Below, piece after piece: positions 1 to 64,000 of a DNA stretch of 64,000 nucleotides. The DNA comes from Octopus sinensis. Its lineage: Eukaryota. The notes below the pieces were generated by a model. It was not told the origin of the DNA and made no database searches. It saw nothing but the letters and a program-made list of their open reading frames with translations. Location of the stretch: assembly GCF_006345805.1 (NCBI RefSeq), contig NC_043001.1, positions 10,292,001 to 10,356,000 on the forward strand. The letters run 5' to 3'. Position 1 is the stretch's first letter; each line of letters opens with the position of its first letter. A program made the translations under genes and the position numbers.

Positions 1-861
1 TTCAGAACCATGATTACACATTAGGTTTTTAAATTGTCAGTAAACAAAATGACTCTGAATCGGTTTTACATGTCTTCAAACCAACAGCATATCGCTTGGT
101 GATAAGTCTTCTATTTTCTACTTCTTTATTCTATTTAATTTGATAGCAGTTGTCAGCATAATCTAATTGGTTAAAAGTTTCAGTTTTTGACTGGCCAAAA
201 TGGGCTCCGTTCCAATTTAACACTGAATGTTTGACATTCTTGCTTGATTGGTGTTTACCTTGCAAATTGAAGCCAAAGTATGATAGAGACATGCTAATGA
301 GTATATGGTTCAAACTCAAGGACGAGAAATTATAGCTTTTCTGCCTATAAATAACCAGATAATTCTGGAGCTATCTTTTGATATCCGTATAAGAAAATTT
401 CAACTTGTAAAACTGAAATATTTCAATTTTCAAACTTGTGTCTTGCTATGCTTAAAACATCTCTGCTTTATAGCAAGCCAATAAGATATTTCTGTATCCT
501 AGCATTTTTTTTTTTTTAACTGCATGTGTTTTTCTATGTATAGCATATATATAAATGTGTATATATATATATATACATGTGTCTGTATGTTATAAAAACA
601 TTTCATTACTGAATAAGTAAAGTTTTCATACAGAAAAAAAGGAAAATAGAGAACTGTTACTTCATACTTTTGATTCTTGGAATTTTCAGGAATTCTTATC
701 TAATGAAGGTTGACGAGAAAATTTTAGGATGGATTGTCTCTAAATTAGAAAAAGAATATATTTATTGTATCCTGTGGATCTGGTTAGAAAATTGAGAATA
801 TTCCCCAATTTTCAAAATTTAGCAAATTTTCAACATTTTTTTTGTTCACATCATTACACTA

Positions 862-1860
862 CAGGGTACAGTGAATAAATTGTCATCTTAATTATGAGAA
901 AATGAAAACAACACTGACATCTCATTTTAACAGATATATTTACCAAAACTACGGCCTCCAGACGACTTCAGAATCTCATACAGCTCTTCTGGATGGTCTC
1001 TTTAAGTTGGTCAATGCTGCCATAATTTTTACCTTCAGGTCATCTTTGGTGTTAGGAGTTTTGTTGATCTCTCGCTCAACTGTGCCCCATGCATAATAAC
1101 CAAGGGGGTTGCAGTCTGGGGAGTTAGGTGGCCAGATGTTAGGGGTAATGTGGTTGCAGAAATTGTCTGACGGCCATGACTGGGTTCTCCTGCTTTTGTG
1201 ACATAGTGCAGAGTCTTTTTGCCAGACATAGGGTCTTTCAGCAGCCACCCTCTTGACCCAGGGCAGCACTACTTCCTGCAGGCACTTGATGTGGGCCTCC
1301 GTGTTGAGGCTGAAGTCATATGGGAAGATGAATGGAGGCATAACGTCACCATCACTAGTGATCACTCCAAACACCATGATGTTGACTGGATGCTTGTTTT
1401 TTATCACTCTCAGTACATGTTTTGGGGACACAGCAAGCCAATGGTTGTTCTGTGTGTTCACCATCTGATTCTGGCAGAAATATTTTCTCGTCTGAGAAAA
1501 ATCAAAGCCTGTTCAGTTGGGGGGGATGCTTGAGTTGGTTCAAAAGCATTGTAGCATAGTCTTTCCTCCTGTCCTTGATGGCTTGGGATAAAAATTGGCC
1601 CTCTGTCGTCTTGTATGAGGAATACCGAATGGCTTCATGCAGTACCTGCCTGATAAGAAACTCAGGCACTCCCTGGCAATGGATCTGACTGACTTGGAGA
1701 GTGTTGTCAATCATGGCCTGGATCTCAACAACAAATTCAGGAGTTCTTTTCTTATCAGAATGAGTTTTCCAAGCTGCCATACCTTCATAATCACCATTAG
1801 ACTCCTCCAAATCTTTTGGAATTTATTGCGAATGATATTTGCCTCTCAAACCCTCTTTCA
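862..1860 (-). mobile_element. Decayed Tc1/mariner transposon, DD37D (maT-like) family
   Basis: ORF 976-1464 has a DDD-domain C-terminus (WQKD, 37 residues, then WPPNSPDCNPLG with the third D changed to G). ORF 1502-1810 resembles the N-terminal/HTH part in another frame. Terminus TA|CAGGGT at 860-867. Confidence 0.85.
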
Positions 1861-1869
1861 TGGGGCCGA

Positions 1870-2132
1870 AGAGATGATAGTCCAGTGACAAGGAAGTGAA
1901 AACAGTAGTGAAGAGGTGGCTCAAAGAAGAGTCAACAGAATTTTACGGGGCAGGGATACATGCTCTCATTCGAAGGTGGAACATTGTTATTGAGAGAAAC
2001 GGTGACTATGTTGAGAAGTAGGGATGTGATCCACAGAGGACCAGCTTCAATTTGATGTATGATACATGTTCCTGTGCTGGTAATTATACCTGTCCCAAAC
2101 AAAATGGCATTACTTTTTGACTCACCCTCGTA
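1870..2132 (+). mobile_element. Mariner (DD34D-type) transposase 3' end with terminal repeat
   Basis: Plus frame reads EVKTVVKRWLKEESTEFYGAGIHALIRRWNIVIERNGDYVEK*, a typical mariner C-terminus, followed by TTACTTTTTGACTCACCCTCG|TA. Confidence 0.8.
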
Positions 2133-3117
2133 CAATAAAACAAAATGAACGCAACAAGTCTAGCTATGAACAATAAATCTTGCGAACATATTTTCCGATG
2201 ACCATTCGCTGCATTATCTACAGTTGTTTACTGGTTGTTAAATAAAATTACATCTGATTCTGCTTCATTTTGTTCTCTCAGAAAAATAGTGTTTGAATAG
2301 TTATTACCTGCTTATGAAAAGTTATTATATGTTATAATTTAATATAATTACATTGGATAATATTGTGTTTCCAGCTTTCATAGCTATTTTGTTAAATACA
2401 ATATAATACTCCAGCGCATTGGAGTAGTTTACACGTCAGTTGCTTCAGTAAAAATCATTGATAAATTATAGTAAATTTGTTCAGATAATTATTCTTAGTA
2501 ATACGAGACCTTGTATAACTTTGATTTTTGTTTGTATTTGAGATGAATGCTTTGGCTTTTAATACATAGAATCATATTTTCTATACATTTTTTTTTTAAT
2601 AAGAAACCTTATGGTTTAAAAATTTCTAGGTAAAGTACAACCAGAGCTGAATTTCTCCCCTCGCCCACCTTCAAGAAACAAAAATAATAATGAAAATAAA
2701 ATGTAAACAAATATCCTGAAAGCATTGAGTTAAAATCGGTAATAGCTAAGTAAGTTCAATATTTTTAAAGCTACACTAATAAAAGAAGTTGATGGAAGAA
2801 GAGACCAGCAGTTAGAACCTCTTTGTTAAATAAACCGATTAAATTGTCAATATCATACATTGTCTGGCTTCACTTGACATACGATAATGTAATGGCTGCT
2901 GGATTGCTTCTTGACAATATAATGTTAATCTTGAGTTAATAATTGATTTAATGTATGTCCATATTGCTATAGGTTTTGAACACCTGCTACAAGGTAGCCT
3001 CGAAATAGGCGATCGACCTGCTAGAAATAGCAGCCAAGTCTCCTTTTAAAATAGGAAAAAAGTATGCATTGGATGCTGTAATTCCTGGTAAACAAGGTGT
3101 TTGTGATTGGAATACCT

Positions 3118-3348
3118 ATTTCTTTACTACCCACAAGGGGCTAAACACAGAGAGGACAAACAAGGACAGACAAAGGGATTAAGTCGATTATATCGACCCC
3201 AATGCGTAACTGGTACTTATTTAATCGACCCCTAAAAGGATGAAAGGCAAAGTCGACCTTGGCGGAATTTGAACTCAAAACATAGCGGCAGACAAAATAC
3301 CGCTAAGCATCTCGCCCGGCGTGCTAATGTTTCTGCCAGCTCGCCGCC
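3118..3348 (-). mobile_element. tRNA-derived SINE, family C
   Basis: B-box-like GAGTTCAAATTCC; matches 8 other copies in the window; flanked by 11-bp direct repeat TTGGAATACCT (3107-3117, 3349-3359). Confidence 0.85.
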
Positions 3349-3534
3349 TTGGAATACCTTCCCTTCAAATCAGGAGGCTTGCTGATCTGGTTTCAGCGGG
3401 AACTGAACAGTAGCAACATATTTACTGTGTAACTTTTTGTTTCTTAATCCATCTTCTTCTCCATAATGTGCAGTCTTTCATATCCTTTCTAACAATTTCA
3501 TCTCTACTTTTTGTACTCCATTATTAATTTACAG

Positions 3535-3735
3535 AGATGTACTTGCATAGCAAGTGACCTGATCTGAGATCGTGTGCTGGAACGAAAACAATTGCAGCAT
3601 GAAAGGTGTTTATAAGCCATTTAAGAAACACACAAAATCAATTAGATTCACTCTTCAACATTTAAATTTAATTTGTCGAAATATTTTCATCGCTTTGAGA
3701 CCGAGACCTGTTCCCTGACAAAATTCCGTGCTGCA
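3535..3735 (-). mobile_element. About 200-bp interspersed repeat (family E) with decayed hammerhead-like motif
   Basis: Near-identical to 31314-31510; hammerhead-like architecture at 3672-3722 on the minus strand. Confidence 0.7.
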
Positions 3736-3975
3736 TCTAGATTATTATTTAGATTATTATTTTACCTCTGCTTTACATTGTCTCTTAACATTATGTGTGC
3801 ATATTCATCTGACAAACATTGAATAACACCAATTTTCTGCCTCAGATTGGTTATGTTGATCAGTAAGTTCTTTATGTTCCTGAGGTTGACTTAGCCTTTC
3901 ATCCTTTTGGGACCAATAAAATAATTATACTAGTATTTATATTTTTGTTTCCATATATGTGTGTGTATATGTATG

Positions 3976-4015
<40 letters not shown>

Positions 4016-4099
4016 AGTGGACTTTCCTATTCCTAGACAACATATGAGGGTTTGACAATTTCTTACCGAACAACCACACAGATGATTTGTTTATGGTGA

Positions 4100-4315
4100 T
4101 CAAATGTTTGTGTAGACATAAGCTCACTCCTTCCATCAGATTAACATCACCTGTGCAGGTGCAACAGGTGCCACATGTCAGATGACTAAATGATCACAGA
4201 GCAACATGAAATGAAGTGCTTTGCTCAAGAACACAATGCAACACCTTGTCCTGGTCTGGGAATCGAACCCATGATCTCACAATCATAAGTGCAACACCCT
4301 AACCACTAAGCCACC
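4100..4315 (-). mobile_element. Degenerate tRNA-derived SINE
   Basis: Minus strand begins GTGGCTTAGTGGTTAGGGTG...GGGTTCGATTCCC (A- and B-box like). Confidence 0.6.
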
Positions 4316-4923
4316 CTTTTTTTTTGAGACCCTCTTCGGTCATGAATGACCATGGGATTGCACCAGCAATGTTACCCTCCCAGGCACAAGTCCGGGTAAG
4401 GCTGTTTATGGAAGACCAGCAGTGAATTAGCAGTCCTTTATAGCATTGGATAGAATGCCTCACATGATTTGTTTTGACTCTCTGCATCCACGAGTTCAAA
4501 TCCCAATGGGATTTATTTTGTCTTGGGTGAAGTTTGATTAAAAAATTACTAATTCAGGAAGATAAATTGGTGGAAAATTTAGAAGTTTGGGTAAGATGCC
4601 TCATAGTATATGTTCTGGCTGTTTGTGTTCTGTATAATTATGATGATACTGATGCCAAGTTGTATCAATCCTCGGTCGTTGGCGTTCCTTGTGGATAAAA
4701 ATTGGTATCATGGAGAGGGGTAACATGCTTGCATAGATAACTGGCAGTCATCCACAAAGAATCTTGTGTACACACACACACACACACTCACACATGCACA
4801 CACACACATCTTCCTTGCTGTTCCTCTTCCACAGCTTCAACCCATTTTTATTCGAGTATATGACCCTTCTTTCTACAGCTATCCTCCTCTATACTCATCA
4901 CATGGCCATATCAATACGTTATC

Positions 4924-5330
4924 CTTTTACTCTTTTACTCTTTTACTTGTTTCAGTCATTTGACTGTGGCCATGCTGGGGCACCACTTTTAACTGAGCAA
5001 ATCGACAGCAGGACTTATTCTTTGTAAGCCTAGTACTTATTGTATTGGTCTCTTTTGCCAAACTGCTAAGTTACGGGGACATAAACACACCAGCATCGGT
5101 TGTCAAGCGATGTTGGGGGAACAAACACATACACATACATATATATATATATATATATACATATATACGACGGGCTTCTTTCAGTTTCTGTCTACCAAAT
5201 CTACACACAAAGCTTTGGTCAGCCCGAGGCTATAGTAGAAGACACTTGACCACGGTGCCATGCAGTGGGACTGAACCAGGAACCATGTGGTTCGTAAGCA
5301 AGCTACTTACCACACAGCCACTCCTACACC
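4924..5330 (-). mobile_element. tRNA-derived SINE, family A
   Basis: tRNA-like head, central (TA/CA)n and (GTAAAAGA)n tail; many copies in the window. Confidence 0.9.
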
Positions 5331-5399
5331 TTGAACATTACACTTGATACCATTTATGACCAGTTCTTTTCTCGATTCATTTGTTCTCTCTCATTCATA

Positions 5400-5690
5400 C
5401 ACACTCTTATTACATATCCAATGAAGCAAGCATGATTCATTTCTTGCTAGCTTTTGTAAATCCTCTGCTATGCATCATTGCACTTCACACACAAGTATCA
5501 TGCAGTCTACCCTTCGCTCTAAAGGAGAGAGACCTTTTGGTGTCGACAGAAGTAATGGCACTCTTAACTTTTTCCAACCAACCATTACTTTGGTTATTAT
5601 GCTCTCAGACCCGTCCCCGCTAATTGGACCCTCTAAATAACAGAAGCTTACAACTGCTTCTGAAAGATGCCTGAGCACTGGTGAGAGTTA
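5400..5690 (-). mobile_element. RTE-clade LINE reverse transcriptase fragment
   Basis: ORF 5475-5678 (VVSFCYLEGPISGDGSESIITKVMVGWKKLR..KGLS) resembles the RTE RT motif F.YLG..I...G........RI..GW.KF. Confidence 0.7.
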
Positions 5691-6157
5691 ATTTTGCAAA
5701 CACTCTTAATACTTTTGGCCCCTGTGCATTTACCAGGAGTGAAATTTACCGTTTCTGTTAGCCTAACTTGATTCCAGTATATCTCTTGTACATTGGGTTT
5801 GAAGTCTACTTCCCAACCATGTGTTTTAAGGTTCAATTCCACTGTGCAAGACTGTCAGCATGCATTTGTGTCTCTGTATTTGTCTATATCTGTGATGGCT
5901 CATGTGAAGGTGTGGCAAATGGTGCTGTCAGTTCCTCCACTCAACAATGACTGTCTTGTTTCCTCCAGCTATTAAAGCTATGTTGGATAAAAGATACCCA
6001 CTTGAAAAACAGACAATGGTTAGCATCAGGAAAGATATCTGGCTGTAAAGCAATGTCTTGAATATCATTTTCTAACCCAGACAAGCATGGAAGAACATTT
6101 CACATATTCTAAGACATTCCAAAATTCTATATGTCATGTGCCACTTAATATATGAGA

Positions 6158-6452
6158 TCCGAACGTGGCCATTGCCAGCGCCGCCTTGGCTGGCTTCCGT
6201 GCCGGTGGCACGTTAAAAGCTCCAACCGATCATGGCTGATGCCGGACCCCCCCTGGCACCTGTGCAGGTGGCACATAAAAAGCACCCACTACACTCTCAG
6301 AGTGGTTGGCGTTAAGAAGGGCATCCAGCTGTAGAAACTCTGCCAGATCAGACTGGAGCCTGGTGCAGCCTTCTGGCTTCCCAGGCCCCGGTCGAACCGT
6401 CCAACCCATGCTAGCGTGGAAAACGGACGTTAAACGATGATGATGATGATGA
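6158..6452 (+). mobile_element. RTE-tailed repeat, family B (3' part)
   Basis: GGTGGCAC.TAAAAAGCACC subrepeats, GGGCATCCAGCTGTAGAAAC block and (GAT)n tail. Confidence 0.85.
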
Positions 6453-7364
6453 GGTTTCTCTCTCCATATCTGCCAGGGTCCAAGGGAAGTCTTTCTCCTT
6501 CCTTCCTTGTGCTTGTATGGTAGCTTTGAGGGAAGACATGCTGGTTTCCATTGTATAGAACTGCTGTACTGGTTTTTGGTTTTTCTTTCAGTTAGATGAT
6601 CCATATCTAAACTTTGTCAGTTGCTGGTGACAGTGGCAAAGCTGAGATCAAATATTTTTAAAGATATAAATCCATTTCCATTAGACTTATTTAAAGATAA
6701 TTCTTTTATTATTGTCTATATCAAAGCATACTTATATTTTATCTTAAATCATTTTTGATCCTCATCAGATTCTTAATATCTTTCTCTTTCATGCCATTTC
6801 TTTTGAGACCAAATTACAAAAGTAATCCCATTAACAGTGACCTATCTTTTCTTAAAGTCAGTGCTTTCTTTAAGATTCTTGCCAAAAGATCAGTCAGGAT
6901 TAGAAATATATTACATTAAAGGCAATTTTTTAAAGTTTTAAATTCATTTCTCATTGAATCTAATGACTTATAAATGTATGTTTAATTTGCTAGCAGGACT
7001 TATTCATTTGGGTTTCAGTGTTTCAAGCCACAGACAGTGAAGTCATACAAGAGGGATTGATGCCAGCAACTAATTGAAAGCATCTATTTAATCTTTTACT
7101 TGACTTGCTGTTTCTGCAGCATATGCTACTCGGTGATAATATAATTAGATATATGCTTCAGGTTAATTAGTGCTAATAGTATATTCATCATTTCATAAAG
7201 ATTACTCACTCAATGAAGAAATGACAAAAGTAAAATAAAATTATCTGTGCATGTCATATTTGCGTATAGAATTATTTTCAAAGAATCACATTTCCAACTC
7301 TTCTTTTCTTTTTTTTTTTTTGTATGTATATGTTTGTGAATAATTTTCTGGAATTGCTTCACAG

Positions 7365-7995
7365 ACGCAGGTATGGCTGTGTAGTTAAGTTCACTTTGCA
7401 ACTGCGTAGCTTTGAGTTCAGTCCCATTGCCATAACACCTTTGGCAAGTGTCTTCAGATGTAACTCTAGGTTGATCAATGCCTTGTAAGTAAATTTTGTT
7501 GCCAGAAACTTAGAGGCTGCCCATCATATATGTGTGTATATGTGCCAATCAGACGGTACTGTTAACAGTACCATCTGATTGGCACTCGTGCCATTGGAAC
7601 GTTAAAAGCACATCTGAGCGTGATCATTGCCAAGGTCACTGATTGGCTCCTGTGCAGGTAGCACGTAAAAAGTACCGTTTGAGTGTGATCACTGCCAGCG
7701 TTGCCTTACCGGCACATGCCGGTGGCATGTGTAAAACAACATTCTAGCGTGGTCATTGCCAGTACTGCTGGACTGGCTCCCATGCAGGTAGCACATAAAA
7801 AACACCTTTTGTCCCACACTACTGGTGTTGGTTTGTTTATGCTTCTGCAACTTAGAGGTTTGGCAAAAGAGACTGATTGAAAAAAGGAAGAGTAAAGGTA
7901 CCAGGGTCAATTTGTTTCACCGAGTTCTTCAAGGCAACAACCGAACATGGCTGCAGTCCAGTGACTGAAACATGTAAAAGTTAATAGTAAAGAGA
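7365..7995 (+). mobile_element. Old family A SINE interrupted by a family B segment (about 7586-7810)
   Basis: A head 7365-7540, B subrepeats 7586-7810, A 3' half 7812-7995. Confidence 0.65.
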
Positions 7996-9909
7996 TAAAA
8001 AATTTAAAACTTAAAATTGTGTCCTTCGTAAACCGAACAACATCTATAATTTAGCAACTGTAAATTTTATGTATTTGTTGCATTGATATGCCTGTGGGAA
8101 AGAGTGTAGTTACAATGGTGACTATTACATGTACCAGTAAGTTCTAAGCAAACAAAGGTCATCTGTAATCTTTCACTGTGTTTGTATTAGAGAACTACCT
8201 CTATTATCATTAGTAAAAAAAAAAAACAAAGGTGGAACGAATATTATAGTTCTGTTGTATCATTAGTTGATTGGTAGGACTGTATTTTGACCTTTTGCAT
8301 ATTACTGCGGGTAGCTTTGTGTAGTGGTAGGTCTGAATGAGATGAATCTGGAAGCAATTGGTGGTTGCATTTCAATTATTTTTGTTAGTATAATTAGGAA
8401 AAGAGGTGAATGTCAAAACGTGTCATTTCTCAGCATCTAGAAAACACTAAAGATTCATGATTGATGACTAAACTTTTATTATTATTATTGGGCGTTTTAT
8501 TGTAAATCTAACACAATTTTTCGTTGTATTTCTATTAAATTATTGTAGTTATTATGCTATGTAAAATGTGTAATATATGAAAGTTGCTGTTAAAAATATA
8601 CACTCACAGCAAATATGTCTCATTTTCTATGAAAGCAATAAGGTTTGTTGTTTTTCTTTCGATTTTGCTATGGAAACAATCAATTCACACAAATAGATAC
8701 CATTGTAGTTACTGACTTCTCCCACCGTAACCTTACCTGTAAAGGTAACTCAAACAAATAGCTCACATGTAATTGAGTTCTACTTCAGGTCGTGTAAGAT
8801 TATTAAAATACTTTATTGGACACTGTACTTGAGTTGGATAAATTTTACCTTTCATTTATAAAAGAATGCTTGGGCTGAAATAGATTTCAGTCACTTGGTT
8901 CATTAAAACAAGAAATAGGGGACTAATTCTGATAGGGAGTAGGAAATTCTCTGCAGCAGACAAACCGGTTATTGACACTCTTCAAGACACCTTTACCTGA
9001 TAAAGATCTCTTTACATATTTCTACCTGTGTTAGTGTCAGATATACATGCTGAGAGATGCTTGATAAAGGAATCCTTACAGCCCAACTCATTAAGCCCGG
9101 TGCCCACCGGCGCTTTTAGCATTGTGAGAATGGTCCCTATATCTCTCATTTGACAATTATATACTACTCCGATACAACTCTACAAAACGCTTCTATTTAT
9201 CCACACATTCTTGTATTTATCCTGTACATTTATCCTCAATGCTTTCCTAAAAATCCATTCCTCTGGCATTTTCTTTTCACTTAGATACCAGATATTCTTG
9301 TATTTATATACTTTAAAACCGAACATCAAGCATATCGACTCCGTCTATTCTTAAATCTTTTCCAAGCTGGAAAAAGCTATGAACATTGTCCCTACTCTTC
9401 TGATTAACTAATGAATAAAAACTACAAGAGAAGTATTTGTAGCATTATTTTATTTCTGAATGATGGCTTTATTTGTTGGAGATCAGTGATGTGAGTTATT
9501 TTTAACTGTGTTTGGTATTCTAAGAAGTTTATATTTCATCTCATTGCACTTATTTAGCTGTGATTCATTGGAGCTTTTCACTGTACTCCAACTTTATTAT
9601 GCATAATAATAGGATGATAGTTGACCTATTCTTACTGCAAACATGAGATTAAGAAATATACTTTACTTCTATTTGTGTGCATGTGACTAAATGCTAGCAT
9701 ATACACACACGTGTGTGTGAATGTGTGCGTGTGTGTATGAGTGTATGTTACAGGTTTACATGTGTAAGCATTTAAAGTGCTCAATACACATGTGGTAAAA
9801 AAAAGTGTAGGGGCTATTATTTGTATAAATCCATGTTACATTCAGGTATATTACATGTGTGTGCTTGTACATATTGCATTGAAGAAATCAAGTATTACAC
9901 TCTCTTAAA

Positions 9910-10284
9910 TGTTTCAGTCACTTGTCAGCGGCCATGCTGGAGCACCACCTTTATTTGAGCAAATCAACCCCAGGACTTATTCTTTGTAAACCTAGTACTT
10001 ATTCTATCGGTCTCTTTTGCCGAACTGCTAAGTTACAGGGATGTAAACACACGAGCATCGCTTGTCAAGCGATGTTGGCGGGGACAAACACAGACACAGA
10101 CACACACACACACACACATATATATATATGATGGGCTTCTTTCAGTTTCCATCTACCAAATCCACTCACATGGCTTTGATCGGCCCGAGGCTATAGTAGA
10201 AGACACTTGCCCAAGGTGCCACGCAGTGGGACTGAACCATGTGGTTGGTAAGCAAGCTACTTACCACACAGCCACTCCTGCACC
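9910..10284 (-). mobile_element. SINE family A
   Basis: Collinear with the other A copies. Confidence 0.9.
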
Positions 10285-10756
10285 TGATCTAAAAAAATTT
10301 TGTTTTTTACCTTTCTAAACAGTATTTAGCAACTCTAAGTTCATTTTTATGTCAAGTTTTGTGATATCATGGCCCATTCAAGTAGGAAGCTGTTGTAGAC
10401 TGAGATGTGTCCCAGTATAGGTGGCTTATCAGGTATCCCTTAAAGAAATTTGCCCAGGTATTATTTGAAAGTGATGGGATCTTTTCTTTAGTTTGTTTTG
10501 GGATGCTGTAAATAACGTCAACTAATTGTTCACCTGTATTTCATGAGAATAACTAGCAGCAGTATTCAGCCTTGATTTATTAAAACCTAAAATATATTCA
10601 ATCATACGATTGAACTCCCTAAGTTGTGAATAAATTGATTTAAAACTATCTTCAGTTTATCTGGGAATGTTGACTCACTCATTATAGAGTCAGCTAAGTA
10701 AAATCGCTGTTCAAGGTAGGCTTCATAAAAATAGACACAGCAAATCTAACATAAAA

Positions 10757-11129
10757 TTTTACTCTTTTACTTGTTTCAGTCATGTGACTATGGCCATGCT
10801 GGAGCACTGCCCTTCGACCCCAGGACTTATTCTTTGTAAGCCTAGTACTTATTCTATCAGTCTCTTTTCCTGAACCGCTAAGTTACGGGGATGCAAACAA
10901 ACCAGTATCGGTTGTCAAGCGATGTTAGGGGGACAAACACAGACACACGAACAAATACACACACATATATACGACAGGCTTCTTTCAGTTTCCGTCTACC
11001 AAATCCACTCACAAGGCTTTGGTCGGCCCGAGGCTATAGTAGAAGACACTTGCTCAAGGTACCATGCAGTGGGACTGAACCTGGAACCATGTGGTTTGTA
11101 AGTAAGCTCCTTACCACACAGCCACTCCT
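10757..11129 (-). mobile_element. SINE family A
   Basis: Collinear with the other A copies. Confidence 0.9.
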
Positions 11130-11789
11130 TGAAACTTTTCAAAAAATTTTACCTGAACATTTAAAAAGGAAAACTAGGAATATTTTACATTAATGAATTA
11201 TTTCAATGCCTTTTAAGTACTTAGGGGTATACTATAGTCATTTTTTTCCAGCTGGGAGTTACAAAACAGCAAATTTAAGAAAATGTCACATAGCTTATAA
11301 CCTTGGTTTCTTATATGTATATGGAAAACTGTAGCTGAGAAATTGATACATCCTCATAGATAGATATATATATATTTTTATGTATTAAGATGACAAGTTT
11401 TATATTTTTGTGTGTTCAATATTAAACTGCGATACTTATTTTTGTACCAGTCTCTCAGGTTTGCTGACCATTAAACTTAGTAATCACTTCTTAGAGAAAG
11501 CTGTTATCTTTTTTTATTATTGTTTCCATCTATAATTCTAAAAGATTCTTGGTGATTATCTTTTAAAGTGTCTCCTGTGGATGAGTTTATGCATATTATG
11601 TATTAACACACACACACACACACACACACACAATTTAATTCCATATATATTAATCCTGTATTGGGTTATCTGAACATCCTAATTTTTACGTCTTCTGTAA
11701 CCCTTGGGTCTATTTCAGCTGCCGTTCCACTGCCAACTCCCAGCTCTCCACTTAGAATCGTATTTGTTTGCATGCTTGTTAATTCCTTC

Positions 11790-12300
11790 TCAGTCATCTC
11801 CGTTGCAAAGATGACTGGCATTGCAGATTAGATAGCAGCAGAGAATGCGAGTGAGGAAAGGCGGGGGAGGGAGGGGGGAGGAGTCCAAAGAGCTGTGCTT
11901 TCTGTGAAGGAAGAATAGAGATTGTTTATTACAGATCTGGGAATTGATACGCAAAGGGGAGAAAATAGTACAAGAAACAATTGCATTGATTTCTTTTGCG
12001 TGGCATGGAGTAAAGTTAATTGTTTCTAGAGGAAAAGAGGCCAATAAAGCTATGATAGGAAAGACAAAGAGAACAGCTCAGCTTGAGGTCAGAGGCTGGT
12101 CTAAGCTTGAGTTTATATCAATCAGATGGCTTTTTCATAGATGCAGTGTAGAGAGTATTTGTTTTATGTGCATTGTTACAGATGTCTCAGCATTGTTGAT
12201 GTGTATATTTACATTTTGTAAATGGAAATCAACATGTCGGTATGCACTAGTGTTGGTGCTTCCATATCAGTCTACTAGAAATAGCACTGCGTCTTTTATG
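11790..12300 (-). mobile_element. Highly decayed CR1/L2-type LINE ORF2 3' region
   Basis: Minus frame VSIPRSVINNLYSSFTESTALWTP resembles the ORF2 C-terminal motif V.IP...T..Y..SF.P.T..LWN.LP; many stops. Confidence 0.5.
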
Positions 12301-12393
12301 CGTCTTTGTGGTCATTATATTTATCCATTTATATCATCATCATCATCATCATCATAATTGTTTAACATGCACTTTCCATGAAAGAAGCTCATC

Positions 12394-12447
<54 letters not shown>

Positions 12448-12653
12448 TATATATTTGTGTTGTTTGTCTTGTACTCTGTTTTTTTGTTGTTAAAAAAAGT
12501 CCGTTTCCTTGTTTGATTTTATGTTTTCGTTTCTCGTTGTGTTCTACATTTATTTGTGGTGTCCTGTACTCATATATGCATGTGTATAAATACATATAGA
12601 TATAGGTATGTACATATATGTATGCATATGCTTTATTTATTAAATTGTATATA

Positions 12654-12689
<36 letters not shown>

Positions 12690-12699
12690 TGTGTGTGTG

Positions 12700-12890
12700 T
12701 GTGTCTGCGTCCCCACCCCCCAACATCACTTGACAACTGATGCTGGTGTGTTTACGTCCCTATAACTTAGGGGTTCGGCAAAATGGACCGATAGAATAAG
12801 TACTAGGCTTACAAAGAATAAGTCATGGGGTCGATTTGCTCAACTAAAGGTGGTGCTCCAGCATGGCCACAGTCAAATGACTGAAACAAG
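12700..12890 (+). mobile_element. SINE family A, 3' half
   Basis: Matches the A 3' half and follows a TA/TATG/TG microsatellite. Confidence 0.8.
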
Positions 12891-13176
12891 TTGGGTTGGA
12901 CGATTTGACTGAAGAATGGCAAACCAGATGGCTGTACCAGGCTCCAATCTGATCTGGCAGAGTTTCTACAGCTGGGTGCTCTTCCTAATGCCAACCACTC
13001 TAAGAGTGTAGTGGGTGCCTTTTACATGCCACTGGCATGAGGGCCAGTCAGGCGGTACTGGCAACAGCCACACTCAAAAGGTGCTTTTTATTTGCCACCT
13101 GCATAGGAGCCAGTCCAGCAGCAGTGGCAACAACCTTGCTCGAATATTTTTTCACGTGCCACCGGCACAAGTGCCA
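12891..13176 (-). mobile_element. Family B repeat
   Basis: Matches the B 3' block and subrepeats. Confidence 0.8.
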
Positions 13177-13249
13177 TATATATTTCCATGCTGAAAGAAA
13201 GTAGTGAAATTAACTCCCATGCTGCTCTTTAAATGGTTAAAAGTATTAC

Positions 13250-13368
13250 CTTTGACCAGGAAAATGTTATGAGAGGGGCTCCATCTGCTTTACAGATTAA
13301 AGTTGCTGTTCCTCCTTTGTCACTGGCTGCTTTTGCATATTGCCGAGATTGGTCTATTTGTGGTGTAA
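13250..13368 (-). CDS. Internal coding exon of a nephrin-like (NPHS1/Sns/Hibris-type) Ig cell-adhesion protein
   Basis: Minus frame reads FTPQIDQSRQYAKAASDKGGTATLICKADGAPLITFSWSK, followed by donor AAG|GTAATA (phase 0). It resembles human nephrin [42 protein letters not shown] (recalled) and keeps the Ig Cys and Trp. The acceptor is uncertain (13368 or 13353). No other exon was recognised. Confidence 0.75.
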
Positions 13369-15029
13369 ATATATACAGACCATTCGGTTAAATTATTAAT
13401 CTACTACATGAGTGCAAGTTGAGTTGTTTAGCACTAATGACTGTATTGATCTCTAAAAACTCTTGTTTTAACAATTCATATGCAAATAACCTAATTTGTA
13501 AAGAAAACATTCTACCAAAGTAAGAACAGTTATAAATAGATTTAAGAATTTCTCTTTTTCTCATGGGCATTTTCTACACTTTTGGACAAGAAAACTTGAT
13601 TACCCCACAGGCAAAACAAAAGATAAACCAAAACAAAAAAAAACAATAAAAACCCAATTTCCAAATGATAAAACTGTGGCTAACTTTAAAAGTTGGCATT
13701 GGACATGAAAGGGGTCTATTCAACTGAAGAATTCATACTAAAGTATGAATAATTATTGATGCTTTCTGTAACATATTCAAACTACATAACCATACAGTTG
13801 CTGCTTTTGGATGTAAACTTAAAGCCATTGCATTATATTGAAAAAAATATTTCTGAATACAACCGTATGATTTTATTCCATAATATAACTCTATGTTCTC
13901 TACGCATTTTTTCTAGCTAATAGAATCTTTGTAGTGAAACGATTATTGGATGATTTATCAATTATAAAACTGTTTAGAATGGGATAAGAGCTGAAAGCTA
14001 AACTATATGCAACTCAGATTAAACAAGGAAAGAGGAAAAAAGTTTCAATAAATTTAGCATTTTGATTTTCATGACTATGGCCTACCTTTTCATTCAGTTT
14101 TGTTTTTTTATCGATATTATGAAATATATCTCACTCTGAGATATATTTTAAAGTAGTTGTCATTTAATTTAATAAATATACAACAACCCCAAAAAGCCAT
14201 TTATCATTGTAGGCCATCTTTTGTGTAAAATTCTATAAAATTTTAAAGATTGCATAAAACAGTTATTTTTAGAATCTTCGATTATGGTTTCTGAGGAATT
14301 TTCAAATTGTAATGGTTTTTATTTAAATAAAGAGATCTCAAGAATTTGAAAAAGAATAAATTGTTATTTTAACAGCATTTTAAATATTACTGAAAGGAAT
14401 TACATTTCTTCTCAAAATATTATGGCCTAAATTTTGATTTTCCATAATTTTGATGCATTTATTTAGATAAAAGAAACCTGATTTTTAAAGAAATGAATAT
14501 TTCTTAAATATTTTCTTTAGATAGTCAACTTTTTTGCTTTTGGTTCATTAGAGTTTATTGATAAAATAAGAATAACCAGAGATAAGTATGAGATGAATTA
14601 AAATGTTGTAGGAATATGGATGCTATGAATTTGAAATGTTTACCATTTGAAAGTTTTCCAATATTTATAGTTTCATATCTATTTGATTGATTGAAATATA
14701 AAGCTAAATAGAAACGCTTTCAAAGAAATTAGTTTCCCTTTTGTATTTGTTTTATATCATTAACCTTTTCGCTTTATAAGGGCTTCACCCATTATCTAAG
14801 CATACTTATAAAATTATGAACGTTGAGTTTCTTTTATCCACAATTTTGCATGTGACTGAGAAAGAAAGTGTCACATCTGCTGCTCAAGTGAACCTGTATG
14901 TTCGGTATGTAGTTGCTGCTCATTTAAATACATATTTTAGCAAAACTCGATTTTAAATTAATAACTTCATTGATGAAGCATTTGACGAGAAGGCGAAGGT
15001 GGTAGTAATGTATAACATTGAAGAGACCA

Positions 15030-15390
15030 GGAGGTTCCTACTACATAACTTAATGAAGGCCACTGACAAACTATGGCTGGTGCAAAGTCCCATCCAGATC
15101 TAAGGTAACCTGGTGATGGAGCAGTGTGCTACACGGAGCCATTACAGCAAAGAAACAGGTCTGGAAGAATGGTGGTAGCAGCAAACTGTATCAGGTTGTA
15201 AGAAGGGAAGCTAAGAGACAGGTATATTTAGTTAGAGGAAAAGCAGACTGGAAGAAGTTTGCCAATGTTCTATGGCATGTAGACCAGAGACTCGAGGTGT
15301 TCCAGATTCCAAGACAATGTGTCAGAGAGAATCACAATGCGTTTCCATGGATGACAGTTCACTTGCAGTTAGTGATTCTGCATGGGTTCT
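15030..15390 (+). mobile_element. RTE-clade LINE fragment (region between endonuclease and RT)
   Basis: ORF 15126-15434 (AITAKKQVWKNGGSSKLYQVVRREAKRQVYLVRGKADWKKFANVL...VFQIPRQCVREN) resembles the RTE linker. Confidence 0.7.
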
Positions 15391-15880
15391 GTCAAAGGTT
15401 CTGCAAAATTGGGCGTAACATCTTTGCTACATGATCTAAATTTATTTATAAAAATGTCTATCGGATGAGTTCACAAGTATTGCTATTATTATTATTATTA
15501 TTATTATTATTAAAGACCATTTCAATTCAGCTGAGGTTAATTTGGACTTTTCTAAGTTTGCGAAACGGTTATGTAAAACTCTGAAATCAGTGCCCAAACA
15601 ATATATAATCATGACCTGATTAAAATAATAAATTGGCTCTTCTTGTATTATATGCCTAATCAAAGTACATAACAATTCCACAATAATACAATGGTAAATT
15701 TATTTGCTCAAAGCATTTCACATATTAAAGTAATAACTAAACATCACATTTCTACATATTTCAGCTGCTTATAGTTGATGTCTTCTTTTTAAATTTTCTG
15801 AACTGATTTCAATTTTATTGTTGTATATTACTTACAGGAGAACATTTAATATAAACAAATATCATATTACATATAAAAGA

Positions 15881-15919
<39 letters not shown>

Positions 15920-17821
15920 ATATGTGTATCTACATATGAGTGTGTTTCTCTATGTGTATATGGGCAAGTCTGTGTGTGAAGCTCTGCATATTAAATTTCA
16001 ACTTTTTCTGTCTAATCTCTTAATTTTAAATGTTTACAATATACTATGAAATTCAATTAGATGATTAACAAGGGGATTAAAAAATACATCAGCTCTATTG
16101 GTTGATATCTCAAGAGTAAGGAGTGTAATTTTCTTTGTATTATAAAATGCTAAGTACAATAGCAGAGAGGTCATGATTCAGAGATTCTATGATTCTATGC
16201 TTTAGTGCAAAGCAGAGAATTAGTTTGTTTTTGTTCTCTTCAAGACAAATTATAGTGTTGTGCATTTAGTGAAATAATGTTGGTTTGTGAATAAGTGAGG
16301 AAGAGAGAGAGATCTCATTGATAAATTAAAACTGAGCTGTTCAAAACAAACTTTATGAATTAAGAGTTGTAAAATGAATGTTAGTGGAGTGATGGAGTTT
16401 ATTTCTGGATGATTCAGTCGAAAATAGTTGTGAGACGACTCTCTTAAAATTGTTAAATGTGGTTTGTGGCTGATCAGGCAAAACTCACTGGTGCTGAGGT
16501 GCCCCCACACACCCAAGTCTTTGTATACAAAGATGGTGGTGCCCCAGCATGACCACAGCTACATCACTGAAACACATAAAAGAAATAAGAGCCAGACTGT
16601 AAGTATCTATTGTGTGAAGATATTTCATGTTCTGTATTTAAGATTAGTCCTTACAGAGATTTTAAAATATTGGAAATCTTACATGCAATAATTTTCCCAT
16701 ATGTCTGGAGATGGATTATGTTTTATACATGCTCCTTGCTTTCCTGTATTATCACCAATTTGAATATATTATGCTTTCAGGTTTGTTATTAACTACATTT
16801 TACACATTGATTTCCAATAAGTCAAGACAATTGCTGTGACCCTTTGCTAGGCATTTTAGCATTTTAGGTTTTAATAACATCTGGGAAAGGACTGAGATGA
16901 CAATTAATATTCGAATTTTACTTATAGTGAACAATATACAAAATTTATCTGTTTCATCATGATAATTGATATTTCATAATGTATACTTTTGAATGGTTAA
17001 GTTGTTTGCATATGTACTTTATCTCATTCACATTTGATTAATACTTCATGTTCTGACGAATGATGGGAGTAAATAAATTCTCAGAAAATATTTCAATAAA
17101 TTCAATGAAGTAACCTTCAAAATGTTCTCTAAGAAACATATTTGTGCAACTTAATATTTAGATCTGAAAGGCAAGGGAAACTGTATTGTAAGGAATCCAC
17201 TTTATGCTCTTAGAAAAAGTAAACCTGATTTGTTTAGTTCACAGGTTTGTAATTAGAAAATACTTCAATATTTTTCTGGTCTAACATTTTAAATGTCAGC
17301 TCTAATCAGATTTTTGTTGCAGTTTTACTTCTCAACATTATTTTTTTGATTTTCTTTCATATCCATCTTCAATCAATTTATTTTAAATGTCACACATGAA
17401 TATACAAATGAACTTTGAATGAGCAATGGATTTGAAATGAATTCAGCTACTTTCAAAACAAACCTTCCTTTTTCTCGTACTGTTTCACAATATATTTGTC
17501 ACCTTTATGTGTGTGTACTGAAATATCTACTTGAAACAGAAAATATATCTAACTGTACAATGTGTTCCTGTGTCTATGTGCATATAAGGTGTCGGACTAA
17601 ATAATGAATACGCACCCTGTTAAATAGAAGTTTTATTATTTAATATAGAAACAATCACAGATTTAATGTGCTGTTTAAAGATTGACTTGTACAGGTTCTG
17701 AACAGTTGTCAGGGGAAATTTGAGCTTCCATGTTGGTGACACTCGCAACTATCATGTGATGTCAAAAGCAAGAAGGCAGTAACACACACACACACATACA
17801 CACTGGGCTTCTTTCAGTTTC

Positions 17822-18054
17822 TTATTTCTTTATTGCCCACAAGGGGCTAAACATAGAGGGGACAAACAAGGACAGACAAAGGGATTAAGTCAATTACTTT
17901 GACCCCAGTGCATAACTAGTACTTATTTAATCAACTCCGAAAGGATGAAAGGCAAAGTTGACCTCGGCAGAATTTGAACTCAGAACATAATGGCAGACAA
18001 AATACCAAGAAGCATTTTGCCCAATGTGCTAACAATTCTGCCAGATCACTGCCC
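17822..18054 (-). mobile_element. SINE family C
   Basis: Matches the other C copies. Confidence 0.85.
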
Positions 18055-18070
18055 TACACATACCATATAT

Positions 18071-18285
18071 TATTTTCTACTCTAGGCACAAGGCCCAAAA
18101 TTTTGGTGGAAGGGGCCAGTCGATTAGATTGATTTTAGTACGCAACTGGTACTTAATTTATCGACCCCAAAAGGATGAAAGGCAAAGTTGACCTCAGCGG
18201 AATTTGAACTCAGAATGTAAAGGCAGACAAAAAAACCACTAAGCATTTCGCCCGACATGCTAACATTTCTGCCAGCTTGCCGCCT
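18071..18285 (-). mobile_element. SINE family C, alternative 3' tail
   Basis: C head and body, but the tail (GGCCTTGTGCCTAGAGTAGAAA) is shared with 54266-54472. Confidence 0.8.
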
Positions 18286-18589
18286 TATATTAATCAACAA
18301 ATGGCTATGAAGGGCAGGTTAATCTTGTCACTAACGACTATGTATCTGTAGTTGTAATACTGAAGTCAAACGAAATGATGATATTTTGGAATCATGTAAT
18401 ACATACAATTCAGTTTTGAATAATAGACATTAGGAAATGCATCCATTAGGTAAACCTTCCTCAGTCAAGGCATTTCAAAGATATAAAGAAATTGATGGCA
18501 AAATGTCAATATATATATGTGGTTAGAACAGTAAGGAGGTTAGAAGGATAGATCTGTATACAGAGGGGGGAATTTGTACATATGTGCAC

Positions 18590-18722
18590 GTATGTCTGTA
18601 TATAGGTGTGTGTGTGTGGTATGTGCGTATGTATGTGTGGTATGTGTGCACATCTGTATGTGTGCATGTATGTATGTGTGCATATCTGTATGTGTGCATG
18701 TATGTATGTGTGCACATCTGTA
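18590..18722. repeat. TG/TATG-derived minisatellite (about 30-bp units)
   Basis: Repeated TGTGCATGTATGTATGTGTGCA(C/T)ATCTGTA. Confidence 0.8.
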
Positions 18723-19794
18723 TCTTTTATTACACTATGACATGTTGAGTGCTTAGTACAGAGCACTTCATTTTAACAGTAAAGTAATGAAAACTTTTTT
18801 TGCTAAAGAAGTGTATTTTCACATTTATTAAAGAAAAGAAATTTGGCACTGTTCAATATGGTTGCTAATGTTCTTTGTTTCTGATTTTTTTTTGATTTTT
18901 TTTTGTTTTCACTGAGGAATTGAATGATTCTTTTTCATCCAAGTCAAATACAGATTGGATAAAATAATGTATACTGATATTTTTTTTTTTCTTTTCAAAT
19001 TTTCATTTCATCATACCAATTTACTTGAAAGTATTCTATAACAGTCCAAGCAAAAGTAGTTATAGTACCACTGACACATTTTTGTTTAAATACGTGTGAA
19101 ATTAGGTTCTTAAGATTTTAATCATAATAATTATCATTGTTTATACAAAATCTTCAAACCTTAATTGATCACTGCTGAATGTTTTTTTTTGAGAATATAA
19201 TAATAATAAACAGAAAAGAAAAACAACTGCAAAATGTTTTCATATCAATTTTTAATATTACATTCAGAGAGCTAACATTTATTACAAGTAACATTTCGAG
19301 AGCATTATGATGCTGAAGTAAAGAATGTATTGTAAGACTCACTTGTAAGCAAAGCTGCAGTTTTATTCACTAAATATAGATTCCATTAGATCACTGACCG
19401 CTGTGACATTCTACATTCATTGTTTTCATGGTGTCTTTAAATAGTTGAGTCTAAGTTATCTTCCAATTTTCTTCCTCATTCCATCCAGTCTACCCTCGTT
19501 TGATCACAATCTAACATCGAAGCTAAGCCGTTTCACTATTACCAACTTTTAATTATTTATTCTCCTCCTCCTGCCATGCTGCTTCTATTTTTCGCTTGTA
19601 CATGTCATATCTAGAGATGTTAATTTTCAACCTAAATCACAATTACTTATTGTTCAAATTTATGTTTAATATTCTATAAATACTCGTATTTCTCATCTGC
19701 TAATGCAACCTTCGTGTTTTTACAGTCTATATATCACTGCCATAGAGTTGTACATTTTTGGACTTTTTGTGTTAGAACCGATGACTTGTGGGGG

Positions 19795-20343
19795 GAAAAG
19801 AGCACGAGTGTGATCATTGACCGAGCGGCTAACCGGCTTCCATGCCAGTGGCACATAAAAGGCACCATTTGACTATGATTATTACCAGCACCGCCTTACT
19901 GGCACTTGTGCCCATGCTAGTAGGGTGCCAAGAGCACCATCCGAGCGTGATCATTGCCAGAGAGCACCATCCGAGCGTGATCATTGCCAGAGTGGCCTAC
20001 TGGCTTCCATGCTGGTGGCACGTAAAAGGGCACCATTCAAGCGTGAACGTTACCAACATCGCCTTACTGACGCCTGTGCCGGTGGCATGTGTAAAAAGAT
20101 TCAAGTGAGGTCATTGCCAGTACTGCATGACTGGCACCTGTGCCGGTGGCACGTAAAAAGCACTCACTACACTCTCAGAGTGGTTGGCGTTAGGAAGGGC
20201 ATCCAGCTGTAGAAACTCTGCCAGATCAAGATTGAAGCCTGGTGCGGCCATCTGGTTCACCAGCCCCCAGTCAAAATCGTCCAACCGATGCTAGCATGGA
20301 AAGCGGACGTTAAATGATGATGATAATGATGATGATGATGATG
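19795..20343 (+). mobile_element. Family B repeat, long copy
   Basis: Several subrepeats, an internal tandem duplication of about 30 bp at 19931-19991, and a (GAT)n tail. Confidence 0.9.
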
Positions 20344-21187
20344 AAAAACAAGCAGCATTTATCTAAACTTCTTTAATGCAGAGGCATTATTAAATAGTTA
20401 AATTAGTGTTAACATATTTAGATGCATGGAACATTCAGAGACTCTCTAGAAATATGTGAAGAAGGAAGGGATCAGTGAATGACTAATATTTTAATTTTTT
20501 TGTAGCAAAAAACAGGAACCAAACCCGAACATGTTTTTTTGTCTTCTGACATCAACAACATTTACCGAAGTGATGAAAGAATTACTAGATAAATGTACAT
20601 GAGTGCACACTTATCATAAATTTGCAATTGTTTAGAAATGAAAATATCTTAAATAGTTTATCTGTGATATCACTGACCTGACTGCAACGAAATGTTTCCA
20701 ATGCAACACATACACAGCTCCAGGTTATTTTGCACATTAGAAATTATAATAGCTTTTGATTTAATATGCTAGCTATCCTCATCATTTTTTTAATGTTTTT
20801 TTTCAAAATGATTGTAAAATAGAAATTGAATAATAGTATAATTGTTATTGTATTTATTACATGACTATGTTTCACTAATATTGTGTAACTTGTTTTAAAA
20901 AGATGGTTGCCAATTACACTTGACAGGTGTTATATGATCTTTGCACTGTTTTATATTTTCTGCTTTGGATATTGTGTTTTTCAATGGAATTCAAGACAGA
21001 CCTAGCTTATTAACTTATTATCATCATCATCATCACCAACAGCATTATTTTATTCTCTATTTTTACTTACTGACCTTGCGAACGTTTCTACAACTATGTA
21101 GGACTTGTTTCATTCTTTTTTCATTCTTGACTATTATATATGGTTTTTAGAATCACCACTTCCTGTGCTAGTTTGGTTACTTGATTA

Positions 21188-21385
21188 CATCATCATCATC
21201 ATCATCATCGTTTAACGTCCGTTATCCATGCTAGCATGGGTTGGACGGTTCGACCGGGGATCTGGGAAGCCAGAAGGCTGCACCAGGCTCCGGTCTTATC
21301 TGGCAATGTTTCTACAGCTGGATGCCCTTCCTAATGCCAACCACTCCGTGAGTGTAGTGGGTGCTTTTTATGTGCCACCTGCACT
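21188..21385 (-). mobile_element. Family B / RTE-type 3' end (198 bp), fused to U6
   Basis: (CAT)7 on plus, then the B 3' block; truncated directly at the U6 oligo-T end. Confidence 0.9.
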
Positions 21386-21480
21386 AAAAAATATATGGAA
21401 CGCTTCACGAATTTGCGTGTCATCCTTGTGCAGGGGCCATGCTAATCTTCTCTGTATCATTCCAATTTTAGAATATGTAC
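21386..21480 (-). pseudogene. U6: U6 snRNA retrocopy (about nt 16 to the 3' end)
   Basis: Minus strand GTACATATTCTAAAATTGGAATGATACAGAGAAGATTAGCATGGCCCCTGCACAAGGATGACACGCAAATTCGTGAAGCGTTCCATATATTTTTT. The ACAGAGA box is intact, there are two CpG-type transitions, and the 5' stem-loop is missing or diverged. Confidence 0.93.
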
Positions 21481-22204
21481 CACCGTTGCTATTTTCTAAT
21501 TCTAGTGAACCATATGTGCAATTTGTAATCTAGTCTGTTTACTTAGTGCATAAGTCTCCACTTTTATTATCTTCCACTGAGTCTGTAGTATTGAATTCCT
21601 AGTAGTGACTATTTTCATCATGAGTAAAAACCAGTTACCAGAGTGCGCTAGCTGTTGATACTCTTCCCTTTAATGAAGACACTCTAGGTTTCATAATATT
21701 TTTCAGTTAAGCCTTTTGTCTGTGGTTAACTGTTGTAAGTTTGAAATTTTCTTCCCATCTTCAATAGAATCTATAATGGTACATATTCATCAAGAAGAGG
21801 CAGTCCTAAACTTTTTATGACTATAATGATTAAATACTGAACACCAGGCTCCATTCAAAATTAATCTCTGAAATCACTGCAAATCTCAAACTTACATATA
21901 AACATGTATATACATTGTAACTACGACTATCATGAATAATTTATCATCTAACCAATTACAAAGCTGCAAACTCTGTCAAACCTTGTTTGAGGGTTGTAAA
22001 TTATGAATGTATAACAGAAATATTGGTTTCGACTTTGGGATGACTTTCTTTCCAAACAAACTATATTTCAAATAATTGTGCATTGAAAAAACATTTTAGA
22101 CAAAATAATTTTTCAGAATTGAATGCATTTTTACGTATTAATCATAACTATAGGGTCAACTCTTCTGTGAAACGGTTGTAAGATGCTTTAAATAAGACAT
22201 ATTT

Positions 22205-22490
22205 ACAAAGTCAGAAAACAGCACAGCTCCCATGACTTTCGGAAACATTTTTTCATGCTAAGAGTTGCTGAAGCATGGAACAAACTGCCGGCATCAGTTG
22301 TTAGTTGTCGGAGCACTGCATCCTTCAAAACTTCCATGCTTTCTGAGATTCGCCAACACTACACCTGATTTTCTCCCCTCCATACACACACAAGCATGTA
22401 TCGCTTTACATTACTGCATATGCTTTATATGCACTTTCTGACAAGTTGTGGTGCACACAAGCACTGTATACAATAATTTCATTATTATTT
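22205..22490 (+). mobile_element. CR1-type LINE 3' end
   Basis: RKHFFMLRVAEAWNKLPASVVSCRSTASFK, then 3' UTR and (ATT)n; homologous to 53912-54262. Confidence 0.85.
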
Positions 22491-22686
22491 TATATTATAA
22501 TTAATTCAAAACTTTTAAACTATCAAATTTATTTATATATACATTATATTTATATATATACATATTTACATATATCTTTATATATATTTATATTTATTTA
22601 TTTATATATATTTTTAATATAATAAGTACTTTCATACGGGTATATTTTTATGATGAGTTTGGATATTAATTTCCTTATATTAATAA

Positions 22687-23082
22687 CTAGCAGTATCGCC
22701 CGGCGTTGCTCGGGTTTGTAAGGGAAATAACTATATAAGCATTTTTAGAGAGTTATAGCCAAAAAATAGCAAAAAAATGCATTAAAAATGGAAAAAAAAT
22801 GATGGTAAACTTTTTTAAAAATCGCTGACTCATCGTAGACATTTTTAGAGAGTTACTTCCCTTATATAATAGAGAAAAATGCATTAAAATGGAAAAAAAT
22901 TATGGTAAATTTTTTTTTAATCGTAGGCTCATTGTAGACGCACGCTAATACCCAGAAGGGCTCGATATGAATCACGATTATAAGATACCCGGTTTTGGTT
23001 AAACTGCACCGCAAAATGTGGGAGTAGTTAGGAATCTAAATCGTAGGAGACAGACACACAACTTGACTTTTATATATAAAGA
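22687..23082 (-). mobile_element. Non-autonomous Helitron
   Basis: Minus strand: A|TC 5' end, subterminal hairpin CCCGAGCAACGCCGGG, and CTAG|T 3' end. Confidence 0.85.
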
Positions 23083-23415
23083 TAATAATATATTATTAAA
23101 AAATATATGTTAATCATAACTATGAAATGATACATTTTTACATTTATTTATATCTTTCAGTTCTATGTGCTTATTACTTTAAAATCTGTATGCTGTATCA
23201 ATGATATTTACTGAGGATTGTCTGCTATGAAACCCTAGTTCATACTTTGTTACAAATTATGCATCATACAATCAAACATTTGCAATGCACACTTTTAAAC
23301 AGTGATATCAACCTTTAATACCTAACTACTTTATAAATTGGATCATACCTGGGCTGTTTCTCATTTCCACTTCTGACAAATCATAATGAATTCCTTTCTC
23401 AGGTAGTGAAACTCT

Positions 23416-23481
<66 letters not shown>

Positions 23482-26239
23482 AATAATGCCAAAATTTTAA
23501 CTGACACTTAATTACTTTTGGAAAGAACATTATTTTCAAAATGATTCTTCTGGTTCAATCTAACATATTGCTTTTTATACTTTAATGCTCAATTTTCTTG
23601 CATGCAGCAGTGGAATGAAATCTGAAAATGGATTTTTGATGAGCTTTAATATCCACTCTGGAAAATCTTAAAAAAGGGGTTAAAAATACTATTTTATTCT
23701 AACTTAGCTTTGAGGAATTTCATTACATCATCCCTCTTGGCTGCACCAAGTTCACAATTCTACTGGTAATTTTAATGTTGCTTACAAACAAGGATAAAAC
23801 ATGTAATTATTTATGCTAACACTTCCCTGATAGGTAACTGTTCAACTGAATAATTAACAAAAAAATTTATATATTGCAGTATATACAAAATAAATGCATG
23901 GAATTTACATACAAGAAAGTTTTATATTTACTTAAATCTCTCTCATTCTCTCTCTCTTTCTCTCTCGTGTGTGTGTAACTTATATAAACGTGTGCACACA
24001 CACACACACACACACTAGAGGAAGAGAAGCATTTAATGGAAAGTCAAAAAACAGATTTTTTTTTAGTTTATTGAATGTCAAAATGCAAATTTAATTGCTG
24101 TGTTTTGTAGTAGCTTTTTGCAATTTAATGCAGCATTTCTAAAGAACTGCTTGGTGCACTTAGCTCAAAGAATTCCATGCTTCAGTCAACACTCTGCATT
24201 ACATTTTTTATCCTTAAAACTACGGAATTATAATTGAAAATTATAGTATTTTAAATTCTGCTGTAAATCTAACAGTCCATAATGTCAAGTTATTTACTTT
24301 CTTATTTTTAATTTTTGGATTTTTTAAAAACATTTTGGCTGACTTTTTACTTCCATACTTGAAATGTGAATTAGAAGTTCAATGTATTCGATCATGGACA
24401 AGTTGTATACGCTTATGTATATAATTTAGTATCTGTGTACGAATATGTGTATACATTTAATCACGTGTGTTAGTATTTATTTCACTTTCAGTGTAAAATT
24501 GATGTGAAAATGAATGTTTAGAAGTTGATTGGGTATGTATATAAATTAATCAGGCAATTCTTGTCTGTTACAACATTGACGAACAAAATATGAATTTTAA
24601 TAAAAGGAATTTCTAGATAAGTTATATTTACCTAATCGGTTCACATTTTTCTAAGAATATCTTAAGTGTTAGTTTAGATCACGATTTTTCATCAACCCAG
24701 TCCATAAGTGGAGATATCATTGTGTGGATAAATTGATTCTTGCATTTTGGTGAAAGGTACATTTGAACTTGTTCGTGCGTTGTCAATAGAATCGTTTAGT
24801 TTATGCCCTGAATTAGCTTTCCTTGTACTCTCTCTTCTGCCTTACCCATTAGCACTTGTTTTTGAGGAAGACATACAAACAATTGACAATCACTCACTTT
24901 GCAGTATAAACAATATTGTAAGTTTTACATAGAAACAGATCATAACTTTGTTGCTTCAATATACATCTTCAAAATGTCACCATTCCAATTATAGTTGAAG
25001 CATTTATTATACATGTCTTCATCTTTCACACACTTGAGTGTTTGTTGTTTATTGATTGTTATTGAAGAAATACGGATGCGTTTTGCACCTTAGATGATTC
25101 TATGGATTTCATTTATTATTTTCTTTTTATAAGTCTTTTTCTCATTATTTTTCATTGAAACATCTCTGTTGGTATTCCATCTATAAAAGCATAATGCCCC
25201 CTTCAAGATTGTTCTAATGATGATTAATGATAAATTTTAGAATGAAGAGCAAATGCGAAGTAAATAAGTATCTTGTATTGACTACAAAAAATGTATGCAC
25301 AATTGAAACCGAGGGAAGCACAAAAGGTAAAGGTGAGATCTGGGCAGAGGATGTTGGGCTTTACACATAAGATGATATGATAGCAAAGAATGACGATGAT
25401 ATGTTGCAATACAGAATATGCCAAACTCTGCCAGAAATGAAAAACAGGCATTAAAATGGAGATGATGATAGCATTTGCTCAGTGACTTAGCTGTACATAA
25501 TAGCTTGAAGCACTCTTAGATATTTGTCGAATTTAGTCACTACATATAATTCCTCTTGTTTCAGGCCACAGTATTAAGAGCTTTATTTTTCTGATATCCA
25601 TCTCATACAATAATATTCCATATAATGCTACGCATGGGCACATGTGTTTACCTGGGTGGCTGCACTTCTACCACAATACACTACAATTTAAATAGCTTGT
25701 ATTAAATATTTGTCTTGTTACATCTCTACTCTATGGTGTAAACACCTTTGCCAGTGATGGTGAAACATTTACATCACATTGACAATTAGGTAAGAAATTT
25801 AGAAATGCCAAACATTTTATTTTTTCTATTATTAACACTAATGTGTAGAATTGCATAATCATCTTAACTATAGTAATGTCCATTAGTGAGTATTTTCCTT
25901 GTATTGTAGGTGGAATGGATCATAGCCTCAGAGTTTTCTTACTGAATGTGAAGGCTTTCATAGAAGATTAGTGAATACCTGCTTGTGAAGGAAACTTGTT
26001 ACTTATTGGAAACTTTCTTATGGTACTTTTATGGAGCTTAAATGGTTCTTAGAGACTGTTAATCTACTTTGCGTCCCTTGTATTGTTCAGGTTACAGTGT
26101 ACAGGATCATGTCAAATGTATTATTGTAAATTTGCTTTTCTTTAAATGAGCATTTTTCTCTCCTTAACTGAGAACTTCTTTTAGCAGCCTCCCTAGATAT
26201 TTAACTTATTGCTTCATATCCCAACACAAACCTAAACTA

Positions 26240-26494
26240 CATCATCATCATCGTTTAACGTCTGTTTTCCATGCTAGCATGGGTTGGATGGTTTGACCGG
26301 GGTCTGGGAAGCCAGGAGGCTGCACCAGGCTCCAATCTGATCTGGCAAGCTTTCTACAGCTGGATGCCCTTCCTAATGATCTTTGCACTGTTTTATATTA
26401 GTGGGGTGCTTTTTATATGCCACTGGCACAGGTGTCATGGAAGGCTGGCAACAGCCACGATCAGTTGGTGCTTTTTACGTGCCACCAGCACAGA
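26240..26494 (-). mobile_element. Family B repeat
   Basis: (CAT)n tail and B block. Confidence 0.8.
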
Positions 26495-26765
26495 AAACTT
26501 AAACTAATTTTGTATCTTGTGAAAACTGAGAATTACTTTTAGTGTCTAGTTAACTAATTTGAAGACTCACTAACTGCTCCATTCCTACTTGTGTCATATG
26601 CATATTTAACTGTTTACAGTAGTATTGCAACTGCAGCTGTTAGAGATAACCTTCCTATACCACCTGATTAACATAACTCATGACTGGCAAAGCACCAACA
26701 TAGCTACTGAGATGCTGGAAAACTATGCTTGTTAGATAAGCATTTCTCAGCATTAATTGCCTAAA

Positions 26766-27137
26766 TCTCTCTCTATATAAACGGCAGTTTGTCTGTGCGT
26801 TTTCTGTGTGTCTGTTTTCTCGTACCCTCACCCTGACCACGGCTTTCAACCGATTCTGATGAAACTTGACACACACATAGCCCAATGTCATAATTCAAAA
26901 CTAACGCAGCGAAAATTTTGAAAAGTTCCCCCAGTTCTGAAAAAAATCGATAAATTCGACATGGGGTCGAGAATCAGAAACCCAAACCACAGACCGTCTA
27001 GGGGACGCAACTCCACCTATTTTAACTCTCAAAAAAATTTACCATCATTTTTTTCTCATTTTTTGGCTATAACTCTCTAAAAATGCTTTATAGTTATTTC
27101 CCTTACAAACCCGAGCAACGCCGGGCGATACTGCTAG
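26766..27137 (+). mobile_element. Non-autonomous Helitron
   Basis: A|TC start, the same hairpin and CTAG|T end as 22687-23082, but a different 5' body. Confidence 0.85.
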
Positions 27138-27504
27138 TATCTTATAAACCCTATAATTGGCCCTTCTCGTGGAGCCACTTGGAGTAGGCCTTCACTATGC
27201 CATGCATGTTGCTCATTCATGGAGCTCACAGTACATACATGTTTCTTTTCATTGTTACAGTCTTGTTTCGAACACTCTTCTTTCTAGTTACATCTTGTAG
27301 TATCAAACAGTTTCTTGAACATAGACTTAATCTTCTTATTCGGAATTCATTCATTCGCTCAGTTAAACTGAGGTGGGATTAAAGTCTTGCTGTTCAATGT
27401 ATATTTAAAGATGAGTCAAACTGATAAATTTGTAAACAATGCTTTGATTCATGTCAGAAGGTTCGTTGTTATCTTTTTCCCTCAAATTGTGTTCAAATAT
27501 ATAC

Positions 27505-28209
27505 TCTTTTACTCGTTTCAGTCATGTGACTGTGACCATGCTGGAGCACTGCCTTTAGTCGATCGAGCAAATCGACCCCAGGACTTATTCTTTGTAAGCC
27601 TAATACTTATTCTATTGGTCTCTTTTGCTGAACCTCTAAGTTACTGGGACATAAACACACCAGCATCAGTTGTCAAGTGATGTTGTTGGGACAAACACAG
27701 TCACACAAACATATACACACACGTACATATATATACATATATATATATCATCATCATCATCGTTTAGCATCTGCTTTCCATGCTGGCATGGGTTGGACGG
27801 TGCAACTGGGGTCTGGGAAGCCAGAAGGCTGCACTAGGCCCAGTCTGATCTGGCAATGTTTCTACGGCTGGATGCCCTTCCTTACGCCAACCACTCCATG
27901 AGTGTAGTGGGTGCTCTTTACGTGCCACCGGCCCAGGTGCCAGATGAGGCTGGCAAACGGCCACGATCGGATGGTGCTTTTTACATGCCACCTGCACAGA
28001 GGCCAGGCGAGGCTGGCAACGGCCATGATCAGATGGTGCTTTTTACATGCCACCGGCACAGAAGCCAGTCGGGGCGGCACTGGCAATGGCCACGTTCGGA
28101 TGGTTCTCTTATGTGCCACTGGCACTGGTATCACATCTACAATTTCCATTGATGTTGATCGATTTTGATTTTGATTTTGATTTGATTTTCCCTTGCCTCA
28201 ACAGGTCTT

Positions 28210-28245
<36 letters not shown>

Positions 28246-28416
28246 CATATATTCGACAGGCTTCTTTCAGTTTCTGTCTACCAAATCCACTCACAAGGCA
28301 TTGGTCAGCCTGAGACTATAGTAGAAGACACTTGCCCAAGATGGCAAGCAGTGGGACTGAACCCGGAATCATGTGGTTGGTCAGCAAGCTACTTACCGCA
28401 CAGCCACTCCTACACC
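27505..28416 (-). mobile_element. SINE family A split by a family B insertion (27749-28210)
   Basis: A 3' half 27505-27745, B 27749-28210, A 5' half 28211-28416. Confidence 0.85.
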
Positions 28417-29313
28417 TATTATATTAATGTTCATGTAAAAAAATCTCTGCCATTAATTTACACTACATTCTTATTCTTTGAAATTTATTCTTATCCGTGT
28501 GGAGAATTACAGGACAGCTTAAACATAAATATAAGCTTGTTTTGGGGATCTCTGACCAAAGATGATCCAGTTGTCATAATCTCATCCGCATTAACCAGTA
28601 TAATTCCTCCATTTTTAAGACTAGTCTGTTCTTTGACAAAGACTTTGATGCTATTGCTACCACAAAAGGTTTTCTTAAGGTACAGCAACAATTGTTTCAC
28701 CCTTAGTTAAGTTGCCAAGTGAATTCCAAATGGTGTATTTTGAGAAGACAAATGGTATAAAACATGTTTACCTTGGAAAGAGTGGGTGTATATAGTTAGA
28801 TTCATATCAGTTAATTCATTTTTGTTGTTTGCTTTCCAATTGTTGTTTACAAACATTCATATTATATACAGTGTGTGTGTGATGGAGACAACGTGATCTT
28901 TTTGCCTCTTATCTAATAAAGTAAATAACTTCATGATTTAAAAAAATTGTTCCAGTAAATCTGTTAAAATATAATTTCTCATTATAATCAATAGAACTGG
29001 AAAAAAAAAGAAATTTTAGGTACAGATAAGAATTAATTTCCTAATACAGACAACAAAGAAAATATATATTCGTGTATCAGTAATGAAAATTGACTGAAAA
29101 AAATCCTTTTGCAGGGGAAAAATATTTTAATCTACTTTCTAAAATTATATTATTCCATTGGTTATCAGAAGCTTTTGTAGAGTTTCTGGAATATATGTCT
29201 TCAGGATGACAGATTCTATCTATGGGTATATATTATAAACGGATAAGCTCTAAATCGTAACTTTCTAATTTACATTTATTTTTTTTTTAAAGATGTCTCT
29301 ATATTTGAACGGT

Positions 29314-29359
<46 letters not shown>

Positions 29360-29361
29360 TG

Positions 29362-29659
29362 CATGATCAACCAGGCTGTCAGATGTTGTTACACATCGCT
29401 GGTCACAATGCGCTTCGCATTATTTTAGCCTTCAAATGACACCACCCCGCTGGCTAAGCGAGCAGGTCAATAGAAGAAAGAGTGAGAGAAAGTTGTGGCA
29501 AAAGAGTACAGCATAGATCACCACCACCCCCTGCTGAAGCCTCGTGGAGCTGTAAGTGTTTTCGCTCTATAAACACTCACAACGCCTGGTCTGGGAATCG
29601 AAATTGCAATCCTACGACCGCAAGTCCACTGCCCTAACCACTGGGCCATTGTGCCTCCA
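29362..29659 (-). mobile_element. tRNA-derived SINE, family D
   Basis: Minus head TGGAGGCACAATGGCCCAGTGGTTAGGGC...GATTCCC; matches 44335-44642. Confidence 0.85.
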
Positions 29660-31313
29660 TATATATATATATACTGACCCAGAGATGATTTCCTCTAAAT
29701 AAGTGTCATTGTCTCTATTGTTAATAATATTTTACTTCTCTTCAATAATCGGTTAAAAAAATATACTTCAATTACTGAGTTGTGCTGAAGGGTATCTAGT
29801 AATAAAAAATTGTTATTCTGAATGTTTATGTCAATTTCTGGATTTGCTTAAGCATTTAACCCATTGCAATGGAAAAGAAAATATGGTGCTGAAATATTTA
29901 AAATGATTATTAAAATCACAGCTTCAACAAAACTAAATAAAGTTTATTGTTAAAACTTAAGCGTTTTGCTTCAATGTTACCATTTCCTATATAAAAAAAA
30001 TAAGTGCTTTATCATTGATATATATATTAACATTGTGATATGACTTCAAAAGTTTTCTTTATCTATAATTACAACAGTCACTATCTTAATGACAAGGGGG
30101 CATTAGTGATTAATATCTTGGCTTCAAAATCATTTTTATCGCATAGAATTGCTTGCACGGTTCTTGTTTGTGGAAGCTGCTGTTTTTATTATTTTAATGA
30201 CTAATACTCAATACCATTCAAAGTATATCTTTATATTACCTGACAAGCTTATCACAATTTCCGCTATAACTATCAAAATGATGGGCCCTGTATTTGTGAA
30301 GTATTTCTTTGAAGTTTTAATGTTCCTGGTAGAACTAAGGAATATAAGTGAAATGAAAGACTTTTCATGAGTTTTGGAACCTAGGTGAAAAGAAAAAAAC
30401 CCATCAAACAATAAACAGCTGTATCTTGATAATTTCATGTGTTATTTTCACCTTTTTATTTTGTGAAAAATTGCACAGATATCCTGTTTTTTTAGCCTTA
30501 ACTTGAACCTAGCTATGTTTCACAAGTACAGTTGACACCTAAGGTGTTGCTATTTGGAGCCTCTTTGCTTCACCTGTCACACACAGATTATTTTAAAATC
30601 TATTTGGTTGGCATTCGTATTGGTTCTGTTGTTACTATGAACATAGGAAAAATGTAACTCTTTTATTTCTTTCACATGGAACTGATAAAGCAGCTTTGAA
30701 ACCATAAAAAAAAAAGAGAAACATCTAAAAAATATATTAAATATTTAGCATGTGCACTAGAAAACTGAAATATTTTTTTCAACAGTTGTTTTGTAATATC
30801 TGCACTAGTTTTGCAATGTCATACGAAACTTTTATCAGCTGACTTGTGATATAATTTGTGGCTTGTATGTAATCATACTTAATTTTGCTGTGAAGATTGC
30901 TTGAAATTAGAAGAAATTAGAATACAAGTTAACTGGAATACATGATAAATGTCTTGTTTATCCTAATTCTGTTTTTGTTTTTTGTTTTAAGGCCTCAAGA
31001 CTTAGTATACACCTGCAAATACTTTTGATTTAGGCACAACCATCTTATAATGATTCTGTCACATGCAGACTATGATTATACTTTGATAAAGCAGCCATTT
31101 TTAATTACACCATCACACCTGACAGCATATCTTCACAGTGAGAGACTAAGTATGTAAACATGTGTAGTCTTGCTGTAAAGTTTATGAGAACGTGTGACCG
31201 GGAATGAAAGTATTATGGTATCATCAGATAAGTTTATGCTAATATATTTAATGCATGGAATATCACAATGTTAGCTAGGAGAGCACTGAGGAAAGAAATA
31301 AAAATAATAGTCG

Positions 31314-31510
31314 GAGATGTACTTGCATAGCAAGTGATTTGATCTGAGATCGTGTGCTGGAACGAAAACAATTGCAGCGTGGAAGGTGTTTGTAAGCCAT
31401 TTAAGAAACACACAAAAGCCGTTCAATTCACTTCAACATTTAAGTTTAATTTGTCAAAATATTTTCGTCGCTATAAGACTGCGACCTGTTCACTGACAAA
31501 AATCCGTGCC
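31314..31510 (-). mobile_element. About 200-bp interspersed repeat (family E)
   Basis: Near-identical to 3535-3735; carries a hammerhead-like motif. Confidence 0.75.
31450..31500 (-). ncRNA. Putative minimal type I hammerhead ribozyme with G3-C8 core swap
   Basis: TTTGTCA|GTGAACA|G|GTCGC-AGTCTTATA-GCGAC|GAA|AATATT|T|TGACAAA: 7-bp stem I, 5-bp stem II, palindromic helix III. Activity untested. Confidence 0.6.
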
Positions 31511-32294
31511 ATCAATAATTAATGTTATTTTCACAGCCACCCCTACAGAAAATAGTCTTGGGTAGACTTGGGATCTATTCTAACCTTCCTAGTAAAGGAC
31601 AGCTTGCCTAAATAGAAATGTAAGAGATACTTAACATACAAGGTTATATATTTGTGGCAAATTTTATTAATTAAATATCAGTGATGGCATTTTTTATTGT
31701 TTTCTTGAGAATTTGAGTAATATAAAAGATTCTAAATAAATAGTTCTGTAAAGTTGTAATACCCTCTCCCCTAATTCTTATGATTTGATGCTTTCAGTTT
31801 TTACTCTACCAAATATTTTGAGGTTTCTATTATTCCATTTACACAAGTAATTTTTGTAAAAGTATATATTTCAGTTTAGTTCAATTATGGAGATTTTTCT
31901 TTGACTATTTTTTTTTTTCTGCTGAGTTGTTACAGCTTCTTGCAATCTGAGTTCAAATACCATGAAGTTCAACTTTTCCTTTCATCTATCCAAAAGATTT
32001 AGGTTCAAGTTTCAAGCATAGTCTTCAACTTTTTACTTCCAAAAGAATTTTTAGCCCAATATTTTTTACATGCTATTATTAATGTATTAGGTAATACTTT
32101 GAGTGAAACAGTTGAAGAATAATGTATAAACTAAATATTGGTGTTGATTTAATTGACAGCTTATCTCCACCAACACACAAGGGGCTAACTTGATGCGGTA
32201 AACGTTGACTTTCCACCTACTGTCAGGTTCTCACAACAGATGTGACATAGCTGTTAATTTAGTTAATGTTGTTGCATTAATATTATCTAACTGT

Positions 32295-32712
32295 AGGTGG
32301 TGAGCTGGCAGAAATATTAGCACACTGGGTGAAATGCTTAGCGGTATTTCATCTGCTGTTACGTTCTGAGTTCAAATTCCGCCGAGGTTGACTTTGCCTT
32401 TCATCCTTTCGGGGTTGATTAAATAAGTACCAGATACACACTGGGGTCGATATAATCGACTTAATCCATTTGTCTGTCCTTGATTGTCCTCTCCATGTTT
32501 AGCACCTTGTGGGTAGTAAAGAAATAGGTATTTCATCTGCTGTTACGTTCTGAGTTCAGATTCCACCGAGGTTGACTTTGCATTTCATCGTTTCGGGGTT
32601 GATTAGATAAGTACCAGTTATGTACTGGGGTCAATGTAATCAACTTAATCCCTTTGTCTGTCCATGTCTCTCCTCTCTATGTTTAGCCTCCTGTGGGCAA
32701 TAAACAAATAAA
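32295..32712 (+). mobile_element. SINE family C, partial head-to-tail dimer
   Basis: A full unit followed by a second unit starting at ...AAATAGG|TATTTC. Confidence 0.85.
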
Positions 32713-33074
32713 TAGTATTCAAGTATACCACCCTATATCATTACCAAAACACACATTATAAATCCACCCCACATAACATAAACTCATTCTTTTTTTAAAA
32801 GTGGACTCTATTAAGAGAAACAAAAGAAAACAATTTCTTTTCCTTCGCACTTTCATAACTGATTAAAACAGCATGTGAATATACACTTTTTGGATTGAGT
32901 GGTGCTATATTAGGTGCTAATGTGTTGTTCATTTATTGTATGGGGAGAATTCAAATGCTGTTTTATGGCTCCAAATGCCTTTCACTTCTATTAATAAATT
33001 GTTGAGTTTTAGATTTGTCTTCAAATTCCAGTACATTGTTAGTTTATAAAACTGCTTCATGAATGTTGTTGTTG

Positions 33075-33235
33075 TTAGCATACCTGTGTGCTTTGCAATC
33101 ACCTTGGTTCCTGGTTCGATCACATTGCATGGCATCTTGGACAAGTGTCTTCTATTATGGTTTTGGCTTGAGCAGCTCATTGTGAGTGAAATTTGGTAGA
33201 TGGAAACTATGCAGAAGACTGTTGTAACAGATGAA
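33075..33235 (+). mobile_element. Degenerate family A head
   Basis: GGTTCGATC...CTTGGACAAGTGTCTTC...GGTAGATGGAAAC. Confidence 0.6.
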
Positions 33236-34362
33236 GATTTGATTTCTGCCACATTGTATTATGTGCATGTGCATCTTTTTCTGATATGCATCACTGAGTA
33301 GAGCAATAAAACCAAGACTTGGGACACACCAAATTTTAAATGCAGCCAAACTCAGAATATGAACTACTAACTTAATGATTGCTTAGTCCTAGGTCAGCCT
33401 TGATCAAGTTGATCTCTAATTAAAAACATTCCAGTTTTGACCATTCTGTCTTTTATTTAGCCTTAATTTGTCTCTGACTACATTAACCAAAATATACCTA
33501 CTTTCTCAAGATGCTAAAGAATGAGTTAACCCTTTAGTATTGAGATTATTCTGTCAAATGTAATGCTTATGTAATTGAATTGTTTTGAATTAATCATGCA
33601 AAGACATCGTAAAATTTTGAGGATGTAGTTGCTTATTCTTAGAATGACATTGTAGGATAAGTGTGCAAAGCCAGATCTGACCAGTTTGAACATAGAACAG
33701 GTAGAATATTTGGGCTGGGTATGGCCGGTTTAAATGCTAAGGGTTAAGGGAAATTTCTTTACTATTTCCAGCATGCTGAGAGACTGCATGGTAATTTTCT
33801 TGAAGTACACTGTCTTTCATAAAAATATTATTCTCATGAACTCTGTCATAATTCATTATTCATATCGTACATTGGCTAACTATAAGAAAAATATCTTATA
33901 GATCTAATATTTTGCTGATTTTCATGAAAAATCAATCTTGAATATCAAAAGTGGACACCAATATAATTTTTAACATTAGATTATAACTTAAGTTCCCAAA
34001 ATGGGTGAATCACAAACATTATTCACCTCCAACAAAATCTAATAAAATCACTTCAAAGAAACATCGAAGTATGATAACATGAAATATATCACTATTGATG
34101 AATTTCTATAGAAATAATCATTGCTAATTTTAAGGAAATTTGAATTATTTTAAAGATAGACTGCACAAACCATTGGAATAAATACATGTATAATACTGCT
34201 TTCTTTCTATCATATGATTTTCATACTATATCAGAAATTATTGCTATCAAATATTTTCCTCAATATTTCCTCTCTTTTCTTTAAAAATATTTGAAGCATG
34301 AGATACTATGATATGATTTGTTTAGAGAGTAAAAATTGTGTAATTTTTTAAAATTTCAAATA

Positions 34363-34535
34363 TTGGTTAAATTATAAAATAAGCATACTTTTGGATGTTC
34401 AATCTTAGCTAAAACTTAACTTCGGTTAACTGTCTTTAAAAACTAATTCTTGGTTAAATTATAAAATAAGCATATTTTTTTAATGTTCAATCTTAGCTAA
34501 AACTTAACTTTGGTTAAGTTAAAAATTAATTCTTT
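34363..34535. repeat. Tandem duplication, about 87-bp period
   Basis: TTGGTTAAATTATAAAATAAGCATA...GTTCAATCTTAGCTAAAACTTAACTT occurs at 34363 and 34450. Confidence 0.85.
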
Positions 34536-35014
34536 AATTGTAGGAAAATTTTCTGCAACTAGGAAAGCAAAATTCAAGAAAATTTTTGTCAATCTTAATT
34601 CTTTTAAACAAAATTAACAATTTATTGCTAAAAGAAATCTTAACTGCTAACATCCTAAGTTTATATTTGATATCGCATTTCTCAAATTTGTATATTTTGT
34701 TCATCTTATTTAGATAACTTCTACTTAATTTTTTATTAATTGGGATATCTTAAGTGTACAGGTTTTAACTCAGTAGGTTCAACAACAATAATCTATTGTT
34801 GTTGTTAAGTTATATCAGTTTCTTATTTTGTTGTTGTTGTTGTTTTTTTTATTTGTTGATACAAAAAGAAATCTTCATGATAATTTTTAACAAGTTTATA
34901 CTGCTTTCACGATGACAACAACAAAGAGGAAAGTGTTTGTTGTAACTGAATATATTAGCTTTGTTACTGTATTGAACCCTATTCAGGTTTATATACCTTC
35001 TTCTTTTTTTTTCT

Positions 35015-35592
35015 TCTTTTACTTGTTTCAGTCATTTGACTGCAGCCATGCTGGAGCACCGCCTTTAGTCGAGCAAATCGACCCCGGGACTTATTCTTTG
35101 TAAGCCTAGTACTTATTTTATCGGTCTCTTTTTGCCGAACCGCTAAGTGATGGGGACGTAAACACACCAGCATCGGTTGTCAAGCAATGCTAGGGGGACA
35201 GACACTGACACACAAACACACACGCATACATATATATATACATATATATGACACGCTTTTTTCAGTTTCCGTCTACCAAATCCATTCACAAGGCATTGGT
35301 CGGCCCGGGGCTATAGCAGAAGACACTTGCCCAAGATGCCATGCAGTGGGACTGAACCCGGAACCATGTGGTTGGTTAGCAAGCTACTTACCACACAGCC
35401 ACTCCTGCGCCTATGTATATACATATATACGACAGGCTTCTTTCAGTTTCTGTCTACCAAATCCACTCACAAGGCATTGGTCAGCCCGGGGCTATAGCAG
35501 AAGACACTTGCCCAAGATGCCACGCAGTGGGACTGAACCTAGAACCATGTGGTTGGTTAGGAAGCTACTTACCACACAGCCACTCTCGCGCC
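35015..35592 (-). mobile_element. SINE family A plus an extra 5' half
   Basis: Full copy 35015-35411 and a second head at 35424-35592. Confidence 0.9.
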
Positions 35593-35599
35593 TACCTTG

Positions 35600-36021
35600 T
35601 AGCTATTCACTGTTGAAAGAGGCCAGGCAAAGCAAGTCCACCAGGAAGCTGATGATAATCCTCTTTGTCAACATCAAGGGTTTCACCTACATCTACTGGG
35701 TTCCCTCTGGCCGAATGGTCAACAAAGGGTATTTTGTGGAGGTTCTGAGGAAGCTTTGGAAGAGATTTCATTGCAAAAGGACAGAGCACCAGCACCAGTC
35801 CCCAGTACTATCCTGGTAACCAAATACTTGACAGAGATGGGCATTAGAACTGTTTCTCACCTTCCCCTACAATCCAGACATTGCTCCCTGCAATGCTACA
35901 ACAGAAAAGTGCACCAAAGTCAGGGAATCCTACTTTCAAGGAGTTTAGAGTTTTGTACTTCTTTGAAATTAATAAATGTCTCACCTGAAAATGTCTCAAA
36001 ACTTATGGAATGCACTTTGTA
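35600..36021 (+). mobile_element. Decayed mariner (DD34D-type) fragment with right end
   Basis: KLMIILFVNIKGFTYIYWVPSGRMVNKGYFVEVLRKLWKRF, then ILVTKYLTEMGIRTVSH and PDIAPC in shifted frames; ends AAACTTATGGAATGCACTTTG|TA. Confidence 0.8.
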
Positions 36022-36654
36022 TTTCTGTGTCATTAGGAAAAGCAGGTATTATATAAAAAAACACGATTTTGACTTAAATAACAACAAATCCCACCTCAAG
36101 ACTGTTTGTTTTTTTTGAGGGGTGAGTGCTAAAAGTACTTGGAAACTACTTTGTCTTTACAGCAAAACAAAGGTATTTTAACTTGATTATAAACTCTGAC
36201 ACATTTTAAACTGTTTAGGGTTTCTTCAAAGTGAATATTGTATGAAATGATGCAGGTTTTCTTTGTGATTTCCTGCAATCTTAGATCAACGGCTCTGAAA
36301 CTGACAATAATTGTAACATTTTGTACCCCTTCTTTTCTCTTTATTAATGAGAAGACAAATTAGTTTGCATCAATGTAATTTGTCTGTCTTCGTAGTTTTC
36401 GGTGAGTTTAAAAATCTTAAAACAATCTGTATATTAATACAACAGTACATTCTTACCCAACTAGCTTTTGCATTATACTGGAGGAATTCAAAGGAGAGAA
36501 AAAGAGAAAAACCAAAGAAAAAAAAAATAGCAAATAAGAGATAATAATGGTAAATGGTGATGGTAGTGTTTGTTGTTGGCAGCCATGGTTGTATTTGTGG
36601 TGCCAATGATGACTTCTTGCACTAAAACACATGTCAAATCATAGTGTGTGTGTG

Positions 36655-36835
36655 TAGGGAGAATTCAAACAAAAAAAAAACAAAAGATGAAGACAGGTGG
36701 TGTAGACAACAAACAGATGTATTAATTTAACGCTTGGGAAGTGTGAAAGTCTTTAACGTTTCGAGGCCACACTCTTCCACAGAAAGGAACAAGGAGAAAA
36801 AATAAAGAATGTGTAGTGGCTAGCAATCTATCATT
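36655..36835 (-). mobile_element. Penelope pLTR-like repeat (family F) with hammerhead-like motif
   Basis: Homologous to 40533-40732, has the CTCGAAACGT motif, and abuts (TA)n. Confidence 0.65.
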
Positions 36836-37890
36836 ATATATATATATATATATATATAAATAAAATCGCAATTCAAAAACTAAATTATTCCCTGTCAGCT
36901 TTTTTTTACTACTTACAAAAGACATAACCACCCCCTCCATTAACTAACCCCAAAATTATCATCACAATAAACTATTACATTTCTCAGTGTGTATGAGTTT
37001 TGCTATGACTACACACCTGTATTGAATTGGTATTTCATTCGTTTTTGTTTCCAGTATTTCATTGCAAAAGGCCAGAACACCTGCAATCCAGATCTTTCAC
37101 TGTTTACCATTCCAACTAACATTTGTGTCAGTTTTATTTTTCCATCCCCTACTCCAATCTCTTGCCTGTCGTTCATCACTCTCCCTTATTACAATGACAG
37201 ATGACTAAAGTTATTAATATTCTTTAGTCTTATTTTTATTAAGTGTTTCGCCATCCTGTCTATCCACCCCTTTGAGAAACATCGATCATTCATATTTACA
37301 TATCACCAAAATTACATATTAACTCAGATTAGGAAAATATTAGTTAGGATTATAGTTGATTCTTCCATCTAAAGATGGTAGCATGTTTTTTATTTTTTCA
37401 CTGATCCCATGTCATTGAATCGCAGCCAGTTTGGTACTTCTTTTATTGATCTCTGCCTGTTGAACTGTGAAGTTGCAGACATAAAGGGATTCAACATCAC
37501 CAGTGCAAACATAATCCGTGTAGAGTTGCGAATAAGATGAAATAGGCAAAATCTTTATAGAATTTATTGTTTAATATCTAAGTAAGCATAATAGACACAT
37601 TACACAATTAGTATAACACACATAGGCACAAAATTCCTGATCTGTTCATATGTTAGGGTTTGGTTATGTTATTTTTTGCATGTACATTTTTATTAATCCT
37701 TCTCACTAGAAAGGGCTGCAATGAGGAATCCTTCATAATGATAGGCAGATGCCATCAGTTTGGTCAAAAAATAATATCCTAACAAAAGATGTTAGTGTAG
37801 TGTGGTTTCATTTCTAATAAAGATTTAAATGAGCATATAGCCTCTCTCTTAAAAGGAACATGTGAATTTCAAAAGTGAAAGCTAGATCAA

Positions 37891-38312
37891 AGAGTGGTTG
37901 TGTGGTAAGTAGCTTGCTTGCCAACCACATGGTTCCGGGTTCATCCCCACTGCGTGGCATCTTGGGCAAGTGTCTTCTACTATAGCCTCGGACTGACCAA
38001 AGCCTTGTGAGTGGATTTGGTAGACGGAAACTGAAAAGAAGCCTGTTGTATATGTGTGTGTGTGTGTGGTGTGTGTGTGTGTGTGTGTGTTTGTGTATGT
38101 ATGTTTGTGTGTCTGTATTTGTTCCACCCAACATCGCTTGACAACTGCTGATGGTGTGTTTACGTCCCCGTAACTTAGCAGTTCGGCAAAAGAGACCAAT
38201 AGAATAAGTACTAGGCTTACAAAGAATAAGTCCTGGGGTCAATTTGCTCGACTAAAGGCGGTGCTCTAGCATGGCCACAGTCAAATGACTGAAACAAATA
38301 AAAGAGAGTAAA
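37891..38312 (+). mobile_element. SINE family A
   Basis: Full-length copy. Confidence 0.9.
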
Positions 38313-38563
38313 ATAGTAATTGTTAGTTCAGTTCATTATTGTAGTAGTAGTAGTAGTAGTGGTAGTAGTAGTAGTAGTGTACTCATGCACACACATACAT
38401 CATCTTCATTTGAATATTCATGTTCCATATATGGATGATTTGACAGGATGTGATGCATTCAAAGATTGCACCGTATTCCAGAGCCTGGCTTAGCATGGTT
38501 TTTACAGTTTAATGCTCTCCCTAATACCAACCACTTTACACCACACATATAGATATATGTATG

Positions 38564-38597
<34 letters not shown>

Positions 38598-38841
38598 ATA
38601 TTATTCAAAGGAATTCCTACTCTGTCTATTTTTTATGTTTTATTTATATTCTTTATAATATTAATGTAGAATATATAGTATAAATAATATATATACATAT
38701 ATATATATATAAATATATATATATAGTAAAATGAAATGAAGTATTGATTGTCTTATTGAATAGATGAAATGTTTAATATCAAATATTAAGGGACTAGTAT
38801 ACTTTCATGCATTATAGCAGTCTTCAAGGTCCCAGGTTCCC

Positions 38842-38880
<39 letters not shown>

Positions 38881-39029
38881 AGCTAGAGAAGAAGAAGAAA
38901 TGAAACGAATCGAATCGAATCGACGCGAGGGCGCTCACTCATACAATAGTGTAATATATATACATATATACACATACATATATCTATGAGTGATAAAGTA
39001 TGGTTAGTAATTACACATGGTTGAATATA

Positions 39030-39199
39030 CAAGGAAAGAAATACGATGGAAAAAACACAGAAGATTTATTTTATGAGACTGAAGAATATATTCAAATTGT
39101 CATGGCAATGTACAATACTTTTGCCATGACAATTTAAATATATTCTTCAGTCTCGTAAAACATATCTTCTGTGTTTTTTTCATCTTATTTCTTTCCCTG
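39030..39199. mobile_element. Fold-back MITE, Tc1/mariner-type
   Basis: 79-bp inverted arms (7 mismatches), 12-nt loop, CA(A/G)GG termini, TA on both sides. Confidence 0.8.
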
Positions 39200-39226
39200 T
39201 ATGTGTGTGTATGTATATATATATCT

Positions 39227-39617
39227 CATCATCATCATCGTTTAATGTCCGTTTTCCTTGCTAGCATGAGTTGGACAGTTCAACCGGGGTCTGGGAAGCC
39301 AGAAGGCTGCACCAGGCTCCAGTCTGATCTGGCAAGGATTCTACAGCTGGATGTCCTTCCTAACGCCAACCATTCTGTGAGTGTAGTGGGTGCTTTTTAC
39401 ATGCCACTAGCACAGGTGCTAGGGGAGGCTGGCAGTGGCCACAATCGGTTGGTGTTTTTTACGTGCCACCGGCACAGATTCCAGTCAAGGTGACGCTGGC
39501 ATCAGCTACATTTGGATGGTGCTTTTTATGTGCCATCAGCACAGGTATCACAACTACAATTTCCATTTGATTTTTGATGTTGATGTACTTGACTCAGTAG
39601 GTCTTCTCAAGCACAGG
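39227..39617 (-). mobile_element. Family B repeat
   Basis: (CAT)n tail, B block and subrepeats. Confidence 0.85.
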
Positions 39618-39771
39618 GTCAGAATTCTCAAGACGATTGGAACCTGGTGCAGCTCTCCAGCAGGCCAATTCCTCTCCAACCATCCAACCCATGCCAGATT
39701 GGAAAACAGACATTAAGTGATGTTGATGAGATTCCTTGTTCAAATCCTCTACAATTGTTTTGACTCATCCT

Positions 39772-39991
39772 GCACCTGTGGCTCATAAGTAAGATGCTGT
39801 GCTATCAATTGTCTTGCATTGCAACTGTAGAATGCACCTCTTCAGGTGACATTTTAAATAAGTACTGTGCTATTTTTCCTTGCCGTTTCATTTAGCCCTA
39901 TAACAATGTATATCTGGGTGAAGAGGCACATTCTACAGCTGTGATGCAAGACAATTAATTGCACAGCATCTCACCTTTCAGCTACAAGTGT
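39772..39991. mobile_element. Older fold-back element / MITE
   Basis: Imperfect inverted arms of about 73 bp (39772-39844 and 39919-39991) with a spacer of about 74 nt. Confidence 0.65.
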
Positions 39992-40256
39992 AAACTGAAT
40001 CAAAAGAATTGTAGTAGATTTGAATCTCATGAATTTAATTTTCTGTCTTTGATCTATTTATATAAATACTATGAACGCTCAGGAATTCCTAAAGTAAAGT
40101 AAATCCAGTTGCATATGCACTTCTATTGCTCATGACATTAGGTAGCCAAAAACTGCAGATGAGCTTTACACAACATCCCACAAAGTCTCTATCTGAATAT
40201 ATTTTCATTTATATATATATATACCATGATGATGCTGATATATACATGTACATATA

Positions 40257-40470
40257 CATCATCATCATCGTCGTTTAACGTCCGCTTTCCATGCTGGCAT
40301 GGGTTGGACGATTTGACTGAGGGCTGGTGAACCAAATGGCTGCACCAGGCTCCAGTCTGATCTGGCAAAGTTTCTACAGCTGGATGCCCTTCCTAACACC
40401 AACCACTCCGAGTATGTAGTGGGTGCTTTTACATGCCACTGCCTCAAGGGCCAGTCAGGCGGTACTGGTA
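40257..40470 (-). mobile_element. Family B 3' end
   Basis: B block, flanked by a 24-bp direct repeat ATACCATGATGATGCTGATATATA (40221-40244, 40476-40499). Confidence 0.85.
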
Positions 40471-40489
40471 ATATTATACCATGATGATG

Positions 40490-40532
<43 letters not shown>

Positions 40533-40534
<2 letters not shown>

Positions 40535-40732
40535 GAAAGATTGGTAGCCACTACACATTTTTTCTCTCCTTTTTCTTCTCTCCTTGTTTTTATTTCTGTG
40601 TCCCTTTCTGTAGAAGAGTGTAGGCTCGAAACGTAAAAGACTTTTTCAATTGCTGAGCGTTATACTAATACATTTGTTTGTTTTTGTACACCACCTGTCT
40701 TCGTCTTTTGTTTTTTTCGTAAACTCTCCCCC
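40533..40732 (+). mobile_element. Penelope pLTR-like repeat (family F) with hammerhead-like motif
   Basis: CTTT CTGTAGA A GAG tgtagg CTC GAA ACGT A AAAG at 40604-40639; follows (TA)n. Confidence 0.65.
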
Positions 40733-43136
40733 TATAGATAAAATAGATAGATAGATATGTAAAGAGAGAACGCCTTTAGATCATATTAAGTGGTTAATTC
40801 ATTTTACTCAACGTGTATGTGAAAATATACAATATTCAATGTTCCAATACAGTAGTCAAGTTCTACTTCACATTAACTGCTTCACTTCCACTCCCTGCCC
40901 CCACCCCCATCTTGAGTTTCACTTAATCAAGGATTGGCAAACTTTGATCATTGACTCTTACTATTAAATCACTTACAACTTTATGAATACTTATTGCAAC
41001 TGTCACAAGGAATTATTAGAATCTTTTGTAAAGTTCGCTGGTAAAAAATTAATTTAAGATTTTAATTTGCAGTCTTCAGAACTTTTGTACGAGTGTAGAG
41101 GAACATAGTATATAATATCTGGCAGAACATTGTTAACATTCATTTCAGTTGAAACAAATATAAAAAAAATGTAAATTTTAATCTGAGATTTTTTTTTATT
41201 ATTGTCTGTGTGTGTATTTGTGTATGAAAGGATTCGTGTATATGTGTGAACTGTCAGAAAATATATTTGAAATATTTAATTCATTCCTTTTCAAAGAGTG
41301 GTAGATGAATTTTACTTCATTGTAACCGTCTTAACACATTGGTCTTCATTCATATTGCTTTGGATGCTGAATTCTATTTTTCATCCTTCTCATCATTCAA
41401 ACATTTTTTATTACATTTTATGACAGTGTTCAGGAATTTTTTTTCCTCTTTTCGTTTTTTTTTTTTTTTTGAAACAGACAGGATTTAGGTATTAAACTTC
41501 TTATTCGGACTCAGTAACTGTAAACCTACTGTAGAATCAAACATACAATTCTCTAGTATATACATAAGGCAGACACATGCATATGCACTCACATTAATTT
41601 CAGTAAGATTCCTGCCACAAATTATGGAAGATGTGGTTTCTTAACTTTTGAAAATTCTATTTTAAGAAATGCTTGATATAACTCAGCAATCATTTATAAT
41701 AAGAGATAAAATTTTAATATTAATCTTCCTGTGGAACAAGTTTGTATCTGAATGGTTTCAGAGTTCTATTGACAAGACAGCTAGAGATATTAATGGTTGC
41801 CATGCTATTCTGTCAGCTGTAAAGAGAGACCAGCTTTTAATGAAAAATCATGAAAAAAAAAAAAGAAAAGAAAAAATGATTATAGAATCCATCATGTGGC
41901 TCTGTGTCATCTATTCATTTCAGCATTTGAAGCTTTAATAAAAGTTCTCTTTGCTTCTGTGGTGTTTTATGTTTCCTAATAAACTCTTTAATTCTTTTAG
42001 TGGTTCCTAGTTAGCTCTTCAGCATGATTCTCTCTGATAACCTCAAATAAGATTTATCAAGGAAACCCTTCAACAGTTTAGAAATAGTTCTACCTTTATA
42101 TATGAAATGTAATTTGGAATTTTGTGTGTGTGTGTGAATAGATATTTCTGCTTCTATTATTAACATTTCACTTTGAAATTGTTAGTTACTTAAATTTTGC
42201 TGAACCTATTTTTTACCTTTTGACAAACCTATAGAAACGAGTATATTTTTCACCTGGCTGCTATTTGCGAGTCATAAAGGGATTGATTGGTGATTGTTAG
42301 AGAAAATTCTTGTATTTGCTTATATATTGTTATCTGTCTATAAGATTCTCTTTTGATTAGTTAGAAAAATTCAATGGTTACTATTAGAATTTTCAGCCTA
42401 AATGTAGATTTATGCAGCAAATTCTATTTCAGACTTAGTAATATACTCAAATCATATTCAGTTGGAAAATACAATTTATATCTGCTGTTCTCTATATACA
42501 ATACTTCTTTTTTCTCCATTTAGTCTAATCTTATTTTACATTGCATCCCCAGCTCTAAAATAAATCCAAAAGAACGAAATTAACTTATGCCCAAAAATAG
42601 GTTTTCGATATATCTTTCATATTGACATAATATTTATTTACAATTTTACTAATATTTTTAAGGTATAGTGCAATGTTCATGTGACGTTTGCATGTTTCCT
42701 ATGAAAATTAATCATTTGTTCTTATTTATGTTTTAGTAATATTTTTAAGTAGTTGGCAATGTTTTATATGCGCATACATTTGTGTATTGGTACCGAATAT
42801 GCTTAATATCCCTACAAATATCCATTTTCAAAACATATGTCATTGATGTTATTAGAAATTAATGCATAATATTATATGCATTTATTGCTTAGAAGATGAA
42901 ATCCCTTTTAGGGTATTTAATGTGGAAACTGATGATAGAGCTTGATGATTTAAATTTGTTTGAGAAAGAACTAAATGTCTCGGTGGATCACAAGTCATGG
43001 TAATATTTACTATAAAGGGTTCAGAAAAAGAACTGACTCATCTGATGACTATTTCCCGTCGGTTCTGTATACTTTTACATCAAACATCAGTTTTTTAACC
43101 TCACCTGAAAATATAGAATATATCTGCATAAAACAA

Positions 43137-43170
<34 letters not shown>

Positions 43171-44334
43171 TTGCTATTTCAACATGTTTGAGTGTGAATT
43201 TACCCTTCAAAGAATATATATTTTGGATGTTATATTTCCATGACTAACTTGGTTCTATGCATATTGTTTTGAGAATATACTTATTTGTAAAATGCTGCTT
43301 ACTGAATAAAAACAAAATGCTTTAATTCCCATTTGCAATAGTTAGAGAACAAAAATGATCAGTATAGAATATAGTGATAACCTAGGCTATTTTACTGTTA
43401 TACAAAGCTCATATGAATTGAATCTCTTTTTTTTTTGTCTTCCAACTAGCATATAAAATTTGGGTTGCATTACATTTTTTAGGCATTAGCCTGGAGAATT
43501 TATAATATGCAGCTATTTAGGTATTTTGAAAACTATTCTTTGAAGTTGAAAACTTTACTTGTATTTTTGTAACACAATAAAGTGAAACAACTGGAATGTA
43601 TACCATATTAGAAGGTAGTTTTATATGAACCAAATGTGTGAAACAGTTACTTACTAATGTATATTTATGACTAGATTTATTTTTACTTTACAGTTAAATT
43701 TTAAATAAAATTTTGTTTTTGTAATGCAGTTTTTTTATAGTCAGAAACCAAAGGACCTAATGCTTTTATTACAACCTAAAGATATTTATTTCCAAGTTTA
43801 ATTTTGGTTCCTAAGCTCCACCCTAGCTACACACACACACACAAACACAAAATTCTAACCTTCCTTTTTTTTTGTTTTTTACTTGTTTCTAATGCTATTT
43901 ATTATTTAATACACTCGCTAAGCTATAAACAAGACATTTCTAATACATCCAAGAAAAATATTATTAAGGGCCTTTTAATGGTAAGTGCTAAATATTGTAT
44001 TTAGGTACTCAGCACTCAGCTATTCTACTTATAGTCTCTTACTAATTGTGTTTATAAATATGCAAATGATTTTAACTGCATTAGTCTTGTTTAAAACATT
44101 CTAGAATATAGAATTATTTTGATGCATAATCATCAAGAATCTCTTAATTTAGTTACTTCTAAACGATGGTGATGATGATGATGATACTAGTCTAGAATTT
44201 TGTTTGACTACCAAATTAACTGAACTCTTGAAGTCAGCTGCTTCCAAATTGCTTTATGTATGTTGCAGCATTTCATTACATTATTCTTTTACAACTTCAG
44301 TTAAGGAATTGTATTTAGCTTATATATATATCAC

Positions 44335-44640
44335 CGTGATCACCATGACCAACCAGGCTATCAGATGTTGCTACACATCGCTGGTCACAATGCGCTTTGC
44401 ATTGTTTTAGCCTTCAAATGACGCTACCCTGCTAGCTAAGTGAGCAGGCCAACAGAAGAAAGAGTGAGAGAAAGTTGTGGCGAAAGGGTACAGCAGGGAT
44501 CGCGACCGGACCTCTGCGGGAGCCTTGTGGAGCTTTAGGTGTTTTCACTCAATAAACACTCACAACACCCAGTCTGGGGATCGAAACCGCGATCCTACAG
44601 GCGTGAGTCCGCTGCCCTAACCACTGGGCTATTGCACCTC

Positions 44641-44642
<2 letters not shown>
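44335..44642 (-). mobile_element. SINE family D
   Basis: Matches 29362-29659. Confidence 0.85.
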
Positions 44643-44671
<29 letters not shown>

Positions 44672-44801
44672 ACACATATATATATATATATATATAGTTA
44701 TCCGTAATAATGAAGGGTGAAATTAATTAATTTGGAATAATTATCAATTACACCAAGTAGTCTTCGGGATGTAAAAGCCTCATTCGAGGAAAATTTAAGT
44801 A

Positions 44802-44975
44802 ATACTAAGCAATAAAGGGTTTAGCAACGAATTGCCTTACCACATACCGAATTTAGAAATAGCAGTCAAAGGGTTATAGCTATTTAGTAGAAGAAATAGC
44901 TATAACCCTTTGACTGCTATTTCTAAATTCGGTATGTGGTAAGGCAATTCGTTGCTAAACCCTTTATTGCTTAGT

Positions 44976-44977
<2 letters not shown>
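44802..44977. repeat. Perfect 84-bp inverted repeat with an 8-nt loop
   Basis: 44802-44885 is the exact reverse complement of 44894-44977; the loop is AGTAGAAG. Confidence 0.95.
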
Positions 44978-45025
<48 letters not shown>

Positions 45026-45251
45026 CACAATGATTGTCAGGTGAGACAGTATAGTGGCCATGAGCATTGCAGGTCATCTTAGATTAGTGGCACTGGTGCA
45101 GTTTGAGTATGTGTCTACATATAGGCCAAGGACAGTTACAGTTTTAGGAAGGAAAGAAGGAAGGATTGGGTGAATTGTTTAGTGCAGAACAGGCTGAGAG
45201 ATAAGGTGCAGAAACAATAATGTGAGAGACAAATGGACATGAATGGAAATA

Positions 45252-45640
45252 GGCGCAGGAGTGGCTGTGTGGTAAGTAGCTTGCTAACCAACCACATGGT
45301 TCCAGGTTCAGTCCCACTGCATGGCATCTTGGGCAAGTGTCTTCTACTATAGTCTCGGGCTGACCAATGCCTTGTGAGTGGATTTGGTAGACGGAAACTG
45401 AAAGAAGCCTGTCATATATATATATATATGTGTGTGTTTGTGTGTGTTCCCCTAGCATTGCTTGACAACCGATGCTGGTGTGTTTACGTCCCCGTCACTT
45501 AGCGGTTCGGCAAAATGAGACCGATAGAATAAGTACTGGGCTTACAAAAAGAATAAGTCCCAGGGTCGAGTTGCTCGACTAAAGGCGGTGCTCCAGCATG
45601 GCCGCAGTCAAATGACTGAAACAAGTAAAAGAGAAAGAGA
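45252..45640 (+). mobile_element. SINE family A
   Basis: Full-length copy. Confidence 0.9.
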
Positions 45641-46099
45641 GTTAACTAGTTGAAAGGAAGTGAGGCTGTTGTAGTCGCAAGAGGAGACACAGTAAATATG
45701 TGAGACAGTGGTTGAAATTATGTCAGTGACAGAGTTGTCATTCAGTTAGGAAGCTTTTTTTTTCTGTTTTTTTGGTATATAGTGGCAGCAAGATCCCACG
45801 ACCATGTGGTTGGTAAGCAAGCTACTTACCACACAGCCACATCCATAATGACAAGCTCCATATTTTATTTTTCCAAAATACATACATGTATTCACATTCT
45901 ATAATGTGAAAAACAAATTCTACATTTTCTGTTTAATAATTTATTTCATCTTATGCCCTGCAGATATTCTAGCAAAAACATTGTCATGAAGACCAACCAG
46001 CTTTATCTACAGCATTAGCTTCTCTCTCAGCCCCCATCTCTCCCTCTCCTGCAGTTCTTTCCTCAGGCACAATATCTTCATTCTAATTTGACAGAAGAG

Positions 46100-46990
46100 G
46101 TGTCAGTCTGGGAGCTGAGAATTCTAGCTCAGCAGCAGCAGCAACCGGTGTGAACTGGAATCTATCAGTCAATGATTTGTATTTAGTCATTGCCCACTCC
46201 TCCGCATTGCAAATGGTAGTTCCTGAAGTCTTCATGGCTGGCACTGGAGAATGTCACATGACATCCCAGTTGAACAGCATGACCTTCATATATGAAAAGA
46301 GTCAAACCAATTTCTTTACTACCCACAAGGGGCTAAACACAGAGAGGACAAACAAGGACAGACAAATGGATTAAGTCGATTATGTCAACCCCAGCGCATA
46401 ACTGGTACTTAGTTTATCGACCCCGAAAGGATGAAAGGCAAAGTCGACCTCGGCGGAATTTGAACTCAGAACGTAACAGCAGACGAAATACCTATTTCTT
46501 TACTACCCAGAAGGGGCTAAACCCAGAGAGGACAAACAAGGACAGACAAACGGATTAAGTCAATTATATCAACCCAGCGCGTAACTGGTACTTAATTTAT
46601 CGACCCCGAAAGGATGAAAAGCAGGGTCGACCTAGGCAGAATTTGAACTCAGAACGTAGCAGCAGACAAAATACCTCTAAGCATTTCGCCCACCATCTAA
46701 CATTTCTGCCAGCTTCCTGCCTTATTAAAGAGTTAGACCATTAGCTGTATGCCATTACCTTGGACAAGTTTTGAACCTTCTTTTAATAACATTGTTCATT
46801 GTGGTGTTATAAGGGAAACATGACTTCAAGAGAGGAACAGTCCCAATTTATCAACAGCAATTCTATATCAGCATTTCTGTAGCTTGGTTAGAGACAAGGT
46901 ACAGAGTAATTCCAATGTGTGTGCACTCATTGTGAATAAGGGTGTCAGCTGATTAACAGGATGCCTCATAGAACCAGACACGACTGTTTG
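46100..46990 (-). mobile_element. Decayed CRE-like (RLE-type) non-LTR retrotransposon, interrupted by a SINE
   Basis: Minus frames NECTHIGITL, AVDKLGL, NNVIKRR, NGLTLF..EGH..WDV and AEEWAMTKYKSLTDRFQFTPVA parallel the 58.9-kb copy. Confidence 0.7.
46312..46722 (-). mobile_element. SINE family C, partial dimer
   Basis: Same internal junction as 32295-32712; degenerate 16-bp flanking direct repeat (46296-46311, 46727-46742). Confidence 0.85.
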
Positions 46991-48135
46991 GTTGCAAAGC
47001 AAGAGAGATGCTGTTGGTTGAGAGAAGATAGCGTGTGACTAAGTACCAAATGTTTTGCCAACTTTAATAGCATGGATAAGTAAATATGGATGTATTCAGA
47101 GTTAAGCCTTATAGAATCTTTCTCACAAGATCAATATATCTGGAATGATGCAGTCTATGCCAATATGGAAATAAAAACATTGAAATCATGATTTTTAAAC
47201 ATTCGACTTCTTTTGATTGATTTTAGACATTAGACATCTTTTAATTGAATTTAAACATTAGTCATCTAATTTCTAAGAGGAATTTACTTTTGAAGTATTT
47301 ATGAGAGAAACTCAGACATTCTTTTGTTTTATTAAAAATTAAGACATTATCATTTTTCTTTTTAATTATCTGTGATCAAAACTTAAATTTTATAGTTATA
47401 AGAAAAATATGTCTAGACCGTCTTAAAAATATTTACAAATGAAAGTAGTTTACAAAATCCATATTTAATTTCCCACTACAAAATAGGAATATACGAGTTG
47501 CTTCTAATTATTTTCTAATGTTCCTGGTTACTAGCATATTGATTGCATCCAGTAAATCAGAGGCCTTTTCAAGTAATAATCGATTGTTTTGATTATAGAA
47601 AACAAAGTTGCAAAATCTATTTTCTATGCTATAACTTTACTCTTGAAAAAGAAAAAAAAATGCAAAATTAATATTGGTACAAACTGATATTGGTTATGCA
47701 GATGCATGCTATCTACTGATAATTATAGTAATTTTCCTGCTTTATTTTCATCATGACACCCCCCCTTTTAAAGTAGTTTGTTTCATCTTTTATAATTCTC
47801 TACATTTACCCATACATCAATACAAGGTTTAAAACAGGTAATCTTCCCTCTTACATCAAATGTGTGTGTGTGTGTGTGGCATATGTACGTAAATATGTAT
47901 TTGTTTATTCTGTTTGTGTATTTTTCATATATGTATGAGTGTGATATGATGATGTGCTTTTTGAACTATTGAAGAAGGCTGAATCATTACTGCTGGTGAA
48001 AATTTAACAAAATTTCGTTTTTCTTTTCTCTTTTTTTTCTGCGCATATAAGCCAGATTACTGTCAAACTTCTTTGCTTTTGATCCAACTGTCTCTCCCCT
48101 CAATTTTTCTCTCATTTCTCTAGTTTCTTCTGTTT

Positions 48136-48530
48136 CTGGCAGAAACATTAGCTCGCCAGGCGAAATGCATAGCCGTAATTCGTCTGGAACTACGTTCTGA
48201 GTTCAAATTCCGCTGAGGTCGACTTTGCCTTTCGTCCTTTCGGGGTCGATAGATTAAGTACCAGTTACACACTGGGGTCGATGTAATCAACTTAATCCAT
48301 TTGTCTGTCCTCTCTGTGTTTAGCCCCTTGTGGGTAAGAAATAGGTATTTTGTCTGCCGTTATGTTCTGAGTTCAAATTCCACTGAGGTCGACTTTGCCT
48401 TTCATCCTTTCAAGGTTGATAAATTAAGTACCAGTTACACACTGGAGTCGATATAATCGACATAATCTGTTTGTCTGTCCTTGTTTGTCCTCTATATGTT
48501 TAGCTCATTGTGGGTAGTAAAGAAATAGGT
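48136..48530 (+). mobile_element. SINE family C, partial dimer
   Basis: The second unit starts at AAATAGG|TATTT. Confidence 0.85.
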
Positions 48531-49535
48531 TATGTTTGTCTCTTCCTGGCTTACTCTATTGGTTTAATAAAAACAAATCCAGATTAGTATATGGTGTTCA
48601 TGACACTGTTTATTACTTTACTCAAATTTCTATGTTTTAGCTCAATTTTGAGTCATGTCTGAAAGGGATGCTTTAAGAAACGTAATGTGAAATATGATTT
48701 TATCATTTACGTTGCTGTTGTTTCATAGTTTGTCTCCTTAACTCTCTTTAAAATTTCACATTTTCATATTCACAGATATTTCAAGTGTGTATGTGTGAGA
48801 CAAAGAGAATGATTTTATGTATTTTCTCTATGTTTACAGAAACTTTAAAAAAAAACATAGTATACAACAATTCTTGTAATTCAATAGTTAGCTCCTAACG
48901 ATGATGTAAATGAGATGGTGAACAATAATTATATAGTATTTATAAACAACCTACAGTCAACAAGTGTAATGATACTGCCACATTTCCTTCACTGTCACAC
49001 CGTTAGATCACATCTAATAATAACTTCATTAAATTTTCTTTCATTTGTTATTATTTATTAGTATATAGGTCATATTTTTTCTTAGCTTGTTCACAATTCA
49101 GTCTGCAATGATTATGAACACTATCATTGTACATTTTAATCTGAGTTTGCCAATAATCAACCACTGGCTTATTTGAATACAATCTGTACTTCATGTTCAT
49201 GTAGATCGTCCGTTGAGTATATATAGCTAAGCAGTTTATAGATCTGGTACATGTCTGCAGACAACATGCCTACATTGAAAAGCATTAATATTCAAAATAT
49301 GATGAATTAGCTGATAGATCTGAGCATAATTTAATTATAATGCAAGGCTGTTTAAAAATTGGAATTCATGCAAGTCCAATGTAAATTATCACACAGCAGA
49401 AACTGAATACTTTCTGCATAAACAGACTTTATGACAAAATGTGTGTTACAGACATTGAAATCTCACTTCAAAACCTGGCTTGCTTGGGCATCATACATTT
49501 GTTACTTGGGGATATATAATATATATATATATATA

Positions 49536-49945
49536 GGCACGGGAGTGACTGTGTGGTAAGTAGCTTGCTTACCAACCACATGGTTCCGGGTTCAGTCCCA
49601 CTGCGTGGCACCTTGGGCAAGTGTCTTCTGCTATAGCCCCGGGCCGACCAATGCCTTGTGAGTGGATTTGGTAGACGGAAACTGAAAGAAGCTCGTCATA
49701 TATATGTATATATATATATTTGTGTGTGTGTTTGTGTGTCTGTGTTTGTCCCCCTCCCCCAACATCGTTTGACAACCGATGCTGGTGTGTTTACTGTCCC
49801 TGTAACTTAGTGGTTCAGCAAAAGAGACTGATAGAATAAGTACTAGGCTTACAAAGAATAAGTCCTGGGGTCGATTTACTTGACTAAAGGCGGTGCTCCA
49901 GCATGGCCACAGTCAAATGACTGAAACAAGTAAAAGAGTAAAAGA
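49536..49945 (+). mobile_element. SINE family A
   Basis: Full-length copy. Confidence 0.9.
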
Positions 49946-51010
49946 ATATATATATATATGTAGATAGATAGATAGATAGATAGATAGATATGTACATCAT
50001 GTCTATAAACACATATTTCTCTCTGCTTTAACTTCTAATATCTAATTCATATGTAGTTAATTTGTATTTTTCAGAGAAAGACAAGTAATTACTGCTATTA
50101 TGTATTATAGCTTTGAGCTAGTAAAAGCTTTAAAATGATCTGAAAATATTGTCATCTGTTAATCAAGATATGATATGAAATAGATAGGTCTACAAGAAAA
50201 CAAGTGACATGTTTTAATTTTATTGTCTATATGCTTTCTGTGAAAGGTATGTAGTTACTGTCATTATATATTTATATCTTTGCGATTGTCAGTTAAAAAA
50301 AAAAATCAGAAACTATAGTCCAGTGTTAGTTGAGATATGAAATGATAGTGGAGGGCTGGGTGTGGTACCAGAAATACAACTGACATTTTAATTACAACAA
50401 CGTAACCCATATTATCATTATACACACACATACACACACACCATTACGAAATGTATACACTTTAATAATAAATTATAGATGTGTGAATAAGAGAGAATTA
50501 TAACTTTTTAGCTCAGCTCGACTTATTAGTTGTCAAGAAAAAAGTCTTTTGTTCTTCAAGGATAAATTCTCTTGTTCCATTACATATTAAATGAAATGAT
50601 AACTAAGTAACTTAGCCATCTATATTGATTGGATTAGCTCTTTTGAACTCAGTAAAAGCAATACTTCTAGATGTTATTATCTCATACGAGTTATCTATGG
50701 AAAGTAAATGCTGTCTGTGACAAGAGTCTCTATTTCCATGTGTAATAAGACTTAAATGTAATGAGATTATAATGAAGAACAAGTTCTTAAGAATATTTCA
50801 TATTCTGGAAAAATATCTTAGCATGTTTCAAATTTATAAAGAAGTTGAATAAATGAATTTTCAGATATTGTTTGCATTCAGAAAGAGCTGAGTGTTTCCA
50901 GAAAGTGATTTCTTTATAATTTCTATTCAAACCAATTTTGAATGTTGAGTTAATTTTTAAGAATATTATATCGAAATAGTCATAACATTTCGACTTGCTT
51001 GTTACCAATG

Positions 51011-51071
<61 letters not shown>

Positions 51072-51490
51072 GGTAAAAATGGTAAGATAACAAAGAAAGA
51101 AAGAGACCTCGATATTATGTAAATAGAGGAATTTATCTGTAAATGTAATATGTGACAATTATTCAGTAGCCAAGATAAAACTCTGAGTTTTGGATGCCGA
51201 GGTGGAAATCCACACCACCATCTCTTCAGTTATCTGACCATTGGAAAAACGCTATGAAAAATGACCGTTATAGAAAGGGAAATTACTGTGTTCTTGACCA
51301 CTATTTAGACAAAAGAGCTTTTCGAATGACTGCTAATTAAGGTAAGGGGGTAAAAAGTTCATAGTATTTGCGTAAGCGCGTCTGTTCATACCTACACAAG
51401 TGCACTTCACACCCACGTGCATATGCATACATTCATCCCCCTCACTAGAAAAACGTACACATCTTCACTCGCATCCTTCGCCAAATGTAT
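51072..51490 (-). mobile_element. Probable Penelope-like terminal fragment with hammerhead-like motif (51173-51235)
   Basis: AGATAA CTGAAGA GATG...CATC c AAA ACTC A GAGT T TTATCT on the minus strand; abuts (TA)n. Confidence 0.55.
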
Positions 51491-51509
51491 ATGCATATAC
51501 ATACAAACC

Positions 51510-51542
<33 letters not shown>

Positions 51543-51543
<1 letters not shown>

Positions 51544-51711
51544 AGCACCCACTACACTCTCGGAGTGGTTGGCGTTAGGAAGGGCATCCAGCTGTAGAAA
51601 CTCTGCCAAATCAAGATTGGAGCCTGGTGCAGCCATCTGGTTCACCAGCCCTCAGTCAGAATCGTCCAGCTCATGCTAGCATGGAAAGCAGATGTTAAAC
51701 GATGATGATGA
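51543..51711 (+). mobile_element. Family B 3' end
   Basis: B block and (GAT)n tail. Confidence 0.85.
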
Positions 51712-53266
51712 TTTTTTTTTTTATATATATATATATGGTTTACCTAGTACAACTTCTGACTGTCTTATAAATATAATTCTAGAACATATGGCAGTAGTGC
51801 ATACTTTTAAATATTACTTCTTGCCGATATTTATTAATGCCTTATTGTTACATGATTCGAGTTTATTTTACTTTTTGTCTCCAGGCATACAAATCCAAAT
51901 TTCCTCATTTGTCTCTTCCTCAAAGCTATTGCTCTATGCTTTCAATGTTTAAAGTAGGATTATACGTTTTATATACAAGTAATATTTCGGGCAAGATCAT
52001 ATGAGATGCTTCTATTAATTGTGCTGTCAAATGCTTTTTACAATCTATATTTTTCTTTTTACCTTTTATGGACTTTACTACATCTATTAGAAGTCACACT
52101 GAAGTAAACTTACTGCTAGGCTTTATTGGCAGTATTATCATTATTATTATTATTATTACTTGTGTCATGTACATTCCAATGATAATCTTTAATAATGGGA
52201 ATGGAATTTAAGTAGTTTAGGTTTTGTGTTCTGAAAAAGACCTGTTAGTAAAAAGCATTCTGCGTTCAGTAGTAAACATAATTCTGATGAAAAATGTCTG
52301 GTCTTTTACTCATATTACCACATCTTTCTTTCATTGTTGCATGTATCCATGGTTAAATAGTTGCTTTTATATTCTCAAATACATTTAGTGAGATATACTA
52401 AGGTTTCCCTATTGGAAAAGTGTGGCATTTATGTGGAAATTTGTTTGCCAGTGTAAAAATAAAGTAAAACAGATTTATGAGAAGAAACATGTTACTGTAC
52501 GTAGGTGTGTGTGTGTGTGTGTATGGATGCCATATTTTGCTTATAAATATGCATGAACATTGTATAGCTTCACTAAACTTGTTTATAACTGTATTCTGTG
52601 ATATTAGCTCAATCTATCATTTACTTTGCCATGATCACAAAATTAAGATCAATAACCAACGCATGGCTTGTCTTGTCATCAATGGATCAAGGAGTCTTCC
52701 TCTTTTCAATTCACCAACTTTTCTGTTTTTTTTCTACTTTTATGCTGGTGCAGTTTGCATAGATTAGGAATTGCTTTTTCTTAAAAAAATAATAAAGAAA
52801 CGAGAAATGGTTGCTGTGGCCTAGGTAAAATATTAAAAATCAAGCCTTTTAAAAACTAATTTCTATAAAATGTTCTCAGTGTTCCGAATGCTACAATATT
52901 CCAAAATAGAACACAACTAACAGAAAAACATTAATAAAACATACCAACTTCTTTTTAAATCCTGTTACTTTTAAGATATTATTTGTTAAAGAGTGGTTAG
53001 TAAGTTGCTTATGTATTTCTTTTGTATTAACAGAACTTGAATTTTATATAAAACTAAAAATAGAAATATAATTTGTAAAAAAAAAAATTTAAAAAACGAG
53101 TGAAAGAATTTAAATTTGGTTATACATTTTAGCAAATGCATGCATTCCAGGTGGTATCTTTTCATTTCAGCACTAAATATGTACCTGGAATCATAAGTCA
53201 CATAGCTAACAACTAAACATGCTTCAAAGCAAACTGTCTTAATACAAAACCATCTGATGCTGCAGC

Positions 53267-53452
53267 AGGGGCATAGCTAGGGTAAATGGTACCCAGGGCA
53301 AGCATCAAAATTGCGCCCCTCTCTCCAACCAAAAAGTGGAAACTTGCATAGAAATGGCTTAATTAGAAAATGATCTTGCCCAAAATTATGCCCCCATGAA
53401 AGTGGAGCCCAGGGCATGTGTCCTGCTTGCTCCACCCTAGCTACACACCCGT
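53267..53452. mobile_element. MITE-like element with short terminal inverted repeats, superfamily undetermined
   Basis: AGGGGCATAGCTAGGG ... CCCTAGCTACACACCC; no target-site duplication found. Confidence 0.55.
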
Positions 53453-53911
53453 GCTGTATTAATTATTGTAGTGGTAGATATACAATGCCTGGTTGTTAAA
53501 ACTAGAGTGGTCATCGTTGGAATGCTTTTTATTACAGGTGAAGTCAGTCTGAACTATCTTGGGGCTCTGAGTATCTCTTCTATAGCCAGGCACCACCTAT
53601 CTCTATCCCTTTATTATACTTTAACCTTTCTCAGTTCCACTCCCTCTCCCAGCTGACAGATCTAAAAGCTACTTGCCAACTTCACTAGTGTTGGTGCCAC
53701 ATAAAAAGCACCCAGTACACTCTGTAAAGTGGTTGGTATTAGGAACCATACCAAAGCAGACAATGGAACTGGGTAAGTTCTCTGGTCTGCCTACCTCCTG
53801 TCAATCTGTCCAACACCTACCAGCATGGAAGCCTGAAGTTAAATGATGATAATCATCGTAGTAATAATGATGATAACCATTTTACCAACAATAACTCTGA
53901 GCACCTTTTTC

Positions 53912-54262
53912 AAATTCCACCTGTCTAACACCTATGGACATGTTTGCAAAGTCAGAAAACAGCACAGCTCTCATGACTTTCGGAAACATTTTTTCACGCT
54001 AAGAGTTGCTGAAGCATGGAACAAACTGCCAGCATCAGTTGTCAGTTGTCGGAGCACCGCATCCTTCAAAACTTCCATGCTTCCTGAGATTCGCCAACAC
54101 TACACCTGATTTTCTTCCCCCCATACACACGCAAGCATGTATCTGACTCATACACTGTTCGTTTTCCAGACTTTTGTACATTACTGCATATACTTTATAC
54201 ACACTTTTGACAAGTTGTGGTGCACCTGAGCACTGTATACAATAATTTCATTATTATTATTA
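53912..54262 (+). mobile_element. CR1-type LINE 3' end
   Basis: NTYGHVCKVRKQHSSHDFRKHFFTLRVAEAWNKLPASVVSCRSTASFKTSMLPEIRQHYT*, then UTR and (ATT)n. Confidence 0.88.
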
Positions 54263-54265
54263 ATA

Positions 54266-54468
54266 AGGCGGTGAGCTGGCAGAACTGTTAGCAGGCCGGG
54301 TGAAGTGCTTAGCGGTATCACCTGCTGCTACGTTCTGAGTTCAAATTCCGCTGAGGTCAAGTTTACCTTTCACCCTTTCAGGGACGATAAATTAAGTACC
54401 TGGGGTCGATGTAATCGACTAGTCGCCACCCCCAACAACCAAATATCAGGCCTTGTGTCTAAAGTAGA

Positions 54469-54472
<4 letters not shown>
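54266..54472 (+). mobile_element. SINE family C, alternative 3' tail
   Basis: Tail shared with 18071-18285. Confidence 0.8.
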
Positions 54473-54504
<32 letters not shown>

Positions 54505-55887
54505 GATAATGATGATGACAATCTTGACTTGTATTTCAAGGTCTTTGCTCCAGTAACCATCTCTCTGGTTATCTGTGGTACCCTTATCATAGATTTTACT
54601 TTAGTAATGTGGTTTAGGTGACAAATAAAATATGAACGACTGAACTAAATAACAAACATCTCTGGTAATTAACAGCAATAATTACTGACATTTACTCTTC
54701 TTACACCTTTTTAGATTAATTATTGACAGACAAACAAGAATTACACGAAAAGAATTTTAGTTTGAGGATGCTTGACATTCAAGCAGATGAAATGGTTGAT
54801 GATACTAGTTTGTTAGTAACCAAAGTGGTATGTAACAGAAAGAAGAATGATTTGACAATATTGGGGGGTAGAGTTATAAATAGACAAGGCATGTGTTTTT
54901 ATCGGGTCTTATAAAATCTTGCAAAAACGATAATGAAACGAGTGTTGTTATTAATGGAAGCTCTGCTTTACATACCTGATCGATTCTGCTAACCTTTCCA
55001 GCATTTTCTGAGTAAAACATCAGATGTTGTTATTTTCCTTGTTGAATCTTTGATGTGTATGTTCGCAATACTGAAATGGTGGTAATGTTCTAAGTAAACT
55101 AGCGCTATCATTACCGAATTTTCTCAGCTTGCAAAAAAACTTTTTTCTTTCTCTTTGCCAGAATAAAAAAAAAAAACGGAAAATAAGCAAAAAAAAAAAT
55201 TTCTAACATTCTTTTTTAAGTTTTAATTTCTTTTTCATTGATATGTTAGTTACTATATGTTATTGATTGCCTAAGATTGTGTTCAAAAACAGTCTTAGTG
55301 TGGGTGAACAAGGTATGAGAATTTGAAGAGAGAAAAAAGAACCTTAATACATTCTGTGAAATTATTATTATTATTATTACTATTATTATTGTTATTGTTA
55401 TTAACATTACTGTTGCTGATTTCTGAAGAAAATTAAGAAAATCAGTAAAAGGAATATTCTCATACACATTTATACATATTTTGATATTAATTTTGTTTAA
55501 TTTTTTAATGTTTGTTTTTTTTTTTATACCATGATGGAATTTCAAAATGCGTATATGGAAAAATGACATATTCTGAGAAAATTTTGATTCGTGTTATGAG
55601 CGATATTTTAATTTACAAAATAGGGAAAATGTTTAACACGATGTTTCGCCTGTTGTGTGTGTGTGTGCATGCATGTCTCCACACACAAAGATACAAAACT
55701 TTAATTTTGTAAAGAGTATGCCAAAGTGATGATGTTTTACTACTTCTAACTATACAGATCTTTTAGAAAAGCTAAGCAACAAAACCCCATTTCATCATTA
55801 GACCTTTTGGTGCTAGGAGAGCTTAGATTATTCAAAATTTTCTGAGCTTTCAAGGAGCAACTTTTGATCAATAATAGTTTTGTGAGA

Positions 55888-56297
55888 CTCTCATTTACTC
55901 ATTTACTTGTTTCAGTCATTTGACTGTGGCCATGCTGGAGCACTGCCTTTAGTCGAGCACATCGACCCCAGAACTTATTCTTTGTAAGCCTAGTACTTAT
56001 TCTATCGGTCTCTTTTTGCCGGACTGCTAAGTTACGGGGATGTAAACACACCAGCATCGGTTATCAAGCGATGTTAGAGGGACAAACACAGACACACAAA
56101 CATATACACACATATATATATATACATATATATATGACAGGCTTCTTTCAGTTTCCGTCAACCAAATCCACTCACAAGGCATTGGTCGGCCCGGGGCTAT
56201 AGTAGAAGACACTTGCCCAAGTTGCCACGCAGTGGGACTGAACCCGGAACCATGTGGTTGGTAAGCAAGCTACTTACCACAGAGCCACTCCTGCGCC
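55888..56297 (-). mobile_element. SINE family A
   Basis: Full-length copy. Confidence 0.9.
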
Positions 56298-56394
56298 TGT
56301 GAATAAGAGATATGAATAAGAGTGCAAAGTTTGTGAGAAATTGTACTCTTACCCAACCATTATTATTACACTGCGTTCCCTTTTGTTTGTTTGT

Positions 56395-56660
56395 GCGCAT
56401 GTGTGTGGGTCAGTGTGTGTGTGTGTGTGTGCCTATACATGCATGTATGTATGTATGTGTTTGCATGTGTATGTACATATCCTGCATATTTATGTGCTTG
56501 CATGTGCGTGTTTGTGTACCTTCTATGTATGTGTGTGTGAGCATGTGTTTGTATATGTGTGCACCTCTGTCTCCTTGTGTGTGCATGTCTGTGTGTGTGT
56601 GTGTGTGTGTGTGTCATGCAACTATGTACCATGTTTGTATGTATGGATATGCATCTTTAT
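56395..56660. repeat. Degenerate (TG)n/(TATG)n low-complexity tract
   Basis: Directly visible; it accounts for the C/V-rich ORFs here. Confidence 0.85.
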
Positions 56661-58277
56661 ATGTGTGGATCCATGTTCTCCAAGCACTCCCCCCCCCCAC
56701 TGCTAATGAAATCACCTGGGTAACAGAAGCCATGAACAACTTCTAGGGAGACTTCTACACACTTACTAGTATCTGTGAGATCTTAGAGTTTATTGTCTCT
56801 TTACACCTGATACATGCTTCGTGTACTTTTTCTGTTAACCTACAACACACACACACACATCACAGATAATAGAAAATTCTTTACAACTATAGCATTCATC
56901 AAATTGACTTTTGACTTTAATCTTTCATCAATTCAATTTCACCGATTCCTTCATTGTATACTAAAGGAATTGTTTCAGAAGAAATGTGGGCAAAAAGCTA
57001 TTTTTATGGATTTCTTTCTTATACGGCCAAGTTAGACATTAAACTTCACAGCATTTGTTTTTGTGCCTAAATTATCCAGTGAGCTTTTATTCCGTCCACA
57101 ATGAATGAGATCCTGCTGATCATTATCATTTTCAATTGAAAGAAATTAATTTATTTGCATTCACAGAAAAGTATCTTCATGGAGTAACCCATGAATCATA
57201 ATTGATTATTCGTTTCTTCCTGAACATTTATTGTTCGTGTGGTCTGTCTGTTTGTCTTAATTTTCTCACTCACTTAAGGTGGCATCTGACCATTGAATGC
57301 TTCGTTGATGAATCAGAAATTTTGGAAACTCTATTCCTGTTGATAACTGCGAGAAACCATTGCATCCAAATTAAGAACAAACAATATTTTATTTGATTTA
57401 GCTTAATGTGTGGAATACTTCAATTCCGAAATCAGAAGCTGAATGAAATCTCTTTAATGCCTATTTCACAAATATAGAAAACTTTCTGCGGAGATGCAAT
57501 TAAAAAAAAAATAATAATGAAAACAAAAACTGAAAAAAAAAAAAGAACTTGACAAAGAATAATCTAAATAGGAACTGTGCTAACACTTTTATATTCTTAA
57601 ATCTATCTCTCATTCTCTCTCTCTGTTTTTCTTTCTCTCTGGTAACTTAGAGGTGATTTTCTGATTGTAAAAGCATTCTCTCTTACTAAGCAAATGTTTT
57701 GCTTTCTGATTTTTTTTTTTATTTTGTTCTTGAATCAATACGAAATTGTAACATTGAATATGTTCATATAAAAACTGCTCTCTATTATTGTGTGACGTAT
57801 AGAAAGTACAGAAATTGTAATGACATTTCACCTTCTAATTAGAATTGTATTAAGTAGTAGTCCTACCATATAACATTCAGACAAAGTTATATCAAAGGCA
57901 CAAAGTAGAGCCAAGTGACACTTAACAGTCAGGAAATCCTAAGTAGTTGACTTTTTCAAATGATAGTCTCCCGAATCGCTTGATTAATAGTGGTGTGTGT
58001 CGGCAAACATTAAGCTGGAAATAAAACCGCAAAGATTGAGCCATAATAGGAAGTAGATTAGCATTATAGGCAGGATCTTAATAACAGACAAGGAGGAGTT
58101 AGTGTTTATATGAGTGAATAATGTATGAAAGTTATGCTGAAGGGTGACCAAAGTAGGGAGAGAGAGAGGATGGTGAAATGTCAAAGGTCAATAAAAACAG
58201 AATGAGAAAGAAAAGGAAAAGAGAAGAATACAGAGTAAGATGGAAAAAAATGAAATTAAAAAGAATTGCAAGATGAT

Positions 58278-58313
<36 letters not shown>

Positions 58314-58548
58314 GCATGCTATGGTAGACTGCTACAGCTTTTACCTGACAGTTTCTACTTACAGGAAGCATTAGAAGAAGATAGTTTCTCTTGAGTCAGA
58401 ATGTGTTGAGAGAATGAGTGGAGACGTATAAAGTAAGGGGTTTCATTTTGTGAAGTGGGGTTGAGGTACTGCAGCTGCACTGATATTGCTGAGCTTGTTG
58501 AGGAATGGAAGTGAGGTTGGCAATTTGTATGACTTGATGCACACACAC

Positions 58549-58840
58549 ATCATCATCATCGTCATCGTTTAACGTCCACTTTCCATGCTATATGGGTTGG
58601 ACGATTTTGACTGAGGGCTGGCAAAACAGATGGCCACACCAACTCCAATCTTGATCTGGCAGAGTTTCTACAGCTGGATGCCCTTCCTAATGCCAACCAC
58701 TCCGAGAGTGTAGTGGGTGCTTTTTACGTGCCAGTCAGACGGTACTGGCAATGACCTCGCTCGAATCTTTTTACACATGCCACTGACACAGGTGCCAGTA
58801 AGGCGACATTGGTAACGATCACGCTCAAATGGTGCCCCTT
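58549..58840 (-). mobile_element. Family B repeat
   Basis: (CAT)n tail and B block. Confidence 0.85.
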
Positions 58841-58857
58841 TTATATATATATATAAT

Positions 58858-59855
58858 TGGTCAGATGGTTGAACCAGATGTGGCCCAGAAACTGGTGTCA
58901 GCCCTTGTAGATTGGACCACTAAAGCCTTGCCATCCTCCAGAGTACAGATGTTCGACATAATTGGGATGACATCAGGTGCAAGTCCACCTTCAAGCACAG
59001 TTAGAGACATCATGAGACCAGCAACACCTTGCTTGCCATCGTTCTGTCTCACAACTAAATAGTGGGGCATGGTTTCAATTCTGTACCCCCACCTCATCTA
59101 CCAAGTACCTCTGCAGAGGTTGAGTGCACTCACATCGGAGTGGCTCATTGCCTCAGACTCCACAGTGTGATCCACACAAACATTGTGAAATGGTAGTAGA
59201 TGAGTTCAGCCTGAATTGGTTATCCTGCAACCTGAGCATGGGTTGACTCCTTAGACATATCACTCTGAGTGAGATAATTAGAAGGAGCCTCTACATGGCT
59301 GGTTGCCTGTCCCAGCTGGGGGCAGTAGGTCTAGACTGTAGGGAGAGTAAGTGCCCTGATGGAATCACCCTCTTCCCATTTGAGGGAAGCAAATCCCTAG
59401 TCTGGGATGTGACATGCAGCACAATGTGTTCTCTCGCTCCAACCTTGCAGCATTGGCTACAGACCCACCTGTAACATGAAGGAGAGAAAAGTCAGTAAAT
59501 ACAGGGGCCTGATTGGTCACTATCAGTTTGTGCCAGTTGCTGTGAAGCTGTCAGGTGTTCTTGGACCCTGTGCTACCAATTTCTTTCGTAAAAATGGGAC
59601 AATACTGGCCAATCACGGAAATGAACCTGCAAGGTGGAGTGACTGCTGCTGTATCACTGGCCATGATGGGCATTACCACAGGGGGCAGCTGAGCACACCA
59701 TTTGTTCTGGGGTGTGTGACCTATTGCCTACCCTCCCCCCATTTTCTGCTTTGCACCCCCTTTTTCTTCCTTTTTGCCACTTTTGTTTCTATTTCTTTAT
59801 ATTTAAATGTTGTGATTTAAAATGTGATCTGTTGTGCAATTGATTGTAATAATAA
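58858..59855 (+). mobile_element. Decayed CRE-like non-LTR retrotransposon 3' part (Zn knuckle plus restriction-like endonuclease)
   Basis: Plus frames GAWFQ, ECTHIGVA, HCEMVVDEFSLNWLSCNLSMG*LLRHITLSEIIRRSL...KCPDGITLFPFEGSKSLVWDVTCST, and ERKVSKYRGL..YQFVPVAV..SGVLGPCA; frameshifts and stops present. Confidence 0.8.
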
Positions 59856-59979
59856 TGCTTTCTTTGACTCCCCGGAATCATATGTTTGGAAGATTAATAT
59901 GGTTAACTGTGCGGGTATTGGGGTGGCTGCGATATACAGAAGTGGCTTGAGAGATATTGATAGGAATGTCATTACTCTC

Positions 59980-60389
59980 TCTTTACTCTTTTACTCTTTT
60001 ACTTGTTTCAGTCATTTGACTGTGGCCATGCTGGAGCACCACCTTTAGTCGTGCAAATTAACCCTAGGACTTATTCTTTGTAAGCCTGGTGCTTATCCTA
60101 TCAGTCTCTTTTGCTGAACCACTAAGTTACAGGGACATAAATACACCAGCATTGGTTGTCAAGCGATGTTGGGGGGAAAAACACAGATACACAAACATAT
60201 ACACACACACACACACACACATATACATATTTATGACGGGGTCCTTTCAGTTTCCGTCTACCAAATCCACTCACAAGGCTTTGGTTGGCTATAGCAGAAG
60301 ACACTTGTCCAAGGTGCTATGCAGTGAGACTGAACCCGGAACCATGTGGTTGGTAAGCAAGCTAGTTACCACACAGCCACTCCTACGCC
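59980..60389 (-). mobile_element. SINE family A
   Basis: Full-length copy. Confidence 0.9.
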
Positions 60390-60591
60390 TTCTATTATCA
60401 ACAAATAATGAAAGGATGTCTCCAGCTGTGCAGACTTATTTGTGAGCTACCTTAATGCATCTTCTCAGAGACACTGTAACCATTGTTAATGCCATTTATC
60501 AAGTTGCTGACTGCTAGATTGCTGCTGACATATTTTAGCTGTAGAATTGTGATGGAACTTGCAAAGGGAAAAGTGTGTAGCATAAACCATT

Positions 60592-60992
60592 ACTCTTTTT
60601 ACTCTTTTACTTGTTTCAGTCATTTGACTGTGGCCATGCTGGAGCACCGCCTTTTTTAACCCCGGGACTTATTCTTTTGTAAGCCCAGTACTTATTCTAT
60701 CGGTCTCTTTTGCCGAACCGCCAAGTGACGGGGATGTAAACAAACCAGCATCGGTTGTCAAGCAATGCTAGGGGAACAAACACAGACACACAAACACACA
60801 CATACATATATATATATATACATATATACGACGGGCTTCTTTTCAGTTTCCGTCTACCAAATCCACTCACAAGGCATTGGTCGGCCCGGGGCTGTAGCAG
60901 AAGACACTTGCCCAAGATGCCACGCAGTGGGACTGAACCCGGAACCATGTGGTTGGTTAGCAAGCTACTTACCACACAGCCACTCCTACGCC
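60592..60992 (-). mobile_element. SINE family A
   Basis: Full-length copy. Confidence 0.9.
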
Positions 60993-61923
60993 TATTACTT
61001 CATGTTACAAATATAACTGTTCTGTTATTCCCAACTTTGCTCAAGAGAAACCAAAGGAATTTTGTAAAAGAAGAGTGAATACCATTTCTTTAGTCAATTC
61101 TGCTCTATTAGCTAAAAAAAAAAGCGATGATCTCAAGATCATAGCAGGGTGGATCCACCTTCTCATACTGTTAACATTTCTATTTCAACAGAAAGCAACT
61201 ACTTACAGTTTGGTGGGAGAAGTGTTAATGGTGAATCGGAAGCAAACACATAAATAGCAGATAAATAGAAGCTTTGATGCTTATATTTTTAAACAATTGT
61301 TTACTAACTCCAAGCATTATTAGTTGTTTAAAATTAATCAATTTATACTTCCTATTAAAGTTGTTAATTAATCTGATAGTCATCAATAAAAAAATTTCAC
61401 TGAGTACCGGAGGTCTTTTTCAAATTTATTTAGAAAATTTGTAACTAGAGGCATGAAAACTTAAAACGCTGTTCATCTGTCATTGACACTTCTATTTATC
61501 TGCTCTTAAAAATTAATTTGGAAAGACACACAGACACACACACACACACACATACACATATACACACACTCACTCATTCTCCATTCTCTGTCTGTTTCTT
61601 GTTGATCATTCTTTCACTGTTTTCCACCTACATTTAATGAGTTGGTATGTACAGTTATGATAATTTGTATATTTAAAGAATCTTCTTTACGCTGCTTTTG
61701 TTAGTTTGACATTATCAATTAAAAAGAAAATTTTGTTGATATTGTGAAGAGGTAATGATGTTATTTATCCTTTCTTTTTCCTTCAGTCTGGGTTTTGTGA
61801 ATGGTAAAAGCTGGCACTCTGTCAGATACAGTGACAAGAGTTCCAGATGATTTGATCAGCAGAACAGCCTGCTTGTGAAATTAATGTGCAAGTAGCTGAG
61901 CATGCCACAGACACATGTAATCT

Positions 61924-62156
61924 TATTTCTTTATTGCCCACAAGGGGCTAAACACAGAGGGGACAAACAAGGACAGACAAACGGATTAAGTCGATTATAT
62001 TGACACCAGTGCATAACTGGTACTTATTTAATCGACCCAGAAAGGATGAAAGGCAAAATCGACCTTGGCGGAATTTGAACTCAGAACGTAGCGAAAGACG
62101 AAATACTGCTAAGCATTTTGGCCAGCGTGCTAGCGTTTCTGCCAGCTCACCACCTT
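61924..62156 (-). mobile_element. SINE family C inserted in an older repeat (about 61815-62345)
   Basis: 15-bp target-site duplication AGACACA(T/C)GTAATCT at 61909-61923 and 62157-62171. Confidence 0.88.
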
Positions 62157-62436
62157 AGACACACGTAATCTCAACATAGTTCTCATGGAGATTCAGCATG
62201 ACACAGAATGTGACAATGCTGGCCTTTTTGCCAGCTGAACAGGCTGGAGCAATGTGAAAGAAAGTGTCTCACTCAAGAAATCAAACTCCTGACCTTATGG
62301 TCTTTAGCTAAATACCCTAACCATTGAGCCTAGTGCTTTCACTGTCAACGATTACATTGGTTATTTAAAACGGTCAGCACTGGAATGATTATTTTCTAAT
62401 CAGATTAAATGCTTGTAAGAATGGATAGTTTTTTTT

Positions 62437-62890
62437 TTCACTTGTTTCAGTCATTTGACTGTGGCCATGCTGGAGCACCACCTTTAGTCAAACAAATTGA
62501 CCCCAGGACTTATTCTTTTTAAACCTAGTACTTATTCTATCAGTTTCTTTTGCTGAAATGCTAAGTTACGGGAATGTAAGCACACCAACATTGGTGTCAA
62601 ACGATGATAGGGGGGACAAACACACATACACGCACACATGCATATATATATAAGATTACAAAAGGCGGTGAGCTGGCAGAATCGTTAGCATGCCGGGCGA
62701 AATGCTTTGCGGTATTTCGTCCGCCGCTGCGTTCTGAGTTCAAATCCCGCCGAGGTCAACTTTGCCTTTCATCCTTTCGGGGTCAATAAATTAAGTACCA
62801 GTTACACACTGGGGTCGTTGTAATCGACTTAATTCGTTTGTCTATCTTTGTTTGTCCCCTCTATGTTTAGCCCCTTGTGAGTAATAAGAA

Positions 62891-62931
<41 letters not shown>

Positions 62932-63313
62932 TCTTTTTACTCTTTTACTCGTTTCAGTCATTTGACTGTGGCCATGCTGGAGCATTGCCTTTAGTAGAGT
63001 AAATCGACCCCAGGACTTATTCTTTGTAAGCCTAGTATTTATTCTATCGGTCACTTTTGCCGAACCACTAAGTTACAGGGACATAAATACACCAGCATCA
63101 GTTGTCAAGCAATGTTGGGGGAACAAACACACACACACATATGTACGATGGGCTTCTTTCAGTTTCCGTCTACCAGATCCACTCACAAGGCTTTGATCAG
63201 CCTGACACTAAAGTAGAAGACACTTGCATAATGTATCACTGTGTCGCATAGTGGGACTGAACCTGGAACCATGTGGTTGGGAAGCAAGCTTCTTACCACA
63301 CAGCCACTCCTGC
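62437..63313. mobile_element. SINE cluster: A 3' half (minus, 62437-62645), C (plus, 62663-62892), A (minus, 62931-63313)
   Basis: Direct similarity to the other copies in the window. Confidence 0.85.
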
Positions 63314-64000
63314 AAGTATATATAGAAAAATATTATTTCATAGAAATCCATTAGCATCAAGTAATATACCATTTGGAATCATTGTGCTACTATTACAGCA
63401 AAGTTTTAAACTCGATAAGGTTATGGTTTGTTTTTGTTTTTGTGTTTTTCATTCTGTATCCTACCTCTTATTTTTTAACTTCTCTTTCATGCCACAGTTT
63501 TCTTTATGGACATAATGTACCATGCTTTATTGAATACTATTATATTGCTGAAATCAATAATAAAATACATCATGGTAATAATTTTTGAGTTACGTAATGT
63601 TTTTCTTCATCACATCAAAATTTCAATACTTTTTGGAGATAGGTCATTGAAACAAGGTATGCTGGGTGTTTATGGTAATGCTATAAAAGGAACTGAAAGG
63701 CGCCACGGCTTAGATACGTGAATGGAGGACAAGTAAATTTATGAATTTGAATTACATTGTAATTGAATATTTGAAGTTATATGATATTTGTGTTTCATAT
63801 TCTGAAGTAATGAAGGCAGAAATAAGGTAATAATATGAAATAGAATCTGAGGAAAGTAGTAATGATCTTTATTGCGTAATTGTAAGTACAAGCTGTTCGC
63901 AGTGAAATGAGTTAATTTGTTATGAGGAAAAGTTTGATGTTTTAGATAAAGTTCTTTATCAAAGAAGGAAATATAGTTTATACTTTGTCATAAACTAGTC

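What the first reader, a model, noticed from the sequence alone, without database searches (positions are those of the whole stretch)
21188..21480. U6 snRNA / RTE-type 3' end chimeric retrocopy
Seen: on the minus strand, about 95 nt of U6 runs to its oligo-T end (CCATATATTTTTT). It continues, via a single A, directly into the last 198 nt of the family B repeat, ending in (GAT)n. Other B copies read ...GGCACCTGTGCAGGTGGCAC at this point, so the B part is truncated exactly where U6 joins. Established: U6/L1 3'-end chimeras are known in mammals and are explained by template switching or by RtcB ligation of U6 (2',3'-cyclic phosphate) to L1 RNA. Inference: an equivalent chimera made by RTE-clade machinery in a mollusc, which would extend the phenomenon beyond L1. 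Caveats: the first ~15 nt of U6 are missing or diverged, and I found no target-site duplication.
Basis: partly seen in the sequence, partly recalled or inferred. Interest (0 to 1): 0.8.

Follow-up and report, generated by a model that had tools for sequence, protein, structure and literature searches.

The report
U6 pseudogene fused to SINE tail
A dead copy of the U6 spliceosomal RNA in an octopus genome is joined, at the RNA's natural 3' end, to the last 200 bases of a common octopus retroposon; this is most likely a single chimeric retrocopy of a kind already described in vertebrates, so it is a modest new example, not a new phenomenon.

Summary
Rfam finds one U6 (101 bits, window 21492-21389, minus strand). 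Its T6 run is followed by one A, then the 3'-terminal 178 nt of repeat family B and (GAT)7G. About 35 other B copies (window plus 122 kb of Octopus vulgaris) continue upstream of this junction with 65-nt modules, so B is 5'-truncated exactly where U6 ends. U6 has no TATA-like element at -30 and a broken 5' stem, so it is a processed pseudogene. The best explanation (confidence about 0.65) is one retrotransposition event: a reverse transcriptase copying B RNA moved to the 3' end of U6 RNA, or copied a pre-ligated U6-B RNA.

- No target-site duplication flanks either the composite or B alone, and only this one case could be examined.
- "RTE-type" is untested, because no LINE partner of B was found.
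- The claimed novelty is not new. Doucet et al. 2015 (PMC4476161) already report U6 chimeras with L2, RTE-like and CR1-like LINEs and their SINEs, typically with 5'-truncated U6 and short or absent duplications.

What remains is a possible first mollusc example. Interest is low to moderate.

The parts
21389..21492 (-). U6 snRNA pseudogene (processed). The ACAGAGA box and AGC triad are intact. There are three substitutions in the conserved body (two at CpG sites), an extra AT before the T-run, a degraded 5' stem-loop, and a T6 run at the 3' end.
   Evidence: Rfam RF00026 101.3 bits, model 1-105/105. Alignment to bona fide U6 genes from L007/L008. The antisense translation differs from the pan-eukaryote U6 antisense ORF pattern at 3 residues plus 1 inserted residue.
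21388..21388 (-). Single A between the U6 T-run and B. Other B copies have T at this position (cTGTGC...). It could be a non-templated nucleotide added at a template jump, a 3'-adenylated U6 end, or a point mutation.
   Evidence: Sequence read. Comparison with other B copies.
21210..21387 (-). 3'-terminal 178 nt of retroposon family B, 5'-truncated. It differs from the subfamily consensus by 8 substitutions in 175 nt (4.6%) and 1 indel. It starts at the hairpin GTGC(A/C)GGTGGCAC, near which several other truncated B copies also start.
   Evidence: BLAST/MAFFT against 9 window copies and about 25 O. vulgaris copies.
21188..21209 (-). (GAT)7G microsatellite tail, the normal 3' end of every B copy.
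21493..21560 (-). 5' flank of the composite. It is single-copy in the sample, with no TATA-like box about 30 nt upstream of U6, no B sequence, and no repeat of the 3' flank.
   Evidence: Sequence. BLAST of flanks. TSD searches.
21100..21187 (-). 3' flank of the composite (TAATCAAGTAACC...). It is single-copy. It begins with TA, like the nick sites inferred for other B insertions. It carries no copy of either the U6 5' flank or the U6 3' end.

Best explanation
This is a chimeric retrocopy made in one retrotransposition event. A non-LTR (LINE) reverse transcriptase primed on the (GAT)n end of a family B retroposon RNA at a TA-rich nick and copied about 200 nt. At or near the hairpin GTGC(C/A)GGTGGCAC it left the B template and continued on the 3' end of a U6 snRNA, which it copied to or almost to the 5' end. 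The whole cDNA was then joined to the chromosome.

Shown directly: the order, strand and exact junction of the parts, the 5' truncation of B, the pseudogene state of U6, and the absence of B sequence upstream.

Inferred: that the two parts arrived together, that the join was made by template jumping and not by prior RNA ligation, and that a 'stringent' LINE recognising the B tail was the enzyme. The clade of that LINE is unknown. The element has no evident function. It is a fossil about 5% diverged, the age of the main octopus SINE/LINE burst.
For: (1) U6 is in sense orientation at the 5' side. Its T6 run plus 1 nt joins directly to a 5'-truncated B with an intact (GAT)7 tail on the same strand. 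This is the architecture of every described U6 chimera (PMC4476161; PMC6789731, reports junctions with 4-8 T).
(2) U6 is not a gene copy. It has no TATA-like element near -30 (sequence), a 5' stem with 2 of 5 pairs broken, and CpG-type substitutions. As a processed copy it needs a retro-competent 3' end, and the B tail is the only one present. There is no poly(A).
(3) No B sequence lies upstream of U6, so U6 did not insert into a full B copy.
(4) B insertions do make TSDs: 28 nt at window 40475-40502/40220-40247, 12 nt at 26495-26506/26228-26239, and about 10 nt at L005:16570. Nothing resembling the U6 3' end is repeated after the focal tail, so a separate B insertion behind U6 is not supported.
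(5) Random same-strand abutment within 1 nt is expected about 4e-5 times per U6 copy.
(6) The two parts have similar divergence. B shows 4.6% from its consensus. The U6 body shows 3 substitutions and one 2-nt insertion in about 87 nt.
(7) Non-LTR RTs jump between templates after adding non-templated nucleotides (PMC8857657), which fits the extra A.
(8) Non-L1 U6 chimeras in platypus and opossum typically have 5'-truncated U6 and tiny or no TSDs, as here.
Against: No TSD flanks the composite. The best candidate, AAAATAGCA/AAACTAGCA, sits 13 nt beyond the tail and is no better than chance. Only one case was found: there was no second U6 in 186 kb, and the genome could not be searched. The metagenome collection holds no octopus DNA, so the negative scans are uninformative. 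The U6 3' end (ATATATTTTTTA) is an AT-rich sequence of the kind B seems to prefer; many B copies sit in (TA)n, so the chance estimate could be too low by one or two orders of magnitude. Truncated B copies starting within about 12 nt of the same point are common, so the B part on its own looks like an ordinary truncated copy. The U6 5' end is more diverged than the rest. The LINE partner is unidentified.
Confidence: 0.65

Rival explanations
1. There were two separate events. A U6 pseudogene was already at the site, and a 5'-truncated B copy later inserted at the AT-rich sequence just behind its T-run, without a duplication or with a small target deletion.
For: About a quarter of B copies are 5'-truncated, and several start within 12 nt of the focal start point. 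B 3' junctions are followed by TA-rich sequence, and many copies lie in (TA)n. The empty site ...ATATATTTTTTA|TAATCAAG would be such a target. No TSD ties U6 and B together. The U6 part may be somewhat more diverged than B if the 5' stem is counted (about 10/107 against 8/175).
Against: It needs a blunt or deleting insertion whose 5' junction happens to fall within 1 nt of the natural U6 RNA end, about 4e-5 per U6 copy before any site preference. It leaves unexplained how a promoter-less U6 copy without poly(A) or any tail got there. B insertions with readable ends have 10-28-nt TSDs, and none is present round B alone.
Confidence: 0.22
2. It is the same single insertion, but the join was made at the RNA level. 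U6 ending in a 2',3'-cyclic phosphate was ligated by RtcB to a B RNA fragment with a 5'-OH, and the chimeric RNA was then reverse-transcribed through its B tail. This is a sub-variant of the best explanation and its confidence is contained within it.
For: This route is demonstrated for human U6/L1 and U6/GFP RNAs (PMC6789731). The T6 run lies within the 4-8 T range seen at such junctions. The clustering of B 5' ends at one hairpin could reflect an RNA cleavage site just as well as an RT pause.
Against: Ligation predicts a precise U-tract/5'-OH join, and the extra A needs a further assumption (3' adenylation or a later mutation). In the ligation assays, junctions with untemplated nucleotides were classed as likely RT-PCR artefacts, not ligation products. 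No ribozyme or known cleavage motif is detected in B. Sequence alone cannot separate the two routes.
Confidence: 0.2
3. It is one copy of an amplified SINE family with a U6-derived head on a B tail (a SINEU-like family), and not a one-off chimera.
For: The curated O. vulgaris repeat annotation lists one SINE/U family (369 kb) and one SINE/U-L1 family (53 kb) (PMC13282606). snRNA-headed SINEs exist in crocodilians (PMC4494074).
Against: There is only one U6 in 186 kb, against about 35 B copies. The flanks are single-copy. Metazoan U6 genes depend on upstream promoter elements (established knowledge; snRNA promoter layout described in PMC4494074), so a retrocopy would be transcriptionally dead. 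The recently active SINE/U insertions average about 730 bp (13,954 bp in 19 copies), not about 300 bp. The known SINEU heads are U1 and U2.
Confidence: 0.05
4. The adjacency is an artefact or secondary rearrangement, meaning an assembly mis-join or a deletion that brought an unrelated U6 pseudogene and a B copy together.
For: Nothing positive. It cannot be excluded without reads, because the junction ORF is not on record in any other assembly.
Against: The junction falls at two biologically meaningful end points at once: the U6 RNA 3' end and a common B truncation point. The parts are on the same strand with a normal B tail. A random mis-join or deletion would rarely do this.
Confidence: 0.03

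Closest known systems
U6 chimeras with non-L1 LINEs and their SINEs in vertebrates: U6-L2 and U6-Mon-1 (platypus), U6-RTEX-2/L2/AnolisSINE2 (Anolis), U6-RTE_Mdo and U6-RTESINE1 (opossum), U6-CR1-like (turkey). Doucet et al. 2015, PMC4476161.
   Same: U6 in sense orientation is joined at its 3' end to a 5'-truncated LINE or SINE 3' part that ends in a simple-repeat tail and not poly(A). The U6 is often 5'-truncated, and TSDs are very short or not found. The partner can be a SINE instead of the LINE itself. No solo or poly(A) U6 forms are expected from 'stringent' LINEs.
   Different: The host is a cephalopod mollusc. The partner is an unclassified octopus retroposon with a (GAT)n tail whose LINE is unknown. 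Only one copy has been seen, against 40 in platypus. The U6 here is nearly full length.
Mammalian U6/L1 chimeric pseudogenes (Buzdin 2002; Garcia-Perez 2007; Moldovan 2019, PMC6789731)
   Same: The overall architecture and the T-run length at the junction (5-7 T in genomic copies) are the same.
   Different: Those have full-length U6, an L1 3' end with poly(A), 6-19-bp TSDs and an L1 EN target site. Here the tail is (GAT)n and there is no TSD. Both L1 template switching and RtcB ligation have been tested experimentally for L1, whereas nothing has been tested here.
SINEU families (U1/U2-headed SINEs of crocodilians; Kojima 2015, PMC4494074) and SINE birth by RTE chimeras with tRNA or 5S rRNA (Kojima 2018, PMC5786205, as summarised in PMC11838501)
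   Same: A small nuclear RNA sequence is placed on the 5' side of a LINE-type tail, probably by template switch. This is the kind of event that can found a SINE.
   Different: Those are amplified families with shared junctions. The focal element shows no sign of amplification, and a U6 head lacks an internal promoter.
Bi- and tripartite chimeric retrogenes of Magnaporthe grisea made by the MGL LINE (PMC2104539)
   Same: They are evidence that template jumps during LINE reverse transcription occur outside mammals.
   Different: They are in a fungus, with a different LINE and different captured RNAs.

Membership tests
U6/LINE-or-SINE chimeric retrocopy (template-switch or ligation class) | A recognisable U6 snRNA sequence in sense orientation at the 5' side | tested here: met
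   Rfam U6 101.3 bits, model 1-105, minus strand 21492-21389
U6/LINE-or-SINE chimeric retrocopy (template-switch or ligation class) | The U6 ends at its natural oligo-U 3' end and is joined directly (0 to a few nt) to the partner | tested here: met
   T6 + A + B. Junctions carry 4-8 T in RNA and 5-7 T in genomic human copies (PMC6789731).
U6/LINE-or-SINE chimeric retrocopy (template-switch or ligation class) | The partner is a 5'-truncated retroposon 3' part on the same strand with its normal 3' tail | tested here: met
   B 21387-21210 plus (GAT)7G. Other copies extend upstream of the junction.
U6/LINE-or-SINE chimeric retrocopy (template-switch or ligation class) | A target-site duplication flanks the whole composite | tested here: not met
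   No match above chance between the 5' flank and 3' flank. This feature is also short (1-9 bp) or missing in the platypus L2 and opossum RTE chimeras, so it is not strictly required for the non-L1 subclass.
U6/LINE-or-SINE chimeric retrocopy (template-switch or ligation class) | The U6 part is processed: no upstream snRNA promoter comes with it | tested here: inconclusive
   No TATA-like box near -30 and a unique AT-rich flank. However, the octopus PSE/TATA consensus is not available for comparison.
U6/LINE-or-SINE chimeric retrocopy (template-switch or ligation class) | Independent recurrence: other U6 copies joined to the same partner family at other breakpoints | not testable with these tools
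   Only 186 kb of octopus DNA was reachable, with one U6. There is no octopus DNA in the searchable DNA collections.
U6/LINE-or-SINE chimeric retrocopy (template-switch or ligation class) | An empty orthologous site lacks both parts | not testable with these tools
   No host exon was found in the window to anchor an orthologue. The junction ORF is not on record elsewhere.
   No RT ORF lies next to any of ~35 B tails. The ORFs near B copies are C2H2 zinc-finger genes or have no Pfam hit. The 32-aa sense ORF of the tail finds no LINE protein among 1.84e9 representatives. The curated octopus TE library could not be searched.
   (GAT)n on all copies. Microsatellite tails are common in RTE (PMC9115989), but L2 elements also end in a simple repeat (TGAA), so this is not diagnostic.
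   ARAGORN finds no tRNA in the window. Rfam at E<=1 finds no tRNA, 5S or 7SL match in any B copy. Full-length B copies have a leader plus 1-4 65-nt modules.
Functional U6 snRNA gene | Intact 5' stem-loop and catalytic core | tested here: not met
   The core ACAGAGA/AGC is intact, but 2 of 5 pairs in the 5' stem are non-canonical and the first ~6 nt are unrecognisable. There are substitutions in the ISL loop (GCGCA to GCACA) and at AACGAU to AAUGAU.
SINEU-like amplified family | Multiple copies share the same head-tail junction with different flanks | tested here: inconclusive
   None was found in 186 kb, but the sample is about 0.007% of a 2.8-Gb genome.

The most novel reading that the evidence does not exclude
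This is the first documented snRNA/retroposon chimera in a mollusc, and possibly in any invertebrate animal. It would show that an octopus 'stringent' LINE with a (GAT)n tail jumps templates onto U6 in vivo. If genome-wide copies share the junction, it would be a nascent or amplified U6-headed SINE, a head type not described so far.
Probability: 0.5. Interest if true: 0.35.

Novelty: new member of a known kind. Interest (0 to 1): 0.27.

Why it matters
If it is a genuine single-event chimera, it is direct genomic evidence that the reverse transcriptase driving one of the large octopus retroposon families can switch templates or copy ligated RNAs. That property underlies SINE birth and processed-pseudogene formation. 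Octopus SINE and LINE activity is currently being discussed in connection with brain function (PMC9115989, PMC12988792). It would extend the taxonomic range of U6 chimeras from vertebrates and a fungus to lophotrochozoans, supporting Doucet et al.'s view that this is an ancient, general property of non-LTR elements. It gives a simple marker (U6 plus tail) for finding which LINE families were active, and when, in cephalopod genomes. It would not change any concept, and the locus itself has no apparent function.

Tried and rejected
(1) TSD search round U6+B and round B alone, using ungapped matches with <=1 mismatch and local alignment against 2000 dinucleotide shuffles. The best 9-mers are at chance level. 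A 30-nt diagonal (21/30 identical) between the U6 5' region and the 3' flank scores below the best alignment (shuffle p about 0.02), which is itself diffuse and AT-rich. I rejected both as TSDs.
(2) U6 inserted into a pre-existing B copy: rejected, because there is no B sequence upstream of U6.
(3) Reconstructing the empty site from paralogous copies of the flanks: the flanks are single-copy in the sample.
(4) Using the chance ORF across the junction (21228-21530 +) to find the same or other junctions. Hits cover either the B part (Octopus vulgaris junk ORFs) or the U6 part (U6 genes in ENA metagenomes), never both. The exact ORF is not on record in any assembly.
(5) Sampling more octopus genome through B-derived ORFs gave six 20-kb loci with no U6.
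(6) The metagenome scan for the junction and the follow-up scan for the B tail both returned nothing, so that collection holds no octopus DNA.
(7) LINE partner search. ORFs near B copies are zinc-finger genes or have no Pfam hit. The sense ORF of the B tail, searched against 1.84e9 proteins, finds only low-complexity proteins and two gene models with exonised B. The small LINE-like ORF at 15126-15434 has no Pfam hit.
(8) Looking for host exons in the window to anchor an orthologous locus found only transposon remnants.
(9) tRNA, 5S or 7SL head in B: none.
(10) B hairpin as an unusually stable structure: the fold of the junction plus tail has z = -1.7, which is not remarkable.

Full report
WHAT IS THERE. 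Rfam finds exactly one RNA gene-like feature above threshold in the 64-kb window: U6 snRNA at 21492..21389 on the minus strand (101.3 bits, E 3.6e-25, model positions 1-105 of 105). A permissive scan (E<=1) adds only microsatellite-driven noise. Reading the minus strand, U6 ends ...GAAGCGTTCCATATATTTTTT. It is followed by a single A (21388), then by GTGCAGGTGGCACATAAAAAGCACCCACTACACTC... down to ...GGACGTTAAAC, then (GAT)7G (21209-21188), then unique sequence TAATCAAGTAACC.

THE PARTNER, 'FAMILY B'. BLAST of the region against the window finds nine further copies of the 3' 175-190 nt, all ending in (GAT)n. The only named proteins similar to the chance ORFs in this repeat are 'hypothetical predicted proteins' of Octopus vulgaris. 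I used six of them to fetch 122 kb of the O. vulgaris assembly GCA_951406725.2, which contains about 25 more B copies at 81-98% identity to the focal one. The host is therefore an Octopus, either O. vulgaris or a close relative.

Full-length B copies have a leader, one to four tandem ~65-nt modules (...TTGCCAGC..CTGGCACCTGTGCCGGTGGCACGTAAAAAGCACCATCCGATCGTGGCC...) and a unique ~175-nt tail. No tRNA, 5S or 7SL similarity is detectable. About eight of roughly thirty independent copies are 5'-truncated inside the last ~210 nt. At least three copies have readable target-site duplications of 28, 12 and ~10 nt. B therefore behaves as a LINE-mobilised retroposon. Truncated copies start preferentially round the hairpin GTGCCGGTGGCAC (L002:10307, L005:16570, L002:7143, L005:7929, window 51543), and the focal B part starts at the 5' base of that hairpin. 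Non-truncated copies read ...CTGGCACCT before it, where the focal copy has ...TTTTTTA. The focal B part differs from the consensus of its subfamily at 8 of 175 positions plus one indel.

THE U6 PART. The catalytic core (ACAGAGA, AGC) is intact. Compared with about a hundred U6 loci picked up through their antisense ORF, and with three bona fide U6 genes from snRNA gene clusters (L007, L008), the focal copy has AACGAU>AAUGAU, GCGCA>GCACA, AUAUAC>AUAUUC and an extra AU before the U-run. Two of the three substitutions are CpG transitions.

The 5' stem-loop is poor, with 2 of 5 pairs non-canonical. However, its 3' half (CGGTGGTAC) is close to the GTACC...CGGCGGTAC variant seen in L007 and L008, so homology reaches to about nt 3-7. 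The U6 is either nearly full length with a mutated 5' end, or truncated by a few nucleotides. Nothing resembling a TATA box lies about 30 nt upstream. The upstream flank is single-copy and unrelated to B. This is a processed pseudogene, not a decayed gene copy. That statement rests on sequence inspection only, because the octopus snRNA promoter consensus was not available.

ONE EVENT OR TWO? Several points favour one event.
- The architecture is exactly that of all described U6 chimeras: U6 in sense at the 5' side, its natural oligo-U end (T6, within the 4-8 T seen at U6 junctions; PMC6789731) joined to a 5'-truncated retroposon with an intact tail on the same strand.
- A promoter-less U6 copy with no poly(A) needs some retro-competent 3' end, and the B tail is the only one present.
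- There is no B sequence upstream, which excludes U6 insertion into B.
- B insertions elsewhere make 10-28-nt duplications, but the sequence preceding the focal B part (the U6 3' end) is not repeated behind the tail, so a normal separate B insertion is not seen.
- From about 8 truncated B 5' ends in 186 kb, a same-strand B end within one nucleotide of a given U6 3' end is expected about 4e-5 times (my arithmetic).
- The two parts are similarly diverged: 4.6% for B, and 3 substitutions plus a 2-nt insertion in about 87 nt for the U6 body.

Other points count against one event.
- No duplication flanks the composite either. The best 9-mer, AAAATAGCA/AAACTAGCA, is displaced 13 nt from the tail and is at chance level.
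- I could examine only one case.
- The U6 3' end is AT-rich (ATATATTTTTTA), and many B copies lie in AT-rich DNA or (TA)n. Site preference could therefore raise the chance figure considerably.

I put the single-event chimera at about 0.65, two independent events at about 0.22, and the remainder on a SINE-family member, a rearrangement or an artefact.

MECHANISM. The most likely course is as follows. Target-primed reverse transcription starts on the (GAT)n end of a B RNA at a TA-rich nick; the focal 3' junction ^TAATCA resembles the inferred nick sites ^TAGTTT, ^ATATAT and ^TTATTT of copies with TSDs. The enzyme copies about 200 nt, leaves the template at or near the hairpin where B cDNAs often end, adds a nucleotide, and resumes on the 3' end of U6 RNA. 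Template jumping that depends on non-templated addition is a demonstrated property of a non-LTR RT (PMC8857657). The extra A fits this, or a 3'-adenylated U6 end (the latter from my own knowledge of small-RNA 3' adenylation, not tested here).

The alternative route, RtcB ligation of U6>p to a 5'-OH B fragment before reverse transcription, is proven for human U6/L1 (PMC6789731) and cannot be separated from jumping by sequence. The extra A and the absence of any detectable ribozyme or cleavage motif make it slightly less economical.

Which LINE supplied the enzyme is unknown. No RT ORF lies next to any B copy. The tail's 32-codon sense ORF matches no LINE protein in 1.84e9 representatives. The octopus genome holds RTE, Dong-R4, CR1, L1-Tx1 and L1 elements (PMC13282606). 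The (GAT)n tail rules out a poly(A)-dependent L1-type route but does not identify RTE.

COMPARISON WITH WHAT IS KNOWN. That has already been published. Doucet et al. 2015 (PMC4476161) found the following:
- 40 U6-L2/Mon-1 chimeras in platypus, almost all with 5'-truncated U6 and TSDs of 1-9 bp in 72.5% of them;
- U6 joined to L1-, L2- and RTE-like (RTEX-2) LINEs and to AnolisSINE2 in the lizard;
- 5'-truncated U6 joined to RTE_Mdo and to RTESINE1 in opossum, without an obvious TSD;
- one CR1-like case in turkey.

They concluded that L1, L2 and RTE clades all generate U6 pseudogenes, and that 'stringent' LINEs do so only as chimeras. Template-jump chimeras are also known in a fungus (PMC2104539). 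snRNA-headed SINEs exist (PMC4494074), and RTE chimeras with tRNA or 5S RNA have been proposed as the origin of SINEs (Kojima 2018, PMC5786205, as cited in PMC11838501). The O. vulgaris repeat annotation even lists one SINE/U and one SINE/U-L1 family, whose snRNA content I could not inspect.

My literature searches found no report of a U6 chimera in a mollusc or other invertebrate animal. The library is limited to open-access papers, so this is not proof of absence. The focal element matches the non-L1 vertebrate cases in every respect that could be tested, including the weak 5' end of U6 and the missing TSD.

VERDICT. It is a new member of a known kind, of low to moderate interest (0.27). The decisive work is a genome-wide U6 census, an orthologous empty site, and identification of the LINE partner. 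All of this is straightforward with the octopus assemblies but was out of reach of the tools available here.

Noticed in passing
L002:3682-4496: A tandem array of 5.9 copies of a 137-nt unit, 97% alike, made of (GAT)n plus the last ~115 nt of the B tail. This is either a B-tail-derived satellite or repeated tail-to-tail insertions.
   Followed up: partly
window 20934-20957 and 26376-26399: An exact 24-nt match (ATATAAAACAGTGCAAAGATCATA) between unique DNA 230 nt 3' of the focal element and the inside of another B copy, where it replaces about 22 nt of the B consensus. It is unexplained. It could be gene conversion, a template jump, or a small unrecognised repeat.
   Followed up: no
window 21019-21046 (minus strand): A second short (GAT)5 tract, preceded by GCTGTTGGT, lies about 140 nt downstream of the focal tail on the same strand. 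It may be an extremely 5'-truncated B insertion.
   Followed up: no
window 51543, 40439; L002:7143, L002:10307; L005:7929, L005:16570: The 5' ends of truncated B copies cluster within about 12 nt of the hairpin GTGCCGGTGGCAC, the same point where U6 is joined. This suggests an RT pause or exit point, or an RNA 5' end.
   Followed up: partly
window 40475-40502 / 40220-40247, and 26495-26506 / 26228-26239: There are clear target-site duplications of 28 nt and 12 nt (1 mismatch each) round two B copies. Many other B copies are embedded in (TA)n or (TG)n microsatellites.
   Followed up: yes
window, e.g. 45233-45447, 60786-61006, 35208-35420, 49527-49742, 56089-56298, 5125-5331: A second, even more abundant ~210-nt SINE-like family with about 13 copies at 82-92% identity, often next to (TA)n/(CA)n. 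Its chance ORFs read ...GTEPGTMWLVSKLLTTQPL.... It has no tRNA match in ARAGORN or Rfam.
   Followed up: no
window 976-1822 (minus) and 35187-36118 (plus): Remnants of a DDE (Tc1/mariner-like) transposase, with only a weak Pfam DDE_3 hit (E 0.007). No host exon was recognised anywhere in the 64 kb.
   Followed up: partly
P0124 and P0125 (protein representatives): Two gene models, a ubiquitin-conjugating enzyme and a protein tyrosine phosphatase, contain a stretch 69-75% identical to the sense ORF of the B tail. B appears to be exonised in, or mis-annotated into, host genes.
   Followed up: partly
L001:7027-7103: A mir-9/mir-79 precursor (62 bits, scoring on both strands) in the O. vulgaris locus fetched for comparison.
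   Followed up: no
L007 (ENA ERZ28675667 ctg818) and L008 (ENA ERZ17082975): Metagenome contigs from unidentified metazoans carry tandem 7SL-U6 gene repeats (L007) and a U2-U6-U5 cluster (L008). Their U6 genes have the 5' stem GTACC...GGTAC, which served as a better yardstick for the focal 5' end than the vertebrate sequence.
   Followed up: partly
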